Made by a program: the position numbers and the translations under genes
From: Escherichia phage vB_EcoM_FJ1
Length of the DNA stretch: 64,000 bases
Sequence record: MZ170040.1
Direction: 5' to 3' (one strand)
Notes under the pieces: model-generated
Databases searched by the model: none
The model's input: only the letters and a program-made list of their open reading frames with translations
Told to the model about the DNA's origin: nothing
Part shown: in pieces, positions 1 to 64,000 of the stretch
How the letters are laid out: each line of letters begins with the position of its first letter
How positions within the stretch are numbered: the stretch's first letter is position 1

Positions 1-1010
1 AAGAGCATGCATGGGAATATTTGTGGTCAGAGATATATAAAAGAAACATCTATTTAAATGCTGACAAACGTGATGCTGTTGCAAGATTTTTCGAATCACG
101 TAGCTATGATTTTTATTCTACTAAAGGAATTGAAGCATCATACAAATTTCTTTTTAAAGTTCTTTATAATGAAGAAGTTGAAATTGAAATTGAATCTGGG
201 GCTGGTACTGAATATGATATAATCGTTCAATCTGATTCTTTGACTGAAGACTTAGTAGGACAAACGATTTATACGGCAACAGGAAGATGTAATGTTACTT
301 ATATAGAAAGAAGCTATTCTAATGGTAAATTGCAATGGACCGTAACTATTCATAATCTTTTAGGACGATTAATTGCTGGTCAAGAAGTTAAAGCAGAAAG
401 ACTCCCTAGTTTTGAAGGCGAAATTATTCGTGGGGTTAAAGGAAAGGATTTGCTTCAAAATAATATAGACTATATTAATAGAAGTAGATCATACTATGTA
501 ATGAAAATTAAATCCAATTTACCTTCTTCCCGCTGGAAATCTGACGTTATTCGTTTTGTTCATCCAGTAGGATTTGGATTTATAGCAATTACCCTTTTAA
601 CGATGTTTATTAATGTTGGTTTAACTCTTAAACACACAGAGACTATAATTAATAAATACAAAAACTATAAATGGGATTCTGGATTGCCTACTGAATATGC
701 TGATAGAGTAGCTAAATTGACTCCAACTGGTGAAATTGAGCATGATTCGGTAACAGGCGAAGCAATTTATGAGCCTGGCCCAATGGCTGGTGTAGAATAT
801 CCTCTTCCTGATGACTATAATGCTGAAAATAACAATTCAATATTTCAAGGTCAATTGCCGTCTGAACGACGTAAATTAATGAGTCCTTTATTTGATGCAT
901 CTGGAACAACATTTGCGCAATTTAGAGATTTAGTTAATAAACGTCTAAAAGATAATATAGGAAATCCAAGAGACCCTGAAAATCCAACACAGGTTAAAAT
1001 AGATGAATGA
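1..1010 (+). CDS. 7: baseplate wedge protein gp7, C-terminal portion; frame is open to the window edge
   Basis: Reading frame continuous from base 3; track start at 21 is an internal TTG; ends TGA 1008-1010 overlapping the gp8 start; position upstream of gene 8 as in T4. Confidence 0.75.
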   Translation, partial: EHAWEYLWSEIYKRNIYLNADKRDAVARFFESRSYDFYSTKGIEASYKFLFKVLYNEEVEIEIESGAGTEYDIIVQSDSLTEDLVGQTIYTATGRCNVTYIERSYSNGKLQWTVTIHNLLGRLIAGQEVKAERLPSFEGEIIRGVKGKDLLQNNIDYINRSRSYYVMKIKSNLPSSRWKSDVIRFVHPVGFGFIAITLLTMFINVGLTLKHTETIINKYKNYKWDSGLPTEYADRVAKLTPTGEIEHDSVTGEAIYEPGPMAGVEYPLPDDYNAENNNSIFQGQLPSERRKLMSPLFDASGTTFAQFRDLVNKRLKDNIGNPRDPENPTQVKIDE

Positions 1011-2007
1011 TTCAAGTGTTATCTATCGTGCGATAGTTACTTCAAAATTTAGAACAGAAAAAATGTTGAATTTTTATAATTCAATTGGAAGTGGTCCGGA
1101 TAAAAACACTATCTTTATCACATTTGGAAGATCAGAACCATGGTCATCAAATGAAAATGAGGTGGGCTTTGCCCCACCTTATCCTACCGATTCTGTATTA
1201 GGCGTAACTGACATGTGGACTCATATGATGGGAACAGTAAAAGTTCTTCCATCAATGCTTGATGCTGTTATTCCTCGCAGAGATTGGGGAGATACTAGAT
1301 ATCCGGATCCATACACATTTAGAATTAACGATATTGTAGTGTGTAACTCAGCTCCTTACAATGCTACTGAATCAGGCGCAGGCTGGTTAGTATATCGTTG
1401 TTTAGATGTTCCTGACACAGGAATGTGTTCAATCGCATCTTTAACTGATAAGGATGAATGCCTTAAGTTAGGTGGAAAATGGACTCCTTCTGCTAGGTCA
1501 ATGACTCCTCCTGAAGGTCGAGGAGATGCTGAAGGAACAATTGAACCTGGAGACGGGTATGTGTGGGAATATCTATTTGAGATTCCGCCTGATGTATCTA
1601 TAAATAGATGCACGAATGAATATATCGTGGTTCCTTGGCCTGAGGAATTAAAAGAAGACCCGACTAGATGGGGATATGAAGATAATCTCACTTGGCAACA
1701 AGATGATTTTGGATTAATTTACCGTGTTAAGGCAAATACTATCCGTTTTAAAGCATATTTAGATTCAGTTTATTTTCCTGAAGCTGCATTGCCAGGAAAT
1801 AAAGGATTTAGACAAATATCAATAATCACGAATCCTCTTGAAGCTAAAGCTCATCCAAATGACCCAAACGTTAAAGCTGAAAAGGATTATTATGATCCGG
1901 AAGATTTAATGAGGCATTCGGGCGAAATGATTTATATGGAAAATAGGCCACCTATTATTATGGCAATGGATCAGACAGAAGAAATCAATATTCTGTTTAC
2001 ATTTTAA
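1003..2007 (+). CDS. 8: baseplate wedge protein gp8
   Basis: 334 aa ATG-initiated ORF, same length and position as T4 gp8. Confidence 0.9.
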   Translation: MNDSSVIYRAIVTSKFRTEKMLNFYNSIGSGPDKNTIFITFGRSEPWSSNENEVGFAPPYPTDSVLGVTDMWTHMMGTVKVLPSMLDAVIPRRDWGDTRYPDPYTFRINDIVVCNSAPYNATESGAGWLVYRCLDVPDTGMCSIASLTDKDECLKLGGKWTPSARSMTPPEGRGDAEGTIEPGDGYVWEYLFEIPPDVSINRCTNEYIVVPWPEELKEDPTRWGYEDNLTWQQDDFGLIYRVKANTIRFKAYLDSVYFPEAALPGNKGFRQISIITNPLEAKAHPNDPNVKAEKDYYDPEDLMRHSGEMIYMENRPPIIMAMDQTEEINILFTF

Positions 2008-2012
2008 CTTAA

Positions 2013-2039
2013 GGGAGCCCATGGGCTCCCTTTTTCTTT
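2013..2039 (+). terminator. intrinsic terminator-like hairpin after gene 8
   Basis: Perfect 18-nt palindrome GGGAGCCCATGGGCTCCC at 2013-2030 followed by TTTTTCTTT. Confidence 0.6.
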
Positions 2040-2046
2040 ATAAATA
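2039..2046 (+). promoter_or_regulatory. T4-type late promoter (TATAAATA) for gene 9
   Basis: Exact TATAAATA about 25 nt upstream of the gene 9 ATG. Confidence 0.65.
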
Positions 2047-2070
2047 CTATAAACTCATAAGGAAACCGCT

Positions 2071-2937
2071 ATGTTCATTCAAGAACCAAAGAAATTGATT
2101 GATACCGGCGAAATTGGTAACGCTTCTACTGGTGATATCTTATTCGACGGTGGTAATAAAATTAATAGTGATTTTAACGCAATTTATAATGCGTTTGGCG
2201 ATCAACGTAAAATGGCAGTAGCAAATGGAACTGGAGCAGATGGCCAAATTATCCATGCTACTGGATATTATCAAAAACACTCTATTGCAGAGTACGCAAC
2301 TCCAGTAAAAGTTGGCACTAGGCATGATATTGATACCTCTACTGTAGGTGTTAAAGTTATCATTGAAAGAGGCGAACTTGGCGACTGCGTTGAATTTATT
2401 AACTCAAATGGATCTATATCAGTTACTAATCCTTTAACGATTCAAGCGATTGATTCAATTAAAGGTGTTTCTGGTAATTTAGTAGTGACTAGCCCATACA
2501 GTAAAGTTACTTTACGCTGTATTTCATCTGATAATTCTACGTCGGTTTGGAATTATTCTATTGAAAGTATGTTTGGACAAAAGGAATCACCAGCTGAAGG
2601 TACATGGAATATTTCTACATCTGGATCAGTTGATATTCCACTATTTCATCGCACTGAATACAATATGGCTAAATTACTAGTTACATGCCAATCGGTAGAT
2701 GGAAGAAAAATTAAAACAGCAGAAATAAATATTCTTGTGGATACTGTTAATTCAGTGGTCATTTCTTCTGAATATGCTGTCATGCGAGTTGGGAATGAAA
2801 CCGAAGAAGACGAAATCGCTAATATTGCATTTAGTATTAAAGAAAATTACGTAACGGCGACTATAAGTTCTTCAACTGTCGGTATGAGAGCAGCAGTTAA
2901 AGTTATCGCTACGCAGAAAATCGGGGTGGCTCAATAA
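2071..2937 (+). CDS. 9: baseplate wedge / long tail fibre socket protein gp9
   Basis: 288 aa, length and synteny match T4 gp9. Confidence 0.9.
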   Translation: MFIQEPKKLIDTGEIGNASTGDILFDGGNKINSDFNAIYNAFGDQRKMAVANGTGADGQIIHATGYYQKHSIAEYATPVKVGTRHDIDTSTVGVKVIIERGELGDCVEFINSNGSISVTNPLTIQAIDSIKGVSGNLVVTSPYSKVTLRCISSDNSTSVWNYSIESMFGQKESPAEGTWNISTSGSVDIPLFHRTEYNMAKLLVTCQSVDGRKIKTAEINILVDTVNSVVISSEYAVMRVGNETEEDEIANIAFSIKENYVTATISSSTVGMRAAVKVIATQKIGVAQ

Positions 2938-4745
2938 TGAAACAAAATATTAATATCGGTAATGTTGTAGATGATGGTACCGGTGACTACCTGCGTAAAG
3001 GTGGTATAAAAATAAATGAAAACTTTGATGAGCTTTATTATGAACTCGGTGATGGTGATGTTCCATATTCAGCTGGTGCCTGGAAAACTTATAATGCTTC
3101 ATCAGGACAAACATTAACAGCAGAATGGGGAAAATCATACGCTATTAATACATCTTCTGGAAGAGTGACTATAAATCTTCCAAAGGGTACAGTTAATGAT
3201 TACAACAAGGTAATTAGAGCCAGAGACGTATTTGCTACATGGAACGTCAACCCAGTTACACTAGTAGCTGCTTCCGGTGATACGATTAAAGGGTCTGCAG
3301 TACCAGTTGAAATTAATGTTCAATTCAGCGATTTAGAACTAGTGTATTGTGCCCCAGGACGTTGGGAATATGTCAAAAATAAACAAATTGACAAAATTAC
3401 CAGTTCAGACATTAGTAATGTAGCTCGTAAAGAATTTTTAGTCGAAGTCCAAGGACAAACAGACTTTTTAGATGTTTTCCGTGGAACCAGTTATAATGTA
3501 AATAACATCAGAGTAAAACATCGTGGTAACGAATTGTATTACGGCGATGTGTTTAGCGAAAACAGTGATTTTGGCTCTCCGGGCGAAAATGAAGGAGAAC
3601 TAGTTCCTCTTGATGGATTTAATATTCGATTAAGACAGCCTTGTAATATTGGTGACACTGTTCAAATTGAAACATTTATGGATGGTGTATCGCAGTGGAG
3701 AAGTTCATATACAAGACGTCAAATTAGATTGTTAGATTCAAAATTAACGTCAAAAACTTCTTTAGAAGGAAGCATTTACGTTACTGATTTATCAACAATG
3801 AAATCAATTCCATTTTCTGCTTTTGGATTAATTCCAGGAGAACCTATTAATCCTAACTCTCTTGAGGTTCGTTTTAATGGAATTTTGCAGGAATTAGCTG
3901 GCACAGTTGGAATGCCATTATTTCATTGTGTTGGTGCCGATTCAGACGATGAAGTAGAATGCTCTGTTTTAGGTGGAACTTGGGAACAATCTCATACCGA
4001 TTATTCAGTTGAAACTGATGAAAATGGCATACCTGAAATTTTACATTTCGATAGAGTATTTGAGCATGGTGACATTATCAATATCACCTGGTTTAATAAT
4101 GATTTGGGTACATTATTAACAAAAGACGAGATTATTGATGAAACTGATAATCTTTATGTATCGCAAGGACCAGGGGTAGATATTTCCGGTGATGTAAATT
4201 TAACAGACTTCGATAAAATTGGTTGGCCAAATGTAGAAGCGGTTCAATCTTATCAACGCGAATTTAATGCTGTTTCAAATATCTTTGATACGATTTATCC
4301 TATTGGAACTATATATGAAAACGCTGTTAATCCAAATAACCCTGTTACATATATGGGATTCGGCTCATGGAAATTATTTGGGCAAGGAAAAGTTTTAGTT
4401 GGATGGAATGAAGATATTTCGGACCCTAACTTTGCTCTAAATAACAACGATTTAGATTCAGGTGGAAATCCTTCGCATACGGCAGGTGGAACAGGTGGTT
4501 CTACTTCTGTTACATTGGAAAATGCTAATCTTCCTGCAACTGAAACAGATGAAGAAGTTCTAATAGTTGATGAAAATGGATCAGTCATTGTTGGTGGGTG
4601 TCAATACGATCCAGATGAATCCGGTCCAATTTACACTAAATACCGTGAAGCTAAAGCATCTACTAACTCTACTCACACTCCGCCAACATCAATAACTAAC
4701 ATTCAACCATATATTACAGTTTATCGTTGGATAAGGATTGCATAA
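2937..4745 (+). CDS. 10: baseplate wedge protein gp10
   Basis: 602 aa, length and synteny match T4 gp10; ATG overlaps gp9 stop. Confidence 0.9.
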
Positions 4746-5404
4746 TGAGTTTACTTAATAATAAAGCGGGAGTTATTTCCCGCTTAGCCGATTTTCTTGG
4801 TTTTAGACCTAAAGCTGGTAATATAGATGTAATGAATCGTCAATCAGTTGGGTCAGTGACAATTTCTCAATTAGCGAAAGGTTTTTATGAACCAAACGTA
4901 GAATCAGCTATTAATGATGTTCATAATTTTTCTATAAAAGACATTGGTACAATTATTACTAATAAAACTGGTGTTTCTCCTGAGGGTGTTTCTCAAACTG
5001 ATTATTGGGCATTTTCTGGAACTGTAACAGACGATTCTCTTCCTCCGGGTTCTCCTGTTACAGTATTAGTATTTGGTCTTCCAGTTTCAGCAACAACTGG
5101 AATGACGGCAATTGAGTTTGTTGCAAAAGTTCGTGTTGCCCTTCAAGAAGCTATTGCGTCATTTACTGCTATCAACTCATATAAAGACCATCCAACAGAT
5201 GGTAGTAAATTAGAAGTTACTTATTTAGATAATCAAAAACATGTATTAAGCACATATTCTACATATGGAATAACTATTTCACAGGAAATTATTTCTGAGT
5301 CTAAACCTGGCTACGGTACATGGAATTTATTAGGCGCACAAACTGTAACTTTAGATAATCAGCAGACTCCTACAGTACTTTATCATTTTGAGAGAACAGC
5401 ATGA
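4745..5404 (+). CDS. 11: baseplate wedge protein gp11 (short tail fibre attachment)
   Basis: Track start 4727 is TTG; in-frame ATG at 4745 overlaps gp10 stop (TAATG) and gives 219 aa as in T4 gp11. Confidence 0.9.
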
Positions 5405-6984
5405 GTAATAATACATATCAACACGTTTCTAATGAATCTCGTTATGTAAAATTTGATCCAACTGGTACAAATTTTCCGGAAGAGATTACTGATGTTCAGG
5501 CTGCTATAGCAGCCATTTCTCCTGCTGGCGTAAATGGAGTTCCTGATGCATCGTCAACAACAAAGGGAATTTTATTTCTTGCCACTGAACAGGAAGTTAT
5601 AGATGGAACTAATAATACCAAAGCAGTTACACCGGCAACGTTGGCAACAAGATTATCATATCCAAATGCTACCGAAGAAGTTTATGGACTTACACGTTAT
5701 TCAACAGACGATGAAGCTGTAGCTGGTGTTAATAATGAATCATCTATAACTCCGGCTAAATTTACTACAGCAATTAATCACATTTTTGATACACGAATTT
5801 CTTCTGAAAGTTCACTTGGTGTTATTAAGTTATCATCTCTACCGCAAGCATTAGCTGGTGCAGATGATACTACTGCAATGACTCCATTAAAAACACAGCA
5901 GTTAGCTATTAAATTAATTGCGCAAATTGCTCCTTCTGAAACTGCAGCTACCGAATCGGCCCAAGGCGTTGTTCAATTAGCAACAGTAGCGCAAGTTCGT
6001 CAAGGAACTTTAAGAGAAGGCTATGCAATTTCTCCTTATACGTTTATGAATTCATCCGCTACTGAAGAATATAAAGGCGTAATTAAATTAGGAACACAAT
6101 CAGAAGTTAACTCGAATAATGCTTCTGTTGCGGTTACTGGCGCAACTCTTAATGGTCGTGGTTCTACAACGTCAATGAGAGGAGTTGTTAGATTAACAAC
6201 AACGGCCGGTTCACAAAGCGGAGGCGATGCTTCATCAGCACTAGCTTGGAATGCTGACGTTATCCACCAAAGAGGCGGTCAAACTATCAATGGAACACTT
6301 CGCATTAATAACACGCTCACGATAGCTTCAGGCGGAGCAAATATTACCGGTACAGTTAACATGACCGGTGGTTATATTCAAGGTAAGCGTGTCGTAACAC
6401 AAAATGAAATTGATAGAACTATTCCTGTCGGAGCTATTATGATGTGGGCTGCTGATAGTCTTCCTAGTGATGCTTGGCGTTTTTGCCACGGTGGAACTGT
6501 TTCAGCGTCAGATTGTCCATTATATGCTTCTAGAATTGGAACAAGATACGGTGGAAGCTCATCAAATCCTGGATTGCCTGACATGCGTGGTCTTTTTGTT
6601 CGTGGCTCTGGTCGTGGCTCTCACTTAACGAATCCAAATGTTAATGGTAATGACCAATTTGGTAAGCCTAGATTAGGTGTAGGTTGTACCGGTGGATATG
6701 TCGGTGAAGTACAAAAACAGCAGATGTCTTATCATAAACATGCTGGCGGATTTGGTGAATGGGATGATTCTGGGGCATTCGGTAATACCCGTAGATCAAA
6801 TTTTGTTGGTACACGTAAAGGACTTGACTGGGATAACCGTTCATACTTCACCAATGATGGATATGAAATTGACCCAGCATCACAACGAAATTCCAGATAT
6901 ACATTAAATCGTCCTGAATTAATTGGAAATGAAACACGTCCATGGAACATTTCTTTAAACTACATAATTAAGGTAAAAGAATGA
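5401..6984 (+). CDS. 12: short tail fibre protein gp12
   Basis: 527 aa, length and synteny match T4 gp12. Confidence 0.9.
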
Positions 6985-8444
6985 CAGATATTGTACTGAA
7001 TGACTTACCATTCGTTGACGGCCCTCCTGCAGAGGGCCAGAGCCGCATTTCCTGGATTAAAAACGGCGAAGAAATATTAGGAGCTGACACACAATATGGA
7101 AGTGAAGGTTCAATGAATAGACCTACAGTTTCTGTACTAAGAAATGTTGAAGTTCTTGATAAAAACATTGGAATACTTAAAACATCTTTAGAAACCGCAA
7201 ATAGTGATATTAAAACCATCCAGGGCATCTTAGATGTATCTGGTGATATAGAAGCTTTAGCACAAATAAGTATCAATAAAAAGGATATTTCTGACCTCAA
7301 AACGCTAACCAGTGAACATACAGAAATATTAAATGGAACTAATAGTACAGTTGACAACATTCTTGCTGATATTGGTCCATTTAACTCCGAGGCCAACTCT
7401 GTATACAGAACGATCAGAAATGATTTACTGTGGATAAAGCGTGAACTTGGACAATACACAGGTCAAGATATTAATGGTCTTCCTGTTGTAGGAAATCCTA
7501 GCACAGGAATGAAGCATCGCATCATTAATAATACTGATGTCATCACTTCACAGGGAATACGTTTAAGCGAATTAGAAACAAAATTCATTGAATCTGATGT
7601 AGGTTCTTTAACTATTGAAGTTGGTAATCTTCGCGAAGAGCTTGGACCGAAACCACCGTCATTTTCACAAAACATCTACAGTCGTTTAAATGAAATTGAC
7701 ACTAAACAGACAACATTCGAATCTGACATTAGTGCTATTAAGACCTCAATAGGATATCCAGGAAATAATTCGATTATCACGAGTGTTAATACAAACACTG
7801 ATAATATTGCATCTATTAATTTAGAGCTAAATCAAAGTGGAGGTATTAAACAGCGTTTAACAGTTATTGAAACTTCTATTGGCTCAGATGATATTCCTTC
7901 GAGTATTAAAGGTCAAATCAAAGATAATACAACTTCAATCGAATCTCTGAATGGAATCGTCGGTGAAAACACTTCATCTGGTTTAAGAGCGAATGTTTCA
8001 TGGTTAAACCAAATTGTTGGAACTGATTCTAGCGGTGGACAACCTTCTCCTCCTGGGTCTCTTTTAAACCGAGTTTCTACAATTGAAACTTCTGTTTCAG
8101 GCTTGAATAATGATGTTCAAAACCTACAAGTAGAGATTGGTAATAACAGCACAGGAATTAAAGGGCAAGTTGTAGCGTTAAATACTTTAGTAAATGGAAC
8201 TAATCCAAACGGTTCAACAGTCGAAGAACGTGGATTAACCAATTCAATAAAAGCTAACGAAACTAACATTGCATCAGTTACACAAGAAGTGAATACAGCT
8301 AAAGGCAATATATCTTCTTTACAAGGCGATGTTCAAGCTCTCCAAGAAGCCGGTTATATTCCTGAAGCGCCAAGAGATGGGCAAGCTTACGTTCGTAAAG
8401 ACGGCGAATGGGTATTGCTTTCTACCTTTTTATCACCAGCATAA
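6981..8444 (+). CDS. wac: fibritin (whisker antigen control)
   Basis: 487 aa, length and position between genes 12 and 13 match T4 fibritin. Confidence 0.9.
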
Positions 8445-8447
8445 CAT

Positions 8448-8463
8448 GGGGCCGCAAGGCCCC
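8448..8463 (+). promoter_or_regulatory. intercistronic RNA hairpin with GCAA tetraloop (no T-run)
   Basis: GGGGCC-GCAA-GGCCCC between wac stop and gene 13 start. Confidence 0.45.
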
Positions 8464-8475
8464 AAAGGATTTTAA

Positions 8476-10177
<1,702 letters not shown>

Positions 10178-10218
10178 TAAATATTATAAACTAATTAAAG
10201 CCCAGATTAGGAGAAATC

Positions 10219-13359
<3,141 letters not shown>

Positions 13360-13387
13360 TATTAAAGCATATTAAAGAGGATTAAAA

Positions 13388-15367
13388 ATGACTTTATTAT
13401 CTCCGGGCATTGAGCTCAAAGAAACTACGGTTCAAAGCACCGTGGTTAATAACTCTACTGGTACAGCAGCTTTGGCCGGTAAATTCCAGTGGGGTCCTGC
13501 TTTTCAAATTAAACAGGTTACAAATGAAGTAGATTTAGTTAATACTTTTGGTCAACCAACCGCTGAAACTGCTGACTATTTTATGTCTGCGATGAATTTC
13601 TTGCAGTATGGAAATGACTTACGAGTTGTTCGTGCTGTTGATAGAGATACCGCTAAAAACTCATCGCCAATTGCTGGTAATATTGAATACACAATTTCTA
13701 CCCCAGGTAGTAACTATGCAGTTGGAGATAAAATCACGGTCAAATATGTTTCAGATGATATTGAAACTGAAGGTAAAATTACCGAAGTAGACGCAGATGG
13801 AAAAATTAAGAAAATTAATATTCCTACTGCAAAAATTATCGCTAAAGCGAAAGAAGTCGGTGAATATCCAGCACTAGGTTCTAACTGGACTGCAGAAATT
13901 TCTTCGTCTTCCTCCGGTTTAGCTGCAGTAATAACTCTTGGAAAAATTATTACTGATTCTGGTATTTTATTAGCTGAAATTGAAAATGCTGAAGCTGCTA
14001 TGACAGCGGTTGACTTTCAAACAAATCTTAAAAAATACGGAATTCCAGGAGTAGTAGCTCTTTATCCAGGCGAATTAGGCGATAAAATTGAAATTGAAAT
14101 CGTATCTAAAGCTGACTACGCAAAAGGGGCTTCTGCATTACTCCCAATTTATCCAGGTGGTGGTACTCGTGCATCTACTGCTAAAGCAGTGTTTGGATAT
14201 GGACCACAAACTGATTCACAGTACGCTATTATAGTTCGTCGCAATGATGCTATTGTTCAAAGTGTTGTTCTTTCAACTAAGCGTGGTGAAAAAGATATTT
14301 ACGATAGTAACATTTATATCGATGACTTTTTCGCAAAAGGTGGTTCAGAATATATTTTCGCAACTGCACAAAACTGGCCAGAAGGCTTCTCTGGAATTTT
14401 AACTCTGTCTGGTGGTTTATCATCAAATGCTGAAGTAACAGCAGGAGATTTGATGGAAGCTTGGGACTTCTTTGCTGACCGCGAATCTGTTGATGTTCAG
14501 TTGTTTATTGCGGGTTCTTGTGCCGGTGAATCTTTAGAAACAGCATCTACTGTCCAAAAACACGTCGTTTCAATTGGGGATGCTCGCCAGGATTGCTTAG
14601 TACTGTGCTCACCACCGCGTGAAACTGTAGTTGGAATTCCTGTAACTCGTGCAGTAGATAATTTAGTTAACTGGAGAACTGCGGCAGGTTCATACACTGA
14701 TAATAACTTTAATATCAGTTCAACCTACGCAGCAATTGATGGTAACTATAAGTATCAGTATGACAAATATAATGATGTGAATCGTTGGGTTCCATTAGCA
14801 GCTGATATTGCTGGTTTATGCGCAAGAACTGATAACGTATCTCAGACTTGGATGTCTCCAGCTGGTTATAAGCGTGGCCAGATTCTTAACGTTATTAAAC
14901 TGGCTATTGAAACTCGCCAGGCTCAGCGCGACCGTTTATACCAAGAAGCTATCAACCCGGTAACTGGTACAGGTGGTGATGGTTACGTATTGTATGGTGA
15001 TAAAACAGCTACTTCTGTTCCTTCTCCATTTGATCGTATTAACGTTCGTCGTCTGTTTAATATGTTGAAAACGAACATCGGACGTAGTTCAAAATATCGT
15101 TTGTTCGAATTAAACAACGCGTTTACTCGTTCATCATTCCGCACAGAAACTGCCCAGTACTTACAGGGAATTAAAGCTCTCGGTGGAATTTATGAATATC
15201 GTGTAGTTTGCGATACAACAAATAACACTCCGTCAGTAATTGATAGAAATGAGTTTGTTGCAACATTCTACATCCAACCGGCTAGAAGCATTAACTACAT
15301 TACCTTAAACTTCGTAGCAACTGCTACTGGTGCAGATTTCGATGAGTTAACTGGTCTTGCAGGTTAA
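13388..15367 (+). CDS. 18: tail sheath protein gp18
   Basis: 659 aa, matches T4 gp18. Confidence 0.95.
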   Translation: MTLLSPGIELKETTVQSTVVNNSTGTAALAGKFQWGPAFQIKQVTNEVDLVNTFGQPTAETADYFMSAMNFLQYGNDLRVVRAVDRDTAKNSSPIAGNIEYTISTPGSNYAVGDKITVKYVSDDIETEGKITEVDADGKIKKINIPTAKIIAKAKEVGEYPALGSNWTAEISSSSSGLAAVITLGKIITDSGILLAEIENAEAAMTAVDFQTNLKKYGIPGVVALYPGELGDKIEIEIVSKADYAKGASALLPIYPGGGTRASTAKAVFGYGPQTDSQYAIIVRRNDAIVQSVVLSTKRGEKDIYDSNIYIDDFFAKGGSEYIFATAQNWPEGFSGILTLSGGLSSNAEVTAGDLMEAWDFFADRESVDVQLFIAGSCAGESLETASTVQKHVVSIGDARQDCLVLCSPPRETVVGIPVTRAVDNLVNWRTAAGSYTDNNFNISSTYAAIDGNYKYQYDKYNDVNRWVPLAADIAGLCARTDNVSQTWMSPAGYKRGQILNVIKLAIETRQAQRDRLYQEAINPVTGTGGDGYVLYGDKTATSVPSPFDRINVRRLFNMLKTNIGRSSKYRLFELNNAFTRSSFRTETAQYLQGIKALGGIYEYRVVCDTTNNTPSVIDRNEFVATFYIQPARSINYITLNFVATATGADFDELTGLAG

Positions 15368-15383
15368 TACGGTGCATTCTAAA

Positions 15384-15401
15384 GGCCTGTTTCGGCAGGC
15401 C
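15384..15401 (+). terminator. hairpin downstream of gene 18 (partial terminator or RNA stability element)
   Basis: GGCCTG-TTTCGG-CAGGCC stem-loop immediately after gene 18 stop. Confidence 0.45.
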
Positions 15402-15402
15402 A

Positions 15403-15410
15403 TATAAATA
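15403..15410 (+). promoter_or_regulatory. late promoter TATAAATA (distal, gene 19)
   Basis: Exact TATAAATA. Confidence 0.55.
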
Positions 15411-15461
15411 CACTATATCCTTAATTCTTTAATTCTATATGCCCTAGGTTAAACATAGGGA

Positions 15462-15469
15462 TATAAATA
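15462..15469 (+). promoter_or_regulatory. late promoter TATAAATA (proximal, gene 19)
   Basis: Exact TATAAATA 15 nt upstream of gene 19 ATG; small hairpin CCCTAGG...CCTAGGG lies between the two promoter copies. Confidence 0.6.
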
Positions 15470-15483
15470 CTACAGAGGCTAAT

Positions 15484-15975
15484 ATGTTTGTAGATGATGT
15501 AACACGAGCGTTTGAATCTGGTGATTTTGCTCGACCTAACTTATTCCAAGTAGAAATTTCTTATCTTGGACAAAATTTTACGTTCCAATGTAAAGCTACT
15601 GCTTTACCAGCTGGTATTGTAGAAAAAATTCCAGTCGGATTTATGAACCGTAAAATTAACGTAGCAGGCGATCGTACATTCGATGACTGGACTGTTACAG
15701 TAATGAACGATGAAGCTCATGATGCTCGCCAGAAGTTCGTTGATTGGCAAAGCATTGCTGCGGGACAAGGAAACGAAATTACTGGTGGAAAACCTGCAGA
15801 GTATAAAAAGAGCGCTATCGTTCGTCAATATGCTCGTGACGCTAAAACAGTAACAAAAGAAATTGAAATTAAAGGTCTGTGGCCTACTAACGTGGGTGAA
15901 CTTCAATTAGATTGGGATTCAAACAATGAAATCCAAACCTTTGAAGTAACTCTTGCTCTCGATTATTGGGAATAA
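15484..15975 (+). CDS. 19: tail tube protein gp19
   Basis: 163 aa, matches T4 gp19. Confidence 0.95.
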   Translation: MFVDDVTRAFESGDFARPNLFQVEISYLGQNFTFQCKATALPAGIVEKIPVGFMNRKINVAGDRTFDDWTVTVMNDEAHDARQKFVDWQSIAAGQGNEITGGKPAEYKKSAIVRQYARDAKTVTKEIEIKGLWPTNVGELQLDWDSNNEIQTFEVTLALDYWE

Positions 15976-15980
15976 AATGA

Positions 15981-15998
15981 ATGGGGAGAAATCCCCAT
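15981..15998 (+). promoter_or_regulatory. RNA hairpin with GAAA tetraloop after gene 19
   Basis: ATGGGGA-GAAA-TCCCCAT. Confidence 0.45.
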
Positions 15999-16007
15999 CC
16001 TGCTTAA

Positions 16008-17632
<1,625 letters not shown>

Positions 17633-17633
<1 letters not shown>

Positions 17634-17887
17634 TGGAAGGTTTAATTGAAGCTATTAAATCAAACGACCTCGTAGCCGCTCGTAAATTATTTGCTGAAGC
17701 CATGGCTGCAAGAACGATTGATTTAATTAAAGAAGAAAAAATTGCTATCGCTCGTAATTTCTTAATTGAAGGTGAAGAACCTGAAGACGAGGATGAAGAT
17801 GAAGATGATGACGAAGATAGCGATGATAAAGACGACAAAAAAGACAAAGACTCTGATGAAGATGACGAAGACGAGGATGATGAATAA
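17633..17887 (+). CDS. 67: prohead core protein gp67 with poly-acidic C-terminal tail
   Basis: 84 aa; C-terminal about 35 residues almost entirely Asp/Glu; position after gene 20. Confidence 0.85.
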
Positions 17888-18312
17888 TGCTTCTGATCCC
17901 TGAAACTCATGAATTAGTTCTCGAGAATGTCGAAGCACTTATTCCTGAAGCACAGGGTCGCTTCGACGAATTGTCTTCTGCTTTAAATAAAGACGATATA
18001 AATACAATTGTCGAGAATATGCTTGATGATGAAACTGATTTAGCGGTTGCATTAGCTTCTATTAATGAAAATATGCCGTTAAATGAATTCATCGTTAAAC
18101 ATGTTTCTGCCCGTGGTGAAATTACTCGCACTAAAGATCGCAAAACCCGCGAACGTAATGCATTTCAAACTACCGGGTTGTCTAAAGCAAAACGTAGACA
18201 AATTGCTCGTAAAGCTACCAAAACGAAGATTGCCAATCCAGCAGGTCAATCTCGTGCTCAGCGTAAGCGTAAAAAAGCTCTTAAACGCCGTAAAGCATTA
18301 GGATTAAGCTAA
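17887..18312 (+). CDS. 68: prohead core protein gp68
   Basis: 141 aa, matches T4 gp68 length and position. Confidence 0.85.
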
Positions 18313-18950
18313 TGAATGAACCCCAATTACTAATTGAAACTTGGGGTCAACCTGGCGAAATTATTGATGGCGTACCAATGCTTGAATCTCATGATGGAAA
18401 AGACTTAGGTTTAAAACCGGGTTTATACATCGAAGGAATATTCATGCAAGCGGAAGTCGTCAATAGAAATAAACGTCTTTATCCAAAACGCATATTAGAA
18501 AAAGCGGTAAAAGACTATATTAATGAGCAAGTTTTAACTAAACAAGCTCTCGGAGAATTAAATCATCCTCCACGCGCTAATGTTGACCCGATGCAAGCCG
18601 CTATCATTATAGAAGATATGTGGTGGAAAGGAAATGACGTATACGGACGAGCTCGTGTTATTGAAGGTGACCATGGTCCTGGAGATAAATTAGCAGCTAA
18701 TATTCGTGCCGGATGGATTCCAGGAGTTTCTTCTCGTGGATTAGGTTCATTGACTGACACAAATAAAGGTTATCGTATCGTAAACGAAGGATTCAAATTA
18801 ACTGTAGGTGTTGATGCAGTATGGGGTCCAAGTGCTCCAGATGCATGGGTAACTCCTAAGGAAATTACCGAATCACAGACGGCGGAAGCCGATACAAGTG
18901 CCGATGACGCCTATATGGCTCTCGCAGAGGCCATGAAAAAAGCGTTATAA
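18312..18950 (+). CDS. 21: prohead core protease gp21
   Basis: 212 aa, matches T4 gp21. Confidence 0.9.
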   Translation: MNEPQLLIETWGQPGEIIDGVPMLESHDGKDLGLKPGLYIEGIFMQAEVVNRNKRLYPKRILEKAVKDYINEQVLTKQALGELNHPPRANVDPMQAAIIIEDMWWKGNDVYGRARVIEGDHGPGDKLAANIRAGWIPGVSSRGLGSLTDTNKGYRIVNEGFKLTVGVDAVWGPSAPDAWVTPKEITESQTAEADTSADDAYMALAEAMKKAL

Positions 18951-18953
18951 ATA
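18946..18953 (+). promoter_or_regulatory. late promoter TATAAATA for gene 22
   Basis: Exact TATAAATA overlapping gene 21 stop. Confidence 0.6.
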
Positions 18954-18980
18954 TTATTATCTAAACAACAGGACTACAAA

Positions 18981-19790
18981 ATGCTTAAAGAACAACTGAT
19001 TGCCGAAGCGCAGAAAATTGATGCTTCCGTTGCTCTTGATAGTATTTTCGAATCAGTTAATATTTCTCCGGAAGCAAAAGAAACTTTCGGCACTGTATTC
19101 GAAGCTACCGTCAAGCAGCACGCCGTTAAATTAGCTGAATCTCATATCGCTAAAATTGCTGAAAAAGCAGAAGAAGAAGTAGAAAAAAATAAAGAAGAAG
19201 CCGAAGAAAAAGCTGAGAAGAAAATCGCTGAGCAAGCTTCTAAATTCATTGACCATCTTGCGAAAGAATGGCTCGCTGAAAATAAATTAGCAGTTGATAA
19301 AGGCATCAAAGCCGAACTGTTTGAATCCATGCTCGGTGGATTAAAAGAGCTCTTTGTTGAACACAACGTTGTTGTTCCAGAAGAATCAGTTGATATTGTA
19401 GCTGAAATGGAAGAAGAGCTGCAAGAACATAAAGAAGAATCAGCTCGTCTGTTCGAAGAACTCAATAAGCGTGACGCATATATCAATTATGTGCAGCGTG
19501 AAGTGGCATTGAGCGAAAGTACTAAAGATCTGACTGAGTCTCAAAAAGAAAAAGTCTCTGCTCTGGTCGAAGGTATGGATTATTCAGATGCATTCTCAAG
19601 TAAATTGAGTGCAATCGTAGAAATGGTGAAGAAATCTAATAAAGATGAAAGCACTATTACTGAGAGTATAAATACTCCTGATACTGAAGCAGCCGGACTG
19701 AATTTCGTCACTGAAGCTGTAGAAGATAAAGCTGCACCTGGTGCAGAAGATATTGTAAGTGTATATGCGAAAGTCGCATCTCGTTTCTAA
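18981..19790 (+). CDS. 22: prohead scaffold core protein gp22
   Basis: 269 aa, highly charged Glu/Lys-rich, matches T4 gp22. Confidence 0.9.
   Translation: MLKEQLIAEAQKIDASVALDSIFESVNISPEAKETFGTVFEATVKQHAVKLAESHIAKIAEKAEEEVEKNKEEAEEKAEKKIAEQASKFIDHLAKEWLAENKLAVDKGIKAELFESMLGGLKELFVEHNVVVPEESVDIVAEMEEELQEHKEESARLFEELNKRDAYINYVQREVALSESTKDLTESQKEKVSALVEGMDYSDAFSSKLSAIVEMVKKSNKDESTITESINTPDTEAAGLNFVTEAVEDKAAPGAEDIVSVYAKVASRF
19667..19674 (+). promoter_or_regulatory. late promoter TATAAATA inside the 3' end of gene 22 (for gene 23)
   Basis: Exact TATAAATA spanning codons S229-T232 of gp22; nearest TATAAATA upstream of gene 23. Confidence 0.55.
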
Positions 19791-19808
19791 TTTTAAAGGT
19801 TAACACAA

Positions 19809-21374
19809 ATGACTATCAAAACTAAAGCTGAACTTTTGAACAAATGGAAGCCATTACTGGAAGGTGAAGGTTTACCGGAAATTGCTAATAGCAAACAAGC
19901 GATTATCGCTAAAATCTTTGAAAACCAGGAAAAAGATTTCCAGACAGCTCCAGAGTACAAAGACGAAAAAATCGCTCAGGCGTTCGGTTCTTTCTTAACA
20001 GAAGCTGAAATCGGTGGTGACCACGGTTACAATGCTACCAACATCGCTGCAGGTCAGACTTCTGGCGCAGTAACCCAGATTGGCCCGGCTGTTATGGGTA
20101 TGGTACGTCGTGCTATTCCTAACCTGATTGCTTTCGATATTTGCGGTGTTCAGCCGATGAACAGCCCGACTGGTCAGGTATTCGCACTGCGCGCAGTATA
20201 TGGTAAAGACCCAATCGCTTCCGGCGCTAAAGAAGCATTCCACCCAATGTATGGTCCAGATGCAATGTTCTCTGGTCAGGGTGCTGCTAAGAAATTCGCT
20301 GCTTTGAAAGCAAATGATACTCTTGAAGTCGGAACTATTTACACTCACTTCTTCCAGGAAACTGGTACAGTATATCTGCAAGCTACAGAAGCTAAACAAA
20401 TTGATTCTACTGCATCTGACGCAGCTAAATTAGATGCTGAAATTAAGAAACAAATGGAAGCTGGTGTACTGGTAGAAATCGCTGAAGGTATGGCTACTTC
20501 TATCGCTGAACTCCAGGAAGGTTTCAATGGCTCTACCGATAACCCATGGAATGAAATGGGCTTCCGTATCGATAAACAAGTTATCGAAGCTAAATCTCGT
20601 CAGCTGAAAGCTGCTTACTCTATTGAATTAGCACAAGACCTCCGCGCTGTTCACGGTATGGATGCTGATGCTGAACTGTCTGGTATTCTGGCTACAGAAA
20701 TTATGCTGGAAATCAACCGTGAAGTTGTTGATTGGATTAACTACTCCGCACAGGTTGGTAAATCTGGTATGACCCTGACTCCGGGTTCTAAAGCTGGTGT
20801 ATTTGACTTCCAGGACCCAATCGATATTCGTGGTGCTCGCTGGGCAGGTGAATCCTTTAAAGCTTTGTTGTTCCAGATTGACAAAGAAGCAGTTGAAATT
20901 GCTCGTCAGACCGGTCGTGGTGAAGGTAACTTCATTATCGCTTCCCGTAACGTAGTTAACGTTCTGGCTTCAGTTGATACCGGCATTTCTTATGCTGCAC
21001 AAGGTCTGGCTACCGGCTTTAACACTGATACTACCAAGTCAGTATTTGCTGGTGTTCTGGGTGGTAAATACCGCGTATATATCGACCAGTATGCTAAACA
21101 GGATTATTTCACTGTAGGTTATAAAGGTCCTAACGAAATGGATGCTGGTATTTACTATGCTCCATATGTAGCTCTGACTCCGCTGCGTGGTTCCGATCCG
21201 AAGAACTTCCAACCGGTAATGGGATTCAAAACTCGTTACGGTATCGGTATCAACCCATTTGCAGAATCCGCTGCTCAGGCTCCGGCTTCTCGCATCCAGA
21301 GCGGTATGCCTTCTATTCTGAATAGCCTTGGTAAAAACGCTTACTTCCGCCGTGTATATGTTAAAGGTATCTAA
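19809..21374 (+). CDS. 23: major capsid protein gp23
   Basis: 521 aa, matches T4 gp23. Confidence 0.95.
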   Translation: MTIKTKAELLNKWKPLLEGEGLPEIANSKQAIIAKIFENQEKDFQTAPEYKDEKIAQAFGSFLTEAEIGGDHGYNATNIAAGQTSGAVTQIGPAVMGMVRRAIPNLIAFDICGVQPMNSPTGQVFALRAVYGKDPIASGAKEAFHPMYGPDAMFSGQGAAKKFAALKANDTLEVGTIYTHFFQETGTVYLQATEAKQIDSTASDAAKLDAEIKKQMEAGVLVEIAEGMATSIAELQEGFNGSTDNPWNEMGFRIDKQVIEAKSRQLKAAYSIELAQDLRAVHGMDADAELSGILATEIMLEINREVVDWINYSAQVGKSGMTLTPGSKAGVFDFQDPIDIRGARWAGESFKALLFQIDKEAVEIARQTGRGEGNFIIASRNVVNVLASVDTGISYAAQGLATGFNTDTTKSVFAGVLGGKYRVYIDQYAKQDYFTVGYKGPNEMDAGIYYAPYVALTPLRGSDPKNFQPVMGFKTRYGIGINPFAESAAQAPASRIQSGMPSILNSLGKNAYFRRVYVKGI

Positions 21375-21389
21375 TCTTTGACGATTTAA

Positions 21390-21420
21390 GGGACCTTCGG
21401 GTCCCTTTAGTTGTTTTTAT
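21390..21420 (+). terminator. intrinsic terminator after gene 23
   Basis: GGGACC-TTCG-GGTCCC hairpin followed by T-rich tract. Confidence 0.65.
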
Positions 21421-21422
21421 GG

Positions 21423-21430
21423 TATAAATA
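21423..21430 (+). promoter_or_regulatory. late promoter TATAAATA for gene 24
   Basis: Exact TATAAATA 28 nt upstream of ATG. Confidence 0.65.
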
Positions 21431-21457
21431 AATCATATAAACCAAAAGGAAAGCGCA

Positions 21458-22741
21458 ATGGCTAAAATCAACGAACTTCTGCGCGAATCAACCACAACGA
21501 ATAGCAACTCAATCGGTCGCCCAAATCTCGTTGCTTTGACTCGCGCTACCACTAAATTAATATATTCTGACATTGTAGCAACGCAAAGAACTAATCAACC
21601 TGTTGCTGCTTTTTATGGTATCAAATACCTTAACCCAGATAACGAATTTACATTTAAAACTGGTGCTACTTATGCTGGCGAAGCTGGATATGTAGACCGA
21701 GAACAAATCACAGAATTAACAGAAGAGTCTAAATTAACTCTCAATAAAGGCGATTTATTCAAATATAATAATATCGTTTATAAAGTATTAGAAGATACAC
21801 CATTTGCTGATATTGAAGAAAGTGATTTAGAATTAGCTCTTCAGATTGCAATTGTTCTTTTAAAGGTTCGTCTATTTTCTGATGCTGCAGTAACAAGCAA
21901 ATTTGAAAGCTCTGATAGTGAAATTGCGGATGCTAGATTCCAGATTAATAAATGGCAAACCGCAGTTAAATCTCGTAAACTTAAAACTGGCATTACAGTT
22001 GAATTAGCACAAGATTTAGAAGCAAATGGATTCGATGCTCCTAATTTCTTGGAAGATTTGCTTGCAACCGAAATGGCAGATGAAATCAATAAAGATATTC
22101 TGCAGTCTTTGATTACAGTATCAAAACGTTATAAAGTTACAGGAATTACTGATACTGGATTCATTGATTTGAGTTATGCATCTGCACCTGAAGCGGGTCG
22201 TTCATTATATCGAATGGTATGTGAAATGGTTTCACATATCCAAAAAGAATCAACTTATACAGCAACGTTCTGTGTTGCTTCAGCTCGTGCTGCTGCGATT
22301 CTTGCTGCATCAGGTTGGTTAAAACATAAACCAGAAGATGATAAATATCTTTCACAAAATGCCTACGGGTTCTTAGCTAACGGTTTACCGCTTTATTGCG
22401 ATACTAACAGCCCATTAGATTATGTAATCGTTGGTGTAGTAGAAAATATCGGTGAAAAAGAAATTGTTGGATCAATTTTCTATGCTCCGTATACAGAAGG
22501 TCTCGACTTAGATGACCCTGAACATGTAGGTGCATTTAAAGTTGTTGTTGACCCAGAAAGTTTGCAGCCATCTATCGGTTTATTAGTTAGATATGCTTTA
22601 TCAGCAAATCCTTACACCGTAGCAAAAGATGAAAAAGAAGCAAGAGTAATTGATGGTGGAGACATGGATAAAATGGCGGGTCGTTCAGATTTGTCTGTTT
22701 TATTAGGTGTTAAGCTACCAAAAATTATCATTGATGAATAA
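21458..22741 (+). CDS. 24: capsid vertex protein gp24
   Basis: 427 aa, matches T4 gp24. Confidence 0.95.
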   Translation: MAKINELLRESTTTNSNSIGRPNLVALTRATTKLIYSDIVATQRTNQPVAAFYGIKYLNPDNEFTFKTGATYAGEAGYVDREQITELTEESKLTLNKGDLFKYNNIVYKVLEDTPFADIEESDLELALQIAIVLLKVRLFSDAAVTSKFESSDSEIADARFQINKWQTAVKSRKLKTGITVELAQDLEANGFDAPNFLEDLLATEMADEINKDILQSLITVSKRYKVTGITDTGFIDLSYASAPEAGRSLYRMVCEMVSHIQKESTYTATFCVASARAAAILAASGWLKHKPEDDKYLSQNAYGFLANGLPLYCDTNSPLDYVIVGVVENIGEKEIVGSIFYAPYTEGLDLDDPEHVGAFKVVVDPESLQPSIGLLVRYALSANPYTVAKDEKEARVIDGGDMDKMAGRSDLSVLLGVKLPKIIIDE

Positions 22742-22747
22742 AACAAA

Positions 22748-22768
22748 GGGACCTTTCGGTCCCTTTTT
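22748..22768. terminator. terminator hairpin between convergent genes 24 (+) and rnlB (-)
   Basis: GGGACC-TTTC-GGTCCC followed by TTTTTATTT. Confidence 0.65.
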
Positions 22769-22770
22769 AT

Positions 22771-23775
22771 TTAACTTACCAATTCAATCCAAGCCGGACG
22801 AAGTACATCTTGTACCATTTTAACTAATTCCTTTTTAATCAAAGAAGGATTATCCGCTTGAGTTAGAGTAATACCTTCACGAGAAGTTTCTTCCAAAATA
22901 TCTTGAACAGTTAGTCCCATCACCTTTCCAAAATCTTTTGGACCAATTTCGCCAATTTTAGAAATAACGTTATTTACTCGGTTTAGTGTAACGTAACAAG
23001 CTAAAATCCCCACCAATTTGTTATCAGCTTCTGACAGTTCAACTTTAGCTTTAATAGGCTTATCAGACTTTTTCTTTTCACTAAATTTAGAATTCTTGCA
23101 TTTGATGGCTACACGATTGCGATTAGGCAGCCAAGAAGGATAACAAGGTTTCAATACATATCCTTCAGCGGTAAATACTTCGTCTTTGGCTTCAGCTTTC
23201 CAAACACATTTGTTAGCGTCAATTAAACCTGCATTATCTACGGTAAAATTATAAGACGGAACAACAGAATCCAAATCATTTGGCAATTTAATAAGCTCTT
23301 CAAATTTACCGCGACCTAAAAGTGGAGCCATTTTAAATTTAAATGTATTGCAGAATGATTCCATCATATAATCGTCGACATAAGTCACATCACCACTTTC
23401 TGTAGTGACAATAATGTCAAATACATAAAAATCTTTATCACCATAATCAACATTCTTCTGAATGCCAGGTCCAGCGAATTCGCCAAAGACTTGATAAGAC
23501 ACAACCGCTGAGGTTTCCATAATATCTTGTACTGCTTTAATGGAATCAGCGTAATTCTTTAGAATAATTTCATACCCAAAGAAATCTTCAGCAGGAAGAA
23601 TAGGACCAGTACGTTTAGCGCAAGTTACTTTATCGCGCTCAATAATCAACGAGAAATTTGTACCATGAATCTTTTCACGAGCTACCCATTCGCCGCCAGT
23701 CAATCCCAAGCTATAAAGTTTTTCAATAAATTTAGAGTTGTAATGATTTTCAAGACTGCTATACTTTTTAAACAT
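22771..23775 (-). CDS. rnlB: RNA ligase 2
   Basis: 334 aa; sequence recognised as T4 Rnl2. Confidence 0.95.
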
Positions 23776-23784
23776 AATTAATCC

Positions 23785-24063
23785 TCAAAATGTAATTTCT
23801 AACCAATCACCATCACGCTGATCACTATTAACTTTAAAGATGAATCCTTCTTTTCTCAGCCAATCACCAATTTCTTCAGTAATCAATTTATCGCGAGCAG
23901 TACAATAATAACTAAAATATGTTTTACCTTGTTCAGCTGCTTTATTAGCAAGTTCCGAAAAATCTTTAATAAAACACTCTAGCTTAAACTGTTTACTTTT
24001 GAATGCTTTTTCGCGTAATTGATTAGCAAAAGATTCATTTTCATAAAGATCATACTGTTCCAT
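23785..24063 (-). CDS. hypothetical protein (T4 24.2 position)
   Basis: 92 aa ATG ORF, conserved position between rnlB and hoc. Confidence 0.6.
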   Translation of the reverse strand: MEQYDLYENESFANQLREKAFKSKQFKLECFIKDFSELANKAAEQGKTYFSYYCTARDKLITEEIGDWLRKEGFIFKVNSDQRDGDWLEITF

Positions 24064-24265
24064 TTTTCACCTTTTTATTGATATGTCTTTTTCTATAGAC
24101 AACTTTTTCTCGAGTTTCAAATTTATTCTTAGCAGTCATAGCTCGAGCCCATAATACAGCCACCTCTTTTGCCTGTAAGTTCAATTCACGAGCAATTTCA
24201 ATGAATGACTTTCCAGACTCATGGAGAGTAAACACCACAACCTCAGTTCTCATAATCAATCTCAT
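24050..24265 (-). CDS. hypothetical small protein with helix-turn-helix-like segment (T4 24.3 position)
   Basis: 71 aa ATG ORF; segment GKSFIEIARELNLQAKEV resembles an HTH. Confidence 0.55.
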   Translation of the reverse strand: MRLIMRTEVVVFTLHESGKSFIEIARELNLQAKEVAVLWARAMTAKNKFETREKVVYRKRHINKKVKNGTV

Positions 24266-24320
24266 GTTATCGAGTTGGTGCCATTATATACATCATTTTC
24301 TGAGTGTGTTTTGTGTGCTT

Positions 24321-24348
24321 TCAAAATGAAGAAAGGGGCCGAAGCCCC
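24321..24348 (-). terminator. intrinsic terminator after hoc
   Basis: On minus strand GGGGC-UUCG-GCCCC followed by TTTCTTCATTTT. Confidence 0.6.
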
Positions 24349-24354
24349 TTATGA

Positions 24355-26349
24355 TTATGGATAGGTATAGATGATACCAGTTTCTAAAGCAGTTTTATGA
24401 ATGATGTATCCATTACGCGATTCTTGGACATCAACTTCTGGATAGTCTTTCATCATCTTCTGAAGAGTGTAACGATGCAGGTAGTATTTACTATCTGGAT
24501 CGTCAGTTTTCCAATCTTTACCTTCTTCGGTCATTTTTTGGATTTCATCCATAACCCACCAACCGCACCAGATGTAAGCTGAAGTGCGATGTGGAAGAGG
24601 ATGAACATAAGGCAATTCACCTTCTGGTTCTGGAGCAACTTTATCAGTTACCTGAACTTGACCTTCTGCTGTGATAGTTTTGCTATCATAATCAGTAGCA
24701 GTAACAGTTGCAGTAACTTCAATAGTTTGACTTCCAATAGATGATGTATCAACAGTGTATACATTAGTTGACCCTTCTACTGGAGAAGAATCTTTCTTCC
24801 ATGAATATTCGATTTGTGCTTCTTCTGGAGCATCCGTAACATTAGCAGTAAATGTAGCCGAAGCATCTTGCTGAACGTTAATAGAAGGAGGAGTCAATGT
24901 AACCCGTGGATTCATTGTTTTCTTATTAACAGTCAATGATACTTCATTAGAAGTAACTTCCTTTTCATTGTAATTTTCTGCAGTTACTTGCGCTACACAC
25001 TTAACTGTTTTAGCTCCAACTGTGGTAGGAGTATAGTTAAATGTAGTAGTAGTTTCTCCATCGACCAGAGAACCGTCAACATACCACTGATACGTAGCAG
25101 ACGCTCCTGGTGGCTGTGAAGCCAAGGCAGCAGTAAATTGAACTGGGGTTCCAATTACTGCTGCAGCAGGATTAGCAGGAGTTACGGCTAACGTAGTTGT
25201 CTGTGTTTTCTTATTAACTGTTAATGATACTTCATTAGAAGTAACTGTTTTTGCGTCATAATCTGTTGCTGTTACTTGCGCTACACATTTAATTCTTTTT
25301 ACTCCACTTGTAGTTGGAGTATAGCTAAATGTAGCAGAAGTCGCTTCACCAATTTGAGAATCATCTACATACCACTGATACGTAGCAGATGCCCCATCAG
25401 GTTGAGAAGCTAAGGCAGCAGTAAATTCAACGGCTGTTCCAATTACTCCTGCTGGAGGACTATCAGGAGTTACAGATAGGGTAGTCGTTTGTGTTTTCTT
25501 GTTAACAGTCAAAGATACTTCATTCGAAGTAACTTCCTTTTCATTGTAATTTTCAGCAGTTACTTGGGCTACGCATTTAATTCTTTTAACCCCACTTGTA
25601 GTTGGAGTGTAATTGAACGTAGCATTAGTTTCTCCACCAACTTGTGAATCATCTACATACCACTGATACGTAGCAGATGCTCCTAGCGGCTGCGAAGCTA
25701 AGGCAGCAGTAAATTGAACTGGGGTTCCAATTACTCCTGCTGGAGGACTATCAGGAGTTACTGCCAAAGTAGTCGTCTGCGTCTTTTTATTAACAGTCAG
25801 TGATACTTCATTAGAAGTAACGCTTAGTGTATCATAATCTGCCGCAGTTACTTGAGCTACACACTTGATTTTTTTAACTCCGCTTGTGTCAGGAGTGTAA
25901 TTGAATGTAGCGTCAGTTGCTTCGTCTACAGGAGAACCGTCAACGTGCCATTGATACGTAGCGTTTGCACCTGATGGCTGTGAAGCTAAGGCAGCGGTAA
26001 ATTGAACTGGGGTTCCAATCACTCCAGCATCAGGGCTACCAGGAGTTACTGCCAACGTAGTTGACTGAGTTTTATTTTGAACTGTGATAGTTGTACTAAT
26101 TTCAGCTGTTTCAGGTTCAGATTCTGCAACTTGATTGGTTGCAACTACTTTAATAGTCTTTTGACCGGCAGGTCCTTTTAGTACATAACTAAAAGTTGCT
26201 GACGTTTCTTCCTGTGGAGCGTCGTCTACAGTCCAAGCATATGTAATAGGTCCATCTCCAGTTTGACCACTGGGTGTAGCAGTAAACTGCTGAGTCTGAT
26301 CTATAACTCCAGTAGGTGTTTTAGGAGTTATATCAACTGTAAAAGTCAT
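24355..26349 (-). CDS. hoc: highly immunogenic outer capsid protein Hoc, expanded form with extra Ig-like domains
   Basis: 664 aa; N- and C-terminal regions recognised as Hoc; internal 4 x 96-aa tandem units. Confidence 0.9.
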   Translation of the reverse strand: MTFTVDITPKTPTGVIDQTQQFTATPSGQTGDGPITYAWTVDDAPQEETSATFSYVLKGPAGQKTIKVVATNQVAESEPETAEISTTITVQNKTQSTTLAVTPGSPDAGVIGTPVQFTAALASQPSGANATYQWHVDGSPVDEATDATFNYTPDTSGVKKIKCVAQVTAADYDTLSVTSNEVSLTVNKKTQTTTLAVTPDSPPAGVIGTPVQFTAALASQPLGASATYQWYVDDSQVGGETNATFNYTPTTSGVKRIKCVAQVTAENYNEKEVTSNEVSLTVNKKTQTTTLSVTPDSPPAGVIGTAVEFTAALASQPDGASATYQWYVDDSQIGEATSATFSYTPTTSGVKRIKCVAQVTATDYDAKTVTSNEVSLTVNKKTQTTTLAVTPANPAAAVIGTPVQFTAALASQPPGASATYQWYVDGSLVDGETTTTFNYTPTTVGAKTVKCVAQVTAENYNEKEVTSNEVSLTVNKKTMNPRVTLTPPSINVQQDASATFTANVTDAPEEAQIEYSWKKDSSPVEGSTNVYTVDTSSIGSQTIEVTATVTATDYDSKTITAEGQVQVTDKVAPEPEGELPYVHPLPHRTSAYIWCGWWVMDEIQKMTEEGKDWKTDDPDSKYYLHRYTLQKMMKDYPEVDVQESRNGYIIHKTALETGIIYTYP
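24925..26076 (-). repeat. four in-frame tandem 288-bp repeats inside hoc, each encoding one Ig-like domain
   Basis: Protein units begin NK(K)TQ(S/T)TTL and end SNEVSLTVN at residues 92, 188, 284, 380; 288-bp periodicity visible in DNA. Confidence 0.85.
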
Positions 26350-26358
26350 AAGTTATCC

Positions 26359-27039
26359 TTATTTTAATGTTACGAAAGAAGAATTGCGTGTTTCACGAAT
26401 TAAAACTGATCCGTCACGGTTAATGTAATAAATTAAGCTAAATAAAGTTTGGTGTGCTGACGCATGCTCAAAACTAGTTGGGTGAGATTTCCAATCCGGA
26501 GTTTCAGCAATCCATTGATAAATCCACCAAGGAACAGTGCAGAATCCTGGATTTTTTCCAATCAACTGAAGATTAGGACTAAAGTTTTCCGGAAGAGTAA
26601 ATACAGACGGCTTTTCAGATTCAATAATCTCAGCTACAGCCTGTTCAAACTTTTCTTCAACAAAGGGAGTATCTTCAATCAAAACTGAAGTATTTTCAGG
26701 AATTTTATCCGTTTCTACTACTTCAATTTTAATGTCAGATTTAACCGGAGAATCAATCAGAAGTGCTGCTTCTGGATTGACTTCTTCATCGTCATATTTT
26801 AACCCCTCTGCAGCATCAGCAGCATCAATTAAGTCTTTAATAGATAACCCATCAGTCTCTGGCATAGGTTCACTAGCAAGCTTCTGGAGGGCTTCTTCAA
26901 TATCAACAACGATATTATCAAAAGATTTATTCTTTTTGACCTTTATACCAAACTGTTCAGCATATTCAGCTAATTTAGCTTTAGCTTCTTTATTATCATC
27001 AAGAGCCTTCAGCTCTGCAATATAATCTTTATCTATCAT
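26359..27039 (-). CDS. inh: inhibitor of prohead protease gp21
   Basis: 226 aa, matches T4 Inh length and position next to hoc. Confidence 0.85.
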   Translation of the reverse strand: MIDKDYIAELKALDDNKEAKAKLAEYAEQFGIKVKKNKSFDNIVVDIEEALQKLASEPMPETDGLSIKDLIDAADAAEGLKYDDEEVNPEAALLIDSPVKSDIKIEVVETDKIPENTSVLIEDTPFVEEKFEQAVAEIIESEKPSVFTLPENFSPNLQLIGKNPGFCTVPWWIYQWIAETPDWKSHPTSFEHASAHQTLFSLIYYINRDGSVLIRETRNSSFVTLK

Positions 27040-27052
27040 AATATTTCCTCAG

Positions 27053-27060
27053 TATAAATA
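27053..27060 (+). promoter_or_regulatory. late promoter-like TATAAATA upstream of segE
   Basis: Exact TATAAATA 28 nt upstream of the segE ATG. Confidence 0.45.
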
Positions 27061-27088
27061 TAGATATATTTATTACTCGGAAAATAGT

Positions 27089-27706
27089 ATGTACCACTTT
27101 GTATATGAAACAACAAATCTAATAAATGGTAAAAAGTATATAGGAAAGCACTCTACTGATGACTTGAATGATGGTTACCTTGGTTCCGGTAAGGCAATTC
27201 AGCAGGCTATAAAGAAATATGGTGAAAACAATTTCTCTAGAACAATACTAAAAGAGTTTAAAACTTCCGAAGAAGCGTACATGTATGAAGAAAAAATTAT
27301 AACTCCTGAACTAATAAAAAGCAAAAATTACTATAATATGAAACCTGGTGGAATTGGTGGAATTGTTATGACTACAGATGTTATAGCAAAGATGAAAGAA
27401 TCTTCCGCTAAAAGATTTGAAAACTCACCGGGCACGGTATTAGGTAAAACTTGTTATACTAATGGAACTAAAAATATTTTTATTAAACCTGGAGAACTTG
27501 TTCCAGAAGGATTTGTAAAAGGGATGGTTCATCCTAATAGAAAGTCCAGAAAAGGATGTAAAGTCAAACCGACTACCACAGGAACTTTTTGGGTCAATAA
27601 TGGCGCAATAAATAAATTAATACAACCAGACGGTATTATTCCCGACGGATTTATTAAAGGTCGTCTCATGAAAAGAGATTCTAAAGGCAAATTTAGTAAG
27701 GCATAA
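27089..27706 (+). CDS. segE: GIY-YIG homing endonuclease SegE
   Basis: 205 aa; GIY-YIG-type motif (VYETTNLINGKKYIGKH); position between inh and uvsW as in T4. Confidence 0.85.
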   Translation: MYHFVYETTNLINGKKYIGKHSTDDLNDGYLGSGKAIQQAIKKYGENNFSRTILKEFKTSEEAYMYEEKIITPELIKSKNYYNMKPGGIGGIVMTTDVIAKMKESSAKRFENSPGTVLGKTCYTNGTKNIFIKPGELVPEGFVKGMVHPNRKSRKGCKVKPTTTGTFWVNNGAINKLIQPDGIIPDGFIKGRLMKRDSKGKFSKA

Positions 27707-27708
27707 TT

Positions 27709-29217
27709 ATGGATATTAAAGTACATTTTCACGACTTCAGTCATGTACGCATCGATTGTGAAGAGAGCACGTTCCACGAATTAAGAGATTTCTTTTCGTT
27801 TGAGGCCGATGGATATAGATTTAATCCTCGCTTCAGATATGGCAACTGGGATGGACGAATCCGTCTTTTAGATTATAATCGTCTTCTTCCATTTGGCTTA
27901 GTCGGGCAAATTAAAAAGTTCTGTGATAACTTTGGCTATAAAGCCTGGATTGACCCGCAAATTAACGAAAAAGAAGAATTATCAAGAAAAGATTTTGATG
28001 AATGGCTTTCTAAATTAGAAATCTATTCAGGAAATAAAAGAATTGAACCGCACTGGTATCAAAAAGATGCAGTGTTCGAAGGATTAGTTAATCGTCGTAG
28101 AATTCTTAATCTTCCAACATCCGCTGGTAAATCTTTAATTCAAGCTTTGCTTGCGCGATATTATTTGGAAAATTATGAAGGTAAAATTCTTATCATTGTT
28201 CCAACAACTGCTCTGACAACTCAGATGGCTGATGACTTCGTCGACTATCGTTTATTCAGTCATGCAATGATAAAGAAAATTGGCGGCGGAGCATCAAAAG
28301 ATGATAAATATAAAAATGATGCACCAGTCGTTGTTGGTACATGGCAAACTGTAGTAAAACAACCGAAAGAATGGTTCTCACAGTTTGGAATGATGATGAA
28401 TGATGAATGCCATCTTGCTACAGGAAAAAGTATTTCATCTATCATATCAGGTTTAAATAACTGTATGTTTAAATTTGGTTTGTCTGGTTCATTACGTGAC
28501 GGCAAAGCCAATATCATGCAGTATGTTGGAATGTTTGGTGAAATATTTAAGCCAGTAACGACCTCTAAATTAATGGAAGATGGACAAGTAACTGAGTTAA
28601 AAATTAATAGTATTTTTCTTCGCTATCCCGATGAGTTCACTACTAAATTAAAGGGAAAAACTTATCAAGAAGAAATAAAAATTATTACTGGGCTTAGTAA
28701 AAGAAATAAATGGATCGCTAAATTAGCTATTAAGCTTGCACAAAAAGATGAAAACGCTTTTGTCATGTTTAAACATGTATCGCATGGTAAAGCTATTTTC
28801 GATTTAATTAAAAATGAATACGATAAAGTTTATTACGTATCAGGGGAAGTTGATACCGAAACCCGCAATATAATGAAAACCTTAGCTGAAAATGGTAAAG
28901 GAATAATTATAGTAGCGAGTTATGGTGTATTTTCTACTGGTATTTCAGTTAAAAATCTGCATCATGTTGTTTTAGCGCACGGCGTTAAATCAAAAATCAT
29001 TGTATTACAAACAATCGGTCGTGTATTACGTAAGCATGGTTCTAAGACAATAGCAACTGTCTGGGACCTCATAGATGATTGTGGCGTTAAGCCAAAATCT
29101 GCTAATACGAAAAAGAAATATGTTCATTTGAACTATCTTTTAAAACACGGCATTGATCGTATTCAGCGCTACGCAGATGAAAAATTTAATTACGTAATGA
29201 AAACAGTTAATTTATAA
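27709..29217 (+). CDS. uvsW: UvsW DNA/RNA helicase
   Basis: 502 aa; helicase motifs (PTSAGKS Walker A, DECH box); matches T4 UvsW. Confidence 0.9.
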   Translation: MDIKVHFHDFSHVRIDCEESTFHELRDFFSFEADGYRFNPRFRYGNWDGRIRLLDYNRLLPFGLVGQIKKFCDNFGYKAWIDPQINEKEELSRKDFDEWLSKLEIYSGNKRIEPHWYQKDAVFEGLVNRRRILNLPTSAGKSLIQALLARYYLENYEGKILIIVPTTALTTQMADDFVDYRLFSHAMIKKIGGGASKDDKYKNDAPVVVGTWQTVVKQPKEWFSQFGMMMNDECHLATGKSISSIISGLNNCMFKFGLSGSLRDGKANIMQYVGMFGEIFKPVTTSKLMEDGQVTELKINSIFLRYPDEFTTKLKGKTYQEEIKIITGLSKRNKWIAKLAIKLAQKDENAFVMFKHVSHGKAIFDLIKNEYDKVYYVSGEVDTETRNIMKTLAENGKGIIIVASYGVFSTGISVKNLHHVVLAHGVKSKIIVLQTIGRVLRKHGSKTIATVWDLIDDCGVKPKSANTKKKYVHLNYLLKHGIDRIQRYADEKFNYVMKTVNL

Positions 29218-29242
29218 GGGCTTCGGCCCTTTGGAGAAAAAG

Positions 29243-29473
29243 ATGTTACTAGGATTTAAACAATTTCTTTATGAAGCTTCTATTGATGAATTTATGGGTA
29301 AAATTGCCTCTTGTCAAACATTAGAAGGTTTAGAAGAACTTGAAGCTTATTATAAGAAAAGAGTCAAAGAAACTGAATTAAAAGATACTGATGACATCTC
29401 TGTAAGAGATGCTTTGGCAGGAAAAAGAGCTGAATTAGAAGATTCAGACGATGAAGTAGAAGAAAGCTTTTAA
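29243..29473 (+). CDS. UvsW.1 small acidic protein
   Basis: Track start 29231 is TTG; ATG at 29243 with GGAG 8 nt upstream gives 76 aa. Confidence 0.7.
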   Translation: MLLGFKQFLYEASIDEFMGKIASCQTLEGLEELEAYYKKRVKETELKDTDDISVRDALAGKRAELEDSDDEVEESF

Positions 29474-29482
29474 ATTAAAAAA

Positions 29483-29505
29483 GGCCCAACCAAAAAGGAA
29501 GGGCC
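29483..29505. terminator. hairpin between convergent uvsW.1 (+) and minus-strand ORFs
   Basis: GGCCC...(13 nt loop)...GGGCC. Confidence 0.4.
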
Positions 29506-29528
29506 AAAACTATAGACTAAAGGTCACA

Positions 29529-29696
29529 CTATAGCAAAAGTTGTGTTTCATTTAATTGTTCTTCCGAACTTTCTGAAACTGGTAGTTCTTTAATGTAATT
29601 ATAGCAAGGCCCAGGATGTACAGGACCTTTGTCTGTTTCAACAACCAATGCAGAATCGATTGGAGTTTTACAGACAACACAAATCTTATCTGACAT
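29529..29696 (-). CDS. small Cys-containing protein (T4 uvsY.-2 position), not in ORF track because under 60 aa
   Basis: 55-codon ATG ORF MSDKICVVCKTPIDS...; fits between uvsY.-1 and the convergent terminator. Confidence 0.55.
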   Translation of the reverse strand: MSDKICVVCKTPIDSALVVETDKGPVHPGPCYNYIKELPVSESSEEQLNETQLLL

Positions 29697-29721
29697 GATT
29701 GTCTCCTCTGAATTATATATC

Positions 29722-29729
29722 TATTTATA
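29722..29729 (-). promoter_or_regulatory. late promoter-like TATAAATA (minus strand) upstream of the 55-aa ORF
   Basis: Reverse complement TATTTATA on + strand, 26 nt upstream of ATG at 29696. Confidence 0.4.
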
Positions 29730-29949
29730 CAACTCTCATATGCATATCAATGCCCATATCTTTAGAATAAAAATACTCATCAAGATACCCGGCAAATTTT
29801 CCTTTAATATAAAGGACATCTTCACCACACGGGTGATCGGCCAGGATACGAATATCCTGACGCTTAAGATTATGCTTTTTCATTAAGAATTGAATTTCCG
29901 TTTCAAATTCTTCTTCATAATTAAAAGCATCATCAATGCTATATCTCAT
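29725..29949 (-). CDS. hypothetical protein (T4 uvsY.-1 position)
   Basis: 74 aa ATG ORF immediately downstream of uvsY. Confidence 0.65.
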   Translation of the reverse strand: MRYSIDDAFNYEEEFETEIQFLMKKHNLKRQDIRILADHPCGEDVLYIKGKFAGYLDEYFYSKDMGIDMHMRVV

Positions 29950-30362
29950 TATTTTCCAGCCTCAAATGCTCGCATGTCTTGAATATGCTTAATAGCAAAT
30001 CCACGCGATTTAATAGCATCAAGAGCTCCGCTACAGAAATCTAATAAAATTCCCCAATATTGTAATGAAGTATCAACCTTTAAAACATCCTTATCAGCTG
30101 ATAGAACTGTTTTCATTTCTGATTTCTCGTAACGATCCATACTAAATTCATCACCATCTCCTCGTCCCGAGTAGTAGTCTAATTTAGCTTTAAGAGCAAC
30201 TTTTTTCTGTGCATCAATTCTAAGCATTTCCTTTTTAATACTTGAATGCTTATTGAGCCATTTACTATATAACATCACATTATTAGCTGCTTCATACTGT
30301 AATTTAGTCGAATCTATAAACACATCTTTCTTCAATTCTTCTTGAAGATCTTCTAATCTCAT
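29949..30362 (-). CDS. uvsY: recombination mediator protein UvsY
   Basis: 137 aa, matches T4 UvsY length and position. Confidence 0.9.
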   Translation of the reverse strand: MRLEDLQEELKKDVFIDSTKLQYEAANNVMLYSKWLNKHSSIKKEMLRIDAQKKVALKAKLDYYSGRGDGDEFSMDRYEKSEMKTVLSADKDVLKVDTSLQYWGILLDFCSGALDAIKSRGFAIKHIQDMRAFEAGK

Positions 30363-30402
30363 ATTGTTCTCTATTCAATTGTTATTGGATGGACTTAGAT
30401 TC

Positions 30403-30431
30403 ATTATACCACGTTTTAACGTGAAGCATTA
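30403..30431 (-). promoter_or_regulatory. MotA-dependent middle promoter (P-uvsY type)
   Basis: Minus strand TAATGCTTCA (MotA box) - 13 nt - TATAAT, about 40 nt upstream of uvsY ATG; MotA box overlaps gene 25 stop codon. Confidence 0.65.
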
Positions 30432-30827
30432 TACCCTATTACTCGAAGCCAGTTGCAGTTTTATCTGCTCAATATCATCAGGGTTATCGATGACCGAAAA
30501 GCGTATTTCTACTATCAGAGTATAATCATCATAAACTGGTATCACATTAACTGATAATTTATCAATACGTGGCTCATAGTTTCTTACTGCGCTTTCAATA
30601 TTGCGCTCAACTGTGTCAGCAGTAAGAGGAGTCATATTTTCAAAAAGCTGGTCTGATAAATCACATCCAAATTCAGGGTCAAACGGTCTTGAACCTTTTC
30701 TTGTTGTAATAATTCCCAAAAGACTGTTTTTAATTGACCTTAATCCAAGTGATCTGGAAACATCTTTGTTCCAATCCATTTTCATTTCCGGGTCAATATC
30801 AGAATAAAGCTTATTAATATTTGCCAT
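30429..30827 (-). CDS. 25: baseplate wedge protein gp25
   Basis: 132 aa, matches T4 gp25. Confidence 0.9.
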   Translation of the reverse strand: MANINKLYSDIDPEMKMDWNKDVSRSLGLRSIKNSLLGIITTRKGSRPFDPEFGCDLSDQLFENMTPLTADTVERNIESAVRNYEPRIDKLSVNVIPVYDDYTLIVEIRFSVIDNPDDIEQIKLQLASSNRV

Positions 30828-31453
30828 TATAGTAACTCAAAGAACTCTTTGAGGCCTCTTATTACGTGAGCATGGGTTTTTCCACACTCTGGACACTTAA
30901 TTGGAACAGCCAAATAAACGGTAGGTTTTAAAAGCATATCTTTTATAGCTACAATATCTGACTCTGTGATGATAGAATATAAATCTTCCAACTCTTTTTC
31001 ATTTAAGTCTTCAATTGGAATGCTTTCACCGTTAGCATGAATCGTTTCTATACATGATACTATCATGTGGGCTATATTTTTATCATCAAAAATTTTAGGG
31101 TAATGGAACTTAATTTTAATGTCACCTAGTGTATACCAGAGGTCTTCTGGTGCATCTATTTGCGTATGTAATAGATTTATATGGGTTGGTATTTCAGTTC
31201 CACAGGTGCACTTCCAGGAGTTTTCGTGATTAACTTCTCCAAGAGAATGCGCCCATAAATGAATCAACAATAGTTCTGATTCTTGGCGGTTTAAATCTTT
31301 TGCATTTGTGCAGTCTTTGATTAGCTTTTTAACAATTACTTCTACGGAACCATTATTTTTAGCAGTAATAAGTTCTAGATATTCTTTAAGCGTGAATGCG
31401 CGACAATTGATTATTTTAGAACCAACTCTCACATCAAATTTGTATTCATACAT
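30827..31453 (-). CDS. 26: baseplate hub protein gp26
   Basis: 208 aa, matches T4 gp26. Confidence 0.85.
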
Positions 31454-31474
31454 ATTTAGCTCCTTTATTTATCA

Positions 31475-31482
31475 TATTTATA
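31475..31482 (-). promoter_or_regulatory. late promoter TATAAATA (minus strand) for genes 26/25
   Basis: TATTTATA on + strand = TATAAATA on minus, 22 nt upstream of gene 26 ATG. Confidence 0.6.
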
Positions 31483-31486
31483 AATA
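31479..31486 (+). promoter_or_regulatory. late promoter TATAAATA (plus strand) for gene 51
   Basis: TATAAATA 18 nt upstream of gene 51 ATG; overlaps the minus-strand promoter by 4 nt. Confidence 0.6.
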
Positions 31487-31503
31487 GAATAAAAGGAGCA
31501 TCT

Positions 31504-32253
31504 ATGGCAAACATTATTCGTTGTAAATTACCAGATGGTGTTCATCGTTTTAAACCATTTACGGTAGAAGATTATCGAGATTTTTTGTTAGTTCGAAACG
31601 ATATAGAACATCGGTCACCACAAGAACAAAAAGAAATAATTACTGATTTAATTGATGATTATTTTGGAGACTATCCGAAGACTTGGCAACCATTTATATT
31701 TTTGCAGGTATTTGTAGGGTCAATAGGTAAAACAAAAGTACCAGTCACATTCGTATGTCCAAAATGTAAAAAAGAAAAGACAGTTCCATTTGAAATATAT
31801 CAAAAAGAATTAAAGGAACCTGTTTTTGATGTAGCTAATGTTAAAATTAAATTAAAGTTTCCTTCTGAGTTTTATGAAAATAAAGCAAAGATGATTACTG
31901 AAAATATTCATTCCGTTCAAGTAGATGAAATGTGGTATGACTGGAAGGAAATTAGCGAATCAAGTCAAATAGAACTTGTTGATGCCATCGAGATAGAAAC
32001 ATTAGAAAAAATTCTCGATGCAATGAATCCTATTAATTTAACATTACATATGTCATGTTGTAATAAGTATGTAAAAAAATACACTGATATAGTAGATGTG
32101 TTTAAGCTATTAGTTAACCCAGATGAAATATTTACTTTTTATCAAATTAATCACACACTCGTAAAAAGTAATTATAGCTTAAATTCAATAATGAAAATGA
32201 TTCCTGCTGAGCGCGGATTCGTATTAAAACTGATTGAGAAGGATAAACAATAA
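31504..32253 (+). CDS. 51: baseplate hub assembly protein gp51
   Basis: 249 aa, matches T4 gp51. Confidence 0.85.
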
Positions 32254-33428
32254 TGAGTATGTTGCAACGCCCAGGATATCCAAATCTCAGCGTTAAATTA
32301 TTTGATAGCTACGACGCTTGGAGTAATAATAGATTTGTTGAATTAGCTGCTACTATTACCACATTAACTATGCGGGATTCTCTTTATGGCCGAAATGAAG
32401 GAATGCTGCAGTTTTATGATTCTAAAAATATCCATACAAAAATGGATGGAAATGAAATAATTCAGATTTCTGTAGCTAATGCAAACGATATTAATAATGT
32501 TAAAACAAGAATTTATGGATGTAAGCATTTTTCAGTGTCAGTAGATTCAAAGGGTGATAACATCATTGCTATTGAATTGGGAACTATTCATTCTATAGAA
32601 AATCTTAAATTTGGCAGACCGTTTTTCCCTGATGCAGGTGAATCTATAAAAGAAATGCTTGGCGTCATTTATCAAGACCGCACATTATTAACTCCAGCAA
32701 TAAATGCAATAAATGCTTATGTTCCTGATATTCCGTGGACTAGCACATTTGAAAACTATTTGTCGTATGTTAGAGAAGTTGCTCTAGCTGTAGGAAGTGA
32801 CAAATTTGTATTTGTGTGGCAAGACATCATGGGAGTTAACATGATGGACTATGATATGATGATAAATCAAGAACCGTATCCAATGATTGTTGGTGAGCCA
32901 TCTTTAATAGGTCAATTCATCCAAGAATTAAAATATCCATTAGCATATGATTTCGTTTGGTTGACTAAATCAAATCCTCACAAACGTGACCCAATGAAAA
33001 ACGCTACTATCTATGCGCATTCATTTTTAGATTCTTCATTGCCAATGATTACTACAGGAAAGGGTGAAAACTCTATTGTAGTGTCAAGGTCAGGTGCTTA
33101 TTCTGAAATGACTTATAGGAATGGATATGAAGAAGCTATTCGTCTTCAGACTATGGCGCAATATGATGGCTATGCTAAATGTTCTACTGTCGGTAATTTT
33201 AATTTGACTCCTGGCGTTAAAATTATTTTTAATGATAGTAAAAACCAATTTAAAACAGAATTTTACGTTGATGAAGTTATCCACGAATTATCCAATAATA
33301 ATTCAGTAACTCATCTATATATGTTCACTAATGCAACGAAACTGGAAACAATAGACCCAGTTAAGGTTAAAAATGAATTTAAATCTGATACTACCACTGA
33401 AGAAAGTAGTTCTTCCAATAAGCAATAA
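32253..33428 (+). CDS. 27: baseplate hub protein gp27
   Basis: 391 aa, matches T4 gp27. Confidence 0.9.
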
Positions 33429-33909
33429 AGAAGTTTCTATTCCTAAAATGGGTCTTAAACATTATAACATTTTAAAAGATGTTAAAGGTCCTGATGAAAA
33501 TTTAAAACTTCTTATTGATTCTATTTGTCCGAATTTATCACCGGCAGAAGTTGATTTCGTTTCCATTCATTTATTGGAATTTAATGGAAAGATTAAATCT
33601 CGTAAAGAAATAGATGGTTATACTTATGACATTAATGATGTTTATGTATGCCAAAGATTGGAATTTCAATACCAAGGAAATACATTTTATTTTAGACCGC
33701 CTGGAAAATTTGAACAATTTTTAACTGTGAGCGATATGTTATCCAAATGCTTGCTTAAGGTCAATGATGATGAAGTTAAAGAAATTAATTTTCTTGAGAT
33801 GCCAGCATTCGTTTTAAAATGGGCAAATGATATTTTTACAACTTTAGCAATTCCTGGCCCTAATGGTCCAATAACCGGAATTGGCAATATTATTGGATTA
33901 TTTGAATGA
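33373..33909 (+). CDS. 28: baseplate hub distal protein gp28
   Basis: 178 aa; overlaps gene 27 3' end as in T4. Confidence 0.85.
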
Positions 33910-35678
33910 AAAAGCCACAAGAAATGCAAACGATGCGTAGAAAAGTTATTTCAGATAATAAACCAACACAGGAAGCGGCTAAATCCGCTTCTAATACTTT
34001 ATCTGGACTTAATGATATATCTACGAAATTGGATGATGCTCAAGCTGCCTCTGAATTAATAGCTCAAACTGTCGAAGAAAAATCGAATGAAATAATTGGA
34101 GCAATTGATAACGTAGAAAGCGCAGTGAGTGATACTACTGCTGGTTCTGAGTTAATTGCTGAAACTGTCGAAATTGGCAACAATATTAATAAAGAAATCG
34201 GTGAATCACTCGGAAGCAAATTAGATAAATTAACGAGTTTATTAGAACAAAAAATTCAGACAGCTGGAATTCAACAGACGGGAACTAGTTTAGCCACGGT
34301 TGAAAGCGCTATTCCTGTTAAAGTCGTTGAGGATGATACTGCCGAATCTGTGGGTCCTTTATTACCAGCTCCCGAAGCAGTTAATAATGATCCTGACGCT
34401 GATTTTTTCCCTACCCCTCAACCAGTTGAACCCAAACAAGAATCACCAGAAGAAAAACAGAAAAAAGAAGCATTTAACTTAAAATTATCTCAAGCTTTAG
34501 ATAAATTAACAAAGACAGTTGATTTTGGATTTAAGAAATCTATTTCAATTACTGATAAAATATCAAGCATGCTATTTAAGTACACCGTCAGTGCTGCTAT
34601 TGAAGCCGCTAAAATGACTGCAATGATATTGGCTGTTGTTGTTGGAATAGACCTGTTGATGGTTCATTTTAAATACTGGTCAGATAAATTTTCAAAAGCC
34701 TGGGATTTATATAGTACTGATTTTACTAAATTCTCTAGCGAAACCGGAACATGGGGTCCTTTATTACAGAGCATCTTTGATTCTATTGATAAAATTAAAC
34801 AACTTTGGGAAGCGGGAGATTGGGGTGGATTGACAACAGCTATCATAGAAGGACTTGGAAGTGTTCTTTTTAATTTAGGAGAGCTTATTCAATTAGGTAT
34901 GGCTAAATTATCTGCAGCAATTCTTCGAGTCATTCCTGGTATGAAAGATACCGCTGATGAAGTAGAAGGAAGAGCGCTGGAAAATTTCCAAAATACTACA
35001 AATGCTTCTCTTAGCAAAGAAGACCAAGAAAAAGTTGCAAATTATCAATATAAAAGAATGAACGGAGACCTTGGTCCAATAGCAAAAGGATTAGACAAAA
35101 TTGCGAACTGGAAAACTCGTGCATCTAACTGGATTCGTGGTGTAGATAATAAAGAAGCACTAACAACTGATGAAGAGAGAGCAGAGGAAGAAGAAAAATT
35201 AAAGCAGCTTTCACCAGAGGAAGCTAAAATTGCTTTAATGAAAGCTAATGAAGCTCGTGCTGCTATGAATCGTTTTGAAAAATATGCTGATTCAGCTGAT
35301 ATGAGTAAAGACTCAACGGTTAAATCTGTTGAATCTGCCTATGAAGACCTTAAAAAACGGATGGATGACCCGGATTTAAACAATTCACCGGCAGTTAAAA
35401 AAGAACTTGCTGCTAGATTTTCTAAAATTGATGCTACTTATCAAGAGCTCAAGAAAAATCAGCCTAATGCCAAACCTGAAACTTCTGCTAAATCGCCAGA
35501 AGCGAAACAGGTCCAGGTTATTGAAAAGAACAAAGCACAGCAAGCTCCTGTTCAGCAAGCATCTCCTTCAATCAATAATACTAATAATGTTATTAAGAAA
35601 AATACTGTCGTTCATAATATGACACCTGTCACAAGCACAACTGCTCCTGGTGTATTTGATGCGACTGGAGTTAATTAA
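33906..35678 (+). CDS. 29: baseplate hub / tail length tape-measure protein gp29
   Basis: 590 aa, matches T4 gp29. Confidence 0.9.
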   Translation: MKKPQEMQTMRRKVISDNKPTQEAAKSASNTLSGLNDISTKLDDAQAASELIAQTVEEKSNEIIGAIDNVESAVSDTTAGSELIAETVEIGNNINKEIGESLGSKLDKLTSLLEQKIQTAGIQQTGTSLATVESAIPVKVVEDDTAESVGPLLPAPEAVNNDPDADFFPTPQPVEPKQESPEEKQKKEAFNLKLSQALDKLTKTVDFGFKKSISITDKISSMLFKYTVSAAIEAAKMTAMILAVVVGIDLLMVHFKYWSDKFSKAWDLYSTDFTKFSSETGTWGPLLQSIFDSIDKIKQLWEAGDWGGLTTAIIEGLGSVLFNLGELIQLGMAKLSAAILRVIPGMKDTADEVEGRALENFQNTTNASLSKEDQEKVANYQYKRMNGDLGPIAKGLDKIANWKTRASNWIRGVDNKEALTTDEERAEEEEKLKQLSPEEAKIALMKANEARAAMNRFEKYADSADMSKDSTVKSVESAYEDLKKRMDDPDLNNSPAVKKELAARFSKIDATYQELKKNQPNAKPETSAKSPEAKQVQVIEKNKAQQAPVQQASPSINNTNNVIKKNTVVHNMTPVTSTTAPGVFDATGVN

Positions 35679-35686
35679 GGAATAAT

Positions 35687-36781
35687 ATGGCAATTGTTAA
35701 AGAAATAACTACTGATTTAATTAAAAAGTCCGGTGAGAAAATTTCAGCCGGACAGAGCACTAAATCAGAAGTAGTAACTAAAACATATACTGCCCAGTTT
35801 CCAACTGGGCGTGCTAGTGGTAATGACACTACAGGGGACTTCCAGGTAACAGATCTATATAAGAATGGATTATTATTTACTGCATACAATATGTCATCTA
35901 GGGATTCTGGAAGTCTTAGATCGATGAGATCTAACTACTCTTCTGCGTCTTCGGGTATTTTGAGTACAGCTAAAAACACTATTAGTAGTACAGTATCAAA
36001 ACTATCAAATGGATTAATATCAAATAATAATTCAGGAACAATAAGTAAAGCTCCTGTCGCAAACATTCTTTTACCGAGATCTAAATCTGATGTTGACACA
36101 TCATCACATAGATTTAATGATGTTCAAGAAAGCCTTATTAGTAGAGGCGGAGGTACTGCTACTGGTGTGCTAAGTAATATTGCTTCAACCGCAGTATTTG
36201 GGGCACTGGAAAGTATAACACAAGGTATAATGGCTGATAATAATGAGCAGATTTATACGACAGCCAGAAGTATGTACGGTGGCGCTGAAAATAGAACTAA
36301 AGTGTTTACATGGGATTTGACTCCACGTTCAACAGAAGATTTAATGGCTATTATTAATATCTATCAATATTTTAACTATTTTTCTTATGGTGAAACAGGT
36401 AAATCTCAATACACTGCTGAAATAAAGGCGTATTTAGATGATTGGTATCGTTCTACGTTAATTGAACCTTTATCTGCGGAAGACGCAGCTAAAAATAAAA
36501 CACTATTTGAGAAAATGACAGCAAGTTTAACGAACGTTCTAGTAGTTTCAAACCCGACAGTTTGGATGGTGAAAAACTTTGGTGCAACATCTAAGTTTGA
36601 TGGAAAAACGGAAATATTTGGTCCATGCCAAATACAGAGCATTAGATTTGATAAAACACCTAATGGTAACTTTAACGGATTAGCTATTGCTCCAAACCTC
36701 CCTAGTACATTTACTCTCGAGATTACTATGAGAGAAATTATCACGTTAAACCGTGCTTCTTTATATGCGGGGACTTTTTAA
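35687..36781 (+). CDS. 48: baseplate-tail tube junction protein gp48
   Basis: 364 aa, matches T4 gp48. Confidence 0.9.
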   Translation: MAIVKEITTDLIKKSGEKISAGQSTKSEVVTKTYTAQFPTGRASGNDTTGDFQVTDLYKNGLLFTAYNMSSRDSGSLRSMRSNYSSASSGILSTAKNTISSTVSKLSNGLISNNNSGTISKAPVANILLPRSKSDVDTSSHRFNDVQESLISRGGGTATGVLSNIASTAVFGALESITQGIMADNNEQIYTTARSMYGGAENRTKVFTWDLTPRSTEDLMAIINIYQYFNYFSYGETGKSQYTAEIKAYLDDWYRSTLIEPLSAEDAAKNKTLFEKMTASLTNVLVVSNPTVWMVKNFGATSKFDGKTEIFGPCQIQSIRFDKTPNGNFNGLAIAPNLPSTFTLEITMREIITLNRASLYAGTF

Positions 36782-37746
36782 TGTATTCTTTAGAGGAATT
36801 TAATAATCAAGCAATAAACGCAGATTTCCAACGTAATAATATGTTTAGCTGCGTTTTTGCAACAACTCCATCAACTAAAAGCTCTTCGTTGATAAGTTCA
36901 ATTAGCAACTTTTCTTATAATAACTTGGGCCTAAATTCAAATTGGTTAGGATTAACTCAAGGTGATATTAATCAGGGAATTACCACGCTAATTACAGCTG
37001 GCACACAAAAACTGATAAGAAAATCAGGGATTAGTAAATATCTTATTGGTGCCATGAGTCAACGTACAGTTCAAAGTTTATTAGGCTCATTTACAGTTGG
37101 TACATATTTAATTGACTTCTTTAACATGGCATATAACTCATCTGGATTGATGATATACTCTGTAAAAATGCCAGAGAATAGATTATCCTATGAAACTGAC
37201 TGGAACTATAATTCTCCTAATATTCGTATAACTGGGAGAGAATTAGACCCTTTGGTTATTTCATTTAGAATGGATTCAGAAGCTTGTAACTATCGTGCAA
37301 TGCAAGACTGGGTTAACGCTGTTCAAGACCCAGTAACTGGACTGCGTGCTTTGCCACAAGATGTCGAGGCAGATATTCAGGTTAATCTTCATTCTCGTAA
37401 TGGATTGCCTCATACTGCGGTGATGTTCACCGGATGCATTCCAGTGTCCGTAAGCGCTCCTGAACTATCATATGATGGAGATAACCAAATAACTACATTT
37501 GATGTTACTTTTGCGTACAGAGTGATGCAGGCTGGAGCAGTTGATAGGCAAGCTGCGCTTGAATGGCTTGAATCTGCTGCTATAAATGGTATTCAAAGCG
37601 TTCTCGGAAATAGTGGAGGTGTTACTGGACTATCTAATTCGCTTTCACGACTCAGTAGATTAGGGGGAACTGCAGGAAGCATTTCAAACATTAATACTAT
37701 GACAGGAATTGTCAATTCGCAAAGTAAAATATTAGGAGCAATATAA
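36781..37746 (+). CDS. 54: baseplate-tail tube initiator gp54
   Basis: 321 aa, matches T4 gp54. Confidence 0.9.
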   Translation: MYSLEEFNNQAINADFQRNNMFSCVFATTPSTKSSSLISSISNFSYNNLGLNSNWLGLTQGDINQGITTLITAGTQKLIRKSGISKYLIGAMSQRTVQSLLGSFTVGTYLIDFFNMAYNSSGLMIYSVKMPENRLSYETDWNYNSPNIRITGRELDPLVISFRMDSEACNYRAMQDWVNAVQDPVTGLRALPQDVEADIQVNLHSRNGLPHTAVMFTGCIPVSVSAPELSYDGDNQITTFDVTFAYRVMQAGAVDRQAALEWLESAAINGIQSVLGNSGGVTGLSNSLSRLSRLGGTAGSISNINTMTGIVNSQSKILGAI

Positions 37747-37750
37747 CAAC

Positions 37751-37780
37751 GGGGACCTTTCGGTCCCCATATTTTTATTT
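37751..37780. terminator. bidirectional terminator between gene 54 (+) and minus-strand ORF
   Basis: GGGGACC-TTTC-GGTCCCC followed by ATATTTTTATTT. Confidence 0.65.
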
Positions 37781-38065
37781 ACGGAATGAAATGAAAGCAG
37801 AAACTGAAGCAACTAAACTGTCTTCAATATAAACTTCAATTTTTACCGGAGCTTCTGACTCAAATTTACCTGTTACTACACCCTGAAAAATACTTTCAGT
37901 CTGTTCTGGCTTTGAAAAATTTTCAGAAGGAAAAATTCCGAACTTTTTATCTGTTCCAAAAATTTTAATAAATTCATCGTAAACCGCTTCGTTAAAAGCA
38001 TTATCAGCAGGAATAACGCCTTCAACTACAAGTTCTTGACCTAAAAAGCGTAAAGAAGATTTCAT
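37775..38065 (-). CDS. hypothetical protein (T4 alt.-3 position)
   Basis: 96 aa ATG ORF preceded by GAGGA; driven by the repeated early promoter cassette. Confidence 0.65.
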   Translation of the reverse strand: MKSSLRFLGQELVVEGVIPADNAFNEAVYDEFIKIFGTDKKFGIFPSENFSKPEQTESIFQGVVTGKFESEAPVKIEVYIEDSLVASVSAFISFRK

Positions 38066-38072
38066 TTTGTGT

Positions 38073-38126
38073 TCCTCATGTTATGTCAGTAAGACTACTA
38101 TAACACAACACGAGGGACTTGTAAAC
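38073..38126 (-). repeat. 54-bp early-promoter cassette copy A (PeSL-like), identical to 52347-52400
   Basis: Exact 54/54 match; minus strand reads GTTTAC-N17-TTATAG...ACATAACATGAGGA (-35, -10, leader, SD). Confidence 0.8.
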
Positions 38127-38483
38127 TACATTTTGAACTTTTTAGTACGCGTAATAGGCATGCGTCGATTTTATACTGTTTCATTGTTTGAAGAGCAGTA
38201 TCAAAAACAGCATTAATGACGCCAATTGGATTTCCACCCAAGTTTTTAAGTTTAACTAATGATAGTTTCTCATTAACACCTATCATTACGATATGCATCA
38301 TTTTGTCGCCTGGTTTAACGTTTTATCTGTATCACCGCCAGAGGTGTATGTACAAAATCTAAATCCAGGAAGCACGCTTTCTTCGCCGGCTTGAATAGCA
38401 AAAATTTGTGGTATTTTATGCTTAGGATTTAAGTTAACAACCGGCGCCGAAGCGCCGTCAAATAATTATGTAATAAGTTCCAT
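38098..38483 (-). pseudogene. decayed tandem partial copy of the alt 5' region (Alt N-terminal paralog fragment)
   Basis: Starts ATGGAACTTATTACATAA 3 nt after alt stop (MELIT then in-frame TAA); continues with LFDG...NLNPKHKIPQIF...FCTYTSGGDT and, after a frameshift, MMHIV...KQYKIDACLLRVLKS, all homologous to Alt residues 1-120. Confidence 0.7.
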
Positions 38484-38486
38484 GAT

Positions 38487-40580
38487 TTATCCTTGAACGA
38501 ACTTGTAAGGCATGTTTGCAATATCTATGCAAGACGCAATAATTCCAAGAGATGATTCTACTTTCTGTTTAACATTTGATGAAACAAATGATGCAAAGTC
38601 AACTCTGTCTTCTATTTCAATATCACCTGTCATTGCAACCAATTCACCAGTTTCCATTAAATGGTCTCCATCATAGATTACCGATTCGGTGAGCTCTTCC
38701 GTGGTCATAACTTCAGCTTGAATGAGTTTTGTATTATTAGATGTTGTTCCGTCATTATTAGAAGCATCAGTTATTTTATTAACTTTGACCATCAATCCAC
38801 GCGGTAGAATAACTTCAGCTTCTGTTGCTATTCCGAGACTTCCTGGATATACAACATTAACTTTATGAGCTCCATCAATTGCCCATCCTATTTGAACTTT
38901 AACGTATTCAGGATTTTCTTTATACGCTCTTATTTCGTTTGGATTAATAGTTATTCCTTCTTCATTTTTATCAACTGTTAATTCATTGCGAGCTTCTGGT
39001 TCTAAAAGACCAATACCAGCATGTGTAATTCCAAAACGTCCAAAAATGATAGGAGTTAAAGAAGTAGATACAAAATTTCTGAAATAGAATACTTTATTTT
39101 TAACTAGTGCTTCGTATATAGGAGCAGTCATACTTTGAGCACGATAAACTGTAATGCCTTCTGGTATACGATCACCATTTTCAAAAGCAGAATCTAAATT
39201 AGTTATAGCAGCTTCAATTTCTTTTTCACTCATTACTTCATAACGTTCTGGATCATAACGACCCAAAAGAAGATTATTGATGTCAGTATATCCTGAACCG
39301 CAATACTCTCTAATGCCACGCTTTTGTGATGGAGTATATTTAGAACCATCACGGGCAATAGTAATATCAATCATTGGACCTGCACCAATTCCAGAGAAAC
39401 TATAAATCATTCTTTTGAGGAATTTAGTTTTTGTCGCGTTCCAGGAATTTTTAGTTATTTCTTCCCAGACTTCATCTGGCTGTCCTTTACGGGTTTTATT
39501 ATGTTTATCAAGCCAAGTATCTTTATATTCTTCAAATAATTGATTAACAGCTGCTGCGTATTTCTCTAAACATTTTATTGAAGTAGTCGGTTCATTTTTA
39601 ATCGCATTAAGAATTACATCTTTAATTTTTTCAGAAACTTCATTAACCTCACTTTTTGAAAAGAATTTATAGTCATAATGAAGTTCATCTGCAGTTCCTT
39701 CGGCAATGATTTTTGCTGCCTTAGTTTTAGAAGCTAATGAATTAATTCCAATTTTCATTTCTTCTGCTTCGGGAATTAAAGGTGCAGTAGCTGGTTTATT
39801 AAAATTAGCTGCTGTAGATTCATACTTCTGGAATAATTCACTTTCAAATCTAGAAGACTCTAATGATTGACTTTGTGCAATTGCTCTACGGGAAATTTTA
39901 ACTTTAACGATTACAGCTTGATCAGAACGTTTATCATTTTCTTGTGCAATAGATGCTGCAATTGCCTCATTTTTAGTTACTTGAGCTCCGGTATCTTTAT
40001 TGATATAAACATCACCGACCTTCGATTCAACTTTAGTAAAGAGCTCGGTACTAATTTCCGGAACTCCTGGAATGTCTTCTAGTGATACATTTTTGCGATG
40101 TATAAGAATATATGCATACTTTTTATCATAATCCCAGAGTTCCTTAAGAAGGACGTATCTGCCACCTGAACGACTACGGATAAGTCTATCAACAATAACT
40201 TGAATTTGTCGAGCTTGACCAGCAGTTTTAGACTTAAGAATACGGAGCATACAGGCATCAATTTTATACTGACGCATTGTTTGCATTGCAACAGTAAAAA
40301 CCGAATTGATATAATTAATTGGGCTTGGACCAAGACCTTTCAATTTAGCAATTGAACCTTTAGCGGTTAATGTAAAAGGAACAATATGCATCATTTTATC
40401 GCCCATCTTTAAATCACGATTAGTATCACCTCCAGATGTATAGGTACATAAACGAAAGCCTGGTTGTTCAATTGCATCATCAACATGAACTGAAAAAATT
40501 TGTGGTATTTTCTTCTTTGGATTTAAGTTTGTAATCGGAAGAGTAGTATCTTCGTCAAATAATTCTGTAATTAGTTCCAT
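38487..40580 (-). CDS. alt: ADP-ribosyltransferase Alt (virion-packaged, modifies host RNA polymerase)
   Basis: 697 aa from second ATG (MELITELF; track gives 698 from first ATG); sequence recognised as T4 Alt. Confidence 0.9.
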   Translation of the reverse strand: MELITELFDEDTTLPITNLNPKKKIPQIFSVHVDDAIEQPGFRLCTYTSGGDTNRDLKMGDKMMHIVPFTLTAKGSIAKLKGLGPSPINYINSVFTVAMQTMRQYKIDACMLRILKSKTAGQARQIQVIVDRLIRSRSGGRYVLLKELWDYDKKYAYILIHRKNVSLEDIPGVPEISTELFTKVESKVGDVYINKDTGAQVTKNEAIAASIAQENDKRSDQAVIVKVKISRRAIAQSQSLESSRFESELFQKYESTAANFNKPATAPLIPEAEEMKIGINSLASKTKAAKIIAEGTADELHYDYKFFSKSEVNEVSEKIKDVILNAIKNEPTTSIKCLEKYAAAVNQLFEEYKDTWLDKHNKTRKGQPDEVWEEITKNSWNATKTKFLKRMIYSFSGIGAGPMIDITIARDGSKYTPSQKRGIREYCGSGYTDINNLLLGRYDPERYEVMSEKEIEAAITNLDSAFENGDRIPEGITVYRAQSMTAPIYEALVKNKVFYFRNFVSTSLTPIIFGRFGITHAGIGLLEPEARNELTVDKNEEGITINPNEIRAYKENPEYVKVQIGWAIDGAHKVNVVYPGSLGIATEAEVILPRGLMVKVNKITDASNNDGTTSNNTKLIQAEVMTTEELTESVIYDGDHLMETGELVAMTGDIEIEDRVDFASFVSSNVKQKVESSLGIIASCIDIANMPYKFVQG

Positions 40581-40603
40581 CATATCCTCTCTAGTGTTTA
40601 TTC

Positions 40604-40611
40604 TATTTATA
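40604..40611 (-). promoter_or_regulatory. late promoter TATAAATA (minus strand) for alt
   Basis: TATTTATA on + strand, about 20 nt upstream of alt ATG. Confidence 0.6.
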
Positions 40612-40632
40612 AAATTAAAGGCCCGAAGGCCT

Positions 40633-40821
40633 TTAGTAATCTAGTGGTAAGAGAGTACGATATATTTCAAACTTTGGTCCTTTTTCATAGGCATCAAATG
40701 TTTCTGTAAATTTATTATAAGCGTATGCATCTACAAATTCGAGAATGACTTGTGATACAGAAGTAGAAACATCTCCACCTTCTTTTTGAGCAATGACAAT
40801 TGTTTCTAAGTAAGCTTTCAT
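40633..40821 (-). CDS. hypothetical 62-aa protein between gene 30 and alt
   Basis: ATG ORF overlapping gene 30 stop; followed by hairpin AAAGGCC-CGAA-GGCCTTT at 40617-40634. Confidence 0.5.
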   Translation of the reverse strand: MKAYLETIVIAQKEGGDVSTSVSQVILEFVDAYAYNKFTETFDAYEKGPKFEIYRTLLPLDY

Positions 40822-42281
40822 AGACCAGTTACCTCATGAAAATCACCAAATACATCCTCGAATGTATTAGCTTTAGTTTTATCTTCACGTAAACGAATCG
40901 CAATCGGAAGAAATAATTTAACGTAATCAGTGCGGCCATCAGATTTTAACCAACCGTTGCATTCGCACTCTAGAATTTTTCCAATATAATAATTTTGGTT
41001 TTCCATAATGCGAGTACGGTCAAGTTCATGTGATTTTACACCGGCTTTATCTTTTAAGCCTGAACCAGCATTTACCTTAATTTTTCCACACTCTGACTCA
41101 AGAATAAATCCACCCGCTTTAGTAGGGTCTTTACGGTGAGGATAAATTCCTACAATTTTTAAATCAACATCAATTACTTCTTTAAATTTATAGAGATTTT
41201 TTGAACGAGCATTTTCCCATAATCCATCGATATTTTTGAGAATAATACCTTCAAGACCTTGGTCAATATACTTTTTATAAATTACCTTAGCTTCATCTAG
41301 GTTATTTACTACCTGGTTTTCAATTAAAATTACTTTATCATAGCCTGATGTCATTTGTTCTAGTTTAGAAAAACGTACATCATATTTCAAACGAAATGCA
41401 GGAAGACCGTATATTTCTACCAATGGAACATAATCCCAGACCTGAAACTTCATGCATTGAGCTTCTTTTTCAGAAATGGTTCCCTTTAAAGATTTATTAG
41501 CGATTCCATTAGAAGTAGTACGTGATTCAGCTACTTCGGCGAATTCTTTGGCTTTACTGTTTTCAGGATGAGCATCAAAAAGAAAATCTAGGTCTTCTGG
41601 CTCCTTTTTAACTTGCTCATGGTATACCAATTCGCCATCAATTAACACGCCTTCTGGATGAATCTGGCGGGCTTCAGCGGTCATTTTGATTAATTCTTCC
41701 TTAAGAAGATCTAATCCTAGATATTCATTACCGGCTCGTGATAAAAGACGAACATCATCTAATTCATCACCTCTGACTTCGGCAAAGCACCGAGCCCCAT
41801 CAGCTTTTAACTGGGCAAAGGCTGGAAATTTGATATTCTTATTAATGCCTTTTTCATCATAAGAACTTGCCAGCATTTGAGGTTGTTCAGGAATTAAACC
41901 TGGCCAAACTTTGTTTGCAATAGATACTGAAGCACCACATTCAAGGTCTCGCATCATCACTCGACGCAAAACTTCAACATCATCTTTTTTACCATCGGTG
42001 ATATATCCAGTTAATTCCTCAATTGCCGCATTTCCAGTCAATTTCCGAGTAGCTAACGTGAATTCAATGAAGTCAAGCATATCGGTAAGAGTCAACATTC
42101 CAAAACTCTGGGTAGCAATACCAGGTTTAGGCCATTTCTTGATATAATACTGTAACCCACGAGAATAAGTCAGACGATATACTCGTTTAAGCAATTCATT
42201 ATCTTTATTCTTTTCAAGAATTGCTTGCTTCTGCTTAGTTGAACCAATAGATGCTATTTCGTTCAGAATTTTAAGAATCAT
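40818..42281 (-). CDS. 30: ATP-dependent DNA ligase gp30
   Basis: 487 aa; sequence recognised as T4 DNA ligase. Confidence 0.95.
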   Translation of the reverse strand: MILKILNEIASIGSTKQKQAILEKNKDNELLKRVYRLTYSRGLQYYIKKWPKPGIATQSFGMLTLTDMLDFIEFTLATRKLTGNAAIEELTGYITDGKKDDVEVLRRVMMRDLECGASVSIANKVWPGLIPEQPQMLASSYDEKGINKNIKFPAFAQLKADGARCFAEVRGDELDDVRLLSRAGNEYLGLDLLKEELIKMTAEARQIHPEGVLIDGELVYHEQVKKEPEDLDFLFDAHPENSKAKEFAEVAESRTTSNGIANKSLKGTISEKEAQCMKFQVWDYVPLVEIYGLPAFRLKYDVRFSKLEQMTSGYDKVILIENQVVNNLDEAKVIYKKYIDQGLEGIILKNIDGLWENARSKNLYKFKEVIDVDLKIVGIYPHRKDPTKAGGFILESECGKIKVNAGSGLKDKAGVKSHELDRTRIMENQNYYIGKILECECNGWLKSDGRTDYVKLFLPIAIRLREDKTKANTFEDVFGDFHEVTGL

Positions 42282-42547
42282 TGTTCATCCTTCAGAGTTT
42301 GGTTTACAGCTCTATTATAAATCAATTCATCATTAAGCTCAGTCAAAGACTTATGATATGTGGTTCTAACTTTATTTCCTTGCATCCAGTGCTTGATATA
42401 AATGAAACCTTGCTCTACGCATTTTTTAAAAATTCGTTCGTCTTTTTGAGCTCGGAATTCTGGATTGCATCTAAAAAATTGATTTACGTGACCGTAATCA
42501 CGTGTAGTATTACCTTCATTTTCATAAATAGTGTGAACAACAAACAT
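42278..42547 (-). CDS. hypothetical protein (T4 30.1 position)
   Basis: 89 aa ATG ORF upstream of ligase. Confidence 0.6.
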   Translation of the reverse strand: MFVVHTIYENEGNTTRDYGHVNQFFRCNPEFRAQKDERIFKKCVEQGFIYIKHWMQGNKVRTTYHKSLTELNDELIYNRAVNQTLKDEQ

Positions 42548-43386
42548 TAGAATGCTCCTTGGAAAATATTATCACCACAAGTAGGTCTATTATACAAATA
42601 CTCTATACCGCCGGGTTTAATATAGTTCCATGTCTGAAACGGATGTGTCTGATATGGATGATATAGATGATTATAAGGATTAAATCCAGGAGTTCTCCAG
42701 GTAGTGTTCCAACGAAAAGAATCGTTTTTAATCATCTTTTCAATTACATCTTTTATAGCTTTTTCACTATCAAAACTTTCTTTATTTTCCTTTGGTGAAA
42801 AAAACTTATTCTCTACATCGTTCCATGTATAAACTCGCTGAGCAGTTTTTGGAATACTGTCACGTTCCCCTCGAGCCATCCAATAAACAGGAACACTTAA
42901 TATTTCACTCGCGTGATCGCAGTGGTGAGCGAGATCGTCAATATAACAAATTACGTTATATTTCTCTTTTGCCTTTTTGAACAACTCTTCTTTTGAAGAA
43001 TCATGACCACACATCAGTACTTCTGAGAAGGCACCAGGAAAAAGAGCATTCAAATTAAATTGACGATTCAGCAGAGCGTCAATAGAATCACCCAGCGCTG
43101 TAACAGCTACAAAATTATAATCTTCTTTTAATTTGTTAATTACACACAGAGCATCTTTATATGGAGACAAGTAACGAATAAAATCTGAACGATTGTATTT
43201 TTCAATTAACTTGACACCAAGTTCTTCATCACAATTAAAAAGTTTACCAGGAGAAATAAATTTTTCATCTTGGATCATTTTTAAAATATGTTCCAACGGA
43301 AGATTATATTTCTGAGCAAAATAAGGAAGGCCTGATTGCCAGCTTAAACACACTCCATCAATATCAGTTAAAATAGTAGGCTTCAT
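42547..43386 (-). CDS. hypothetical protein with HAD-like DxDGV motif (T4 30.2 position)
   Basis: 279 aa; N-terminal TDIDGV resembles HAD-superfamily motif I. Confidence 0.6.
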   Translation of the reverse strand: MKPTILTDIDGVCLSWQSGLPYFAQKYNLPLEHILKMIQDEKFISPGKLFNCDEELGVKLIEKYNRSDFIRYLSPYKDALCVINKLKEDYNFVAVTALGDSIDALLNRQFNLNALFPGAFSEVLMCGHDSSKEELFKKAKEKYNVICYIDDLAHHCDHASEILSVPVYWMARGERDSIPKTAQRVYTWNDVENKFFSPKENKESFDSEKAIKDVIEKMIKNDSFRWNTTWRTPGFNPYNHLYHPYQTHPFQTWNYIKPGGIEYLYNRPTCGDNIFQGAF

Positions 43387-43841
43387 AGAGAGTCTCTTAA
43401 TAGGTTTAACACATCAATAAATTCAGCTTCGGTTAGTATTGTATCATCTTTTGTTAGACCACTAGCCATGCTGTGCTTCAAAACTTTTCCTTTCGAGGCT
43501 TGTAATGCATCACGAAAGCCCTTGTTTTGGATCGCTGCTTCAAAATATGCATTTGTGTATAATTCTTTCCACGCCGGGGAGTATCTTGAAAATGGAACTC
43601 CAAGCCAGAAGAGGGTTCCACGGTCCTGAGCTCTTGCATAAGACCTTCCAGCTTGTTGGGCGGCAAGCCCGGATAACCCAAATATACGACGTTGTTGTTC
43701 AACGTTTTTCACCTTGCATCCTTGGAGGAATCCTTCAAGACCTCCAAATTGAATACCATCCATAACGAAAGGCCATTGGGCGAAATTACTTAATGCACAT
43801 GATGGCCACCTAAAATTGCTTCTAATCTCTAACTCAGACAT
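43383..43841 (-). CDS. NADAR/YbiA-like domain protein (T4 30.3 position)
   Basis: Track start is TTG; ATG at 43841 gives 152 aa; motifs SNFAQWP and EGFLQGCK resemble the E. coli YbiA/NADAR signature. Confidence 0.6.
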   Translation of the reverse strand: MSELEIRSNFRWPSCALSNFAQWPFVMDGIQFGGLEGFLQGCKVKNVEQQRRIFGLSGLAAQQAGRSYARAQDRGTLFWLGVPFSRYSPAWKELYTNAYFEAAIQNKGFRDALQASKGKVLKHSMASGLTKDDTILTEAEFIDVLNLLRDSL

Positions 43842-44040
43842 TTTCAATGCTTATAATTTCAACATCAGCCCAATGACCATAGCAAGGAAGACGAAATTCA
43901 ACTGGCCAGTTAGGGTCCTTTTCTAATATAATAGACTCAACTCGTGGTTCTTCACGTTCATCAGTATATGGATTTTTATCTGTTACTTTATATGTGACCT
44001 TAATGTACTGAATTCCAAAAATCTTATTAATTATATTCAT
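43834..44040 (-). CDS. hypothetical protein
   Basis: 68 aa ATG ORF in 30.x cluster. Confidence 0.5.
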   Translation of the reverse strand: MNIINKIFGIQYIKVTYKVTDKNPYTDEREEPRVESIILEKDPNWPVEFRLPCYGHWADVEIISIENV

Positions 44041-44234
44041 ACTAATTCCTTTAATCCGTAGATAGGAGATAATTCATCACCCATACGAAGGTCTTCATTT
44101 CCATCTACCCAGGAAACAATATAAGCCTCTTTTATTTGAACACCGCTCCATTTAAATGGAGGTAGAACCTTAGAAATTAATCCAGGTATACCAACTCCCT
44201 TTAATTCAACAGTTTGACCTAAAAAGAATTTCAT
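44037..44234 (-). CDS. hypothetical protein
   Basis: 65 aa ATG ORF in 30.x cluster. Confidence 0.5.
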   Translation of the reverse strand: MKFFLGQTVELKGVGIPGLISKVLPPFKWSGVQIKEAYIVSWVDGNEDLRMGDELSPIYGLKELV

Positions 44235-44521
44235 TAGAACCTCATCTGAAAACCGTGCGATTTAACATTACCGCCGCCAATATCAGAGATATTAATTTCG
44301 CGCGCAATTGAAGGGTCAATGTCAATTTCACGATTGAGTTTAGTGATAGCTAAAGTATCGCGCCCATTTACAGTACGAAACTCTAAAGGACAAACCACAT
44401 CAACGTAGTTTTTAATCGATTCACTGGTAGGCTGCAAATGAGCAGGAAGGTCTTTAGGCGCCTTTGAGAAAACAACTTCACAGAAATTTTTGCGGGTATC
44501 AAAATAAGTAGTCATAAACAT
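44234..44521 (-). CDS. hypothetical protein
   Basis: 95 aa ATG ORF with GAGGA SD; preceded by UUCG hairpin at 44538-44551. Confidence 0.55.
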   Translation of the reverse strand: MFMTTYFDTRKNFCEVVFSKAPKDLPAHLQPTSESIKNYVDVVCPLEFRTVNGRDTLAITKLNREIDIDPSIAREINISDIGGGNVKSHGFQMRF

Positions 44522-44560
44522 AGTATTTTCCTCAATAGGGGCCGAAGCCCCTCATTTATT

Positions 44561-44926
44561 TTAAATATCAAATTCGTTAAGAACTACATCAAAGATTGCT
44601 TCCAAGTGCTCAGGTTTAGCTTTGTTACTCAGAATATGACGAATCCAAGTTTTAACTAAGAGTTTACGATTAGCACCATTCCAGCAAGGATGAGTCCCTA
44701 AATCACGTTGACGGAAATCATCATCCAGAGCGATTTTAAAGTTGGAACCTTCCATCGTGATTGAAACCGTGATACCGTTTTCAAATCGCATATAAACGTA
44801 GTTAGGAGTCATATACTGTTCAATTTCGCATACTGATCCATTTTGATGTTTCCAAAGGCAGATGGTATCAATAGAACCTGCAATACCATTAGAAACATAT
44901 TTACGTTCAAAGTTAATGTAGTTCAT
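44561..44926 (-). CDS. hypothetical protein
   Basis: Track start is TTG; ATG at 44926 with GGAG 8 nt upstream gives 121 aa. Confidence 0.55.
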   Translation of the reverse strand: MNYINFERKYVSNGIAGSIDTICLWKHQNGSVCEIEQYMTPNYVYMRFENGITVSITMEGSNFKIALDDDFRQRDLGTHPCWNGANRKLLVKTWIRHILSNKAKPEHLEAIFDVVLNEFDI

Positions 44927-44962
44927 TTTATTCTCCAAGATGTTTAATTGCGGTACAGGTAT

Positions 44963-44991
44963 ATAATATCATGTCCTGTACCAAAGTAAAC
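44963..44991 (-). promoter_or_regulatory. sigma70-type early promoter
   Basis: Minus strand GTTTAC - 17 nt - TATTAT. Confidence 0.5.
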
Positions 44992-44993
44992 AA

Positions 44994-45326
44994 TTATTTT
45001 ACTACTTTCCAATGCTGCATGTCAAGTTTACCAACTTTTTTCATCTTCTCAATTAAGCGTTCGGCACGTTGGCGAGCTGTAACATAATACCATTCACCTA
45101 ATTCATTTTGTTCAATTTTTCCAACGATTACTGTATTCAATTCATAAATCCAACCAGTAAAGAAATTATGAACTTGAATTGTAAAGGTGAAATCTGTTCC
45201 CATACCTTCTGTTGTTTCTACTTCAATAATATCACCTTCAACTGCCATTAAGAACCACATAGTTTCATCATATTTACCATTGAAGCATTTAGTTTTAACT
45301 GCAGCGTTCAGATTAATCGTTTTCAT
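44994..45326 (-). CDS. hypothetical protein
   Basis: 110 aa ATG ORF. Confidence 0.55.
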   Translation of the reverse strand: MKTINLNAAVKTKCFNGKYDETMWFLMAVEGDIIEVETTEGMGTDFTFTIQVHNFFTGWIYELNTVIVGKIEQNELGEWYYVTARQRAERLIEKMKKVGKLDMQHWKVVK

Positions 45327-45354
45327 TTTATTCTCCTTTGTTTGTGTAAGATAA

Positions 45355-45383
45355 TACTATCACAAAGGAACCATACTGTAAAC
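45355..45383 (-). promoter_or_regulatory. sigma70-type early promoter
   Basis: Minus strand GTTTAC - 17 nt ending TGTG - ATAGTA, same architecture as the repeated cassette. Confidence 0.5.
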
Positions 45384-45400
45384 AACTTTATGCAATCTTT

Positions 45401-45431
45401 GGAAAATAAAAAAGGACTCCCGAAGGAGTCC
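45401..45431 (-). terminator. strong intrinsic terminator
   Basis: Minus strand GGACTCC-UUCG-GGAGTCC followed by TTTTTTATTTT. Confidence 0.7.
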
Positions 45432-45436
45432 TCAAC

Positions 45437-45655
45437 TTATGCTTTCTGCTTACCAAAACGAGAAGCATCATCTCGAAGAACCGCACGTGCTCGGCGCATG
45501 ATCTTCTCAACAGTTTGATTGATACGAGAGTTCGACCCACGCTTGTAGCCAGCGCGTTTAGAATCACCAACTTTCTTTTCAACTGCTTTCTTTGCTTTAG
45601 CTTGTTTTGCCATTATAAATTCTCTTTTAAATGAAAATGCAGGACTTATTGGCAT
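45437..45655 (-). CDS. small highly basic protein (alternative start at 45613 gives 58 aa)
   Basis: ATG ORF, Lys/Arg-rich (MAKQAKAKKAVEKK...); start ambiguous between two ATGs. Confidence 0.5.
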   Translation of the reverse strand: MPISPAFSFKREFIMAKQAKAKKAVEKKVGDSKRAGYKRGSNSRINQTVEKIMRRARAVLRDDASRFGKQKA

Positions 45656-46011
45656 TGCCTGCGCAAGCCCTCAAGGGGAACATAGGTTTTTGGATATTTA
45701 ACGACCAGGATAACCATAAACCCGTCATCATACCTTATAGCTCTTATCTGTTGCACACCGTTAGCTTAAAGGTTCCGGGTTCGATTTCTCGAGGATAAGA
45801 TATATACTGATGGATATATAGGCCTTGAGGCGTACTCCCGATTGGCCATCACCTCGGGGTAGCATGCACTTGCCGCTATAAGAATAACATTCAAGAGGTA
45901 CACCGTAAAACTGCCGGGGTCTTAAAACTATAATGATTCGCAAATCATTAATCAGACAGTTCGACGGCTCCTCGATTTTAGCTCACACTAAGGCAGTGAA
46001 TCTCCAGTAAA

Positions 46012-46260
46012 TTACTTCAGTGTTACCACAAAGTGACGAACTGCTTTTCGTGCAGCAGAAGCCAGAGGCTTAGCATATTTAAGTTCATCTTTTTCCTGAA
46101 GCTCAGCAGCTAATGCAGTTTGAGCAGGATTCAGATGTTTGAAATAACGCAGGATTTCAAGAGCTTCGGCTTCAACATCAATAGATGCGCCATAGTTTTC
46201 GTGACCATTATTCCATGCGTTTCGTTGCAGTTCAAGAGCGTGTTGTAATTGTTTAATCAT
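46012..46260 (-). CDS. rIII: lysis inhibition accessory protein rIII
   Basis: 82 aa; sequence recognised as T4 rIII. Confidence 0.9.
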   Translation of the reverse strand: MIKQLQHALELQRNAWNNGHENYGASIDVEAEALEILRYFKHLNPAQTALAAELQEKDELKYAKPLASAARKAVRHFVVTLK

Positions 46261-46407
46261 TTAAAAATTCTCGTTAGAGATTAAAACTCGGTAGTCACGT
46301 TCTTCTGAATTTCATCTTCTTTCGACAGATCTCTCAGTTGTAGACTACCACATAGAATTGTTCGGTTAACTTATTATTCCGACACCCAATTCATATTATT
46401 ATTTATA

Positions 46408-46743
46408 TCACTTATAAAGACACGGAATAGCTTTATAGTGACAGGTAACAAATTTTTGTTTAATTTCTTTTGGCTGCTTAAGACCCAGAGCTACAAAAGG
46501 ATGCGGAACATTTCGAATTTGACCAACTGGGAGAGAAGTCAAATCACCAACTTCGCAGAAACCTTCAGGAACATCAGGACCGACAGAGTGAATTACACAC
46601 AGTTCAGGAACTTCACCTTGAACACGTTTACCGATAATAAGTCCTGATTCTGTAACTTCTTCATCACCGGCTTGTGCAGGTTCAGAAACTAAAATAACAT
46701 ATTCACCGACAGCACGAATTGGTAGCTGTTGTACTTCAGACAT
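46408..46743 (-). CDS. 31: co-chaperonin gp31 (GroES analogue for capsid folding)
   Basis: 111 aa; sequence recognised as T4 gp31. Confidence 0.9.
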
Positions 46744-46799
46744 CGTTTTTCCTTTTTGTTAACAGATGAGTTAATAATAACAAATAATTCTTAAAGCAT

Positions 46800-47108
46800 T
46801 TATTTACCAATAAATTGAAGCAAATGCTCAACTTTCATACCATTAACAGAAATCAATTTGTCAATAGAAAAACCTCGCCAAGCGCCAAGTTCAACATCAA
46901 ATACTGGAATCATATCCGTAGATTCTTTCCGAGTAGATTCAGTCAATTTACCGGTTTGCATGGTTGGCATAAAGTCTGCATCACGAGTACCTTTCATAGT
47001 ACGAATAGTACCATCAGACTTTTCAAAAACTACGTTTGAAACACCCATGGACAATTTAGTTTTCAAAATTTCACGAATTGCTACTTTCTGCTCAGTTGTT
47101 AGTTTCAT
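46800..47108 (-). CDS. hypothetical protein (T4 31.1 position)
   Basis: 102 aa ATG ORF. Confidence 0.6.
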   Translation of the reverse strand: MKLTTEQKVAIREILKTKLSMGVSNVVFEKSDGTIRTMKGTRDADFMPTMQTGKLTESTRKESTDMIPVFDVELGAWRGFSIDKLISVNGMKVEHLLQFIGK

Positions 47109-47345
47109 TTATTTACCTATCACAGTTTTAATATGAGTTGTTCCACGTTCTTTAAGGGTGGAAAGTAATTTTTGGCATTTTTCTAAATCAGATTTCCAAC
47201 TATATGGTTTATCAATACAAACCCAATTTGTCTTATAATACTGTTTCCATTTAGAGAAAAAATATTTCTTATACTCTACAGCAAATGAGATGTTCTCGTT
47301 AGAATAAGAACTAATTGCTGTGAGCTTTACCAAACGAAATTTCAT
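47109..47345 (-). CDS. hypothetical protein (T4 31.2 position)
   Basis: 78 aa ATG ORF. Confidence 0.55.
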   Translation of the reverse strand: MKFRLVKLTAISSYSNENISFAVEYKKYFFSKWKQYYKTNWVCIDKPYSWKSDLEKCQKLLSTLKERGTTHIKTVIGK

Positions 47346-47926
47346 TATTCACCGCAGAATTCGTTGATATTTTCCCAGTTTAACTTATTCAAGTTTTTCT
47401 TAGGAACATTAAACACTTCAATACCTGCATTTCGCAGAATATCATCCCAACCAGGTTTATTTTTGTCGTATGTTTCACAATAAACCAGCTTTTTAATACC
47501 AGATTGAGCTATCGCTTTTGCGCAATCTGGGCAAGGAGAAAGTGTTACATACATAGTAGCACCTTCAATAGAAGAACCATTTCGTGCAGCAAACAAAATT
47601 GCATTTAGTTCAGCATGAATTTCATTTTTAGATGACCATTCCGAGTGAGCACTACGATGTTCTTTCGCCAAAACAAAACGATCAGTTGAACCAAATGATA
47701 CGCATTCAGGCTTATGACCTTGAATGATAGTATGTTTAGGCTTATTCAACAACCAACCTTGCTCAGCAGCATAATCACAACAGTTCACACCCCCTGCGGG
47801 TGAACCATTATACCCAGTAGAAATAATACGTCCATTCTTTTCAATTACTGCTCCTACCTTCCAGGAGCAACATTTTGATTCCTGCGATACTAAATATGCA
47901 ATTTGAAGTACTGTACTCGCTTTCAT
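47345..47926 (-). CDS. cd: dCMP deaminase
   Basis: 193 aa; zinc-binding HAELNA and PCxxC motifs; matches T4 Cd. Confidence 0.9.
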   Translation of the reverse strand: MKASTVLQIAYLVSQESKCCSWKVGAVIEKNGRIISTGYNGSPAGGVNCCDYAAEQGWLLNKPKHTIIQGHKPECVSFGSTDRFVLAKEHRSAHSEWSSKNEIHAELNAILFAARNGSSIEGATMYVTLSPCPDCAKAIAQSGIKKLVYCETYDKNKPGWDDILRNAGIEVFNVPKKNLNKLNWENINEFCGE

Positions 47927-48261
47927 TTCATAATCACCAGATAAGCAGATTTAGCAGTTTCAACACGATAAATTTCGTGACGAAGTTTAGTTATACTTTT
48001 AATAACAGAACTAATTATATTCTGCCCATCTTTAAAGCGGTTTTTCTTATCAATAAAAACTACACCAGTCATCTTTTTGTGAAGCTCAACTGGATACTTC
48101 GTCACAATAATAGCATCATACACAGAAGGATGAATACTATTCACCAGAGTATCATTCATTAAAGTTATTCTAATGAACTTTGCTGTTTCAGAGTCAAGCG
48201 CTCTATGATCACCAGTATCATTTTCAAGACAATTATCAATTATATCAGTTAAATTCATCAT
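47923..48261 (-). CDS. hypothetical protein (cd.1 position)
   Basis: 112 aa ATG ORF. Confidence 0.55.
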   Translation of the reverse strand: MMNLTDIIDNCLENDTGDHRALDSETAKFIRITLMNDTLVNSIHPSVYDAIIVTKYPVELHKKMTGVVFIDKKNRFKDGQNIISSVIKSITKLRHEIYRVETAKSAYLVIMK

Positions 48262-48494
48262 AGTACGCCATACACCCTTTGTGCTTCAACTAATCCATCA
48301 AAATCCAGTTTAAGATGCGATATTTGATCGCCATCACCTGGATTCACAATTACTAATACTGAACGAGGAGTTTCGGTAATAACACGAACCGATGTTTCAG
48401 GAAATCGTTCAGAAACCTTATTTACCAATTCCTGCGCAAATAGTTTAACTTTTTCTTGGAATTCTTTAACAGTAATTGGTTTTTCACTTAGCAT
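48258..48494 (-). CDS. hypothetical protein (cd.2 position)
   Basis: 78 aa ATG ORF. Confidence 0.55.
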   Translation of the reverse strand: MLSEKPITVKEFQEKVKLFAQELVNKVSERFPETSVRVITETPRSVLVIVNPGDGDQISHLKLDFDGLVEAQRVYGVL

Positions 48495-49015
48495 GTTGAT
48501 CCCAGCTCCTTACTTTCAACGTTTTTAACTAATTTGACAGAAACTAATTCAGCATCTTGAGTAATCATTACCGGGCCTTCTTCATACTCTTCAAGATATT
48601 CTAGAGCTTTCTTTTTAGCTTCTTCCTTCGTATCAGTTTGAGCATAGATATAAAACATACAACCAGTAATACCTACTACTTTCCACTTAATTTCTTTATC
48701 AGTTTTAATTTCAAATTTACTGACAGAATCATCTTTTTGAACTTCTTCGAAAAAAGAATATTCTAACATATAAGCAATTGAAAATAACGGGCTAACTTTA
48801 TAAGATTCGCCCATTACATCAACAGCTTTATACCAACAATCATCAATTTCGCGTTTAATGCTAATAACATTTTTCGCAGGATCTATTTTTACTTTAAATG
48901 AATTTTCCCCAATAAACTGGGCAATTCGTTTATTAGCCCCGCAAGTTTCATTAAAAATATCTTTATATCCAGCTTTAAAGCGATAAACCTTATCTTCTTC
49001 AAACCATTCGCTCAT
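48488..49015 (-). CDS. hypothetical protein (cd.3 position)
   Basis: 175 aa ATG ORF with GAGG SD. Confidence 0.6.
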   Translation of the reverse strand: MSEWFEEDKVYRFKAGYKDIFNETCGANKRIAQFIGENSFKVKIDPAKNVISIKREIDDCWYKAVDVMGESYKVSPLFSIAYMLEYSFFEEVQKDDSVSKFEIKTDKEIKWKVVGITGCMFYIYAQTDTKEEAKKKALEYLEEYEEGPVMITQDAELVSVKLVKNVESKELGSTC

Positions 49016-49045
49016 TTCAATTTCCTCATTTGTTTTGGTAGAGCT

Positions 49046-49075
49046 ATAATATCACAACTCTACCGTAAAGTAAAC
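49046..49075 (-). promoter_or_regulatory. sigma70-type early promoter upstream of cd.3-position ORF
   Basis: Minus strand GTTTAC - 18 nt - TATTAT. Confidence 0.45.
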
Positions 49076-49077
49076 TA

Positions 49078-49353
49078 TTAAATTGCTTTGAATTCTGATG
49101 TCTGTGATTCAAAGCGAATATCGCCTTTGATGACTAGCTCAGCATCAAGACCGAATACAACAATGATATGCGCGGAACCTGGATACAACGTGATGGCAAC
49201 AGAATCCACCTGGTCTGGAAGCAAAGTATTCAATACATGAGTCACTTGAGCGTGGATTCGAAGTTCAGCTGCATTATCAAGCTTTTCAAACATGTTATTA
49301 GCGATAATTTGGCTAAACACTACTTCTACGATTTTAGAGTAAGTCGGAAACAT
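49078..49353 (-). CDS. hypothetical protein (cd.4 position)
   Basis: Track start is TTG; ATG at 49353 gives 91 aa. Confidence 0.5.
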   Translation of the reverse strand: MFPTYSKIVEVVFSQIIANNMFEKLDNAAELRIHAQVTHVLNTLLPDQVDSVAITLYPGSAHIIVVFGLDAELVIKGDIRFESQTSEFKAI

Positions 49354-49355
49354 AT

Positions 49356-49556
49356 TTACCTCACATAATTTTCTTCGAGCCAATCAATAACATCCAAAGC
49401 GTTATCAAAAGTTGAACCATCTACTTTGTCTTCTGTTTCATAATCAAGAACATCTAGGCCTACTCTTCCGTCAACAATAGGCCATAAACAAAATAGATAT
49501 TTCTTTTCTTTTTCAATTTTATCACAAAGACGATAAATCTTTTCTATATTATTCAT
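49356..49556 (-). CDS. hypothetical protein (cd.5 position)
   Basis: 66 aa ATG ORF. Confidence 0.5.
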   Translation of the reverse strand: MNNIEKIYRLCDKIEKEKKYLFCLWPIVDGRVGLDVLDYETEDKVDGSTFDNALDVIDWLEENYVR

Positions 49557-49745
49557 AAGTTTTCCATGGTAAAGGCAGTTTAGTTTTCTTTACTGTTAGT
49601 TCAATATCAGGATTCTTTTCTCTTAATTTAAGGCATTCCTCCCAAGCTCTGATTTCACTAGTGAATACACAAAATTGCCCATTACTAGTACCAACTAAAC
49701 CACTATTTACAATAACAATAGACCAAGTTTCATGATGCCACGCCA

Positions 49746-49746
<1 letters not shown>
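49549..49746 (-). CDS. hypothetical protein
   Basis: 65 aa ATG ORF immediately downstream of pseT. Confidence 0.5.
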
Positions 49747-50971
<1,225 letters not shown>

Positions 50972-50974
50972 TTA

Positions 50975-51205
50975 TTATTTCTCAACCAATGATTGAATAT
51001 AATCATGCAGGTCTTTAGATGCTTTACCCCACTTATTTTGGTATTCATTTTTAAGATTAGCCCGAGATTGAGCTAATAAAACATCATTAGTTGGAGGTAA
51101 AGATTCTAACCGTTGAATCTGGCGTCCATAAATCATTGCAGCCATCTCGGATTCATAAATCAATCCTTTGAGATGTTCAAATTGATGCCATGAAATCATT
51201 TGCAT
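50975..51205 (-). CDS. hypothetical protein
   Basis: 76 aa ATG ORF. Confidence 0.5.
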   Translation of the reverse strand: MQMISWHQFEHLKGLIYESEMAAMIYGRQIQRLESLPPTNDVLLAQSRANLKNEYQNKWGKASKDLHDYIQSLVEK

Positions 51206-51495
51206 TTATCCTCTTTTAGCTCTTGACGATAATAACATATCATAGTTTTTTGGTCATGTACATATCGTTTTACATCATTAAGCCAAATACGAAATTCCTG
51301 GGAATCTTCAAATGGCATACCGACCCAAGCTTTACCATCAATAACTTTAACTTGCCAAGATAGTTTAGCTTCATCATATGACTTTATTTGTACAGGCCAA
51401 TTAGGATGAACTGTTTCTTTCTTTACTTCTAGAGGCTTTGTCGAACAACCAACTAGAAGACCAATAGATAATATTACTGCTGATAGTTTAATCAT
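51196..51495 (-). CDS. o-spanin, outer-membrane lipoprotein (T4 pseT.2 equivalent)
   Basis: 99 aa; signal peptide plus lipobox LVGC; follows the i-spanin gene. Confidence 0.75.
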   Translation of the reverse strand: MIKLSAVILSIGLLVGCSTKPLEVKKETVHPNWPVQIKSYDEAKLSWQVKVIDGKAWVGMPFEDSQEFRIWLNDVKRYVHDQKTMICYYRQELKEDKCK

Positions 51496-51845
51496 TTAGA
51501 AAGGTCCTGGATGTCTTCTGCGAACTTGTTGAAGGAGTTGTTGATTTGTTTTTCAACCAATCCTGGCTTATGAGCCACCACATCCGCCTTCTTTGCGTCT
51601 TTGCGCAGTTTTTCATTTTCACGCTCAATAGCAGCAATTGCCTCACGATTTTTATTATTCATCGCATCAATATAATTATACTGAATTCGCAAATTATTTA
51701 ATGCTAAGGCGTTTTCATTGGCCGTTTTTGTAATTTCTACAACAGACGTTTCTAATCTTTCAATTTTATTTTTTAAAATTAAAGAAGTTCCGCCCAATGC
51801 AATTACAATTAATAGCAAGCCTGCTGTCGTATTACTTAATTGCAT
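51492..51845 (-). CDS. i-spanin, inner-membrane protein (T4 pseT.3 equivalent)
   Basis: 117 aa; N-terminal transmembrane helix then coiled-coil-like periplasmic part. Confidence 0.75.
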   Translation of the reverse strand: MQLSNTTAGLLLIVIALGGTSLILKNKIERLETSVVEITKTANENALALNNLRIQYNYIDAMNNKNREAIAAIERENEKLRKDAKKADVVAHKPGLVEKQINNSFNKFAEDIQDLSK

Positions 51846-52342
51846 AAAGTTTTAATAACCTCTATAATATCGTCTTGAGAAAGACCGTTAATTAAAATAT
51901 GATGTTCAGCCGGAGATTTAGAAATTTTAAAGCATGCCTCAACATCTTCTGCCATATCCGATGCGCTACGATTTGGATTACTAATCCCAAGGCGGTGTTT
52001 TCCCGTCAAAGGATTAACGATGATATAGCATTTACAACTATTGATATGAACATTAGGCTGAGTCTGATTAATGAACACTTCACAATCATACTTAGCGAGT
52101 TGATTTTCTAAAAAGACTTTCATCTCTTCAACCGCATCAGGAAGCATATCACGGGCTTGCTCAAGACGACGATTTCGATATTCTTTAATGGTCGTTTTCC
52201 GCTTGACTTGCTTAGCTAAATCTTTCTTAAGATCAGTGATATATCCAACTCGACGATTTCCTTTGAATACCGAAATCCCATCTGTAGTATCACCGTATGC
52301 TTCAACGACCATTTCAGTAGTAATAAGTTGTAAATCCATCAT
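51836..52342 (-). CDS. alc: Alc, inhibitor of host transcription elongation
   Basis: 168 aa, length and position between rnlA and the spanins match T4 Alc. Confidence 0.8.
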   Translation of the reverse strand: MMDLQLITTEMVVEAYGDTTDGISVFKGNRRVGYITDLKKDLAKQVKRKTTIKEYRNRRLEQARDMLPDAVEEMKVFLENQLAKYDCEVFINQTQPNVHINSCKCYIIVNPLTGKHRLGISNPNRSASDMAEDVEACFKISKSPAEHHILINGLSQDDIIEVIKTLCN

Positions 52343-52346
52343 AAAG

Positions 52347-52400
52347 TCCTCATGTTATGTCAGTAAGACTACTATAACACAACACGAGGGACTTGTAAAC
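52347..52400 (-). repeat. 54-bp early-promoter cassette copy B (PeSL-like), identical to 38073-38126
   Basis: Exact repeat; occupies the entire rnlA-alc intergenic space and supplies -35, -10 and SD for alc. Confidence 0.8.
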
Positions 52401-52403
52401 AGC

Positions 52404-53991
<1,588 letters not shown>

Positions 53992-53999
53992 AATAAAAT

Positions 54000-54013
54000 G
54001 GGCCTTGCGGCCC
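54000..54013 (-). promoter_or_regulatory. GCAA-tetraloop hairpin between nrdB and denA
   Basis: Minus strand GGGCC-GCAA-GGCCC followed by ATTTTATT and then the denA ATG. Confidence 0.45.
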
Positions 54014-54018
54014 ACTCC

Positions 54019-55197
54019 TTAAAAATATTTTTTAAAACTCATCATAACTTTATCATCAACGTCATTATCAATCTGTGCAACAAGGTAAGATGACAGTTCT
54101 ACTTCTTGTGGCGCGGATTGAACATTATCAGAATTAAGATATTCACGAATCCAAGGATATGGATGTTTAACCGGAGCATCGGTAATTGGGCATGGAAGAC
54201 CACACTGTTTCATACGAGATACAGTTAAGTAATCAATAAAGCTCCACATGCTATTTGTATTTAATCCAGGAACATCGCCATCTTTAAATAAATGAACTGC
54301 CCAATCTTTTTCTTGGCGGTTAACTTCCATGAAAATATCAACTGCTTCTTGTTCACACTCTTGAGCAATTTTAACCCATTCATCACCATCAGTACCGGAT
54401 TGAAGCTGACGAATAATATATTGAGTGCCTTTAAGGTGAAGCTGCTCATCACGTGCAATGAACTTCATAATCTTGGCATTACCTTCCATGATTTCCATGT
54501 TCTTATGGAAGTTAAAGGTACATGCGAAAGATACATAAAAACGAATAGCTTCTAAGGCATTAATAACGTGCAAACAGAGGTAAAGAGATTTCATTAAAGC
54601 ACGTTTAGCTTCGGCTTCTTGTTTAATAGCTCGGTTTAAACGAAAGACAGCATCAGGAGATTCTTTAGCTAGTTCTACAAATTCTTTAGCATTTTCCCAT
54701 TCACGGGTTTTAATCAGAACATCATCATAATAACGCCCAATGGATTCAGCACGTTTCATAATAGCTTCATCTAATACAATCTCATCAAATACCTTCGATG
54801 GATCAGTATAAAGATTTCGCATGATATGTGTATATGAACGGCTGTGAATAGTTTCACTAAAAGTCCACGTAGCAACCCATGTATCAAGGCTTGGGTCTGA
54901 AATTAATGACATAAGTACAGCAGACGGCGCACGACCCTGAATGCTATCCAAAAGTGATTGATACTTCAAGTTGTTAGTAAAAATATTCTGCTGATACTGA
55001 GGAAGCTTATTAAACTGTGCAGCATCCATCATTAAGTTTACTTCTTCGGGACGCCAGAAAAATGATAAGGACTTCTCTGTAAGTTCTTCAAATACTCGAT
55101 GCCGTTGAATATCATAACGCGCAATACCAAGACCTGAACCAAAAAACATAGGTTCTTTTAAAACATCAACTGGATTTGTATTAAAAACTGTGCTCAT
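54019..55197 (-). CDS. nrdB: ribonucleotide reductase small subunit, uninterrupted (no intron)
   Basis: 392 aa continuous ORF. Confidence 0.9.
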   Translation of the reverse strand: MSTVFNTNPVDVLKEPMFFGSGLGIARYDIQRHRVFEELTEKSLSFFWRPEEVNLMMDAAQFNKLPQYQQNIFTNNLKYQSLLDSIQGRAPSAVLMSLISDPSLDTWVATWTFSETIHSRSYTHIMRNLYTDPSKVFDEIVLDEAIMKRAESIGRYYDDVLIKTREWENAKEFVELAKESPDAVFRLNRAIKQEAEAKRALMKSLYLCLHVINALEAIRFYVSFACTFNFHKNMEIMEGNAKIMKFIARDEQLHLKGTQYIIRQLQSGTDGDEWVKIAQECEQEAVDIFMEVNRQEKDWAVHLFKDGDVPGLNTNSMWSFIDYLTVSRMKQCGLPCPITDAPVKHPYPWIREYLNSDNVQSAPQEVELSSYLVAQIDNDVDDKVMMSFKKYF

Positions 55198-55248
55198 AAA
55201 TTTTCCGCTTAGTTAATAGTTGGTGACTCGTCCATGAGTCAAATTATA

Positions 55249-57513
55249 TCATAATTTACAGGATGAACAATCTTCAGCTTTTGGAGTTTCTATTTCATAA
55301 TCATCAGTACCAGAACCATCGCGGGTATTATGATAATAGAAGTTTTTAATGCCATAATACCATCCGTATAGCATGTCATCAATCATTATTGACATTGGAA
55401 CCTTTCCTTTTGGAAAAATCTGCGGGTCATAATATGTATTCGCCGAAGCTGATTGACATACCCATTTCAGCATAATAGCTACCTGCGTAAGATAAGGTTT
55501 ATTACCTTTCTTAGCTAATTTCCATGTATAGTCGTAAAGGTCTATGTTATGCTCAATATTGGGCACGACTTGATTAAAGGAGCCCTCTTTTGATTCTTTA
55601 ACAGAGACTGGTCCACGTGGAGGCTCGATACCGTTTGTACTGTTAGAAACTTGGGAAGATGACTCACATGGCATAAGTGCTGATAATGTGCTATTACGGA
55701 TGCCAAAGAGCTTAAGGTCTTCCCGCAGCGCCGACCAGTCACAAACGTATTTTGGAGCTGCGATTTGGTCAATCTTTTTATTGTACCAGTCGATAGGTAA
55801 TTCGCCTCGAGACCAACGAGTGTCTGAATAATATTCGCAAGGTCCTTTTTCTTTGGCGAGCTTAATGGATGCTTTAATGAGTCCATACTGTAATCTCTCA
55901 AATAGTTCATGTGTTAAATCGTTAGCATCTTCATAAGAAGCAAAGTTACTTGCCAGCCAAGCTGCATAGTTAGTAACACCTACACCAAGGTTACGACGCT
56001 TTTTAGCTTTTTCTGCTTCAGGAACTGGATATCCTTGGTAATCCAACAGATTATCAAGAGCGCGAACTTGAACTTCTGCTAATTCATTAATTTTATCTTG
56101 GTCTTGCCAATCGAAGTTATCCAGCACAAATGCAGATAACGTGCACAATCCAATTTCAGCATCAGGGCTATTCACATCATTTGTTGGAATAGCAATTTCA
56201 CAGCACAAGTTACTCTGACGAATAGGTGCCTTTTCACGAATAAACGGAGTATAGTTATTCGTATTATCAATGAACTGCACATAAATCCTTGCTGTTCCTG
56301 AACGTTCAGTCATGAGCAATTCAAATAGTTCACGGGCTTTAATACGCTTTTTACGAATATTAGGGTCTTTTTCTGCTGCTTCGTATAATTCACGGAAACG
56401 GTCTTGATCTTTAAAATAAGAATAATAAAGCTCGCCACCCATTTCATGTGGACTGAACAAAGTAATGTAATCGTTCTTTCCGAATCGTTCCATCATTAGA
56501 TCATTCAGCTGAACACCATAATCCATGTGACGAATGCGGTTTTCTTCTACGCCTTTGTTATTTTTCAAAACGAGAAGATTTTCAACTTCCAAATGCCAAA
56601 TAGGATAATAAGCAGTAGCAGCGCCGCCACGAATTCCACCCTGTGAGCATGATTTAACAGCAGTCTGAAAATGTTTCCAAAAAGGAATAACACCAGTATG
56701 GCGTACTTCACCCATGCCAATCTTAGAACCTTCAGCACGAATCATACCAACGTTAATACCAATTCCAGCGCGTTTAGAGATATATTCAACAATTGAAGCG
56801 GAAGCCTTATTGATAGACTTTAATGAATCACCTGCCTCAATAACAACACATGAACTGAACTGTCGAGTCGGAGTACGACAACCAGCCATAATAGGAGTTG
56901 GCAATGAAATCTGTCGGGTTGATACTGCTTCATAAAAACGGATAACATGTTTTAATCTATCAACAGGTTCATCTTGATGCAATGCCATTCCAATAGCCAT
57001 AAATGCAAACTGTGGAGTTTCATAAATTTGACCAGTGGTTTTATCTTTAACTAGATATTTTTCTTTTAATTGCATCGCCCCGGAATAAGTAAATTCCATA
57101 TCCCGTTCGTGCTTAATTTTTGATTCTAAAAATGTAATTTCTTCTGCTGAATATTTTGACAATAATTCAGGGTCATATTTACCTTCATTTACACAATAAG
57201 AAATATGGTCAATAAATGAACGTGGTTCATACTGCCCATAAACATGCTTACGAAGAGCAAACATTAAACAGCGTGCAGCTACATATTGATAATCAGGTTC
57301 TTCAACCGAAATAGAATTCGCAGCGGCCTTAATGACAATAGTCTGAATATCATCAGTTGTCATTCCATCACGGAGATAAGATTTAATATTTTCATATAAT
57401 TCATAAGGATCTACTGATGTTCCTTCAGCTGCCCAAGATAAAACTTTAATAATTTTTTGCGGGTCAAAGCTCTGAGAAACACCACTACTTTTGATAACAT
57501 TAATTAATTGCAT
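55249..57513 (-). CDS. nrdA: ribonucleotide reductase large subunit
   Basis: 754 aa; matches T4 NrdA length. Confidence 0.95.
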   Translation of the reverse strand: MQLINVIKSSGVSQSFDPQKIIKVLSWAAEGTSVDPYELYENIKSYLRDGMTTDDIQTIVIKAAANSISVEEPDYQYVAARCLMFALRKHVYGQYEPRSFIDHISYCVNEGKYDPELLSKYSAEEITFLESKIKHERDMEFTYSGAMQLKEKYLVKDKTTGQIYETPQFAFMAIGMALHQDEPVDRLKHVIRFYEAVSTRQISLPTPIMAGCRTPTRQFSSCVVIEAGDSLKSINKASASIVEYISKRAGIGINVGMIRAEGSKIGMGEVRHTGVIPFWKHFQTAVKSCSQGGIRGGAATAYYPIWHLEVENLLVLKNNKGVEENRIRHMDYGVQLNDLMMERFGKNDYITLFSPHEMGGELYYSYFKDQDRFRELYEAAEKDPNIRKKRIKARELFELLMTERSGTARIYVQFIDNTNNYTPFIREKAPIRQSNLCCEIAIPTNDVNSPDAEIGLCTLSAFVLDNFDWQDQDKINELAEVQVRALDNLLDYQGYPVPEAEKAKKRRNLGVGVTNYAAWLASNFASYEDANDLTHELFERLQYGLIKASIKLAKEKGPCEYYSDTRWSRGELPIDWYNKKIDQIAAPKYVCDWSALREDLKLFGIRNSTLSALMPCESSSQVSNSTNGIEPPRGPVSVKESKEGSFNQVVPNIEHNIDLYDYTWKLAKKGNKPYLTQVAIMLKWVCQSASANTYYDPQIFPKGKVPMSIMIDDMLYGWYYGIKNFYYHNTRDGSGTDDYEIETPKAEDCSSCKL

Positions 57514-57830
57514 AAGTCCTCAACTTGAAAATCGTCTTTAAACAATCGGTTAACTATATGAGCTATTATATCACCATGACACGGCTTTGGTTTACATGTG
57601 CATCCTAGCCTCATTCCACGTAAAGGCTCTAAATGTGCTTTAGTTATTTCTCCGGATTTAATTCGACGTATAAAATCTTTTTTGAATAATTCAATGGCAG
57701 CCTCCCGGCTGCCAGCATCTTTACCGACGTAATTTCCCCAAAATGTACCGCGGTGAATATTAACATCAAAGTCGGATTTGTATTTATTCACTACCCGGCA
57801 TAGACGGCCCACGCTGGAATAATTCGTCAT
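57504..57830 (-). CDS. hypothetical protein with C-x-C...C-H cluster (nrdA.1 position)
   Basis: 108 aa ATG ORF. Confidence 0.55.
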
Positions 57831-58047
57831 ATTGTTTTTCCGTTAATACAGTAATATCATAGTAACAATCGGAAGAAGTTTTAACTGTGGAAATTTTATT
57901 ATCAAAATACTCACGAGTCATTTTATGAGTATAGTATTTTTTACCATAAATGGTAATAGGCTGTTCTGGTCCTGGAACTTCTAACTCGCTTGGGTTAGGA
58001 AGTGTAAAAAGAACAACGCCAGAAGTATCTTTAAATCGTAAAATCAT
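57784..58047 (-). CDS. hypothetical protein (nrdA.2 position)
   Basis: 87 aa ATG ORF. Confidence 0.5.
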
Positions 58048-58904
58048 ATTGCCATTTTCCCTTTAATTGCTGGATGCGATTCATAATTTTCAAGGATAAA
58101 ATCTTTCGGTTTCATGTATTCAGTTAACCAGTAAAGCTGTGTTTCGGTGTCACAATTTCCAAACTCTATAGGCCAATCAATTTTAAGTTCACACAGTTCT
58201 TTAGGCTCACGACGTAAAATTTCTTTACATTGCTCAGTATGATTCATATAGATGTGAGTATTACCACCAGAAAATATCAAATCTCCTGGGATAAGATTAC
58301 ACATCTTAGCCACAATATGCGTCAAGGCAGCGTACGAGGCAATGTTGAATGGCAAGCCCAAGAAAACATCTACACTTCTTTGGTACCATTGTAAATCAAG
58401 ATAACCATTACGCACATTAAACTGATAGAACATATGACAGGGCGGTAATGCCATTTGATTGATTTCAGCTGGATTCCATGCTGAAACGATTTGACGTCGA
58501 TCAGTTGGTAATTTTTTAATACGATCAATAGTTTCAACTAATTGATCCACACCACCGAAATCACGCCATTGTTTACCGTATATAGGACCAAGTTCACCAC
58601 TATGATATCCTAGGTCTTTAGCCTGGTTTTCATAGTTATCGTCCCAAATAGTTTTACCTTGAATAAGACTGCCATGAGTGCGAAGACGTAAATCATTAAC
58701 ATTGGTAGAACCGGAAATAAACCATAGAAGCTCAGCAATGCATGCATTCCAGGCGAGCTTCTTAGTTGTTACTGCAGGAAAACCTTTGGTTAAATCCCAA
58801 CGCAATTTAGTACCGAACAAAGCAATTGTTCCTGTGCCCGTTCGGTCATCGGTTTCATAGCCATTTTCAAAAATGTCTTTAATTAAATCTTGGTATTGTT
58901 TCAT
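58044..58904 (-). CDS. td: thymidylate synthase, uninterrupted (no intron)
   Basis: 286 aa continuous ORF; sequence recognised as T4 TS. Confidence 0.95.
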
Positions 58905-58949
58905 TTAGTACCTTATATAAATTATAATACATTTTATGAAGCTGAATAA

Positions 58950-59309
58950 TCAATACGGTTTAGCATCAAATTTTCTTTCAATTTCAGGCGTGAAATATAA
59001 TTCTTTACCACGTTTGGAAAAGCGACCAATAATATGATAATTATTCTTATCAAACGTAATATTACCAATATCCATAGCTTTCAACCAAATATCGATATTT
59101 CTATCCAGCTTTATGTCAAAATTCCAATACGGAGAACTATTACCGAAAATACTGCAAGCGGATTCAGTGAAACAGCTACTATAAATCTTGTCTTTAGGAA
59201 CTACTAATTGATAGACACCTTTAATAAACTGAGGACCTTGCCATTTTGGCTGTTTCGCGTCTTTTTCTAATAGAATAGGGTAATAATTAAAATTCATATT
59301 TTCCGCCAT
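58950..59309 (-). CDS. hypothetical 119-aa protein inserted between frd and td
   Basis: ATG ORF, 8 nt after frd stop and 45 nt before td start; no recognisable motif. Confidence 0.55.
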   Translation of the reverse strand: MAENMNFNYYPILLEKDAKQPKWQGPQFIKGVYQLVVPKDKIYSSCFTESACSIFGNSSPYWNFDIKLDRNIDIWLKAMDIGNITFDKNNYHIIGRFSKRGKELYFTPEIERKFDAKPY

Positions 59310-59317
59310 GCGTTATT

Positions 59318-60144
<827 letters not shown>

Positions 60145-60155
60145 ATTATCTCCTA

Positions 60156-60488
60156 TTAAAAAGGATCAGGAACATATCCGCTAGCTTTAATCATTTTAAT
60201 TAACGTTAACATTCCTTTGTTAACTGCTCGTGAGATTTCATCAAAAACTTCATCACTAAAAAGTTCTAACACGCCCTTCTGAACTTTTAATTTACAGCCA
60301 ACAATTTCGTCATCGCCTATAGTAAATTCGTTTCCGCCAATTCCACCGAAAAACTTAATTACACCAGTTAACTGTCTTCCACGAGAATATGGGTCGTGTG
60401 ATAAAGTAATATGAGTCACCCCGGGTACAGTTTTAAATTGGCAGCGAATATTTACTTGTGAAATTCCAGTTACATGAATGTCAGACAT
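60156..60488 (-). CDS. hypothetical protein (frd.2 position)
   Basis: 110 aa ATG ORF. Confidence 0.55.
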   Translation of the reverse strand: MSDIHVTGISQVNIRCQFKTVPGVTHITLSHDPYSRGRQLTGVIKFFGGIGGNEFTIGDDEIVGCKLKVQKGVLELFSDEVFDEISRAVNKGMLTLIKMIKASGYVPDPF

Positions 60489-60498
60489 AATATTTTCC

Positions 60499-60741
60499 TC
60501 AAATAGACTTTTTCACAATTTTCCAATCAGCTTTAAACTGATCGACGTCAGAGTGATAAATCCAAAATCCTGCGCTTTCACCGTCTTCATAAAGCGGACA
60601 CCCATCACATTCATCTTCCCATCCCATGCCACGTAAAAGGTGTTCAGCTTTTTCAACAAGTTCAGAATCTTTACCGATGATATTAAAATACCATTTACCT
60701 CTAACTTCTGAATCTTTGATGCTCTGGCGTTGTAATCTCAT
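60499..60741 (-). CDS. hypothetical protein (frd.3 position)
   Basis: 80 aa ATG ORF. Confidence 0.55.
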   Translation of the reverse strand: MRLQRQSIKDSEVRGKWYFNIIGKDSELVEKAEHLLRGMGWEDECDGCPLYEDGESAGFWIYHSDVDQFKADWKIVKKSI

Positions 60742-60751
60742 TTTATTCTCC

Positions 60752-60820
60752 TTAGCAAGCTTTAATCAAAAGATATAAACAGACCAACATAACTGCTGCC
60801 ATAATATAAGGTGCGAACAT
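60752..60820 (-). CDS. putative 22-aa hydrophobic micro-protein (MFAPYIMAAVMLVCLYLLIKAC)
   Basis: ATG with GGAG 8 nt upstream; GTTTAC-N18-TACTAT promoter-like sequence at 60851-60880. Confidence 0.35.
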   Translation of the reverse strand: MFAPYIMAAVMLVCLYLLIKAC

Positions 60821-60879
60821 TTTCTTTTCTCCATTAGTTTTGATAGGGTAATAGTATCACACTACTACTCTTCTGTAAA

Positions 60880-61245
60880 CTACTTTTTGAAAGTTTTTCG
60901 CAAAAGTTCAATGATTTCATCTACATTGTTTTCGTCAACAATGCAGTGAATTTTTGTTACGCCAGAAACCTTGTCTTTGACTTCATCTTCTTCAGAAGTC
61001 GGTTCTTTATACTCACGAAAACAATGAAATTCATCTTCGCAGACGTTGAAGTAAAAATGCTTTCCATTGGCGCATTCTACGTGTTTTACTACTTTAAATC
61101 CATCAGCAAAGAAAACTTCTTTAACTTCAAACCATCCGCCATTTTCTTGAATAGCTTTAACTATTAATGAATTAGAACGCGGGCGATAATTAATAAATGT
61201 ATCAATAAGTCTTGGAACAAGTTCGTACTTTTTATCAATATACAT
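60880..61245 (-). CDS. hypothetical protein with Cys/His cluster
   Basis: 121 aa ATG ORF; HVECANGKHFYFNVCEDEFHCF segment. Confidence 0.55.
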   Translation of the reverse strand: MYIDKKYELVPRLIDTFINYRPRSNSLIVKAIQENGGWFEVKEVFFADGFKVVKHVECANGKHFYFNVCEDEFHCFREYKEPTSEEDEVKDKVSGVTKIHCIVDENNVDEIIELLRKTFKK

Positions 61246-61289
61246 TATGTTTTCCTCATTTTAATAGGGGCTTGATAGCCCCTCGATAA

Positions 61290-61520
61290 TTACTGTTCAA
61301 TCAATCCCATGTAAAATTCTGCATCTTCAGCATCCATACCATCACAGTATTCATTAGCCATAAATCGTTCAAGAACTTCTAAAGGACCTTCAATAACAAT
61401 AGAAAAATTGCAATAATTGGGATCATCATGAATACTTGTGATACTAAGTTCAGGATAACGATTACGAATAATTTCTTCAATATATTCAAAATCAACGATG
61501 TCAATATCAACTTTAGCCAT
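61290..61520 (-). CDS. hypothetical acidic protein
   Basis: Second ATG at 61520 has AGAGGA SD (76 aa); track gives 83 aa from ATG at 61541. Confidence 0.5.
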
Positions 61521-61613
61521 ATTGTTTTCCTCTTTAATCATCAGCAGTATTGCCGATAGTTGTATAGTACCATAAAGCTTTATGCTTGTAAACCGTTTTG
61601 TGAAAAAATTTTT

Positions 61614-61643
61614 GAAATAAAAAAGGGGACCTCTAGGGTCCCC
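61614..61643 (-). terminator. intrinsic terminator after gene 32
   Basis: Minus strand GGGGACC-loop-GGTCCCC followed by TTTTTTATTTC. Confidence 0.65.
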
Positions 61644-61665
61644 AATTAATTAGTAATATAATCTA

Positions 61666-62571
61666 TTAAAGGTCATTCAAAAGGTCATCCAGGTCCGTGT
61701 CATCAGCACTAGATGAACTGCCAGAGCTTGAGCTCATAAAATCATCTTCAGTTTTTGTATTGAAGTCATCAACATTGAATGCATCCAAATCATCAGCAAC
61801 TTTATCAGCTTTCTTAGCAGCAGTTGCTGCGGCACCACCCATAGCAGCAGTTCCCATAACTTGACTGAACTTAGTGCTCAGTTCTTCAAACGATTTGAAT
61901 TTATCTTTAGAAGTCATTTCAGAAAGGTCAACCATTTGTTCGAACAGTTCTTTCTGGAAAGATTCATCGTCAATATTTGGAATCGCAGATTGATTCAGGA
62001 ATTTAGATTCGTCGTAGTTACTAAATCCAGAAACCTGTTTAACTTTCAGTACAAAGTTAGCACCTTCCCACGGGCAAGTTACATCAACTGGAGTTTCACC
62101 CATTTCTACATCAACCGCAATCATTGCATTGATTTTATCCCAGATTTTCTTACCGAAACGGTATTTAAATACTTTACCTTCGTTTTCTGGAGCAGCTGGG
62201 TCTTTTACTACAAGAATGTTAGCCCAGTAAGAAGTTTTACGTTTAACAAGACTGTACTCTTTATTGTCAGTGTTGTACAGATCATTTTTACTGATGTACT
62301 GACATACTGGGCAAGAATCGTAATCACCATGGGTAGATGAACATGTTTCAATATACCATTTACCATTTTTCTTGAAACCGTGATTTACAAGAATTGCGAA
62401 TGGTGCTTGTTCATCATTTTTAGACGGAAGAAAACGAATTACTGCTTGACCGTTACCCGCATTATCGAGTTTCAGTTTCCACTCGCCTTTATCTTCAGAA
62501 GAAAAACCTTTATTGCCATTCAGTTTAGCCATTTGTGCAGCAAGTTCAGCAGTAGATTTACGTTTAAACAT
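61666..62571 (-). CDS. 32: single-stranded DNA-binding protein gp32
   Basis: 301 aa; sequence recognised as T4 gp32, including acidic C-terminal tail. Confidence 0.95.
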
Positions 62572-62625
62572 TTTATTTCCTTTTTAATTTAATTTAATTA
62601 ACAGTTGGTGCTATGACACTTTACC

Positions 62626-63258
62626 TCATAGCTGGCATAATTCGCAATACTCTGGGTCTTCGAGAGGTATCCAACCTGAGTTGAAATACTTTACCATCGA
62701 TTTAGCAGTTGTATCAGTTATATTTATATTACCTTTAACTCTTCGCCATCCAGGAGTTTTACCGTACAGATTAGAGGATAATAATAACACATAATTCTCG
62801 TAAGCAATATGAGATAATTTCCAAGACTCTATATTAGCTCGTGATGTTTTCCAAGGTCTAAAATCGTCACGGTTCATATAATTAGCCAATCTCATATGCT
62901 CTCTAACTTCCGGGTCTTTGGCTGGATGAGTTTCACCACTCACACCAAATCCACCACCAGCATATACCAGATTAAAATAGTCTGGATTATCTCTGGCATT
63001 TACTTCAAGTTGGTATTTTCGTTCTGCTTCAATAACATCCAAGTCATCATCAATTTGAATTATTTTAACGCTCGGTTTTTGAAGCATTAGCGCATTCAAA
63101 AATCTTTTTTGTTTACATGAGCTCCAGTATTCCTTTCCGGAAGAGTCATATATTATTCCGTTCTCAAATGAGCAATTTAATTTACTACCGATATAGTAGT
63201 ATGGCGGAGTCTTATTTTTGACACGGTCTTCAAATGTAAACCAATATACTATATTCAT
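62626..63258 (-). CDS. GIY-YIG homing endonuclease-like protein (segG position between 32 and 59)
   Basis: 210 aa; N-terminal IVYWFTF...YYYIGSK resembles a GIY-(10)-YIG motif. Confidence 0.6.
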   Translation of the reverse strand: MNIVYWFTFEDRVKNKTPPYYYIGSKLNCSFENGIIYDSSGKEYWSSCKQKRFLNALMLQKPSVKIIQIDDDLDVIEAERKYQLEVNARDNPDYFNLVYAGGGFGVSGETHPAKDPEVREHMRLANYMNRDDFRPWKTSRANIESWKLSHIAYENYVLLLSSNLYGKTPGWRRVKGNINITDTTAKSMVKYFNSGWIPLEDPEYCELCQL

Positions 63259-63259
63259 A

Positions 63260-63913
63260 TCAATACTTGCAAGATTTCACAGTTTCAATGAAAACACTTT
63301 TAGCTTTCTGTGAATCAATATTTAAAATTTTTCTATAAGCCTTTAACTTTATAGAATAATTATTCCAGACTAAATTATCAGTCTGTTCATCATGTTTATC
63401 AATTATATTTAAAAACGAATCAAGCAAGATAAACGTCTCAAACGAAATTATGTTCGATTGCAGAAGTTTAAAAATATAACTTGATTGAACTTTTGGATTA
63501 TACTCAAAGATTTCTTTAAAAGCAGAAACTTCAACTTTTTTACTAAAATAATAAATGTTGCGAATATCTTCTTCAAACTTAAATTTAATTTGCTTTAAGC
63601 GTCCGATATATTCACGATAAAACACAAGTGCATCAGCGTCAGAGATGTCACCAATCCAAGCATCTTGGTTAGCAACCAAATTACTTATAAAGATTAAAGC
63701 AAGTTCCTTTAATTTATATTTTTCTGATAACTTCTGGAAAAAATACTTATCCCTTCGCTTTTGATAAGCGGCATCAGACACCCGCATGCACCAATTATAC
63801 TTAATTACATCATACTTTCCATTCATATGTTGTTTTATCATTAAGTATAATTTATAAACTGATTTACCATCAATATATCTTTCACCACCAGCAGGCATGC
63901 GGAGTTTAATCAT
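63260..63913 (-). CDS. 59: helicase loader gp59
   Basis: 217 aa; sequence recognised as T4 gp59. Confidence 0.9.
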   Translation of the reverse strand: MIKLRMPAGGERYIDGKSVYKLYLMIKQHMNGKYDVIKYNWCMRVSDAAYQKRRDKYFFQKLSEKYKLKELALIFISNLVANQDAWIGDISDADALVFYREYIGRLKQIKFKFEEDIRNIYYFSKKVEVSAFKEIFEYNPKVQSSYIFKLLQSNIISFETFILLDSFLNIIDKHDEQTDNLVWNNYSIKLKAYRKILNIDSQKAKSVFIETVKSCKY

Positions 63914-64000
63914 AGTAGAAAATCTAATGTATTAGTTTTTTCACAACGAACAACAGAAGGACGTAAAAGATTTTCGTCAATAGCTTCCGACTGAATTTTT

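What the first reader, a model, noticed from the sequence alone, without database searches (positions are those of the whole stretch)
24925..26076. Hoc carries four tandem Ig-like domains where T4 has one
The hoc ORF (24355-26349, minus strand) encodes 664 aa. It has an N-terminal domain, then four consecutive 96-residue units each starting NK(K)TQ(S/T)TTL and ending SNEVSLTVN, then a related MNPRVTL unit and a conserved C-terminal capsid-binding region. As I recall, T4 Hoc is 376 aa with a single such unit; 664 minus 376 is exactly 3 x 96, so three whole Ig-like domains have been added in frame. The copies are not identical and look mosaic (copies 2 and 4 share ENYNEKEVTSNEV, copy 3 has TDYDAKTVT), which argues against an assembly artefact and for repeated unequal recombination. 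Hoc is a dispensable surface decoration, so a longer form would project further from the capsid and could change adherence.
Basis: partly seen in the sequence, partly recalled or inferred. Interest (0 to 1): 0.65.

Follow-up and report, generated by a model that had tools for sequence, protein, structure and literature searches.

The report
Six-domain Hoc capsid fibre allele
This T4-like phage (Escherichia phage vB_EcoM_FJ1) carries the longest known version of the dispensable capsid fibre protein Hoc, with four old tandem copies of its middle Ig-like domain; related phages carry zero to four copies, so this is a rare allele of a known protein, not a new invention.

Summary
The hoc ORF (24355-26349, minus strand) encodes 664 aa and contains four in-frame 288-nt units, exactly 3 x 96 aa more than T4 Hoc. 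The units are only 74-84% identical at nucleotide level, so this is not an assembly artefact.

The interpretation needs correcting:
- T4 Hoc has three Ig-like domains, not one. This Hoc has six: D1, four D2-type units (A-B-C-D) and D3.
- The units were not recently added. Paralog dS is 0.54-1.3, and each unit has a 97-100% identical counterpart in other phages.
- The same A-B-C-D order occurs in slur03/08/14 and Sfk20.
- Tequatrovirus hoc genes carry 0, 1, 2, 3 or 4 units. All 38 typable multi-unit proteins are ordered subsets of A-B-C-D.

Two phages share this hoc backbone. In Kelasse, D1 and D3+C-terminal domain are 100% identical at nucleotide level; in vB_Eco_Geo they are 100% and 99.6%. 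Both carry chimeric B/D or A/D junction units. These are the footprints of deletion by unequal recombination.

The exact protein is already in GenBank (QYW00228.1). Variable Ig-domain number in Hoc homologs is published. This is a rare long allele of a known kind, and it offers a natural length series for testing mucus adherence.

The parts
24355..26349 (-). hoc ORF, 664 aa, 70.9 kDa, pI 4.5. Identical to QYW00228.1 of Escherichia phage vB_EcoM_FJ1.
26074..26349 (-). Ig-like domain 1 (aa 1-92).
   Evidence: Aligns to T4 Hoc 1-92. Weak hit of the unit HMM, 33 bits. All-beta with pLDDT about 85-93.
25786..26073 (-). D2-type unit A (aa 93-188).
   Evidence: 100% identical units occur in three-unit Hocs, 97% in one-unit Hocs.
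25498..25785 (-). D2-type unit B (aa 189-284).
   Evidence: 99% identical units occur as the sole unit of some one-unit Hocs.
25210..25497 (-). D2-type unit C (aa 285-380).
24922..25209 (-). D2-type unit D (aa 381-476).
   Evidence: 100% nucleotide identity to slur03 unit 4.
24646..24921 (-). Ig-like domain 3 (aa 477-568, KTMNPRVTL...).
   Evidence: Aligns to T4 Hoc 189-280. Pfam Ig_3/I-set hits at 481-565.
24358..24645 (-). C-terminal capsid-binding domain (aa 569-664).
   Evidence: One substitution against T4 Hoc residues 281-376. All gp23-contact residues named in PMC10385173 are conserved.
24333..24350 (-). Intrinsic terminator-like hairpin directly after the hoc stop codon.
26356..26360 (-). 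AAGGA ribosome-binding site. It overlaps the stop codon of the upstream inh gene.
26359..27039 (-). inh (prohead protease inhibitor), the upstream neighbour as in T4.
   Evidence: annotation of syntenic loci
27089..27706 (+). segE-like GIY-YIG homing endonuclease gene, 740 nt from hoc.
   Evidence: Present in T4, ESh16 and FriedrichMiescher; absent in slur03, Sfk20, Kelasse and Geo.

Best explanation
This is the hoc gene of a Tequatrovirus. Its product has six Ig-like domains (D1, four paralogous D2-type units A-B-C-D, D3) followed by the conserved capsid-binding domain.

The four-unit array is real, intact and under purifying selection. It is the longest allele of a copy-number polymorphism (0-4 D2 units) that segregates in T4-like coliphages. 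The duplications are old. Present-day diversity comes mainly from unequal homologous recombination between the units. That process deletes whole units in frame and leaves chimeric junction units. In-register recombination also shuffles unit alleles between backbones.

Inferred, not shown: the C-terminal domain should seat the protein on gp23 hexamers as in T4. The fibre should then be roughly 30 nm long instead of about 18 nm. It would present four D2 units per molecule, and with 155 Hoc copies per T4 capsid that is 620 per capsid. This should change reach and valency for weak glycan or cell-surface binding.
For: Identity of the gene:
- The alignment to T4 Hoc is 1:1 outside the array, and the capsid-contact residues are conserved.
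- Synteny is inh-hoc-24.3-24.2-rnlB.
- Pfam gives PKD and Ig hits.
- The AlphaFold model shows six all-beta domains with pLDDT 85-95 over residues 1-570.
- The top Foldseek matches are multi-Ig-domain proteins.

The array is real:
- Units are 74-84% identical at nucleotide level, and the longest shared in-register tract is 38 nt.
- The genome was assembled from 2 x 300 nt MiSeq reads (PMC10035155).
- Independent genomes slur03/08/14 and Sfk20 have the same 1995-nt gene.

The duplications are old and the units are constrained:
- dS between units is 0.54-1.32 and dN/dS is 0.11-0.31.
- FJ1 and Sfk20 positional orthologs have dS 0.15-0.51.
- Units cluster by position, with bootstrap 94, 79 and 83 for A, B and C.
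- The T4 unit is closer to unit C (dS 0.33) than C is to its own paralogs (0.58-1.32).

The polymorphism:
- GenBank hoc genes span 843, 1131, 1419, 1707 or 1995 nt.
- F2 Hoc has 0 units and RB69 Hoc has 2.
- The 38 typable multi-unit proteins are AB, AC, AD, BD, CD, ABC, ABD, ACD or ABCD. None is out of order and none repeats a type.
- One-unit Hocs of type A and type D have 99% identical D1 and 97% identical D3, but their units are only 81% identical.

Deletion footprints:
- In Kelasse, D1 and D3+C-terminal domain are 100% identical to FJ1 at nucleotide level. Its second unit shows 42 B-state sites followed by 3 D-state sites.
- In vB_Eco_Geo, D1 is 100% identical. In the first 111 nt of its single unit, 14 of 19 informative sites are A-state. 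In the remainder, 41 of 41 are D-state.
Against: - Whether T4's single unit is itself a reduction is supported only moderately. The evidence is the dS argument and a 72% bootstrap. Recombination and gene conversion can distort both.
- First-position unit types e, f and g are mosaics that cannot be assigned cleanly. The 'always in order' statement therefore holds only for units at least 90% identical to the FJ1 types.
- One chimera, type i (D 5' part joined to C 3' part), is not a simple deletion product.
- Support for the D clade is low.
- No virion, expression or binding data exist for this Hoc. The published FJ1 paper does not mention Hoc.
- The model's C-terminal domain has low confidence.
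- The copy-number census rests on 120 listed rows out of 656 records, plus protein clusters.
Confidence: 0.8

Rival explanations
1. Recent in-frame expansion in this phage: three D2 domains were added to a T4-like one-unit hoc by repeated unequal recombination.
For: 664 - 376 = 3 x 96 aa. One-unit Hoc is the commonest form in databases. RB69's two units are equidistant from units A-D, so the A-D radiation did arise by duplication within the Tequatrovirus-type lineage at some time.
Against: Paralog dS of 0.54-1.32 exceeds the dS of flanking domains between FJ1 and T4, slur03 or Sfk20, which is about 0.3-0.4. Each unit has 97-100% identical counterparts elsewhere. The same ordered array occurs on divergent backbones: Sfk20 units are 85-95% identical to FJ1's at nucleotide level, position for position. 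Recent expansion would produce repeated or chimeric unit types, and none is seen in FJ1.
Confidence: 0.07
2. Allele stacking: the array was built by out-of-register recombination between co-infecting phages that carried different single-unit alleles (A-only, B-only, D-only). In that case the long form is derived, but its parts are old.
For: Units A, B and D do occur as sole units in one-unit Hocs. Recombination in T-even co-infections is frequent (established knowledge). FJ1's own hoc is mosaic: D1 is 100% identical to Kelasse and Geo but only 86% to slur03, while units B-D and D3 are 97-100% identical to slur03.
Against: Stacking has no reason to preserve order, yet no array is out of order. 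For the nine distinct architectures, a random-order probability is about 6e-6 if they are treated as independent. Type C appeared as a sole unit in none of the 75 one-unit proteins in the first typing, and in only 3 by nearest-type assignment. One-unit A and D forms share near-identical D1 and D3, which fits retention of different paralogs from one array. The A/D and B/D chimeras can only derive from arrays that already held both parents.
Confidence: 0.1
3. Assembly artefact: a short-read assembler inflated a one- or two-unit repeat.
For: The genome was assembled from Illumina reads only. Tandem repeats are a classic source of such errors.
Against: Units differ at 16-26% of nucleotide positions, and the longest shared in-register tract is 38 nt against 300-nt reads. 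The ORF is intact with dN/dS well below 1. Three independent sequencing projects report the same architecture.
Confidence: 0.02

Closest known systems
T4 Hoc (376 aa; PDB 5vf3, 8t1x; Fokine et al. 2023, PMC10385173)
   Same: D1, D3 and the capsid-binding domain are collinear. The C-terminal 96 aa differ at one residue, and the contact residues Y293, H295, H299, R300, Y304, W306, W309, W310, D313 and E355-G359 are conserved. The gene neighbourhood is the same. Both proteins are acidic (pI 4.5 against 4.7).
   Different: T4 has one D2 unit and this protein has four. That makes six Ig-like domains against three, and 70.9 kDa against 40.4 kDa. D1 is only about 85% identical at nucleotide level.
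664-aa Hoc of Escherichia phages slur03/slur08/slur14 and Shigella phage Sfk20
   Same: Identical architecture and length, with units orthologous position for position. Overall nucleotide identity is 96.8% and 91.7%.
   Different: D1 is a different allele (about 86% nucleotide identity). Unit 1 of Sfk20 is a mosaic type f. These proteins are annotated only as 'PKD domain protein' or 'Hoc-like head decoration'. I found no paper that describes the array.
Shorter Tequatrovirus Hoc alleles: F2 (280 aa, 0 units), Kelasse (472 aa), ESh16 (568 aa), vB_Eco_Geo (376 aa)
   Same: Same gene. In Kelasse and Geo the same backbone at 99.6-100% nucleotide identity.
   Different: They lack one to four units. 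Kelasse and Geo carry B/D and A/D chimeric junction units.
RB69 Hoc (471 aa) and Serratia phage Muldoon Hoc (1174 aa, 10 Ig-like domains; PMC10385173)
   Same: Strings of more than three Ig-like domains on the same capsid-binding domain. The RB69 C-terminal domain is about 96% identical at nucleotide level.
   Different: RB69's two middle units are only 40-53% identical to units A-D and to each other. I did not examine Muldoon.
Tandem-domain bacterial surface proteins with repeat-number variation (for example group B streptococcal alpha C/Rib, staphylococcal SasG/Aap). Comparison from general knowledge.
   Same: Whole-domain, in-frame repeats in an exposed, immunogenic, non-essential surface fibre. 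Copy number changes by unequal recombination.
   Different: Those repeats are usually near-identical at DNA level and vary within strains. Here the units are 74-84% identical and each type is individually conserved.

Membership tests
Hoc (highly immunogenic outer capsid protein) of T4-like phages | C-terminal capsid-binding domain homologous to T4 Hoc 281-376, with conserved gp23-contact residues | tested here: met
   phmmer to 5vf3_Z gave E = 6.6e-207. Residues 568-664 against T4 280-376 differ at two positions (A281D in the linker, S301T). The ESRNG loop and aromatic contacts are intact.
Hoc (highly immunogenic outer capsid protein) of T4-like phages | N-terminal string of Ig-like (PKD/I-set type) domains | tested here: met
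   Pfam PKD (68.6 bits, 4 stretches), Ig_3, PKD_4 and BiPBP_C. The AF2 model shows six beta-sandwich repeats with pLDDT 85-95. Foldseek hits are multi-Ig proteins.
Hoc (highly immunogenic outer capsid protein) of T4-like phages | Conserved genomic position (inh - hoc - 24.3 - 24.2 - rnlB, next to uvsW) | tested here: met
   and the annotated syntenic loci
Hoc (highly immunogenic outer capsid protein) of T4-like phages | One monomer bound at the centre of each gp23 hexamer; dispensable for growth | not testable with these tools
   Needs virion proteomics or cryo-EM and a knockout.
Copy-number-variable tandem-domain surface protein (unequal-recombination repeats) | In-frame tandem repeats, each one a whole domain | tested here: met
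   Four 288-nt (96-aa) units, each a complete HMM match 1-96.
Copy-number-variable tandem-domain surface protein (unequal-recombination repeats) | Copy number differs between close relatives on the same backbone, with chimeric junction repeats | tested here: met
   0-4 units across Tequatrovirus. Kelasse and Geo carry chimeras on backbones 99.6-100% identical at nucleotide level.
Copy-number-variable tandem-domain surface protein (unequal-recombination repeats) | Repeats near-identical at DNA level (homogenised by concerted evolution) | tested here: not met
   74-84% nucleotide identity and dS 0.54-1.32. Units cluster by position and not by genome.
Mucus-adherent (BAM-type) phage decoration | Binding of Ig-like domains to mucin glycans | not testable with these tools
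   Sequence only. The S-L-T motif reported as the MUC2-binding site of PNJ-9 Hoc domain 2 (PMC11853027) is present in all four units. However, D2 of PNJ-6 Hoc did not bind MUC2 (PMC11150434).

The most novel reading that the evidence does not exclude
The hoc D2 array may work as a population-level length and valency rheostat. An ancient ordered set of four individually conserved Ig-like cassettes would be repeatedly trimmed, and re-assorted, by unequal recombination in co-infections. T-even phages would then tune how far the Hoc fibre reaches and how many glycan-binding or antigenic modules it shows. T4's familiar three-Ig Hoc would be a reduced derivative and not the prototype.
Probability: 0.25. 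Interest if true: 0.55.

Novelty: new member of a known kind. Interest (0 to 1): 0.35.

Why it matters
Hoc is the model protein for phage adherence to mucus and the main display scaffold of T4 nanoparticle vaccines. Nature already provides an allelic series of 0 to 4 middle domains. Some members sit on identical or near-identical backbones (FJ1, Kelasse, vB_Eco_Geo). That gives a ready-made test of whether fibre length and domain valency change mucus retention, aggregation or antibody recognition.

It also cautions against treating T4's 376-aa Hoc as the ancestral architecture. FJ1 is being developed against pig enterotoxigenic E. coli, so its capsid surface is of practical interest.

As a discovery it is modest. 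The protein is already deposited, and variable Ig-domain number in Hoc homologs is published.

Tried and rejected
- IMG/VR scans for arrays with three or two unit-to-unit junctions found nothing. A control pattern showed the collection holds only about four Tequatrovirus contigs. These scans therefore say nothing about frequency.
- Foldseek with the whole elongated model returned generic multi-Ig proteins at low TM-score. It confirms the fold class only. RB49 Hoc was not among the top 50.
- Classifying every unit by its nearest FJ1 unit produced apparent 'cB' order violations. These turned out to be the mosaic first-position types e and f, which are about 86% identical to both A and C. I therefore restricted the order test to units at least 90% identical to an FJ1 type.
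- No perfect T4 late promoter (TATAAATA) lies on the minus strand upstream of inh-hoc. I left transcription unresolved.
- Literature searches for a description of the tandem D2 array found none. Sathaliyawala 2010 is not held. 'T4_ev151', which has a three-unit Hoc, could not be traced to a description.
- I considered gene conversion with concerted evolution and rejected it as the main process, because units cluster by position.

Full report
**Observation**

The ORF at 24355-26349 on the minus strand encodes 664 aa. Tandem Repeats Finder reports a 288-nt period with 4.0 copies, 79% matches and score 1321 at 24916-26073.

In protein terms the units are aa 93-188, 189-284, 285-380 and 381-476 (window 25786-26073, 25498-25785, 25210-25497 and 24922-25209). 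Each ends in VTSNEVSLTVNK.

T4 Hoc from the PDB (5vf3_Z, 376 aa) aligns residues 1-190 to query 1-190 and residues 177-376 to query 465-664. The extra length is therefore exactly 3 x 96 aa.

**What the window is**

The protein is identical to QYW00228.1, a 'hypothetical protein' of Escherichia phage vB_EcoM_FJ1. The surrounding 24 kb is 96.5-97.1% identical to many Tequatrovirus genomes.

Neighbours follow T4 order:
- rnlB, 24.2 and 24.3 (DUF2774) lie downstream.
- inh lies directly upstream.
- A segE-like GIY-YIG gene and uvsW follow beyond inh.

hoc has an AAGGA ribosome-binding site overlapping the inh stop codon and a strong hairpin terminator immediately after its own stop.

**Domain count**

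T4 Hoc has three Ig-like domains plus a capsid-binding domain (PMC10385173). An HMM built from the four units scores them at 180-193 bits. It also detects D1 and D3 at about 30 bits in every Hoc tested.

The correct comparison is therefore six Ig-like domains here against three in T4. The middle (D2) type is present four times against once.

Supporting evidence for the fold:
- Pfam calls PKD and Ig domains.
- An AlphaFold2 model built on 35 homologs is all-beta with pLDDT 85-95 through residue 570, in six repeated sandwiches. The C-terminal domain is poorly modelled.
- That C-terminal domain differs from the solved T4 domain at one residue, and every gp23-contact residue listed by Fokine et al. 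is conserved.
- Foldseek against the PDB returns multi-Ig proteins such as CEA, PirB, MDGA1 and Dscam.

**Not an artefact**

- The units are 74-84% identical in DNA, and the longest in-register identical tract is 38 nt.
- FJ1 was assembled from 2 x 300-nt MiSeq reads (PMC10035155).
- The frame is intact, and dN/dS between units is 0.11-0.31.
- Independent genomes carry the same 1995-nt gene: slur03/08/14 at 96.8% and Sfk20 at 91.7%.

**How common it is**

Of 656 phage records with a match, hoc spans fall into five classes: 843, 1131, 1419, 1707 and 1995 nt.

A systematic 60-row sample of the ranking gave these counts among 55 complete Tequatrovirus-type genes (my tally):

| D2 units | Genes in sample |
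|---|---|
| 0 | 4 |
| 1 | 28 |
| 2 | about 22 |
| 3 | 0 |
| 4 | 1 |

In the 15-billion-protein collection, the only 664-aa sequences I could find are FJ1, the slur03 group and Sfk20. Nothing longer of this type appeared. Other lengths I checked directly:
- F2 Hoc (280 aa) is D1-D3-C with no D2 unit.
- RB69 Hoc (471 aa) has two divergent middle units.

**Age and history of the units**

Each FJ1 unit has 97-100% identical counterparts in other phages, including as the only unit of some 376-aa Hocs. Clustering 213 units gives types that I named A, B, C and D after the FJ1 units, plus mosaic types e-j.

Synonymous divergence supports old duplications:
- dS between FJ1 units is 0.54-1.32.
- dS between positional orthologs of FJ1 and Sfk20 is 0.15-0.51.
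- dS for D1 between FJ1 and T4, slur03 or Sfk20 is about 0.30-0.36.
- The T4 unit is closer to unit C (dS 0.33) than C is to its own paralogs.

In a neighbour-joining tree rooted on the RB69 units, units group by position (A 94%, B 79%, C 83% bootstrap) and not by phage. The T4 unit is nested inside the radiation at 72%.

The duplications therefore predate the sampled allele diversity. They were not added recently in this phage.

**Order and deletion footprints**

Among 38 distinct multi-unit proteins whose units are all at least 90% identical to an FJ1 type, the architectures are as follows:

| Architecture | Proteins |
|---|---|
| AB | 10 |
| AC | 3 |
| AD | 8 |
| BD | 1 |
| CD | 2 |
| ABC | 1 |
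| ABD | 1 |
| ACD | 10 |
| ABCD | 2 |

Every one is an ordered subset of ABCD, and none repeats a type.

One-unit Hocs of type A and type D have 99% identical D1 and 97% identical D3, yet their units are only 81% identical. They have kept different paralogs of one array.

At nucleotide level, two phages show breakpoints:
- **Kelasse.** D1 and D3+C-terminal domain are 100% identical to FJ1. Across the 45 B/D-informative sites, its second unit reads B at the first 42 and D at the last 3. The switch falls in a 29-nt tract shared by B and D.
- **vB_Eco_Geo.** D1 is 100% and D3+C 99.6% identical. Its single unit is A-state at 14 of 19 informative sites in the first 111 nt. It is D-state at 41 of 41 in the remainder.

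These are the products expected from unequal crossing-over between units B and D, or A and D, of an ABCD-type array. They cannot be precursors of it.

FJ1's own gene is also mosaic. Its D1 matches Kelasse and Geo (100%) but not slur03 (86%). Units B-D and D3 match slur03 at 97-100%. In-register recombination therefore shuffles alleles as well.

**Mechanism and function**

Shown:
- It is a bona fide hoc gene with an intact capsid-binding domain.
- The array consists of four constrained paralogous domains.
- Copy number varies among relatives through homologous recombination between units.

Inferred:
- The protein should bind hexamer centres as in T4, where there are 155 copies and the fibre is about 180 Å long (PMC10385173).
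- Three extra Ig domains should lengthen the fibre to roughly 30 nm and quadruple the number of D2 modules.
- It stays acidic (pI 4.5), in line with the dispersal role proposed for Hoc.
- The S-L-T residues reported as the MUC2/fucose-binding site of PNJ-9 Hoc domain 2 (PMC11853027) are present in all four units.
- Against this, domain 2 of PNJ-6 Hoc did not bind MUC2 (PMC11150434). Any gain in adherence is therefore a hypothesis.

**Comparison with what is known**

Fokine et al. (2023) surveyed 650 Hoc homologs. [quoted passage not shown] A two-Ig 'variant Hoc' has also been studied.

I found no paper that describes the tandem D2 array of Tequatrovirus, its 0-4 polymorphism or the ordered cassette pattern. 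The FJ1 paper does not mention Hoc.

The feature is therefore a rare long allele of a well-known protein family whose domain number is known to vary. The population pattern is a modest new observation.

**Verdict**

The novelty class is new member of a known kind, and interest is 0.35.

Noticed in passing
window 27089-27706 (+): A segE-like GIY-YIG homing endonuclease gene lies 740 nt from hoc. It is present in T4, ESh16 and FriedrichMiescher. It is absent from Kelasse and Geo, whose hoc flanks are 99.6-100% identical to FJ1, and from slur03 and Sfk20. Double-strand breaks made by such an enzyme in mixed infections could promote recombination in the adjacent hoc array. This is speculation.
   Followed up: partly
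L004 1501-2920 (Escherichia phage FriedrichMiescher); also hits H9, H24, H75-H77: Several two-unit hoc genes span 1418 or 1420 nt instead of 1419 and are annotated as two ORFs ('Hoc part 1/part 2', 'capsid and scaffold protein x2'). These are frameshifted hoc genes. They could be sequencing errors or real inactivation of a dispensable gene during propagation.
   Followed up: no
L007 2501-2773 (RB69 hoc 3' end); protein P0089: The capsid-binding domain of RB69 (genus Mosigvirus) is about 96% identical in DNA to FJ1, although the rest of the gene is too divergent for megablast. P0089 (567 aa) is a hybrid: Tequatrovirus D1 plus one Tequatrovirus-type unit, followed by RB69-type units and D3. Both point to exchange of hoc segments between genera.
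   Followed up: partly
L006 1501-2343 (Escherichia phage F2 hoc): The zero-unit Hoc joins D1 directly to D3 through '...TITVNKKTMNP'. This uses the unit-end form of the linker (VNKKT) and not the D1-end form (VQNKT or VKNKT). The last unit was therefore apparently removed by recombination between the homologous C-terminal strands of D1 and of a D2 unit.
   Followed up: partly
window 27053-27060 (+) and 27040-27100 (-): A perfect T4 late-promoter box (TATAAATA) points rightward towards segE. No perfect box precedes inh-hoc on the minus strand; the nearest is AATAAATA. How hoc is transcribed here was not resolved.
   Followed up: no
protein P0135 (VUF55740.1, Escherichia phage T4_ev151): A phage named 'T4_ev151' carries a three-unit, 568-aa Hoc, unlike T4 itself. 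If it derives from T4 in an evolution or cocktail experiment, it would document a copy-number change or hoc replacement on laboratory time scales. I could not trace its origin.
   Followed up: partly

Follow-up and report, generated by a model that had tools for sequence, protein, structure and literature searches.

The sequence between alt and alt.-3 in Escherichia phage vB_EcoM_FJ1 is very likely what remains of the 5' end of a second, tandem Alt-type ADP-ribosyltransferase gene

We examined the region directly downstream of alt in a 64,000-nucleotide stretch of Escherichia phage vB_EcoM_FJ1 (MZ170040.1), referred to here as the window. The window is from a Tequatrovirus, and its genes follow the order of the T4T record (ligase, alt.1, alt, remnant, alt.-3, 54, 48). 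The remnant sits between the alt stop codon and the early promoter of alt.-3, on the same strand as alt. Over 1 kb around it, the window was 99.4% identical to vB_EcoM_Lutter and 97.2% identical to T4; the remnant region itself was 97.9% identical to T4 across all 389 nt, and T4 and its relatives overall gave 97 to 99%. T4T annotates the equivalent stretch as alt.-1 (61 aa) and alt.-2 (67 aa), and the remnant is the counterpart of that locus. The features of the region are as follows.

37775..38065, minus strand: alt.-3, the intact downstream neighbour, 96 aa, DUF5498 (PF17602, E = 5.4e-64)
38073..38126, minus strand: early-promoter cassette, with -35 GTTTAC, a 17-nt spacer with TG, -10 TATAGT, leader, and the GAGGA ribosome-binding site (RBS) of alt.-3
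38126..38136, minus strand: last 11 nt of the paralogue 3' end (TCAAAATGTAG), with the original stop codon TAG, now out of frame
38137..38145, minus strand: deletion junction, a single surviving copy of the 9-bp repeat CTAAAAAGT
38098..38301, minus strand: alt.-2-type open reading frame (ORF) of 67 aa, made up of paralogue residues 62-116 (MMHIV...RVLKS) and an 11-aa out-of-frame tail (SKCSLQVPRVV + L)
38137..38483, minus strand: 5' remnant of a second Alt paralogue, codons 1 to ~116, equal to T4 alt.-1 plus the Alt-homologous part of alt.-2
38321..38324, minus strand: A4 run with the frameshift, one A lost
38442..38457, minus strand: predicted stem-loop CGGCGC-UUCG-GCGCCG, six G-C pairs and a UUCG tetraloop, in paralogue codons 9-14
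38466..38483, minus strand: mini-ORF of five codons (MELIT) plus a stop at 38468-38466, GAA>TAA at paralogue codon 6, where Alt has GAA
38481..38494, minus strand: RBS and start codon of the former second paralogue (AAGGAtaaatcATG), overlapping the last alt codons and stop
38487..40580, minus strand: resident alt, encoding the Alt ADP-ribosyltransferase, 697 aa when counted from MELITE (in the ORF list it begins at the preceding ATG, at 40583)

The resident Alt carries the ADPrib_exo_Tox domain (Pfam PF03496, E = 1.9e-36) and matches phrog_802 (E = 1.7e-272). Upstream of alt, the terminator scan called a terminator-like hairpin (40616-40635, minus strand; AAAGGCCTTCGGGCCTTT and then a T-rich tail). 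After this hairpin comes TATAAATA (~40600-40612, minus strand), which we take to be the T4 late-promoter consensus; a late promoter there would agree with Alt, a packaged protein, being expressed late, along with any sequence immediately after alt. At the other end of the region, C-terminal extensions of Alt.-3 in T4 lead to escape from the CmdTAC defence by blocking CmdA degradation (PMC11618068).

The string ATG GAA CTT ATT ACA TAA, which the sequence-only reading had placed three nucleotides past the alt stop codon on the minus strand, lies at 38483-38466, separated from the alt TAA (38489-38487) by the spacer ATC. Homology to the alt 5' end spans 38483 to ~38137, so the claim that recognisable Alt N-terminal coding sequence persists here holds, and the quoted peptide strings (NLNPKHKIPQIF, FRFCTYTSGGDT, MMHIV, and KQYKIDACLLRVLKS) were all found. 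In pairwise alignment the remnant and the alt 5' end shared 227/335 nt (67.8%), a similarity far beyond chance (global alignment score, 101; 500 shuffles gave a mean of 2.7, a standard deviation of 1.45, and a maximum of 9). Once the stop codon and the frameshift were repaired, 69/113 aa (61%) were identical to the resident Alt. The copy had also been said to end inside a repeated promoter cassette. The cassette is indeed repeated, but the Alt-type homology stops short of it, at the junction at 38145-38137, ~11 to 20 nt upstream of the cassette (38126-38073). At the opposite end, AAGGA precedes the remnant start codon within the last alt codons, and the same RBS and start sequence also precedes an intact 685-aa paralogue in T2 and wV7.

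This 685-aa ORF lies between alt and alt.-3 in T2 and wV7. Among the ~490 matching Tequatrovirus records, ~400 aligned to the first 350 nt of the region only and have a long Alt-like gene annotated there. The 685-aa paralogue contains an ADPrib_exo_Tox domain (Pfam, E = 8.4e-20) and keeps the R / STS / ExE motifs as YR.Q (YR..Q), FVSTSL, and SEAEVILPRG. Its identity to Alt is 41% over the full length, with residues 1 to ~235 much better conserved; a literature search found no function for it. The more distant Citrobacter phage Ursula likewise carries both copies in full and in tandem, and the duplication of alt must therefore be old. The remnant matched the 5' end of the T2 paralogue at 323/338 nt (95.6%), compared with the 67.8% for the resident alt. 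Thus, the remnant derives from the 685-aa paralogue rather than from the resident alt, and most of its apparent decay relative to alt is ancient paralogue divergence. The actual lesions are three: a deletion, a single -1 frameshift, and a single nonsense codon. The '3 places' per record at which the region matched were the 5' ends of the paralogue and of alt plus a separate promoter-side piece, and not a third copy of alt.

The remnant aligned to the T2 locus (L004) in three blocks, and T2 positions 6343-8041 (1,699 bp) were missing from the window. Both T2 breakpoints carry the 9-bp direct repeat (L004 ~6334-6342 and ~8033-8041), 1,699 bp apart. Lost with these bases were the central region and the entire catalytic domain of the paralogue, and codon ~116 became fused out of frame to its last 11 nt, which directly adjoin the -35 element of the alt.-3 promoter (the T2 right-hand junction reads ...TCTAAAAAGTTCAAAATGTAGTTTAC). 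An identical junction was present in 89 phage records and, by an exact junction search in IMG/VR, in 2 contigs. The direct repeats at the junction and the existence of full tandem copies in distant phages contradict the opposite course, in which an insertion would have turned a short ancestral ORF into the 685-aa gene.

A frameshift had been reported in the remnant, and we found exactly one, in the A run at 38324-38321. The run is A5 in T2, wV7, N2, SYGD1, AV119, and fPS-2, and A4 in the window and in T4; the -1 shift splits the remnant into the alt.-1-type and alt.-2-type frames. The TAA at codon 6 is an extra lesion at the same locus. T4 is without the GAA>TAA change and keeps the 61-aa alt.-1 ORF, which is absent as an open frame from the window. 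An exact 60-mer containing the codon-6 TAA was found in 44 of 486 phage records.

We compared 19 deletion alleles (17 GenBank records and 2 IMG/VR contigs), which carry the following combinations of lesions.

Deletion alone, with an uninterrupted 128-aa ORF: N2, SYGD1
Deletion and TAA: AV119, fPS-2, PTE-Eco15
Deletion and frameshift: T4T, VEc20, two IMG/VR contigs
Deletion, TAA, and frameshift: this window, Lutter, JEP6, pSe_SNUABM_01, SP21535, ACG-C40, F26
Deletion, TAA, frameshift, and a 7-bp duplication inside the 67-aa ORF: HY03
Deletion, TAA, frameshift, and a second -1 deletion inside the 67-aa ORF: IME537, CE1

TAA and frameshift occur in all four possible combinations, and therefore there has been either recombination among alleles or recurrent mutation. 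Across the 19 alleles, at least four independent inactivating events lie on top of the deletion, in both halves of the remnant. Very few substitutions separate the deletion alleles from one another; most of their polymorphisms also occur in full-length alleles and may have been imported by recombination. The pattern is as expected for a pseudogene and fits neutral decay, with no sign of special protection for the 67-aa ORF.

Given the homology, the three lesions, the allele series, and the lack of an ADP-ribosyltransferase (ART) domain, we consider it very likely that the region is what is left, without function, of the 5' part of a second Alt-type ADP-ribosyltransferase gene in tandem with alt, at the same locus as T4 alt.-1/alt.-2. 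The ancestral order would have been alt, the 685-aa paralogue, and alt.-3, as is still present in most Tequatroviruses, with the paralogue starting 3 nt past the alt stop and its RBS embedded in the end of alt. One lineage would then have lost the 1,699 bp between the 9-bp repeats, probably when replication slipped or through illegitimate recombination mediated by microhomology; in T4, both slippage and illegitimate recombination classically give rise to deletions between short direct repeats. The 128-aa stump left behind would have decayed through loss of an A from the A5 run and GAA>TAA at codon 6, and in other phages through the 7-bp duplication or the second -1 deletion. In the window, ribosomes starting at the old paralogue ATG would stop after five codons. 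What follows most likely goes untranslated in this phage, as RNA that forms the 3' end of the alt transcript and lies upstream of the alt.-3 early promoter.

The 67-aa ORF (peptide MMHIVMIGVNEK...VLKSSK) ends with a TAG inside the -10 hexamer of the alt.-3 promoter, and only its out-of-frame tail and stop codon lie in the cassette. It matched phrog_15247 over its full length (positions 1-67 of 67, E = 8.8e-50). Matches to phrog_802 were N-terminal only, at positions 64-120 for the 67-aa ORF (E = 8.2e-20) and positions 2-120 for the 128-aa form (E = 5.5e-51). The PHROG search also gave a hit to phrog_23015. PHROG 15247 and 23015 appear to be families of the same pseudogene fragments, and membership in phrog_15247 is therefore uninformative on function. 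A Pfam search found no domain in either the 67-aa or the 128-aa ORF, and no catalytic ART domain with the R / S-T-S / E-x-E motifs; that domain lies inside the deleted 1,699 bp. The labels 'RNA polymerase-ADP-ribosyltransferase' and 'NAD(+)--arginine ADP-ribosyltransferase' that one or the other ORF bears in the JEP6, SP21535, F26, and SYGD1 records are thus misleading.

The alt.-3 promoter next to the remnant has the features predicted for a T4-type early promoter (sigma-70 dependent): the promoter scan returned TTTACA, 17 nt, and TATAGT, with 10/12 matches plus TG, and the Lutter record has a promoter annotated at the equivalent place. The 54-bp cassette from the -35 element to the RBS (GTTTACAAGTCCCTCGTGTTGTGTTATAGTAGTCTTACTGACATAACATGAGGA) is repeated exactly at 38126-38073 and 52400-52347, both on the minus strand. 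The second copy lies between an ORF like RNA ligase 1 (gene 63) and an alc-like ORF, upstream of the latter. Because the T2 copy of the cassette before alt.-3 differs at several positions, the two copies in the window may have been homogenised by gene conversion. Separately, a 48-nt stretch near the end of the Staphylococcus phage SAJK-IND record (MG010123.1, 31849-31896) matched the T4-type cassette/junction at 97.9%, which is probably contamination or a chimeric assembly.

We weighed other explanations against that of a non-functional remnant. The 67-aa ORF, or its 128-aa form, could be a functional N-terminal fragment of Alt that, for example, binds a partner of Alt or else competes with or modulates the loading of Alt into capsids. 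The N-terminal region of Alt is a genuine domain conserved across ~1,200 Straboviridae records, the ORF has its own PHROG family, albeit one consisting of these same fragments, and in N2 and SYGD1 the 128-aa ORF is still uninterrupted and has a good RBS, so a stable N-terminal fragment could be made in some phages. The 67-aa ORF is also intact in 16 of the 19 deletion alleles and its amino acid sequence barely varies, but this says little on selection, because the alleles are only 1 to 4% diverged and can exchange sequence with functional full-length alleles. Independent frameshifts destroy the ORF in HY03, IME537, and CE1. The region is transcribed in T4, where a time-resolved transcriptome and proteome (PMC9697503, Table S2) classed the alt.-1 and alt.-2 transcripts as 'middle'; however, the Alt.-1 and Alt.-2 proteins were undetected in that time course (Class_P = NA; PMC9697503, Table S2), while Alt.-3 (early) and several proteins of 43 to 65 aa were detected (PMC9697503). 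Nondetection of a small protein in a T4 data set rather than in this phage is weak evidence. Further, the ORF starts mid-domain, its out-of-frame tail reads into a promoter, and only a weak AGG lies upstream of its ATG. In T4, the ATGA stop-start coupling from alt.-1 to alt.-2 is a possible route to translation, but in the window this route is closed by the codon-6 stop, because ribosomes stop after five codons, ~165 nt upstream. The sequence-only reading had allowed that the region might still yield a 67-aa fragment; the ORF exists at 38098-38301, but a product from it is disfavoured, and we give a functional protein only a very slight chance.

That reading had also described the remnant as a partial tandem duplication of alt. 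A non-functional alt-like copy in tandem with alt stands, but a recent duplication of the 5' end of the resident alt, followed by many substitutions and a frameshift, has next to no chance of being correct. The tandem position, the shared MELIT N-terminus, and the clear homology would all agree with it, but such an origin is effectively ruled out by the much closer match to the T2 and wV7 paralogue than to alt (95.6% versus 67.8%). The survival of the paralogue's last 11 nt and stop codon downstream of the junction, the position of that junction on a 9-bp repeat seen at both T2 breakpoints, and the full gene carried by most relatives count against it as well. Another possibility, compatible with a pseudogene, is that the remnant is kept for signals acting in cis, with the hairpin as a 3' stabiliser or weak terminator of the alt mRNA or with the remnant as context for the alt.-3 promoter. 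A very stable, all-GC UUCG hairpin lies 27 nt after the alt stop and is the same in every Tequatrovirus allele examined, those with an intact and those with a truncated paralogue alike; the promoter cassette was untouched by the deletion, and the remnant survived in ~89 records rather than being fully deleted. However, the hairpin was ancestrally coding, its invariance may reflect only recent common ancestry, and it is absent from the diverged paralogue of Ursula. The hairpin lacks a T tract after it and was not called as an intrinsic terminator in the terminator scan, the 76-nt segment that contains it had a folding z-score of only -1.3, and Rfam gave no family match inside the region at E <= 1. 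A role of the predicted hairpin in the 3' stability of the alt mRNA is no more than possible, and we regard retention for cis signals as unlikely. The broader proposition that the stump is not neutral, either because the 67-aa (128-aa) product tunes or interferes with Alt packaging or partner binding or because the CUUCGG hairpin is a functional 3' element of the alt mRNA, has in our view a slight chance. If it were true, the repeated inactivations (the TAA, two -1 frameshifts, and the +7-bp duplication) would represent selection against a dominant-negative fragment and not drift.

As a non-functional remnant, the region can be compared with several known loci. It is like T4 alt.-1/alt.-2 (ADJ39920.1 and ADJ39919.1; UniProt P39495 and P39494) in position, 1,699-bp junction, A-run -1 frameshift, and 67-aa alt.-2 ORF, but in the window, as in Lutter, JEP6, ACG-C40, and others, the codon-6 TAA cuts the 61-aa alt.-1 to five codons, with loss of the ATGA coupling. 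With the full-length paralogue (T2 AYD82791.1, labelled alt.-1; in RB14 labelled alt.-2; wV7) it shares the first ~342 nt at 95.6% identity, the start context 3 nt past the alt stop, and a 3' end adjoining the alt.-3 promoter; unlike that gene, with its intact ADPrib_exo_Tox domain, it is without the 1,699 bp that include the whole catalytic domain. Yersinia phage fPS-2 g192c ('similar to N-terminal of RNA polymerase-ADP-ribosyltransferase Alt') has the same junction and codon-6 TAA but not the A-run frameshift, and its annotated ORF is 92 aa.

Two other phages have different products at alt. The single alt of ECML-134 (YP_009102669.1; NC_025449.1, L016 3501-5561) is chimeric, with residues 1 to ~150 being 98 to 100% identical to Alt and residues ~150 to 685 being 96 to 100% identical to the T2 paralogue. 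Like the remnant, it is a rearrangement product of the same tandem-paralogue locus, but it is one intact gene with no remnant and arose by a different event; its sequence suggests that the tandem paralogues underwent an unequal crossover, which would make it a third architecture of the locus. RB49p183 ('similar to C-terminal part of T4 Alt protein'; NC_005066.1, L015 5552-6376) is likewise an alt-related ORF of reduced length that immediately follows alt in a T4-like phage, and it is grouped with T4 alt.-1 and alt.-2 by Nolan et al. 2006 (PMC1524935). In contrast to the remnant, it keeps the C-terminal catalytic part (275 aa) and may be functional.

It is important to note that the core of this finding has already been described. 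The retrieved part of the T4T record (HM137666) states that alt.-1 and alt.-2 'together reflect a deletion and further frame shift in the second copy of gene alt', T4 alt.-1 and alt.-2 are included by Nolan et al. 2006 (PMC1524935) among paralogous duplications of adjacent genes, and the fPS-2 GenBank record labels its own copy 'putative pseudogene'. The locus in the window is thus the known T4 alt.-1/alt.-2 remnant with one extra nonsense mutation, common to the Lutter-type lineage. Since alt.-1/alt.-2 as a remnant of a second alt was in the T4 record and in Nolan et al. 2006, there is little new biology in the remnant as such. For annotation, the 67-aa ORF should not carry an ADP-ribosyltransferase label. 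For the phages, T4 and vB_EcoM_FJ1 are without a second Alt-type enzyme that most Tequatroviruses have kept and that is presumably also packaged in the capsid, which matters when results on T4 Alt are extended to T2-like phages. The locus is a clear case of tandem-paralogue turnover, represented by intact pairs, by a microhomology deletion with stepwise decay after it, and, in ECML-134, by what looks like an unequal-crossover chimera.

What the first reader, a model, noticed from the sequence alone, without database searches (positions are those of the whole stretch)
38073..38126. Identical 54-bp early-promoter cassette, copy A, marking a recombination junction
The sequence TCCTCATGTTATGTCAGTAAGACTACTATAACACAACACGAGGGACTTGTAAAC occurs here and again, identical, at 52347-52400. 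On the minus strand each copy reads GTTTAC, a 17-nt spacer ending TGTG, TTATAGT, a short leader with a small stem (TGTTAT...ATAACA) and GAGGA immediately before an ATG (the 96-aa ORF here, alc at the other site). This matches the promoter-early stem-loop (PeSL) elements described in T4-type phages as portable regulatory cassettes. This copy abuts the decayed alt duplication, consistent with involvement in the rearrangement.
Basis: partly seen in the sequence, partly recalled or inferred. Interest (0 to 1): 0.5.

Follow-up and report, generated by a model that had tools for sequence, protein, structure and literature searches.

The report
Self-gating early promoter cassette, duplicated
Two identical 54-base early-promoter cassettes in this T4-like phage, in front of the host-shutoff gene alc and the small gene alt.-3, fold into a hairpin that should hide the ribosome-binding site in RNA arriving from upstream genes but not in RNA started at the cassette, so these genes would be translated only early in infection.

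Summary
The 54-mer occurs exactly twice (38073-38126 and 52347-52400), where none is expected by chance. About 500 Tequatrovirus genomes, T4 included, carry it at the same two sites, so it is not an assembly artefact.

On the minus strand it reads as a T4-type early promoter (GTTTACA, N17, TGT-TATAGT) followed by a leader and Shine-Dalgarno (SD) sequence, in front of alt.-3 and alc.

The PeSL reading is largely right, because PeSL subclasses include stem-loops that overlap the -10 box. Two details are wrong.
- The neighbouring deletion in the alt paralogue joined a separate 9-bp repeat (CTAAAAAGT) 10 bp upstream. It did not use the cassette.
- The "small stem" is really an 18-bp hairpin (-22 kcal/mol, z = -5.4). 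Its 5' arm is the promoter spacer and its 3' arm contains the SD.

The predicted transcription start lies inside the hairpin. Own transcripts therefore leave the SD free, while read-through RNA from alt or rnlA should bury it.

The same design, with different complementary arms, precedes alc in Dhaka-, Karam- and Moonvirus and a Klebsiella phage, and motB.2 in T4. It is rare among similar promoters. Other genera carry a different promoter at alt.-3, so Tequatrovirus probably copied the alc cassette there.

It resembles the T4 e/soc/49/I-TevI hairpins, but with an early promoter inside. Function is inferred, not shown.

The parts
38073..38126 (-). Cassette copy A: early promoter, leader and SD in front of alt.-3
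   Evidence: Exact 54-mer. Best promoter-like site in its region. Folds as an 18-bp hairpin, -22 kcal/mol, z = -5.4.
38120..38125 (-). Copy A -35 hexamer TTTACA, preceded by G at 38126
38097..38102 (-). Copy A -10 hexamer TATAGT, with TG at 38104-38105 (extended -10)
38102..38115 (-). Copy A 5' arm of the hairpin, CCTCGTGTTGTGTT. This is the promoter spacer and it contains the anti-SD CCTC.
38074..38087 (-). Copy A 3' arm, GACATAACATGAGG, which includes the SD GAGG at 38074-38077
38090..38090 (-). Predicted transcription start of copy A: an A, 7 nt after the -10 box and inside the hairpin
   Evidence: Inferred from promoter geometry. The predicted own transcript is unstructured (z = +0.6).
37775..38065 (-). 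alt.-3 (96 aa, DUF5498)
37749..37770 (-). Terminator hairpin after alt.-3, shared with gene 54 on the other strand
38137..38145 (-). Joint of the 1.69-kb deletion in the alt paralogue: 9-bp microhomology CTAAAAAGT, 10 bp upstream of the -35 box
38127..38486 (-). Remnant of the second alt gene (T4 alt.-1/alt.-2): the N-terminal part of about 116 codons plus the last 20 bp or so
   Evidence: Repeat families D2 and D15. T4 annotation. Alignment to PhiZZ23.
38487..40583 (-). alt (ADP-ribosyltransferase). Its transcripts can read into copy A.
   Evidence: No minus-strand terminator lies between alt and the cassette.
40604..40635 (-). Terminator hairpin (40616-40635) followed by the late promoter TATAAATA (40604-40611), upstream of alt
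52347..52400 (-). Cassette copy B: early promoter, leader and SD in front of alc
   Evidence: -24.4 kcal/mol, z = -5.0
52394..52399 (-). Copy B -35 hexamer TTTACA
52371..52376 (-). Copy B -10 hexamer TATAGT
52376..52389 (-). Copy B 5' arm (spacer with anti-SD)
52348..52361 (-). Copy B 3' arm, which includes the SD GAGG at 52348-52351
52364..52364 (-). Predicted transcription start of copy B
   Evidence: Inferred from promoter geometry. The predicted own transcript is unstructured (z = +1.5).
51836..52342 (-). alc (inhibitor of host transcription). T4 uses the second ATG, at 52339.
52404..53564 (-). rnlA (RNA ligase 1). Its stop codon lies 3 nt before the -35 G, and its transcripts can read into copy B.

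Best explanation
Each copy is a strong T4-type early (sigma-70) promoter built so that its own spacer acts as an anti-Shine-Dalgarno sequence.

1. In RNA that enters from the upstream gene (alt into alt.-3, rnlA into alc), the spacer CCUCGUGUUGUGUU pairs with the leader GACAUAACAUGAGG. This 18-bp hairpin buries the ribosome-binding site.
2. RNA started at the cassette's own promoter begins inside the hairpin, at about position 37, and lacks the 5' arm. Its ribosome-binding site is therefore open.
3. The predicted result is that alc and alt.-3 are translated only from their own immediate-early transcripts and are shielded from middle or late read-through.
4. The cassette is ancestral at the alc site. 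In the Tequatrovirus ancestor it was copied over the native alt.-3 promoter, between the shared motifs GTTTACAA and ACATGAGGA. This kind of promoter-to-promoter recombination is the one proposed for PeSL elements.

Shown here: the repeat, the promoter consensus, the hairpin and how unusual it is, its compensatory conservation, and the absence of upstream terminators.

Inferred: the transcription start, the effect on translation, and the direction of copying.
For: Structure:
- The hairpin is -22 to -25 kcal/mol with z from -4.2 to -6.5 in all Tequatrovirus variants, and the SD is paired.
- The predicted own transcripts are unstructured.
- The sense strand folds at -20.5 kcal/mol against -11.0 for the antisense strand, as expected for G.U pairs selected in RNA.

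Variation within Tequatrovirus:
- Across 15 distinct variants, 98% of cells are paired. Six of the seven distinct substitutions in the main stem keep the pairing, and all three G.U pairs are repaired to Watson-Crick in some lineage.

Other genera and loci:
- Different complementary arms give the same design at alc. Dhakavirus has TCTCCTCAT/ATGAGGAGA. Karam- and Moonvirus have 17 Watson-Crick pairs (-26.4 and -23.5 kcal/mol, z = -7.7 and -7.1). Klebsiella phage Roth34 has TCCTCAT/ATGAGGA.
- Only the alc-type spacers pair with SD leaders: -11 to -21 kcal/mol, against -1 to -8 for the other spacers.
- In the background set, 3 of 85 similar promoters reach -15 kcal/mol, against 0 of 841 permuted pairs. 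Those three all precede one homologous gene, each with different arms.
- In 75 kb of T4, only alc, alt.-3 and motB.2 stand out among 18 candidate promoters.

Read-through and expression:
- No minus-strand terminator lies between alt or rnlA and the cassettes, and a late promoter sits upstream of alt.
- T4 omics: alt.-3, alc and motB.2 are early RNA and early protein. alt, rnlA and dexA proteins are late, late and middle. alt.-1 and alt.-2 RNA is middle class.

Origin of the copy:
- The alt.-3 promoters of Mosig-, Dhaka-, Gapriver-, Marfa- and Karamvirus are of another type with no SD pairing.
Against: - I could not reach any transcription-start or translation data for these sites. The start site is predicted from geometry alone.
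- Within the genus there are only one-sided, wobble-compatible changes. My estimate for that pattern is p of about 0.02-0.05, which is weak on its own.
- C12A breaks the terminal pair in some alt.-3 copies. G29A breaks an inner pair, though it also improves the -10 box to TATAAT.
- Mosigvirus alc lacks the 5' arm, so the gate is dispensable there.
- The omics classes are also what a plain early promoter would give, with no gate at all.
- Ribosomes finishing the upstream ORF 0-6 nt before the -35 box might open part of the helix.
Confidence: 0.6

Rival explanations
1. It is an ordinary PeSL as its authors describe: a promoter plus a stem-loop whose job is to terminate or attenuate transcription coming from upstream and to offer homology for recombination. 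On this view the pairing with the SD is incidental.
For: - The architecture fits the PeSL definition, and a stem-loop from phage RB49 lowered downstream lacZ about as much as a strong terminator.
- Other early promoters here have hairpins that bracket the -10 box without touching the SD: window 44990 and 49074, and T4 20612 and 7215.
- T4 also holds mosaic early-promoter cassettes at 27080, 166807 and 167086.
Against: - No U-tract follows the hairpin at either copy, and the scan finds no minus-strand terminator there.
- The arm reaches the SD in four or five genera through compensatory changes.
- Spacer-SD complementarity is absent from 82 of 85 background promoters.
- The adjacent deletion did not use the cassette.
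Confidence: 0.2
2. It is a translational-coupling device. In read-through RNA the hairpin blocks the SD unless ribosomes translate the upstream ORF to its stop codon next to the -35 box and melt the base of the helix. Translation of alc or alt.-3 on long transcripts would then follow translation of rnlA or alt.
For: - The upstream stop codons lie 0-6 nt before the -35 box at alc (rnlA), at alt.-3 in genomes with a full-length alt paralogue, and at motB.2 (dexA).
- In the alc copy the helix extends down to cassette position 7.
Against: - The CCUC:GAGG pairs start 11 nt after the first base of the -35 element, at or beyond the reach of a terminating ribosome.
- The upstream proteins are middle or late class while the downstream proteins are early class in T4. 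Tight coupling would not predict that.
Confidence: 0.12
3. It is a DNA-level element: a palindromic operator for a dimeric protein, or a cruciform that tunes promoter opening. RNA structure would be irrelevant.
For: - The inverted repeat spans the promoter core.
- As single-stranded DNA it still folds better than shuffled sequence (-9.6 kcal/mol, z = -4.3).
Against: - Three of the 14 stem pairs are G.T, and they evolve as G.U to A-U or G-C and C-G to U.G.
- Sense RNA folds twice as stably as antisense.
- The arm sequences differ completely between genera, so no common protein-binding site is conserved.
Confidence: 0.04
4. It is a neutral leftover of a recent duplication, or an assembly artefact, with no selected function beyond that of a promoter.
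For: The two copies are 100% identical in this genome.
Against: - The repeat is at the same two sites in about 500 independent genomes, with 0-5 differences per copy.
- The hairpin is conserved with different sequences in other genera.
Confidence: 0.02

Closest known systems
PeSL (promoter-early stem-loop) cassettes of T4-type phages (Arbiol et al. 2010, PMC2839356; Comeau et al. 2014, PMC4122927)
   Same: - It has an early sigma-70-type promoter matching the PST/T4 consensus TTTACW-N17-TAYWAT at all but one position.
- The stem-loop overlaps the -10 box and includes G-T pairs.
- An SD and start codon sit at the 3' end, and the upstream gene's stop codon sits at the 5' end.
- The element is repeated in the genome.
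- Promoter halves appear to be exchanged between loci, with crossovers between the -10 box and the SD, as in the authors' mini-circles.
   Different: - The stem is far longer (18 bp), and its 3' arm is the ribosome-binding site.
- The authors treat the stem-loop as a terminator or attenuator and never mention translation.
- There is no U-tract.
- Copy B lies between two conserved genes (rnlA and alc), not among ORFans.
- The neighbouring indel did not recombine through the element.
RBS-sequestering hairpins with an internal promoter in T4 genes e, soc, 49 and I-TevI (reviewed by Uzan and Miller 2010, PMC3014915)
   Same: The long upstream transcript folds so that the SD or AUG is paired. A promoter inside or next to the 5' arm gives a shorter transcript that lacks that arm and is translated. 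The transcript's origin therefore decides translation.
   Different: In those four genes the internal promoter is a late (gp55, TATAAATA) promoter and the silenced RNA is early. Here the internal promoter is an early sigma-70-type promoter, its spacer itself is the anti-SD, and the silenced RNA would be middle or late read-through. The review does not list alc, alt.-3 or motB.2.
Fold-back inhibition in IS10/Tn10 transposase mRNA (Davis, Simons and Kleckner 1985; from my own knowledge, not checked here)
   Same: Transcripts entering from outside form a hairpin that hides the transposase ribosome-binding site. The element's own sigma-70 promoter starts inside the hairpin, so its own transcripts are translatable.
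   Different: It belongs to a bacterial insertion sequence, not a phage temporal programme, and there is no sequence relationship.
Early-promoter elements flanking the internal-protein (IP) loci of T-even phages (Repoila et al. 1994, as cited in PMC2839356 and PMC4122927)
   Same: These are repeats based on T4-type early promoters, with AT-rich stem-loops, and they are linked to gene shuffling in T-even genomes.
   Different: They lie at other loci. The paper was not available to me, so sequence and structure could not be compared.

Membership tests
PeSL | Sigma-70-like or T4 early promoter (for PST/T4: TTTACW-N17-TAYWAT) | tested here: met
   The site reads TTTACA-N17-TATAGT with an extended -10 TG, scoring 10/12. 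It has one mismatch to TAYWAT, and the G29A variants give TATAAT.
PeSL | Stable stem-loop in one of five positions relative to the promoter, including overlapping the -10 box | tested here: met
   An 18-bp hairpin encloses the -10 box: -22 kcal/mol, z = -5.4.
PeSL | [quoted passage not shown] | tested here: inconclusive
   The proximal 19 nt of copy A are about 79% A+T. Those of copy B are about 53%, with AT-rich sequence only further upstream (sequences).
PeSL | SD and start codon at the 3' end, and the stop codon of the upstream gene at the 5' end | tested here: met
   GAGGA lies 4-7 nt before the ATG. The rnlA TAA lies 3 nt before the -35 G. In relatives, the TAG of the full-length alt paralogue overlaps that G.
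PeSL | Repeated motif, preferentially in hyperplastic regions next to variable ORFs | tested here: inconclusive
   There are two copies per genome. Copy A borders the variable alt-paralogue region. Copy B lies between the conserved genes rnlA and alc.
PeSL | The stem-loop acts as a terminator or attenuator | not testable with these tools
   No U-tract is present and the scan finds no terminator-like site on the minus strand. Activity would need an experiment.
PeSL | Recombination through the element creates the neighbouring indels | tested here: not met
   The deletion in the alt paralogue joins a 9-bp CTAAAAAGT repeat 10 bp upstream, and the cassette is unchanged with or without it. Separately, replacement of the promoter at alt.-3 is consistent with promoter-to-promoter exchange.
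RBS-sequestering hairpin with internal promoter (T4 e/soc/49/I-TevI type) | The SD and/or AUG is paired in the longer upstream transcript | tested here: met
   GAGG is fully paired in the predicted fold of every Tequatrovirus variant but one (3 of 4 bases in ZN18), and in the Dhaka, Karam and Moon versions. This is computational evidence only.
RBS-sequestering hairpin with internal promoter (T4 e/soc/49/I-TevI type) | The promoter is placed so that its own transcript lacks the 5' arm | tested here: met
   The -10 box lies at the top of the helix and the predicted start is at position 37 of 54. The own transcripts are unstructured. The start site is predicted, not mapped.
RBS-sequestering hairpin with internal promoter (T4 e/soc/49/I-TevI type) | Upstream transcription reads into the element | tested here: met
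   No minus-strand terminator lies between alt or rnlA and the cassettes. In T4, alt.-1 and alt.-2 RNA is middle class right up to the cassette.
RBS-sequestering hairpin with internal promoter (T4 e/soc/49/I-TevI type) | The internal promoter is a late (TATAAATA) promoter and the silenced RNA is early | tested here: not met
   The internal promoter is an early sigma-70-type promoter, and no TATAAATA occurs in the cassette. This is therefore a variant, not a member.
RBS-sequestering hairpin with internal promoter (T4 e/soc/49/I-TevI type) | Different translation of long and short transcripts has been demonstrated | not testable with these tools
   There is only indirect support: the downstream proteins are early class while the upstream proteins are middle or late class.
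Intrinsic (Rho-independent) terminator | A G+C-rich hairpin followed directly by a run of U | tested here: not met
   The hairpin is followed by ACACAAAAUG in copy A and CUUUAUGAUG in copy B, and the terminator scan does not call either.

The most novel reading that the evidence does not exclude
T4-type phages may use a so far undescribed class of self-insulating early promoters, in which the 17-nt promoter spacer doubles as an anti-Shine-Dalgarno sequence. Only transcripts born at that promoter would be translated. Read-through RNA from middle or late transcription would stay silent. This would be a temporal gate that mirrors the late-gene system of e, soc, 49 and I-TevI. The design is kept by compensatory change at alc in at least four genera. 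It was copied onto alt.-3 in Tequatrovirus, arose separately at motB.2, and also occurs in front of one gene family in uncultured phages.
Probability: 0.5. Interest if true: 0.6.

Novelty: new variant of a known kind. Interest (0 to 1): 0.45.

Why it matters
Alc is the T4 protein that shuts off host transcription, and how its synthesis is confined to the first minutes of infection has not been explained at the level of its leader. A promoter whose spacer is also an anti-SD would be a very compact way to tie translation to the origin of the transcript. It would also give the PeSL stem-loops a concrete role beyond termination and recombination.

The design could be useful to engineers as a part that shields a gene from upstream transcription. 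It is directly testable in T4 with simple reporter fusions.

On the evolutionary side, the exact replacement of one promoter by another between two short shared motifs is a clean example of how regulatory modules move within phage genomes.

Tried and rejected
1. I first read the 2014 PeSL paper as requiring a terminator hairpin upstream of the -35 box. None was found (upstream folds z = +1.1 and -1.3), so I was about to reject PeSL membership. The 2010 paper defines five stem-loop positions, including overlap with the -10 box, so I withdrew that rejection.

2. Concerted evolution of the two sites. Shared variants (T27C, G16A and G32A) occur at both sites, and the Mosigvirus pair is 80% identical. 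But background identity among unrelated early promoters is 55-70%. The "alt.-3-type" spacer CCACAAGGATGTGG also occurs at other T4 promoters. So I claim only one replacement, in Tequatrovirus, and a chimeric Mosigvirus alc promoter whose donor is unknown.

3. MAFFT misplaced the 3' arms in the cross-genus alignment, so I used an arm-swap duplex matrix instead.

4. The shuffle control of the count of structure pairs was uninformative because no pair varies on both sides within the genus.

5. IMG/VR and metagenome scans with flank patterns or with the Alc and Alt.-3 proteins gave only five contigs each.

6. Searches for promoter names (Pe123.1, Pe136.3) and for T4 start-site mapping found nothing. 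Miller 2003 and Repoila 1994 are not held.

7. Rfam has no family at the cassette.

8. Mosigvirus has a related element in front of ndd.1. This may reflect partly generic early-promoter sequence, since TATAGTAGTCTT also occurs at T4:20612. I do not count it as a third copy.

Full report
**Observation**

The 54-mer is present exactly twice, at 38073-38126 and 52347-52400. There is no further copy within three mismatches, and none is expected by chance (repeat family D6).

On the minus strand both copies read GTTTACA, a 17-nt spacer, TGT-TATAGT, a leader and GAGGA. Copy A is followed 7 nt later by the ATG of a 96-aa ORF. Copy B is followed 4 nt later by the ATG of a 168-aa ORF. Each copy is the best sigma-70-like match in its kilobase, scoring 10/12 with an extended -10 TG. 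Identity ends exactly at the G of GTTTAC and the A of GAGGA, and the flanks are unrelated.

**Context**

The window is a Tequatrovirus, about 99% identical to phages slur03, vB_Eco_Geo and UoN_LDJ77_1.
- The 96-aa ORF is T4 alt.-3 (Pfam DUF5498).
- The 168-aa ORF is alc.
- The genes just upstream are the alt ADP-ribosyltransferase region and rnlA.

The repeat is not special to this genome. A BLAST search with copy A and short flanks finds two places per genome in about 500 Tequatrovirus records, T4 included. In T4 the alc copy is identical to the window sequence and the alt.-3 copy differs by one base. An assembly artefact is therefore excluded. Annotators of phages fPS-65 and Lutter independently marked promoters at these sites.

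**The claimed recombination junction**

Many relatives (PhiZZ23, T2, fPS-65, OES_C-2, ZN18, PE37, Ge15) carry a second full-length alt gene. Its TAG stop codon overlaps the G of GTTTAC.

Relative to PhiZZ23, the window, T4 and Lutter lack 1.69 kb of that paralogue. The joint is a 9-bp direct repeat, CTAAAAAGT, that occurs once near codon 116 and once 10 bp before the -35 box. It lies at window 38137-38145.

But the deletion is an ordinary short-homology deletion that did not use the cassette. The cassette is at the same place whether or not the deletion is present.

**The hairpin**

Folding the 54 nt of the coding strand gives one long hairpin.
- Positions 12-25 (CCUCGUGUUGUGUU) pair with positions 40-53 (GACAUAACAUGAGG).
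- An inner 4-bp helix closes a 4-nt loop.
- The energy is -22 kcal/mol as RNA, with z = -5.4 and 0 of 200 shuffles as stable.

The 5' arm is the promoter spacer. The -10 box sits at the top of the helix. The 3' arm ends in the Shine-Dalgarno GAGG.

The start site predicted from promoter geometry is the A at position 37 (window 38090 and 52364), which lies inside the hairpin. Transcripts starting there are unstructured (z = +0.6 and +1.5).

RNA entering from upstream would contain both arms. That is expected. No minus-strand terminator lies between alt and copy A or between rnlA and copy B. alt has its own late promoter, TATAAATA at 40604-40611, just after a terminator.

**Is the hairpin selected?**

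1. Strand asymmetry. The sense strand folds at -20.5 kcal/mol and the antisense strand at -11.0. The difference comes from three G.U pairs.

2. Variation within Tequatrovirus. In 38 copies (15 distinct sequences), 98% of cells are paired. Six of the seven distinct substitutions in the main stem keep the pairing: C13T, C15T, G16A, G40A, T44C and A46G. Only C12A breaks the terminal pair. G29A breaks an inner pair but turns the -10 box into TATAAT. By my own count this pattern has p of about 0.02-0.05, so it is only suggestive on its own.

3. Other genera. The alc promoter shows the same design with different arms:
   - Dhakavirus: TCTCCTCAT/ATGAGGAGA (-16.8 kcal/mol, z = -3.7).
   - Karamvirus and Moonvirus: TCTCCATTTGGTTGTGT/ACAC.AACCAAATGGAGA, 17 Watson-Crick pairs (-26.4 and -23.5 kcal/mol, z = -7.7 and -7.1).
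   - Klebsiella phage Roth34: TCCTCAT/ATGAGGA.

4. Arm-swap test. Only these alc-type spacers pair with SD-containing leaders: -11 to -21 kcal/mol, against -1 to -8 for all other early-promoter spacers tested.

5. Rarity.
   - Among 85 distinct GTTTACA-N14-TGN-TATAAT promoters from IMG/VR, the spacer pairs with its own SD region no better than with permuted ones (medians -2.8 and -3.1 kcal/mol).
   - Only 3 of the 85 reach -15 kcal/mol, against 0 of 841 permuted pairs.
   - The cassette scores -21 on the same measure.
   - Those three all precede homologues of one 187-190-aa protein, each with different arms. They form a second covarying example.
   - In 75 kb of T4, three of 18 candidate early promoters stand out. 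They are alc, alt.-3 and the promoter of motB.2 just after the dexA stop, which has unrelated arms (-23.7 kcal/mol, z = -5.3).

**Experimental hints**

In the T4 time-course of Wolfram-Schauerte et al. 2022 (supplementary files 4 and 6 of PMC9697503):

| Gene | RNA class | Protein class |
|---|---|---|
| alt.-3, alc, motB.2 | early | early |
| alt | middle | late |
| alt.-1, alt.-2 | middle | not classified |
| rnlA | early | late |
| dexA | early | middle |

The kinetic class therefore switches exactly at each cassette. This supports an active early promoter there and is consistent with a translational gate. It does not prove a gate.

**Origin of the duplicate**

At the alt.-3 site, Mosig-, Dhaka-, Gapriver-, Marfa- and Karamvirus carry an early promoter of another type. 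Its short dyad lies inside the spacer (for example ACACCAC-AAGGAT-GTGGT) and it has no SD pairing. The flanks are conserved up to GTTTACAA on the left and from ACATGAGGA on the right. These are the limits of the 54-bp identity.

The simplest reading is that the alc cassette replaced the native alt.-3 promoter in the Tequatrovirus ancestor, by recombination anchored in those two shared motifs.

The Mosigvirus alc promoter has the generic spacer. Its leader, ACAACACGAGG, is the perfect complement of the Tequatrovirus 5' arm. It is therefore a chimera that lost the gate.

T4 holds other mosaic early-promoter cassettes. The promoter at 27080 has the upstream half of the one at 166807 and the leader of the one at 167086. 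This agrees with the crossovers between the -10 box and the SD that Arbiol et al. mapped in PeSL mini-circles.

Because the generic spacer also occurs at other T4 promoters, I do not claim that the alt.-3 and alc sites repeatedly convert each other.

A crossover between the two direct copies would delete or duplicate 14.3 kb that includes genes 30 and 31, so it should be lethal. Only non-crossover exchange could persist. This last point is my inference from general T4 biology.

**Comparison with what is known**

The element fits the PeSL architecture of Arbiol et al. [quoted passage not shown] It also fits the PST/T4 promoter consensus of Comeau et al. 2014. Those papers see the stem-loop as a terminator or attenuator and a recombination site. 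They never mention translation.

Functionally, the closest known cases are T4 genes e, soc, 49 and I-TevI. There a late promoter inside an RBS-sequestering hairpin makes only late transcripts translatable. Another close case, from my own knowledge, is fold-back inhibition of the IS10 transposase.

Here the internal promoter is early and its spacer is the anti-SD, so the polarity of the gate is reversed. I found no description of this for alc, alt.-3 or motB.2.

**Verdict**

- The interpretation as an early-promoter or PeSL-type portable cassette is supported.
- The claim that it marks or caused the alt rearrangement is not supported.
- The added finding is an SD-sequestering hairpin with an internal early promoter. 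It is well supported as a conserved structure (confidence about 0.75-0.8) and plausible as a translational insulator (about 0.6).
- I rate it a new variant of a known kind, of moderate interest.

Noticed in passing
T4 NC_000866 about 8167-8218, minus strand (locus L167): The early promoter of motB.2, just after the dexA stop codon, has the same design with unrelated arms: GTTTACTTCCTCGGTTAGTTGTGGTACTATAACACCATAGCTACTGAGGATA. It folds at -23.7 kcal/mol (z = -5.3) with the SD paired.
   Followed up: partly
L100 from 3618 (+), L131 from 1341 (on its minus strand), L132 from 4280 (+): Three uncultured-phage contigs carry SD-sequestering promoter hairpins (-23 to -26 kcal/mol) with different arms. 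Each sits in front of a homologue of one 187-190-aa protein (MNLFILD..AAQQQCDKH..). The first 120 aa of one of them have no Pfam match.
   Followed up: partly
T4 NC_000866 27080, 166807 and 167086, minus strand (loci L167, L023): Early-promoter cassettes are reused as mosaics. The promoter at 27080 has the -35 box, spacer and -10 box of the one at 166807 and the leader of the one at 167086.
   Followed up: no
window 44963-44990 and 49046-49074, minus strand: Two other early promoters have 7-8-bp inverted repeats that bracket the -10 box without reaching the SD: GGTACAGG...CCTGTACC and GGTAGAG...CTCTACC (z = -3.1 and -3.8). They look like typical PeSL-type stem-loops.
   Followed up: partly
L020-L022 (Mosigvirus), about 1480-1545: The ndd.1 orthologue is preceded by an early promoter whose -10 box, leader, SD and ATG context (TATAGTAGTCCTACTGAAACATGAGGAACACAAAATG) are about 87% identical to the alt.-3 copy. 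Its spacer differs and the gene is unrelated.
   Followed up: partly
window 24355-26349, minus strand (repeats at 24916-26079): A Hoc-like ORF of 664 aa, much longer than the annotated Hoc-like ORFs of relatives such as PhiZZ23 (1131 bp, about 376 aa). It contains four tandem 288-nt repeats, 78-85% identical, which probably encode extra Ig-like domains.
   Followed up: no
window 37751-37768 and 22748-22763: The same terminator hairpin, GGGACCTTTCGGTCCC, occurs at two convergent gene boundaries. One lies between gene 54 and alt.-3 (family D9).
   Followed up: no
L028 (Gaprivervirus VR20), 1923-2156: A partial duplicate of alc (VR20_237) sits between rnlA and alc. It is preceded by a GGGG...CCCC hairpin that overlaps a degenerate -35 box.
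   Followed up: no
L029 and L030 (Dhakavirus UGJNEcP3): There are three tandem Alt-like ADP-ribosyltransferase genes upstream of alt.-3, compared with two or one and a half in Tequatrovirus.
   Followed up: no
L009 (phage Ge15), 9021-10055: An insertion sequence (transposases InsC and InsD) lies inside the gene 30.x region of a T4-like phage genome.
   Followed up: no
window 45398-45481, minus strand: A weak Rfam match to the Rhizobiales sRNA Atu_C8 (31 bits, below the threshold of 50) overlaps a strong terminator hairpin at 45412-45433. It is probably a chance match.
   Followed up: no

What the first reader, a model, noticed from the sequence alone, without database searches (positions are those of the whole stretch)
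45656..46011. About 350 bp ORF-free, GC-elevated segment between the small basic-protein gene and rIII
In a genome where genes usually abut or overlap, this segment has no convincing ORF (the only track ORF, 45761-45943, starts with TTG and lacks an SD). It is visibly more GC-rich than its surroundings and contains several potential stems (for example TAATGATT-TGCG-AATCATTA, CCCGA...TCGGG). It may encode a structured RNA, a regulatory leader for rIII, or be a remnant of a deleted or mobile element.
Basis: seen in the sequence. Interest (0 to 1): 0.45.

Follow-up and report, generated by a model that had tools for sequence, protein, structure and literature searches.

The report
New structured RNA in T4-like phages
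The GC-rich gap between the phage genes rIII and 30.9 holds a 149-base RNA with an elaborate, evolutionarily protected fold that matches no known RNA family, is carried by about 400 sequenced T4-type phages, and is missing from the classic laboratory phages T4, T2, T6 and RB69.

Summary
The segment is the rIII-to-30.9 spacer of a T4-like phage, and its true extent is 45614-46011 with the sense strand being minus. It has 44% GC against 36% for the window, and it holds no conserved ORF.

Its centre (45734-45882, minus strand) is a discrete 149-nt structured RNA. It has a closing stem, a four-way junction with no linker nucleotides, seven helices, a GNRA-capped hairpin and a loop-loop kissing contact. 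Thirty unpaired positions are invariant.

Across 31 distinct sequences from at least 8 genera, 96% of cells are paired and 24 of 40 pairs show compensatory changes. None of 500 shuffles reached the observed values.

There is one copy per genome, always at this locus. It is found in about 410 phage records, including nearly all Klebsiella T4-likes.

T4, T2, T6 and RB69 lack it. T4 has nothing at the site, and RB69 has an unrelated cassette of about 50 nt.

Nothing matches in Rfam 15 or ARAGORN, it is unrelated to T4 rnaC/rnaD, and the bacterial genome scan found no copy.

Its function is unknown. My best guess is a self-contained accessory RNA domain, carried on the rIII-30.9 transcript, that binds a protein or a small ligand. 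A leader that regulates 30.9 is the main rival.

The flanks hold further conserved hairpins and an H-type pseudoknot.

The parts
45734..45882 (-). Core structured RNA, 149 nt: CUUAUAGC GGC AAGUGCAUGC UACCCCGA GGUGAUGGCCAA UCGGGAGUA CGCCUCAAG GCC UAUAUAU CCAUCA GUAUAUA UCUUAUC C UCGAGAAAUCGA AC CCG GAACCUUUAAGCUAA CGG UGUGCAACA GAUAAGA GCUAUAAG
   Evidence: Covariance model hit of 184.5 bits, the only significant one in the window. On 31 distinct sequences, 95.8% of cells are paired and 24 of 40 pairs have changes on both sides, with 0 of 500 shuffles as high. A MAFFT-only alignment gives the same picture. RNAalifold on an independent alignment recovers P1 to P6 and part of P7.
45875..45882 (-). 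P1 5' strand (closing stem); pairs with 45734-45741
   Evidence: Seven of 8 pairs show compensatory changes and the sequence is not conserved (UAGC/GCUA, AAAC/GUUU, AUAC/GUAU, UUGC/GCAA and others). This stem defines the ends of the element.
45821..45874 (-). P2 (GGC:GCC), the invariant joiner AAGnGCAU, and the P3 hairpin (UACCCCGA:UCGGGaGUA) with 12-nt loop L3
   Evidence: P2 changes from GGC:GCC to GGU:ACC in the Yersinia phage. P3 has compensatory changes in 7 of 8 pairs and is 99.6% paired.
45801..45820 (-). P4 hairpin (UAUAUAU CCAUCA GUAUAUA). Its loop CCAUC (45809-45813) kisses L3 GAUGG (45846-45850).
   Evidence: P4 is 99.5% paired, with a U-G wobble conserved in 28 of 31 sequences that fixes the strand. 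The kissing helix is 98.7% paired, and 2 of its 5 pairs are compensatory (G-C becomes U-A or A-U), with 0 of 500 shuffles as high on cells and score.
45742..45800 (-). P5 (UCUUAUC:GAUAAGA) enclosing P6 (UCGA-GAAA-UCGA, a GNRA loop), P7 (CCG:CGG) and the invariant stretches AGCUAA and UGnGCAACA
   Evidence: P5, P6 and P7 are each 100% paired and each has compensatory pairs. Thirty unpaired columns are invariant overall.
45931..45950 (-). UNCG-capped hairpin downstream of rIII (UAAUGAUU-UGCG-AAUCAUUA) followed by a U-rich tract
   Evidence: Read, with compensatory changes in L038. Present in T4. The terminator scan does not call it.
45983..45999 (-). Small conserved hairpin just after the rIII stop (UCAC-UGCCUUAGU-GUGA)
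   Evidence: The same motif (CGC-UACCUUAAGU-GCG) occurs in other genera, sometimes directly 5' of the core. Assessed by eye only.
45681..45731 (-). Module M2, an H-type pseudoknot: a hairpin (GACGGG...CCUGGUC), then the conserved linker GUUAAAUAnnnAAAA, then a segment that pairs with the hairpin loop
   Evidence: Present in every spacer examined, including T4 and RB69. Loop and tail complementarity covaries: UUGGUAGU:ACUACUAA, UGUGAG:CUCACA, GAUGG:CCAUC, UUCAAGGUU:AAUCUUGGG. M2 lies 3' of the core in some genera and 5' of it in others.
45662..45678 (-). Conserved hairpin and tail, CCCCUUGAGGG-CUUGCG
   Evidence: Near-invariant across the genera compared, with CCCUUAGGGG and CCCCUCGAGGG as variants.
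45437..45613 (-). Gene 30.9: a 58-aa, very basic protein and the downstream neighbour
   Evidence: Orthologue alignment; phrog_1427, function unknown; no Pfam or PDB relative; predicted helix-loop-helix with pLDDT 79.
46012..46260 (-). rIII (lysis-inhibition accessory protein), the upstream neighbour
   Evidence: phrog_1457; annotations.
46400..46407 (-). TATAAATA (T4 late-promoter consensus) upstream of rIII, the only such match in 45400-46450
   Evidence: Pattern scan. Function is inferred from established knowledge of T4 late promoters.
45412..45433 (-). Intrinsic terminator after 30.9 (GAGGACUCC-UUCG-GGAGUCCUU followed by a U run)
   Evidence: Terminator scan; also the cause of the weak Rfam matches.

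Best explanation
The segment is the intercistronic spacer of the rIII-to-30.9 transcript of a T-even-type phage. It is built from several small conserved RNA structure modules.

Its GC-rich centre (45734-45882, minus strand) is a discrete 149-nt RNA domain of a family not described before. A closing stem P1 opens onto a four-way junction without linker nucleotides. One arm is P2 plus P3, one is the P4 hairpin, and one is P5 carrying P6 (a GNRA loop) and P7. The loops of P3 and P4 kiss, and about 30 unpaired nucleotides are invariant.

**Shown.** The fold, the strand, the boundaries, the single copy per genome at a fixed locus, the distribution, and the absence from T4, T2, T6 and RB69.

**Inferred.**
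- The domain is made as part of the message that starts at or upstream of the late promoter before rIII and ends at the terminator after 30.9.
- It folds on its own and works as a self-contained accessory module, either released or persisting as a stable RNA. It would use its invariant junction nucleotides to bind a conserved partner, a host or phage protein or a small ligand.
- It does not act as a switch wired to the 30.9 start site.

My probabilities are about 0.9 that it is a functional structured RNA on the minus strand, about 0.8 that it is a family not yet described, and about 0.45 that it acts as an autonomous module rather than a cis-regulator of 30.9.
For: **Fold.**
- 95.8% of cells are paired and 24 of 40 pairs have double changes, with 0 of 500 shuffles as high. 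Slid registers give only 26-44% paired.
- An alignment not fitted to the model gives the same result.
- The kissing loop covaries.
- The centroid of the single-sequence fold equals the covariation model, with z = -1.96 on the minus strand against -0.87 on the plus strand.

**Strand.** A conserved U-G wobble (28 of 31), the GNRA loop, and the orientation of the genes.

**Selection.** The core is 81-93% identical to five other genera, where gene 31 and rIII DNA are 66-74% identical. Thirty unpaired columns are invariant.

**Autonomy.**
- T4 lacks exactly the P1-to-P1 module while its RIII and gp30.9 proteins are 100% identical to those of the window.
- A different 50-nt cassette sits between the same flanks in RB69 and in several IMG/VR T4-type loci.
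- The pseudoknot M2 lies 3' of the core in some genera and 5' of it in others. The distance from the core to the 30.9 start also varies, and different hairpins lie in between.

**Transcription context.** There is no sigma-70 promoter, late promoter or terminator inside the spacer. A late promoter lies upstream of rIII and a terminator lies after 30.9.

**Novelty.** No Rfam match for the window or for five divergent homologues. No tRNA or tmRNA. No relation to T4 rnaC/rnaD. Nothing found in the literature searches.
Against: - There is no expression data. Transcription, processing and stability are all inferred.
- The element is always directly upstream of 30.9. In a set of syntenic genomes this equally fits a cis-acting leader.
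- The thermodynamic z-score is modest.
- The sequences come from one phage subfamily, so several compensatory changes are inherited rather than independent. Two divergent lineages, EcS1 and fHe-Yen9-01, carry much of the signal.
- No partner, ligand or phenotype is known.
- High identity between genera could partly reflect recent exchange by recombination rather than constraint alone.
Confidence: 0.6

Rival explanations
1. It is a cis-regulatory leader of gene 30.9. It would be either a riboswitch-type aptamer or an operator bound by a protein, possibly the very basic gp30.9 itself. The folded domain would control translation or stability of the downstream message.
For: - The element is always in the 5' region of 30.9, in the same orientation, in about 400 genomes.
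- It has the complex junction architecture, the P1 of variable sequence and the invariant unpaired nucleotides typical of aptamers.
- gp30.9 is a small basic helical protein of unknown function.
- Non-Tequatrovirus leaders carry a UCUCC...GGAAGA hairpin over the ribosome-binding site.
- The locus sits in a region of heavy RNA-level control: RIII binds ribosomal protein S1, and 30.7 is a RegB target (PMC9409239).
Against: - No conserved expression platform exists. Between 75 and about 190 nt of differing hairpins separate P1 from the start codon, and M2 can lie on either side of the core.
- 30.9 is kept and is 100% identical in T4, which lacks the element. About 60% of the genomes that carry 30.9 have no core.
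Confidence: 0.25
2. It is a self-cleaving ribozyme or another RNA-processing element that separates the rIII and 30.9 parts of the polycistronic message.
For: It has a compact multi-helix fold with a tertiary contact and many invariant junction nucleotides. From general knowledge, small ribozymes are common in phage genomes. It sits between two cistrons.
Against: There is no match to any ribozyme family of Rfam, even at E up to 10 with lax filters. At 149 nt it is larger than most small self-cleaving classes. T4 and many relatives manage without it.
Confidence: 0.08
3. It is a DNA-level feature, such as a recombination cassette or a remnant of a mobile element, and has no RNA function.
For: It is a presence/absence polymorphism with sharp borders between near-identical phages. 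T4-type genomes are known to shuffle small cassettes (PeSLs; PMC4122927).
Against: - Its compensatory changes preserve G-U pairs on one strand only.
- It has a GNRA loop and a covarying kissing loop.
- Its unpaired nucleotides are invariant.
- It occurs as a single copy at one locus, with no other copies in phage genomes, bacterial genomes or metagenomes.
- It contains no promoter-like hexamers.
Confidence: 0.04
4. It encodes a small protein, namely the 60-aa TTG ORF 45761-45943 that some GenBank records annotate.
For: The ORF exists and is annotated as a hypothetical protein in several records.
Against: It has a TTG start and no PHROG family. The frame is broken in relatives by stops and by 1-nt and 2-nt indels that preserve the RNA helices. 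The substitution pattern follows base pairs, not codons.
Confidence: 0.02

Closest known systems
Orphan complex-folded bacterial and phage RNA motifs found by comparative genomics (for example the phage-associated manA and wcaG motifs, or raiA, as catalogued in Rfam)
   Same: An intergenic, GC-enriched element of about 150 nt with a multi-stem junction, a GNRA loop, a tertiary pairing and many invariant unpaired nucleotides. It is recognised by covariation, and its function is unknown at discovery.
   Different: It has no sequence or structure match to any of the 4227 Rfam 15 models. It is restricted to enterobacterial Tevenvirinae and to a single locus.
Junction-plus-kissing-loop riboswitch aptamers (purine and lysine riboswitches)
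   Same: A closing P1 of variable sequence, a multi-helix junction, two hairpin loops joined by Watson-Crick kissing, and conserved junction nucleotides that could form a pocket.
   Different: There is no conserved expression platform and no known ligand. It has a four-way junction with an extra branched arm. The downstream gene is retained unchanged in phages that lack the RNA. The resemblance is architectural only and rests on general knowledge.
T4 small stable RNAs rnaC and rnaD (species 1 and 2)
   Same: Phage-encoded RNAs of about 120-140 nt and unknown function in T-even phages, made by processing of longer transcripts.
   Different: They lie at a different locus (the tRNA cluster) and have tRNA-like 3' parts. 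The covariance model of the new RNA finds nothing there.
PeSL cassettes (promoter-early stem-loops) that mediate modular shuffling in T4-type genomes (PMC4122927)
   Same: Small non-coding cassettes at sites of insertion, deletion or replacement between closely related T4-type phages.
   Different: PeSLs are defined by a sigma-70-like promoter (TTTACW-N17-TAYWAT) plus one stem-loop, and they are repeated through the genome. This element has no such promoter, is single-copy, and is a large covarying RNA fold.

Membership tests
Any Rfam 15 family (4227 covariance models) | Score at or near the family's gathering threshold | tested here: not met
   There are no hits on the core at gathering thresholds. 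There are none at E up to 10 on 1.1 kb, on the 166-nt element alone, or on five divergent homologues.
tRNA / tmRNA | Cloverleaf or tRNA-like domain recognised by ARAGORN | tested here: not met
   ARAGORN finds no gene in the 64-kb window. The T-loop-like string GGUUCGAUU lies on the plus strand, which is the wrong strand.
T4 stable RNAs rnaC / rnaD | Homology in sequence and structure to T4 species 1 or 2 RNA | tested here: not met
   The model was run with filters off on the T4 tRNA/rnaC/rnaD region. The best hit was 6.8 bits and none overlapped rnaC or rnaD.
Riboswitch (generic) | Conserved aptamer with covarying helices in the 5' region of the regulated gene | tested here: met
   The element is always upstream of 30.9.
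Riboswitch (generic) | Expression platform (terminator, anti-terminator or RBS-sequestering helix) that competes with the aptamer, usually through P1 | tested here: not met
   No terminator lies in the spacer. P1 is followed by different modules in different genera, and M2 can be 5' or 3' of the core. The distance to the start codon varies from 75 to about 190 nt.
Riboswitch (generic) | Specific ligand binding | not testable with these tools
   This needs in-line probing or ITC.
Small self-cleaving ribozymes (hammerhead, twister, twister-sister, pistol, hatchet, HDV-like, hairpin, glmS) | Match to the class consensus | tested here: not met
   No Rfam ribozyme model hits the core or its flanks.
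Small self-cleaving ribozymes (hammerhead, twister, twister-sister, pistol, hatchet, HDV-like, hairpin, glmS) | Site-specific self-cleavage | not testable with these tools
   This needs an in vitro cleavage assay.
Pistol ribozyme (considered for the flanking module M2, not for the core) | P1 hairpin whose loop forms a pseudoknot downstream, plus P2, P3 and a G-U cleavage site | tested here: not met
   P1, a covarying loop pseudoknot and a linker CGUUAAAUA are present. That the linker resembles pistol is recalled from memory. No complementary P2 strand, no conserved P3 and no G-U site were found by inspection, and Rfam Pistol gives no hit.
PeSL cassette | Sigma-70-like early promoter (TTTACW-N17-TAYWAT) joined to a stem-loop, repeated in the genome | tested here: not met
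   No promoter-like site lies in the spacer. The core and M2 are single-copy in the window. The definition is from PMC4122927.
Bacterial RNase P RNA (mimic or fragment) | Shared conserved regions in the same structural context | tested here: not met
   The core shares a 10-mer, GUGCAACAGA, with E. coli rnpB. In rnpB it spans the P7 strand plus a joiner, whereas here it is a joiner plus P5. A match of this length is near chance, by my estimate about 0.05 for rnpB alone, and 121 of 200 shuffles reach 10 nt or more against all host RNAs tested. There is no Rfam hit.
Protein-coding gene | Conserved reading frame with homologues | tested here: not met
   There is no PHROG family. The frame is broken in relatives.

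The most novel reading that the evidence does not exclude
The 149-nt RNA is the first member of a new functional class, either a new ribozyme or a new aptamer. As an aptamer it might be a phage-encoded sensor or sponge for a host metabolite or an immune signalling nucleotide, or a decoy for a host RNA-binding or defence protein. In this reading it is an accessory counter-defence or host-takeover RNA in T-even-type phages. It was missed for decades because T4, T2, T6 and RB69 all lack it.
Probability: 0.2. Interest if true: 0.85.

Novelty: categorically new. Interest (0 to 1): 0.68.

Why it matters
T-even phages are the best-studied viruses of bacteria, yet this is a complex and strongly conserved RNA fold that the model phages do not carry. 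It has therefore never been seen in experiments.

It is present in about 40% of sequenced relatives that have gene 30.9. These include essentially all Klebsiella T4-like phages (161 of 162 records) and many Enterobacter, Citrobacter, Yersinia, Serratia and Edwardsiella phages, several of which are used or proposed for therapy.

RNAs of this complexity have usually turned out to be ribozymes, riboswitches or specific protein-binding RNAs, so a new class is a lead to new biochemistry.

Nature supplies near-isogenic controls. Some phages have identical RIII and gp30.9 proteins and differ only in whether the module is present, absent or replaced by another cassette. This makes the function directly testable.

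Note on the novelty label: 'new' refers to the RNA family. Whether its mechanism is new is not known.

Tried and rejected
- **tRNA or tRNA remnant.** The plus-strand string GGUUCGAUU looked like a T-loop, but ARAGORN found nothing and the RNA is on the other strand.
- **Rfam.** Four searches, including the element alone and five divergent homologues, gave nothing on the core. The only hits in the area come from the terminator after 30.9.
- **T4 rnaC/rnaD homology.** None.
- **Sigma-70 promoter, PeSL, late promoter or MotA box inside the spacer.** None.
- **Small ORFs.** The 60-aa TTG ORF and the 34-aa ORF starting at AUGAUG of M2 are not conserved.
- **A second pseudoknot** (the first bases of L3, GGY, pairing with the start of the P3-to-P2 joiner). 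It is possible but statistically weak.
- **Other tertiary pairings.** An 11-nt GAAA tetraloop receptor in GAUGG/CCUCAAG was rejected because GAUGG is taken by the kissing loop. Long-range pairings of the invariant joiners (GCAU with UGC) cannot be tested because they never vary, and the one variant (L058, U to A) argues against them.
- **Mimicry of, or antisense to, host stable RNAs** (16S, 23S, 5S, tRNA-Glu, RNase P RNA). Only chance-level matches were found. The rnpB 10-mer sits in a different structural context.
- **Wider family.** A 20-mer scan of 185,579 bacterial and archaeal genomes gave 0 hits. The metagenome scan gave 14 T4-like contigs plus 2 chance hits inside coding sequence. A relaxed gapped pattern in IMG/VR added only one more genome.
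- **gp30.9 identity.** No Pfam or PDB relative. The single-sequence model is a plain helical hairpin, so no fold search was run.
- **Literature.** The full-text searches that ran and targeted reading found no description of this RNA. One search was badly designed and uninformative.

Full report
**Context.** The window is a Tequatrovirus. The region is 100% identical over 901 bp to Escherichia phage vB_EcoM_SP1 and 99.6% or more identical to many T4-like phages. Genes run on the minus strand in the order cd, 31.2, 31.1, 31 (46408-46743), rIII (46012-46260), the gap, 30.9, and a strong intrinsic terminator at 45412-45433. The finding therefore lies downstream of rIII and upstream of 30.9.

- The 72-aa ORF ending the gap at 45655 starts too early. 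Eight orthologues align from MAKQAK at ATG 45613, so the spacer is 398 nt (45614-46011).
- GC is 44.4% against 36.1% for the window, which puts it in the top 2.4% of windows of equal size. The central 149 nt are 47% GC.
- The TTG ORF 45761-45943 has no family and is not conserved as a frame.

**A discrete module.**
- Aligning the spacer with T4 shows that T4 has the same flanks but lacks about 150 nt in the middle. Klebsiella phage KpnM6E1 (Jiaodavirus) and Edwardsiella phage PEi26 (Kanagawavirus) have different flanks but share the middle at about 95% identity.
- BLAST of the middle finds it in about 410 phage records, one place per record. By first word of the organism name these are Klebsiella 161, Escherichia 130, Shigella 27, Enterobacter 27, Yersinia 18, and Salmonella, Citrobacter, Serratia, Raoultella, Erwinia and others.
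- Gene 30.9 occurs in about 1005 records, including Klebsiella 162 and Escherichia 547. Nearly all Klebsiella T4-likes carry the module, but only about a quarter of the Escherichia ones do.
- In every annotated example it lies between rIII and 30.9, in the sense orientation.

**Structure.** The element is 149 nt, at 45734-45882 on the minus strand.
- A MAFFT alignment of 16 distinct sequences and an independent RNAalifold run give the same model.
- The model has a closing stem P1 of 4-9 bp. A four-way junction follows with no linker nucleotides. Its arms are P2 (3 bp) leading to hairpin P3, hairpin P4, and P5, which encloses the GNRA-capped hairpin P6 and the short helix P7.
- On the MAFFT alignment, 94.6% of cells pair and 22 of 40 pairs show changes on both sides.
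- On 31 distinct sequences aligned with a covariance model, 95.8% of cells pair and 24 of 40 pairs show changes on both sides. None of 500 shuffles is as high on any of the five measures, and slid registers give only 26-44% pairing.
- Every helix contains at least one compensatory pair.
- The P3 loop (GAUGG) pairs with the P4 loop (CCAUC). Pairing is 98.7%, with G-C changed to U-A in the Serratia group and to A-U in EcS1 and L058, and a second pair changed to A-U. Adjacent arms of the junction are thus tied by a kissing interaction.
- A second pseudoknot at the start of the P3 loop is possible but weak.
- Thirty unpaired columns are invariant. They include AAGnGCAU, AGCUAA and UGnGCAACA.

**Strand.**
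- A U-G wobble at the top of P4 is kept in 28 of 31 sequences. About 4% of all cells are G-U, and these would be A-C mismatches on the other strand.
- The P6 loop reads GAAA or GUAA in most sequences.
- The minus-sense fold has a centroid identical to the covariation model and z = -1.96, against -0.87 for the plus sense.
- All neighbouring genes are on the minus strand.

**Selection.** Compared with five other genera, the core is 81-93% identical at the DNA level, whereas gene 31 and rIII are 66-74% identical. In the two most distant phages, EcS1 and fHe-Yen9-01, the core drops to 65-71%, and these two supply many of the compensatory changes.

**Presence and absence.**
- The covariance model finds exactly one copy in the window, even with filters off. 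It finds one copy in 20 of the 37 gene-31 neighbourhoods from IMG/VR.
- Phages with 100% identical RIII and gp30.9 proteins differ in having it or not.
- T4 has a 244-nt spacer with nothing at the site.
- RB69 and several IMG/VR loci have an unrelated cassette of about 50 nt (CUAUCACGCGUCAGAAAAAGGUUAUCUGUCUAAGUCGUGGUUGG) between the same flanking sequences. T2's 288-nt spacer matches the length of those loci, but its sequence was not read.
- T2, T6 and RB69 give no model hit. The classical model phages all lack the RNA, which explains why it has not been met experimentally.

**Not a known family.**
- Rfam 15 gives nothing at gathering thresholds or at E up to 10. This holds for the window, for the element alone and for five divergent homologues.
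- ARAGORN finds no tRNA or tmRNA.
- The T4 stable RNAs rnaC and rnaD are unrelated.
- An exact-pattern scan of one genome from each of 185,579 bacterial and archaeal species found no copy.
- A metagenome scan returned 14 T4-like contigs and 2 chance matches inside coding sequences, which the model rejects.
- Full-text searches and targeted reading found no description.
- A 10-nt identity with E. coli RNase P RNA lies in a different structural context and is close to chance.

**The rest of the spacer.** It is a string of smaller conserved RNA modules.
- A hairpin lies right after the rIII stop (45983-45999).
- A UNCG-capped hairpin follows at 45931-45950.
- Module M2 lies at 45681-45731.
- The near-invariant CCCCUUGAGGG-CUUGCG lies at 45662-45678.
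- M2 is present in all spacers examined, including T4 and RB69. It is an H-type pseudoknot: the hairpin loop pairs with the segment after a conserved linker GUUAAAUAnnnAAAA, and loop and tail covary between lineages.
- M2 lies 3' of the core in Tequatrovirus, Moonvirus, Karamvirus, EcS1 and fHe-Yen9-01, but 5' of it in the Klebsiella, Edwardsiella and Serratia phages.
- M2's linker recalls the 5' half of the pistol ribozyme. This comes from memory. The other defining parts of pistol are absent and Rfam gives no hit.

**How it probably works.**
- No sigma-70-type promoter, late promoter, MotA-type site or terminator lies inside the spacer. A late-promoter consensus TATAAATA sits at 46400-46407, upstream of rIII, and the terminator follows 30.9. 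The RNA should therefore be made as part of the rIII-30.9 message. This is inferred, not shown.
- Three features argue against a classical riboswitch wired to 30.9 and for a self-contained domain that binds a conserved partner through its invariant junction. P1 closes the whole fold. The module can be cleanly absent or replaced while both neighbouring proteins stay identical. Its position relative to M2 and its distance to the 30.9 start both vary.
- I give this reading about 0.45. A cis-acting leader of 30.9, whether riboswitch-like or a protein operator, gets about 0.25. A ribozyme or processing element gets about 0.08.
- The accessory, patchy distribution among near-identical phages is what is usually seen for host-range or counter-defence functions, but nothing here tests that.
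- Context worth noting: RIII binds ribosomal protein S1 and blocks activation of the RegB nuclease, and transcripts of this region are RegB targets (PMC9409239). RNA-level control is dense around this locus.

**Verdict.** The element is a new, well-supported structured RNA family of unknown function. I rate interest at 0.68. The fold and its novelty are solid, the mechanism is open, and natural near-isogenic controls make it readily testable.

Noticed in passing
window 45681-45731 (minus); also T4 locus L002 and RB69 locus L086:8400-8470: Module M2 is a conserved H-type pseudoknot: a hairpin, the linker GUUAAAUAnnnAAAA, and a tail that pairs with the hairpin loop. It is present in every rIII-30.9 spacer examined, including T4 and RB69, and loop and tail covary between lineages. 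I do not know of a description of it in T4. Its linker resembles the 5' half of the pistol ribozyme (from memory), but P2, P3 and the cleavage site are absent.
   Followed up: partly
L086:8460-8510 (RB69, minus); L029, L031, L038 and L045 spacers: About 50 nt of unrelated sequence (CUAUCACGCGUCAGAAAAAGGUUAUCUGUCUAAGUCGUGGUUGG) occupies exactly the site of the 149-nt RNA in RB69 and in several IMG/VR T4-type loci. Its inner stem covaries (CAGA/UCUG against CAGC/GCUG in L061). It shares GGUUAUC with the M2 loop.
   Followed up: partly
window 45614-45655: The 72-aa ORF for gene 30.9 (also annotated this way in T6 and U115) starts 42 nt upstream of the start conserved in eight genera (ATG 45613, 58 aa). 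The longer annotation is probably wrong.
   Followed up: yes
window 45662-45678 (minus): CCCCUUGAGGG-CUUGCG is almost invariant across genera whose surrounding sequence has diverged. It is a small hairpin plus a conserved tail of unknown role. It is not a MotA box by the pattern used.
   Followed up: partly
L003-L009, about 10-35 nt upstream of the 30.9 start: In the non-Tequatrovirus phages, the 30.9 ribosome-binding site GGAAGA can pair with an upstream UCUCC (UUUCUCC-AAAAU-GGAAGA). This would sequester the site, as is known for some T4 genes read from long early transcripts. The window and T4 have a different leader here.
   Followed up: no
window 45749-45758 (minus) against E. coli rnpB 125-134 (L087): The invariant joiner GUGCAACAGA is identical to a 10-mer of E. 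coli RNase P RNA. GAUGGCC and UAAGAGC are also shared, but not in the same order. The structural contexts differ, so this is probably chance.
   Followed up: yes
window 46400-46407 (minus): A perfect T4 late-promoter consensus, TATAAATA, lies directly after the stop of gene 31 and upstream of rIII. It is the only one in 45400-46450.
   Followed up: partly
L076:2915-2934 and L077:1290-1309: Two metagenome contigs carry the exact 20-mer of the RNA's most conserved stretch inside what look like protein-coding sequences. The covariance model rejects them. They are chance matches and served as negative controls.
   Followed up: yes

What the first reader, a model, noticed from the sequence alone, without database searches (positions are those of the whole stretch)
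52347..52400. Identical 54-bp early-promoter cassette, copy B, filling the rnlA-alc intergenic gap
This is the second exact copy of the 54-bp element (see 38073-38126). It occupies the whole interval between the rnlA stop (52404) and the alc start (52342), so alc expression here appears to depend on the shared cassette. Exact identity over 54 bp at two sites 14 kb apart in an otherwise diverged region suggests recent transfer or gene conversion.
Basis: partly seen in the sequence, partly recalled or inferred. Interest (0 to 1): 0.45.

Follow-up and report, generated by a model that had tools for sequence, protein, structure and literature searches.

The report
Duplicated T4 early promoter–RBS cassette
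The 54-bp exact repeat is real: it is an ordinary T4-type early promoter with a short leader and ribosome-binding site, sitting in front of two early genes (alc and alt.-3) in T4 and all 499 sequenced relatives that match it, so it is a conserved, largely known feature and not a recent transfer.

Summary
Observation confirmed: 52347-52400 and 38073-38126 are identical over exactly 54 bp, the flanks are unrelated, and chance expectation is 0.

The functional strand is minus. The element reads GTTTAC(-35), 17-bp spacer, TGn + TATAGT(-10), an ~18-nt unstructured leader, then the Shine-Dalgarno GAGGA. The ATG of alc (copy B) or alt.-3 (copy A) follows 4-7 nt later.

The window is a Tequatrovirus. 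The 54-mer occurs in 499 phage records (997 places, essentially two per record), including T4 itself, which has 54/54 at alc and 53/54 at alt.-3. One record annotates a promoter at both sites.

Published T4 data fit a MotA-independent promoter at both sites. Both genes are early at RNA and protein level. In a motA-/dksA- infection, alc RNA density is about 6.5 times that of upstream rnlA.

"Recent transfer" is not supported. Gene conversion is plausible. In 25 genomes the two loci show no fixed difference, share 6 variants and 6 haplotypes (including the linked 29A+32A), and are identical in 8 genomes (permutation p = 0.00035).

It lacks the stem-loop of a PeSL cassette. The repeats bracket essential genes 30 and 31, so deletion recombinants would be inviable. 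Direct repeats cannot give inversions.

Ordinary and low interest, with a small population-genetic curiosity.

The parts
52347..52400 (-). Copy B of the cassette. GTTTAC/-35 (TTTACA) at 52399-52394; TG at 52379-52378; -10 TATAGT at 52376-52371; predicted transcription start about 52364; Shine-Dalgarno GAGGA at 52351-52347.
   Evidence: (10/12 sigma-70 match, 17-bp spacer, TG present). The start site is inferred from its distance to the -10 hexamer.
38073..38126 (-). Copy A of the cassette. -35 at 38125-38120; -10 at 38102-38097; predicted transcription start about 38090; Shine-Dalgarno GAGGA at 38077-38073.
51836..52342 (-). alc, the inhibitor of host transcription, driven by copy B. It has a double ATG at 52342 and 52339; the T4 annotation corresponds to the second, which lies 7 nt after GAGGA.
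   Evidence: ORF; PF17527, 7.9e-92; annotation in relatives and in T4.
37775..38065 (-). alt.-3 (DUF5498, 96 aa), driven by copy A. Its ATG lies 7 nt after GAGGA.
   Evidence: ORF; PF17602, 5.4e-64; T4 annotation.
52404..53528 (-). rnlA (RNA ligase 1). Its 3' end forms the upstream flank of copy B, which has no A-tract UP-like sequence between -37 and -56.
38098..38301 (-). alt.-2, a remnant ORF of a second alt paralog. Its out-of-frame tail reads 29 nt into copy A and stops at the TAG inside the -10 region. The 19 nt just upstream of copy A (38127-38145, CTAAAAAGTTCAAAATGTA) come from the original 3' end of the full-length paralog and carry A-tracts like those upstream of another early promoter in the window.

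Best explanation
The element is a sigma-70 T4-type early promoter fused to a short leader and ribosome-binding site. It is present twice in every matching Tequatrovirus record, once in front of alc and once in front of alt.-3.

How it works. Immediately after infection, unmodified host RNA polymerase binds GTTTAC(-35), the 17-bp spacer and TGn+TATAGT(-10). Transcription should start about 7 nt downstream of the -10 hexamer. The resulting ~18-nt unstructured leader ends in GAGGA, which places ribosomes on the ATG 4-7 nt further on. Both genes therefore receive the same core promoter and the same translation-initiation region.

How the two sites differ. The upstream UP-element context lies outside the repeat. 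Copy A has A-tracts like those of other early promoters in the window. Copy B abuts the RnlA C-terminal codons and has none.

History (inferred). One promoter module was copied onto the other site in the ancestor of the genus. The relatives Mosigvirus and Gaprivervirus have early promoters at the same two sites, but these are no more alike than any two early promoters. Since then the two 54-bp tracts appear to have exchanged sequence occasionally by non-crossover ectopic recombination (gene conversion), within genomes or between co-infecting genomes. Crossover products are lost because the interval holds essential genes.
For: Shown here:
- Exact 54-bp repeat with sharp ends.
- Promoter anatomy: 10/12 consensus match, 17-bp spacer and extended -10 TG at both copies. 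It fits the T4 early consensus 'GTTTAC(N14)gtggTAttaT' quoted in a record annotation.
- Four other GTTTAC-type early promoters on the same strand of the window match the cassette or each other at only 27-38 of 54 positions, so 54/54 is beyond what the consensus gives.
- The 54-mer occurs in 499 records at 997 places, including T4. T4 has 54/54 at alc and 53/54 at alt.-3.
- The record vB_EcoM_Lutter annotates a 'promoter' at both sites.
- The leader is unstructured (z about 0). No Rfam family matches anywhere in the window.

From published T4 data:
- alc and alt.-3 are classed early at RNA and protein level, whereas the upstream alt.-1 and alt.-2 are 'middle' RNA (PMC9697503 supplement).
- My per-nt calculation from the counts in the PMC6024815 supplement: in wild-type host infected with T4 motAam, alt.-1, alt.-2 and alt.-3 give 7.9, 17.4 and 43.7 reads/nt. 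In the dksA deletion host with motAam, rnlA gives 3.9 and alc 25.6 reads/nt. Both alc and alt.-3 rise in motAam while rnlA falls.

For conversion (25 genomes with both copies):
- Mean distance between A and B is 2.12 within a genome and 2.38 between genomes, against 2.58 for A-A and 1.84 for B-B. There is no fixed difference between the loci.
- Six identical variants (16A, 27C, 29A, 32A, 33A, 34T) and 6 haplotypes occur at both loci, including the linked pairs 29A+32A and 32A+34T.
- 29A occurs at locus B only in genomes where locus A has it (PP01, UFV10). 27C occurs at locus A only where locus B has it.
- Eight of 25 genomes have A identical to B (permutation p = 0.00035).

Outside the genus, the A-B similarity is 39/54 in Mosigvirus moha, where another promoter pair scores 38/54, and 25/54 in Gaprivervirus VR20.
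Against: - No transcription start site was mapped here. The +1 position is inferred from spacing.
- I could not read the primary T4 early-promoter lists (Liebig and Ruger 1989; Miller et al. 2003), so 'experimentally mapped Pe' is not verified for these two sites.
- The RNA-seq evidence consists of gene-level counts and comes from T4, not from this phage.
- The -10 hexamer is imperfect (TATAGT), and many isolates carry TACAGT at the alc copy.
- Conversion is not proven. All shared variants except 33A are transitions clustered around the -10 and start region, where recurrent mutation or selection for promoter tuning could produce the same pattern. The site-overlap p value rises from 0.0003 to 0.06 if only about 25 of the 54 sites are free to vary.
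- Several shared variants (32A, 33A, 34T, 16A) are not found at both loci in the same genome.
- The 25 genomes are not phylogenetically independent.
Confidence: 0.8

Rival explanations
1. Same promoter-RBS module, but identity is kept only by common descent plus purifying selection on a strong promoter and leader. The polymorphisms shared by the two loci are recurrent mutations at the few tolerated sites, with no gene conversion.
For: Five of the six shared variants are transitions, and they lie in or near the -10 and start region and at one spacer site. If only about 25 sites are free to vary, the overlap p value is 0.06. Variants 32A, 33A, 34T and 16A often sit at different loci in different genomes. 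The commonest haplotype is the same at both loci (7 and 7 of 25), as retention of an ancestral state would predict.
Against: Two-site haplotypes (29A+32A; 32A+34T) recur at both loci. 29A at locus B and 27C at locus A occur only in genomes whose other locus carries them. Divergence between the paralogous loci is no greater than divergence among orthologous copies, which is unexpected after genus-wide divergence without exchange. Natural variation inside the -10 hexamer (TACAGT, TATAAT, TATAGT) argues against very tight selection.
Confidence: 0.3
2. It is a PeSL-type mobile regulatory cassette (promoter-early stem-loop). Its main significance would be to mediate excision and insertion of the DNA between copies as mini-circles, driving modular gene shuffling.
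For: PeSLs are conserved early promoter + Shine-Dalgarno + ATG modules reported in T4-like phages, including the PST/T4 pair with consensus TTTACW-N17-TAYWAT. Recombination between copies was shown by inverse PCR (PMC2839356 and PMC4122927). The cassette here has the same promoter-to-SD extent, and crossovers in PeSLs were mapped between the -10 and the SD or ATG.
Against: There is no stem-loop or terminator upstream of either copy (0 found; z = 0.29 and 0.95). The -10 TATAGT does not fit TAYWAT. The copies are 14.3 kb apart and bracket a block conserved in gene order across three genera that includes genes 30 and 31, not a variable ORFan. None of the 25 genomes I read in full has lost the interval. 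The only indel next to copy A, the alt-paralog deletion, used a 9-bp microhomology 19 bp away from the cassette, not the cassette itself.
Confidence: 0.12
3. The repeat is an assembly or sequencing artefact, or a chance match.
For: None beyond the general possibility.
Against: Chance expectation is 0.00. The same two-site arrangement occurs in 499 independently sequenced records and in IMG/VR contigs.
Confidence: 0.01
4. The conserved 54-mer is primarily something other than a promoter, for example a binding site for a phage protein, a MotA-dependent middle promoter, a late promoter, or a small structured RNA.
For: Identity extends beyond the consensus hexamers through the spacer and the leader.
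Against: The cassette contains no MotA box (TGCTT) and no TATAAATA (sequence read). There is no Rfam hit. The leader shows no significant fold. alc and alt.-3 RNA increase in a motA amber infection. Identity through the spacer and leader is explained by duplication.
Confidence: 0.04

Closest known systems
Bacteriophage T4 early promoters (Pe), sigma-70 'UP/-35/TGn/-10' class (reviewed in PMC2988021)
   Same: GTTTAC -35 motif, 17-bp spacer, TGn, TAnnnT -10, location directly upstream of early genes, orientation with the early transcription units. The identical sequence is present in T4 in front of alc, and a 53/54 copy in front of alt.-3.
   Different: The two sites are identical over the whole promoter, leader and SD, whereas other early promoters in the window share only 27-38 of 54 positions. 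The -10 is TATAGT rather than TATAAT. Copy B lacks an A-tract UP region.
PeSL (promoter-early stem-loop) cassettes of T4-like phages (Arbiol et al. 2010, PMC2839356; Comeau et al. 2014, PMC4122927)
   Same: A repeated module running from the early promoter to the SD and ATG, a potential substrate for homologous recombination between copies.
   Different: No upstream stem-loop. Only two copies, 14.3 kb apart, bracketing conserved and essential genes rather than variable ORFans. No associated gene-content variation was seen in 25 genomes.
Concerted evolution of dispersed short repeats by ectopic gene conversion, together with the roughly 50-bp minimum homology for T4 recombination (Singer et al. 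1982, Cell 31:25; cited from memory, not checked here)
   Same: Two dispersed copies share a common haplotype pool with no fixed differences. The tract is bounded exactly by the ends of the homology.
   Different: The tract is only 54 bp, near the lower limit recalled for T4 recombination. Exchange has not been observed directly, and recurrent mutation remains an alternative.

Membership tests
T4 early promoter (Pe) | -35 region GTTTAC / TTTACA | tested here: met
   GTTTAC lies at cassette positions 1-6, and TTTACA matches TTGACA at 5 of 6 positions, in both copies.
T4 early promoter (Pe) | 17-bp spacer, TGn extended -10, and a TAnnnT -10 hexamer | tested here: met
   Spacer 17, TG present, -10 TATAGT (5/6), total 10/12. 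Fits 'GTTTAC(N14)gtggTAttaT' as quoted in the annotation seen.
T4 early promoter (Pe) | A/T-rich UP element between -40 and -60 | tested here: inconclusive
   This region lies outside the repeat. Copy A has A-tracts (CTAAAAAGTTCAAAATGTA) resembling those upstream of the promoter at 60880. In copy B, positions -37 to -56 are RnlA codons without A-tracts, and an A/T-rich tract lies further upstream.
T4 early promoter (Pe) | Active immediately after infection with unmodified host RNA polymerase, independent of MotA/AsiA | tested here: met
   The evidence is indirect, from published T4 data for the same sequence. Both genes are early at RNA and protein level. Both RNAs rise in motAam infections. 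alc gives 25.6 reads/nt against 3.9 for rnlA in dksA-deletion/motAam. alt.-3 gives 43.7 against 17.4 for alt.-2 in wt/motAam. No start site has been mapped for this phage.
PeSL cassette | Early promoter followed by SD and the start codon of the downstream ORF | tested here: met
   GAGGA ends the repeat, and the ATG follows 4-7 nt later at both sites.
PeSL cassette | Stem-loop (terminator-like) just upstream of the promoter | tested here: not met
   No terminator-like site was found between rnlA and alc. The 70-nt upstream segments fold no better than shuffles (z = 0.29 and 0.95). The weak hairpin near copy A lies on the opposite strand and is absent from T6-type genomes.
PeSL cassette | Clustered copies flanking variable ORFs in hyperplastic regions, associated with indels | tested here: not met
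   Two copies 14,274 bp apart enclose alt through alc, including genes 30 and 31. Gene order is conserved in T4, T6, PP01, Mosigvirus and Gaprivervirus. The nearby alt-paralog deletion used a different 9-bp microhomology.
PeSL cassette | Recombination between copies producing mini-circles or deletions | not testable with these tools
   This needs inverse PCR or long-read data from infected cells or phage stocks.
T4 middle (MotA-dependent) promoter | MotA box (a/t)(a/t)TGCTT(t/c)a centred at -30 | tested here: not met
   There is no TGCTT in the cassette (sequence). RNA of both genes increases in motAam.
T4 late promoter | TATAAATA at -10 | tested here: not met
   Absent from the 54-mer.

The most novel reading that the evidence does not exclude
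The two 54-bp modules are kept as one evolving unit by ongoing ectopic gene conversion across 14 kb, at about the minimum homology length for T4 recombination. That would make them a natural, genus-wide reporter of short-homology conversion in lytic phage populations. A further, more speculative reading is that the identical promoter, leader and RBS reflects selection for matched early expression of Alc and the uncharacterised Alt.-3, hinting at a functional link between them.
Probability: 0.45. Interest if true: 0.35.

Novelty: already known. Interest (0 to 1): 0.17.

Why it matters
For annotation it settles what the repeat is: the early promoter and ribosome-binding module of alc and of alt.-3, inherited from the Tequatrovirus ancestor. 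It is not a sign of recent horizontal transfer or misassembly.

There are two modest points of wider use. First, the same core promoter and leader sits behind two different upstream contexts, one with A-tracts and one without. This is a natural experiment on the contribution of UP elements, and of Alt ADP-ribosylation, to T4 early promoter strength. Second, the shared haplotype pool of the two loci suggests that 54 bp of homology is enough for detectable gene conversion in natural T4-like populations. This could be quantified from existing genomes.

alt.-3 has recently attracted interest because C-terminal extensions of it let T4 escape the CmdTAC defence system (PMC11618068). Knowing its dedicated early promoter is useful context.

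Tried and rejected
- Chance or artefact: rejected.
- Recent transfer: rejected, because the pair is genus-wide.
- Full PeSL membership: rejected for lack of a stem-loop and of any association with variable ORFs.
- Middle or late promoter, or structured RNA: rejected.
- Cassette as the endpoint of the alt-paralog deletion: rejected. Alignment to T6 shows a 1,699-bp deletion between two CTAAAAAGT microhomologies, the right-hand one 19 bp upstream of the cassette, plus a 1-nt frameshift.
- Concerted evolution across genera: not supported. In Mosigvirus moha the alc and alt.-3 promoters match at 39/54, no better than another promoter pair at 38/54. In Gaprivervirus VR20 they match at 25/54.
- Literature. 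Miller et al. 2003 (PMC150520) is not held. Full-text search for the cassette sequence found no paper. No T4 Cappable-seq or TSS paper was found. The PeSL paper has no supplement held, so I could not check whether its PST/T4 PeSL list includes these two sites.
- IMG/VR gave only 5 contigs per site, so the comparative sample rests mainly on GenBank records.
- My first regex extraction missed some copies. I redid it with flank anchors.

Full report
**1. The observation**

The two stretches 38073-38126 and 52347-52400 are identical over exactly 54 bp. Identity ends abruptly on both sides, with no extension, and the 70-nt flanks match only at random. A search allowing 3 mismatches finds just these two sites, and 100 dinucleotide-preserving shuffles gave none.

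- The rnlA stop codon occupies 52404-52406 on the minus strand.
- An ATG of alc lies at 52342, immediately followed by a second ATG at 52339.
- The T4 annotation gives a 167-aa Alc, which corresponds to the second ATG. That ATG lies 7 nt after the Shine-Dalgarno sequence.
- The repeat fills 54 of the 61 intergenic nucleotides.

**2. Anatomy**

The meaningful strand is minus:

GTTTACAAGTCCCTCGTGTTGTGTTATAGTAGTCTTACTGACATAACATGAGGA

The consensus scan finds the same arrangement at both copies: TTTACA, a 17-bp spacer, and TATAGT preceded by TG, for 10 of 12 matches. This fits the T4 early-promoter pattern 'GTTTAC(N14)gtggTAttaT' quoted in one record's annotation. It also fits the 'UP/-35/TGn/-10' description of T4 early promoters in the Hinton review (PMC2988021).

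A start about 7 nt after the -10 hexamer would be at cassette position 37, that is 52364 for copy B and 38090 for copy A. This is inferred, not mapped. It leaves an ~18-nt leader ending in GAGGA, with the ATG 4-7 nt further on. The leader with the first codons folds no better than shuffled sequence. The window contains no Rfam family at gathering threshold.

The cassette is therefore a core promoter plus leader plus ribosome-binding site, and nothing more.

**3. The genes**

Downstream of copy B is Alc (PF17527, 7.9e-92). Downstream of copy A is Alt.-3 (DUF5498, 5.4e-64). Upstream of copy B is RnlA.

Upstream of copy A is alt.-2. Together with alt.-1 it is the remnant of a second alt paralog that is full length (about 685 aa) in T6, PP01, P8 and many other relatives. 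Alignment to T6 shows two changes in the window:
- a 1-nt frameshift;
- a 1,699-bp deletion between two CTAAAAAGT microhomologies.

The right-hand microhomology lies 19 bp upstream of the cassette, so the cassette itself was not the deletion endpoint. The alt.-2 ORF then runs out of frame into the cassette and stops at the TAG inside the -10 region.

**4. Distribution**

The window is a Tequatrovirus. The rnlA-alc region is 99.1% identical to Shigella phage vb_GEC_SH_GT and 95-99% identical to most of the 499 matching records.

The 54-mer is found in 499 phage records at 997 places, essentially two per record. All matches are at least 94% identical. The records include T4, T6, PP01 and RB33. 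In T4 (NC_000866) the copy upstream of alc is 54/54 identical to the window, and the copy upstream of alt.-3 is 53/54. One record, vB_EcoM_Lutter, annotates a 'promoter' at both sites.

'Recent transfer' is therefore not tenable.

Outside the genus the same two intergenic gaps also hold GTTTAC-type early promoters, but these are not duplicates of each other.
- In Mosigvirus moha they match at 39/54. Another promoter pair in the same locus reaches 38/54.
- In Gaprivervirus VR20 they match at 25/54.

Within the window, the four other GTTTAC promoters on the minus strand (starting at 61593, 60880, 49075 and 44991) match the cassette or each other at only 27-38 of 54 positions. So 54/54 reflects duplication or replacement in the Tequatrovirus lineage, not convergence on a consensus.

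**5. Evidence that it works as an early promoter**

I could not read the classical T4 promoter lists. Two open data sets on T4 are informative.

In the time-resolved omics study (PMC9697503 supplement):
- alc and alt.-3 are early at both RNA and protein level;
- alt.-1 and alt.-2, directly upstream, are classed 'middle' at RNA level;
- rnlA is early at RNA level and late at protein level.

From the RNA-seq count table of PMC6024815 (5 min after infection) I calculated read densities by dividing mean reads by gene length:

| Infection | Gene | Reads/nt |
|---|---|---|
| wild-type host, T4 motAam | alt.-1 | 7.9 |
| wild-type host, T4 motAam | alt.-2 | 17.4 |
| wild-type host, T4 motAam | alt.-3 | 43.7 |
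| dksA-deletion host, T4 motAam | rnlA | 3.9 |
| dksA-deletion host, T4 motAam | alc | 25.6 |

Both alc and alt.-3 rise in motAam (1.6-fold and 2.4-fold), whereas rnlA falls (0.68-fold). This is what a MotA-independent promoter sited exactly at the two cassettes would give.

No terminator separates rnlA from alc. Read-through can therefore also contribute, and 'alc depends on the cassette' is only partly right.

**6. Gene conversion**

I extracted both copies from 25 genomes: GenBank records, and IMG/VR contigs. Extraction is and statistics.

| Comparison | Mean differences over 54 nt |
|---|---|
| A vs B, same genome | 2.12 |
| A vs B, different genomes | 2.38 |
| A vs A | 2.58 |
| B vs B | 1.84 |

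There is no fixed difference between the two loci. Further points:
- Six identical variants occur at both loci: 16A, 27C, 29A, 32A, 33A and 34T.
- Six haplotypes occur at both loci, including the two-site haplotypes 29A+32A and 32A+34T.
- 29A is common at locus A (6 genomes). At locus B it occurs only in PP01 and UFV10, which also carry it at A.
- 27C is common at locus B (11 genomes). At locus A it occurs only in two genomes that also carry it at B.
- Eight of 25 genomes have A identical to B (permutation p = 0.00035).

This is the pattern expected from occasional non-crossover exchange between the copies.

There are caveats.
- The genomes are phylogenetically related, not independent.
- All shared variants except 33A are transitions clustered around the -10 and start region.
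- The site-overlap test weakens from p = 0.0003 to p = 0.06 if only about 25 sites are free to vary.
- Several shared variants are never seen at both loci of the same genome.

I rate conversion as more likely than not (about 0.55-0.6) but unproven.

**7. Comparison with known systems**

As a promoter, the element is a standard member of the T4 early class.

The nearest described repeated-cassette concept is the PeSL (PMC2839356, PMC4122927). A PeSL runs from an upstream stem-loop through the early promoter to the SD and ATG, and recombination between copies was shown by inverse PCR. The present element shares the promoter-to-SD extent but fails two defining features:
- there is no upstream stem-loop;
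- it is not clustered around variable ORFs.

The two copies bracket 14.3 kb that includes DNA ligase (gene 30) and the co-chaperonin (gene 31). Both are essential by established T4 genetics. Crossover deletions would therefore be inviable. A 14-kb duplication would probably exceed the headful capacity; this is my inference. Direct repeats do not yield inversions.

It would not recover viable recombinants.

**8. A detail worth noting**

The upstream context differs between the copies. Copy A is preceded by CTAAAAAGTTCAAAATGTA, with A-tracts near -50 and -42. This closely resembles the sequence upstream of the early promoter at 60880 (GAAAAACTTTCAAAAAGTA). Copy B is preceded by the last RnlA codons and has no A-tracts between -37 and -56. 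The same core promoter thus sits in a canonical and a non-canonical UP context. This may also hint that the module originated at the alt.-3 site; that is inference only.

**9. Verdict**

The promoter interpretation is right, the 'recent transfer' idea is wrong, and gene conversion is plausible.

The element is present, identical, in T4 itself and is annotated as a promoter in at least one public record. I therefore class it as already known and of low interest. The only new-looking aspect is the shared haplotype pool of the two loci across the genus.

Noticed in passing
window 38098-38486 (alt.-1/alt.-2); junction at 38145/38146: The T4-type alt.-1/alt.-2 ORFs are what remains of a full-length second Alt ADP-ribosyltransferase paralog (about 685 aa in T6, PP01, P8, RB33 and others). 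They differ from it by a 1-nt frameshift and a 1,699-bp deletion between two CTAAAAAGT microhomologies. The T4 RefSeq note describes them only as 'an old duplication of the first part of gene alt'.
   Followed up: yes
window minus strand, promoters starting at 61593, 60880, 49075 and 44991: Four further GTTTAC-N17/18-TAnnnT early-promoter-like sites. Several have A-tract upstream regions, and those at 60880 and 49075 are followed by a GGAG/GAGGA ribosome-binding site and an ATG. They match each other at only 27-38 of 54 positions.
   Followed up: partly
window 24916-26079: Four tandem copies of a 288-nt unit at 78-85% identity (family D1). By position relative to genes 48 and 54 this is probably the run of Ig-like domains in hoc. 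Not verified.
   Followed up: no
window 37751-37768, and 22748-22794: A GC-rich hairpin, GGGGACCTTTCGGTCCCC, lies between the convergent genes 54 and alt.-3 and scores as a terminator on both strands. A related GGGACCTTTCGGTCCC hairpin lies at 22748 (family D8).
   Followed up: no
window 50651-50971 (minus strand): A 106-aa ORF lies between pseT.1 and pseT. It is absent from the T4 annotation for this interval but is present at the same position in many relatives (for example PP01_228 and ACG-C40_0219).
   Followed up: no
L034 (Gaprivervirus VR20) 14623-14928: VR20 has an extra small ORF annotated 'similar to T4 Alc' between rnlA and alc. The promoter-like sequence upstream of it (GTGTACAAGCCCCT...) is embedded in a GGGG...CCCC hairpin and matches the first 14 nt of the Tequatrovirus cassette at 12 of 14 positions.
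   Followed up: partly
cassette position 27 (window 52374 and 38100) in relatives: Eleven of 25 genomes carry T-to-C at the third base of the -10 hexamer (TACAGT) in the alc copy. Six carry G-to-A at position 29, giving the perfect TATAAT, in the alt.-3 copy. This is natural variation that should change promoter strength.
   Followed up: partly
window 52404-53564: The mechanical ORF for rnlA starts at a GTG and is 386 aa long. Relatives annotate 374 aa (1,125 nt), starting at the internal ATG (MQELFNN...), which gives 52404-53528.
   Followed up: partly
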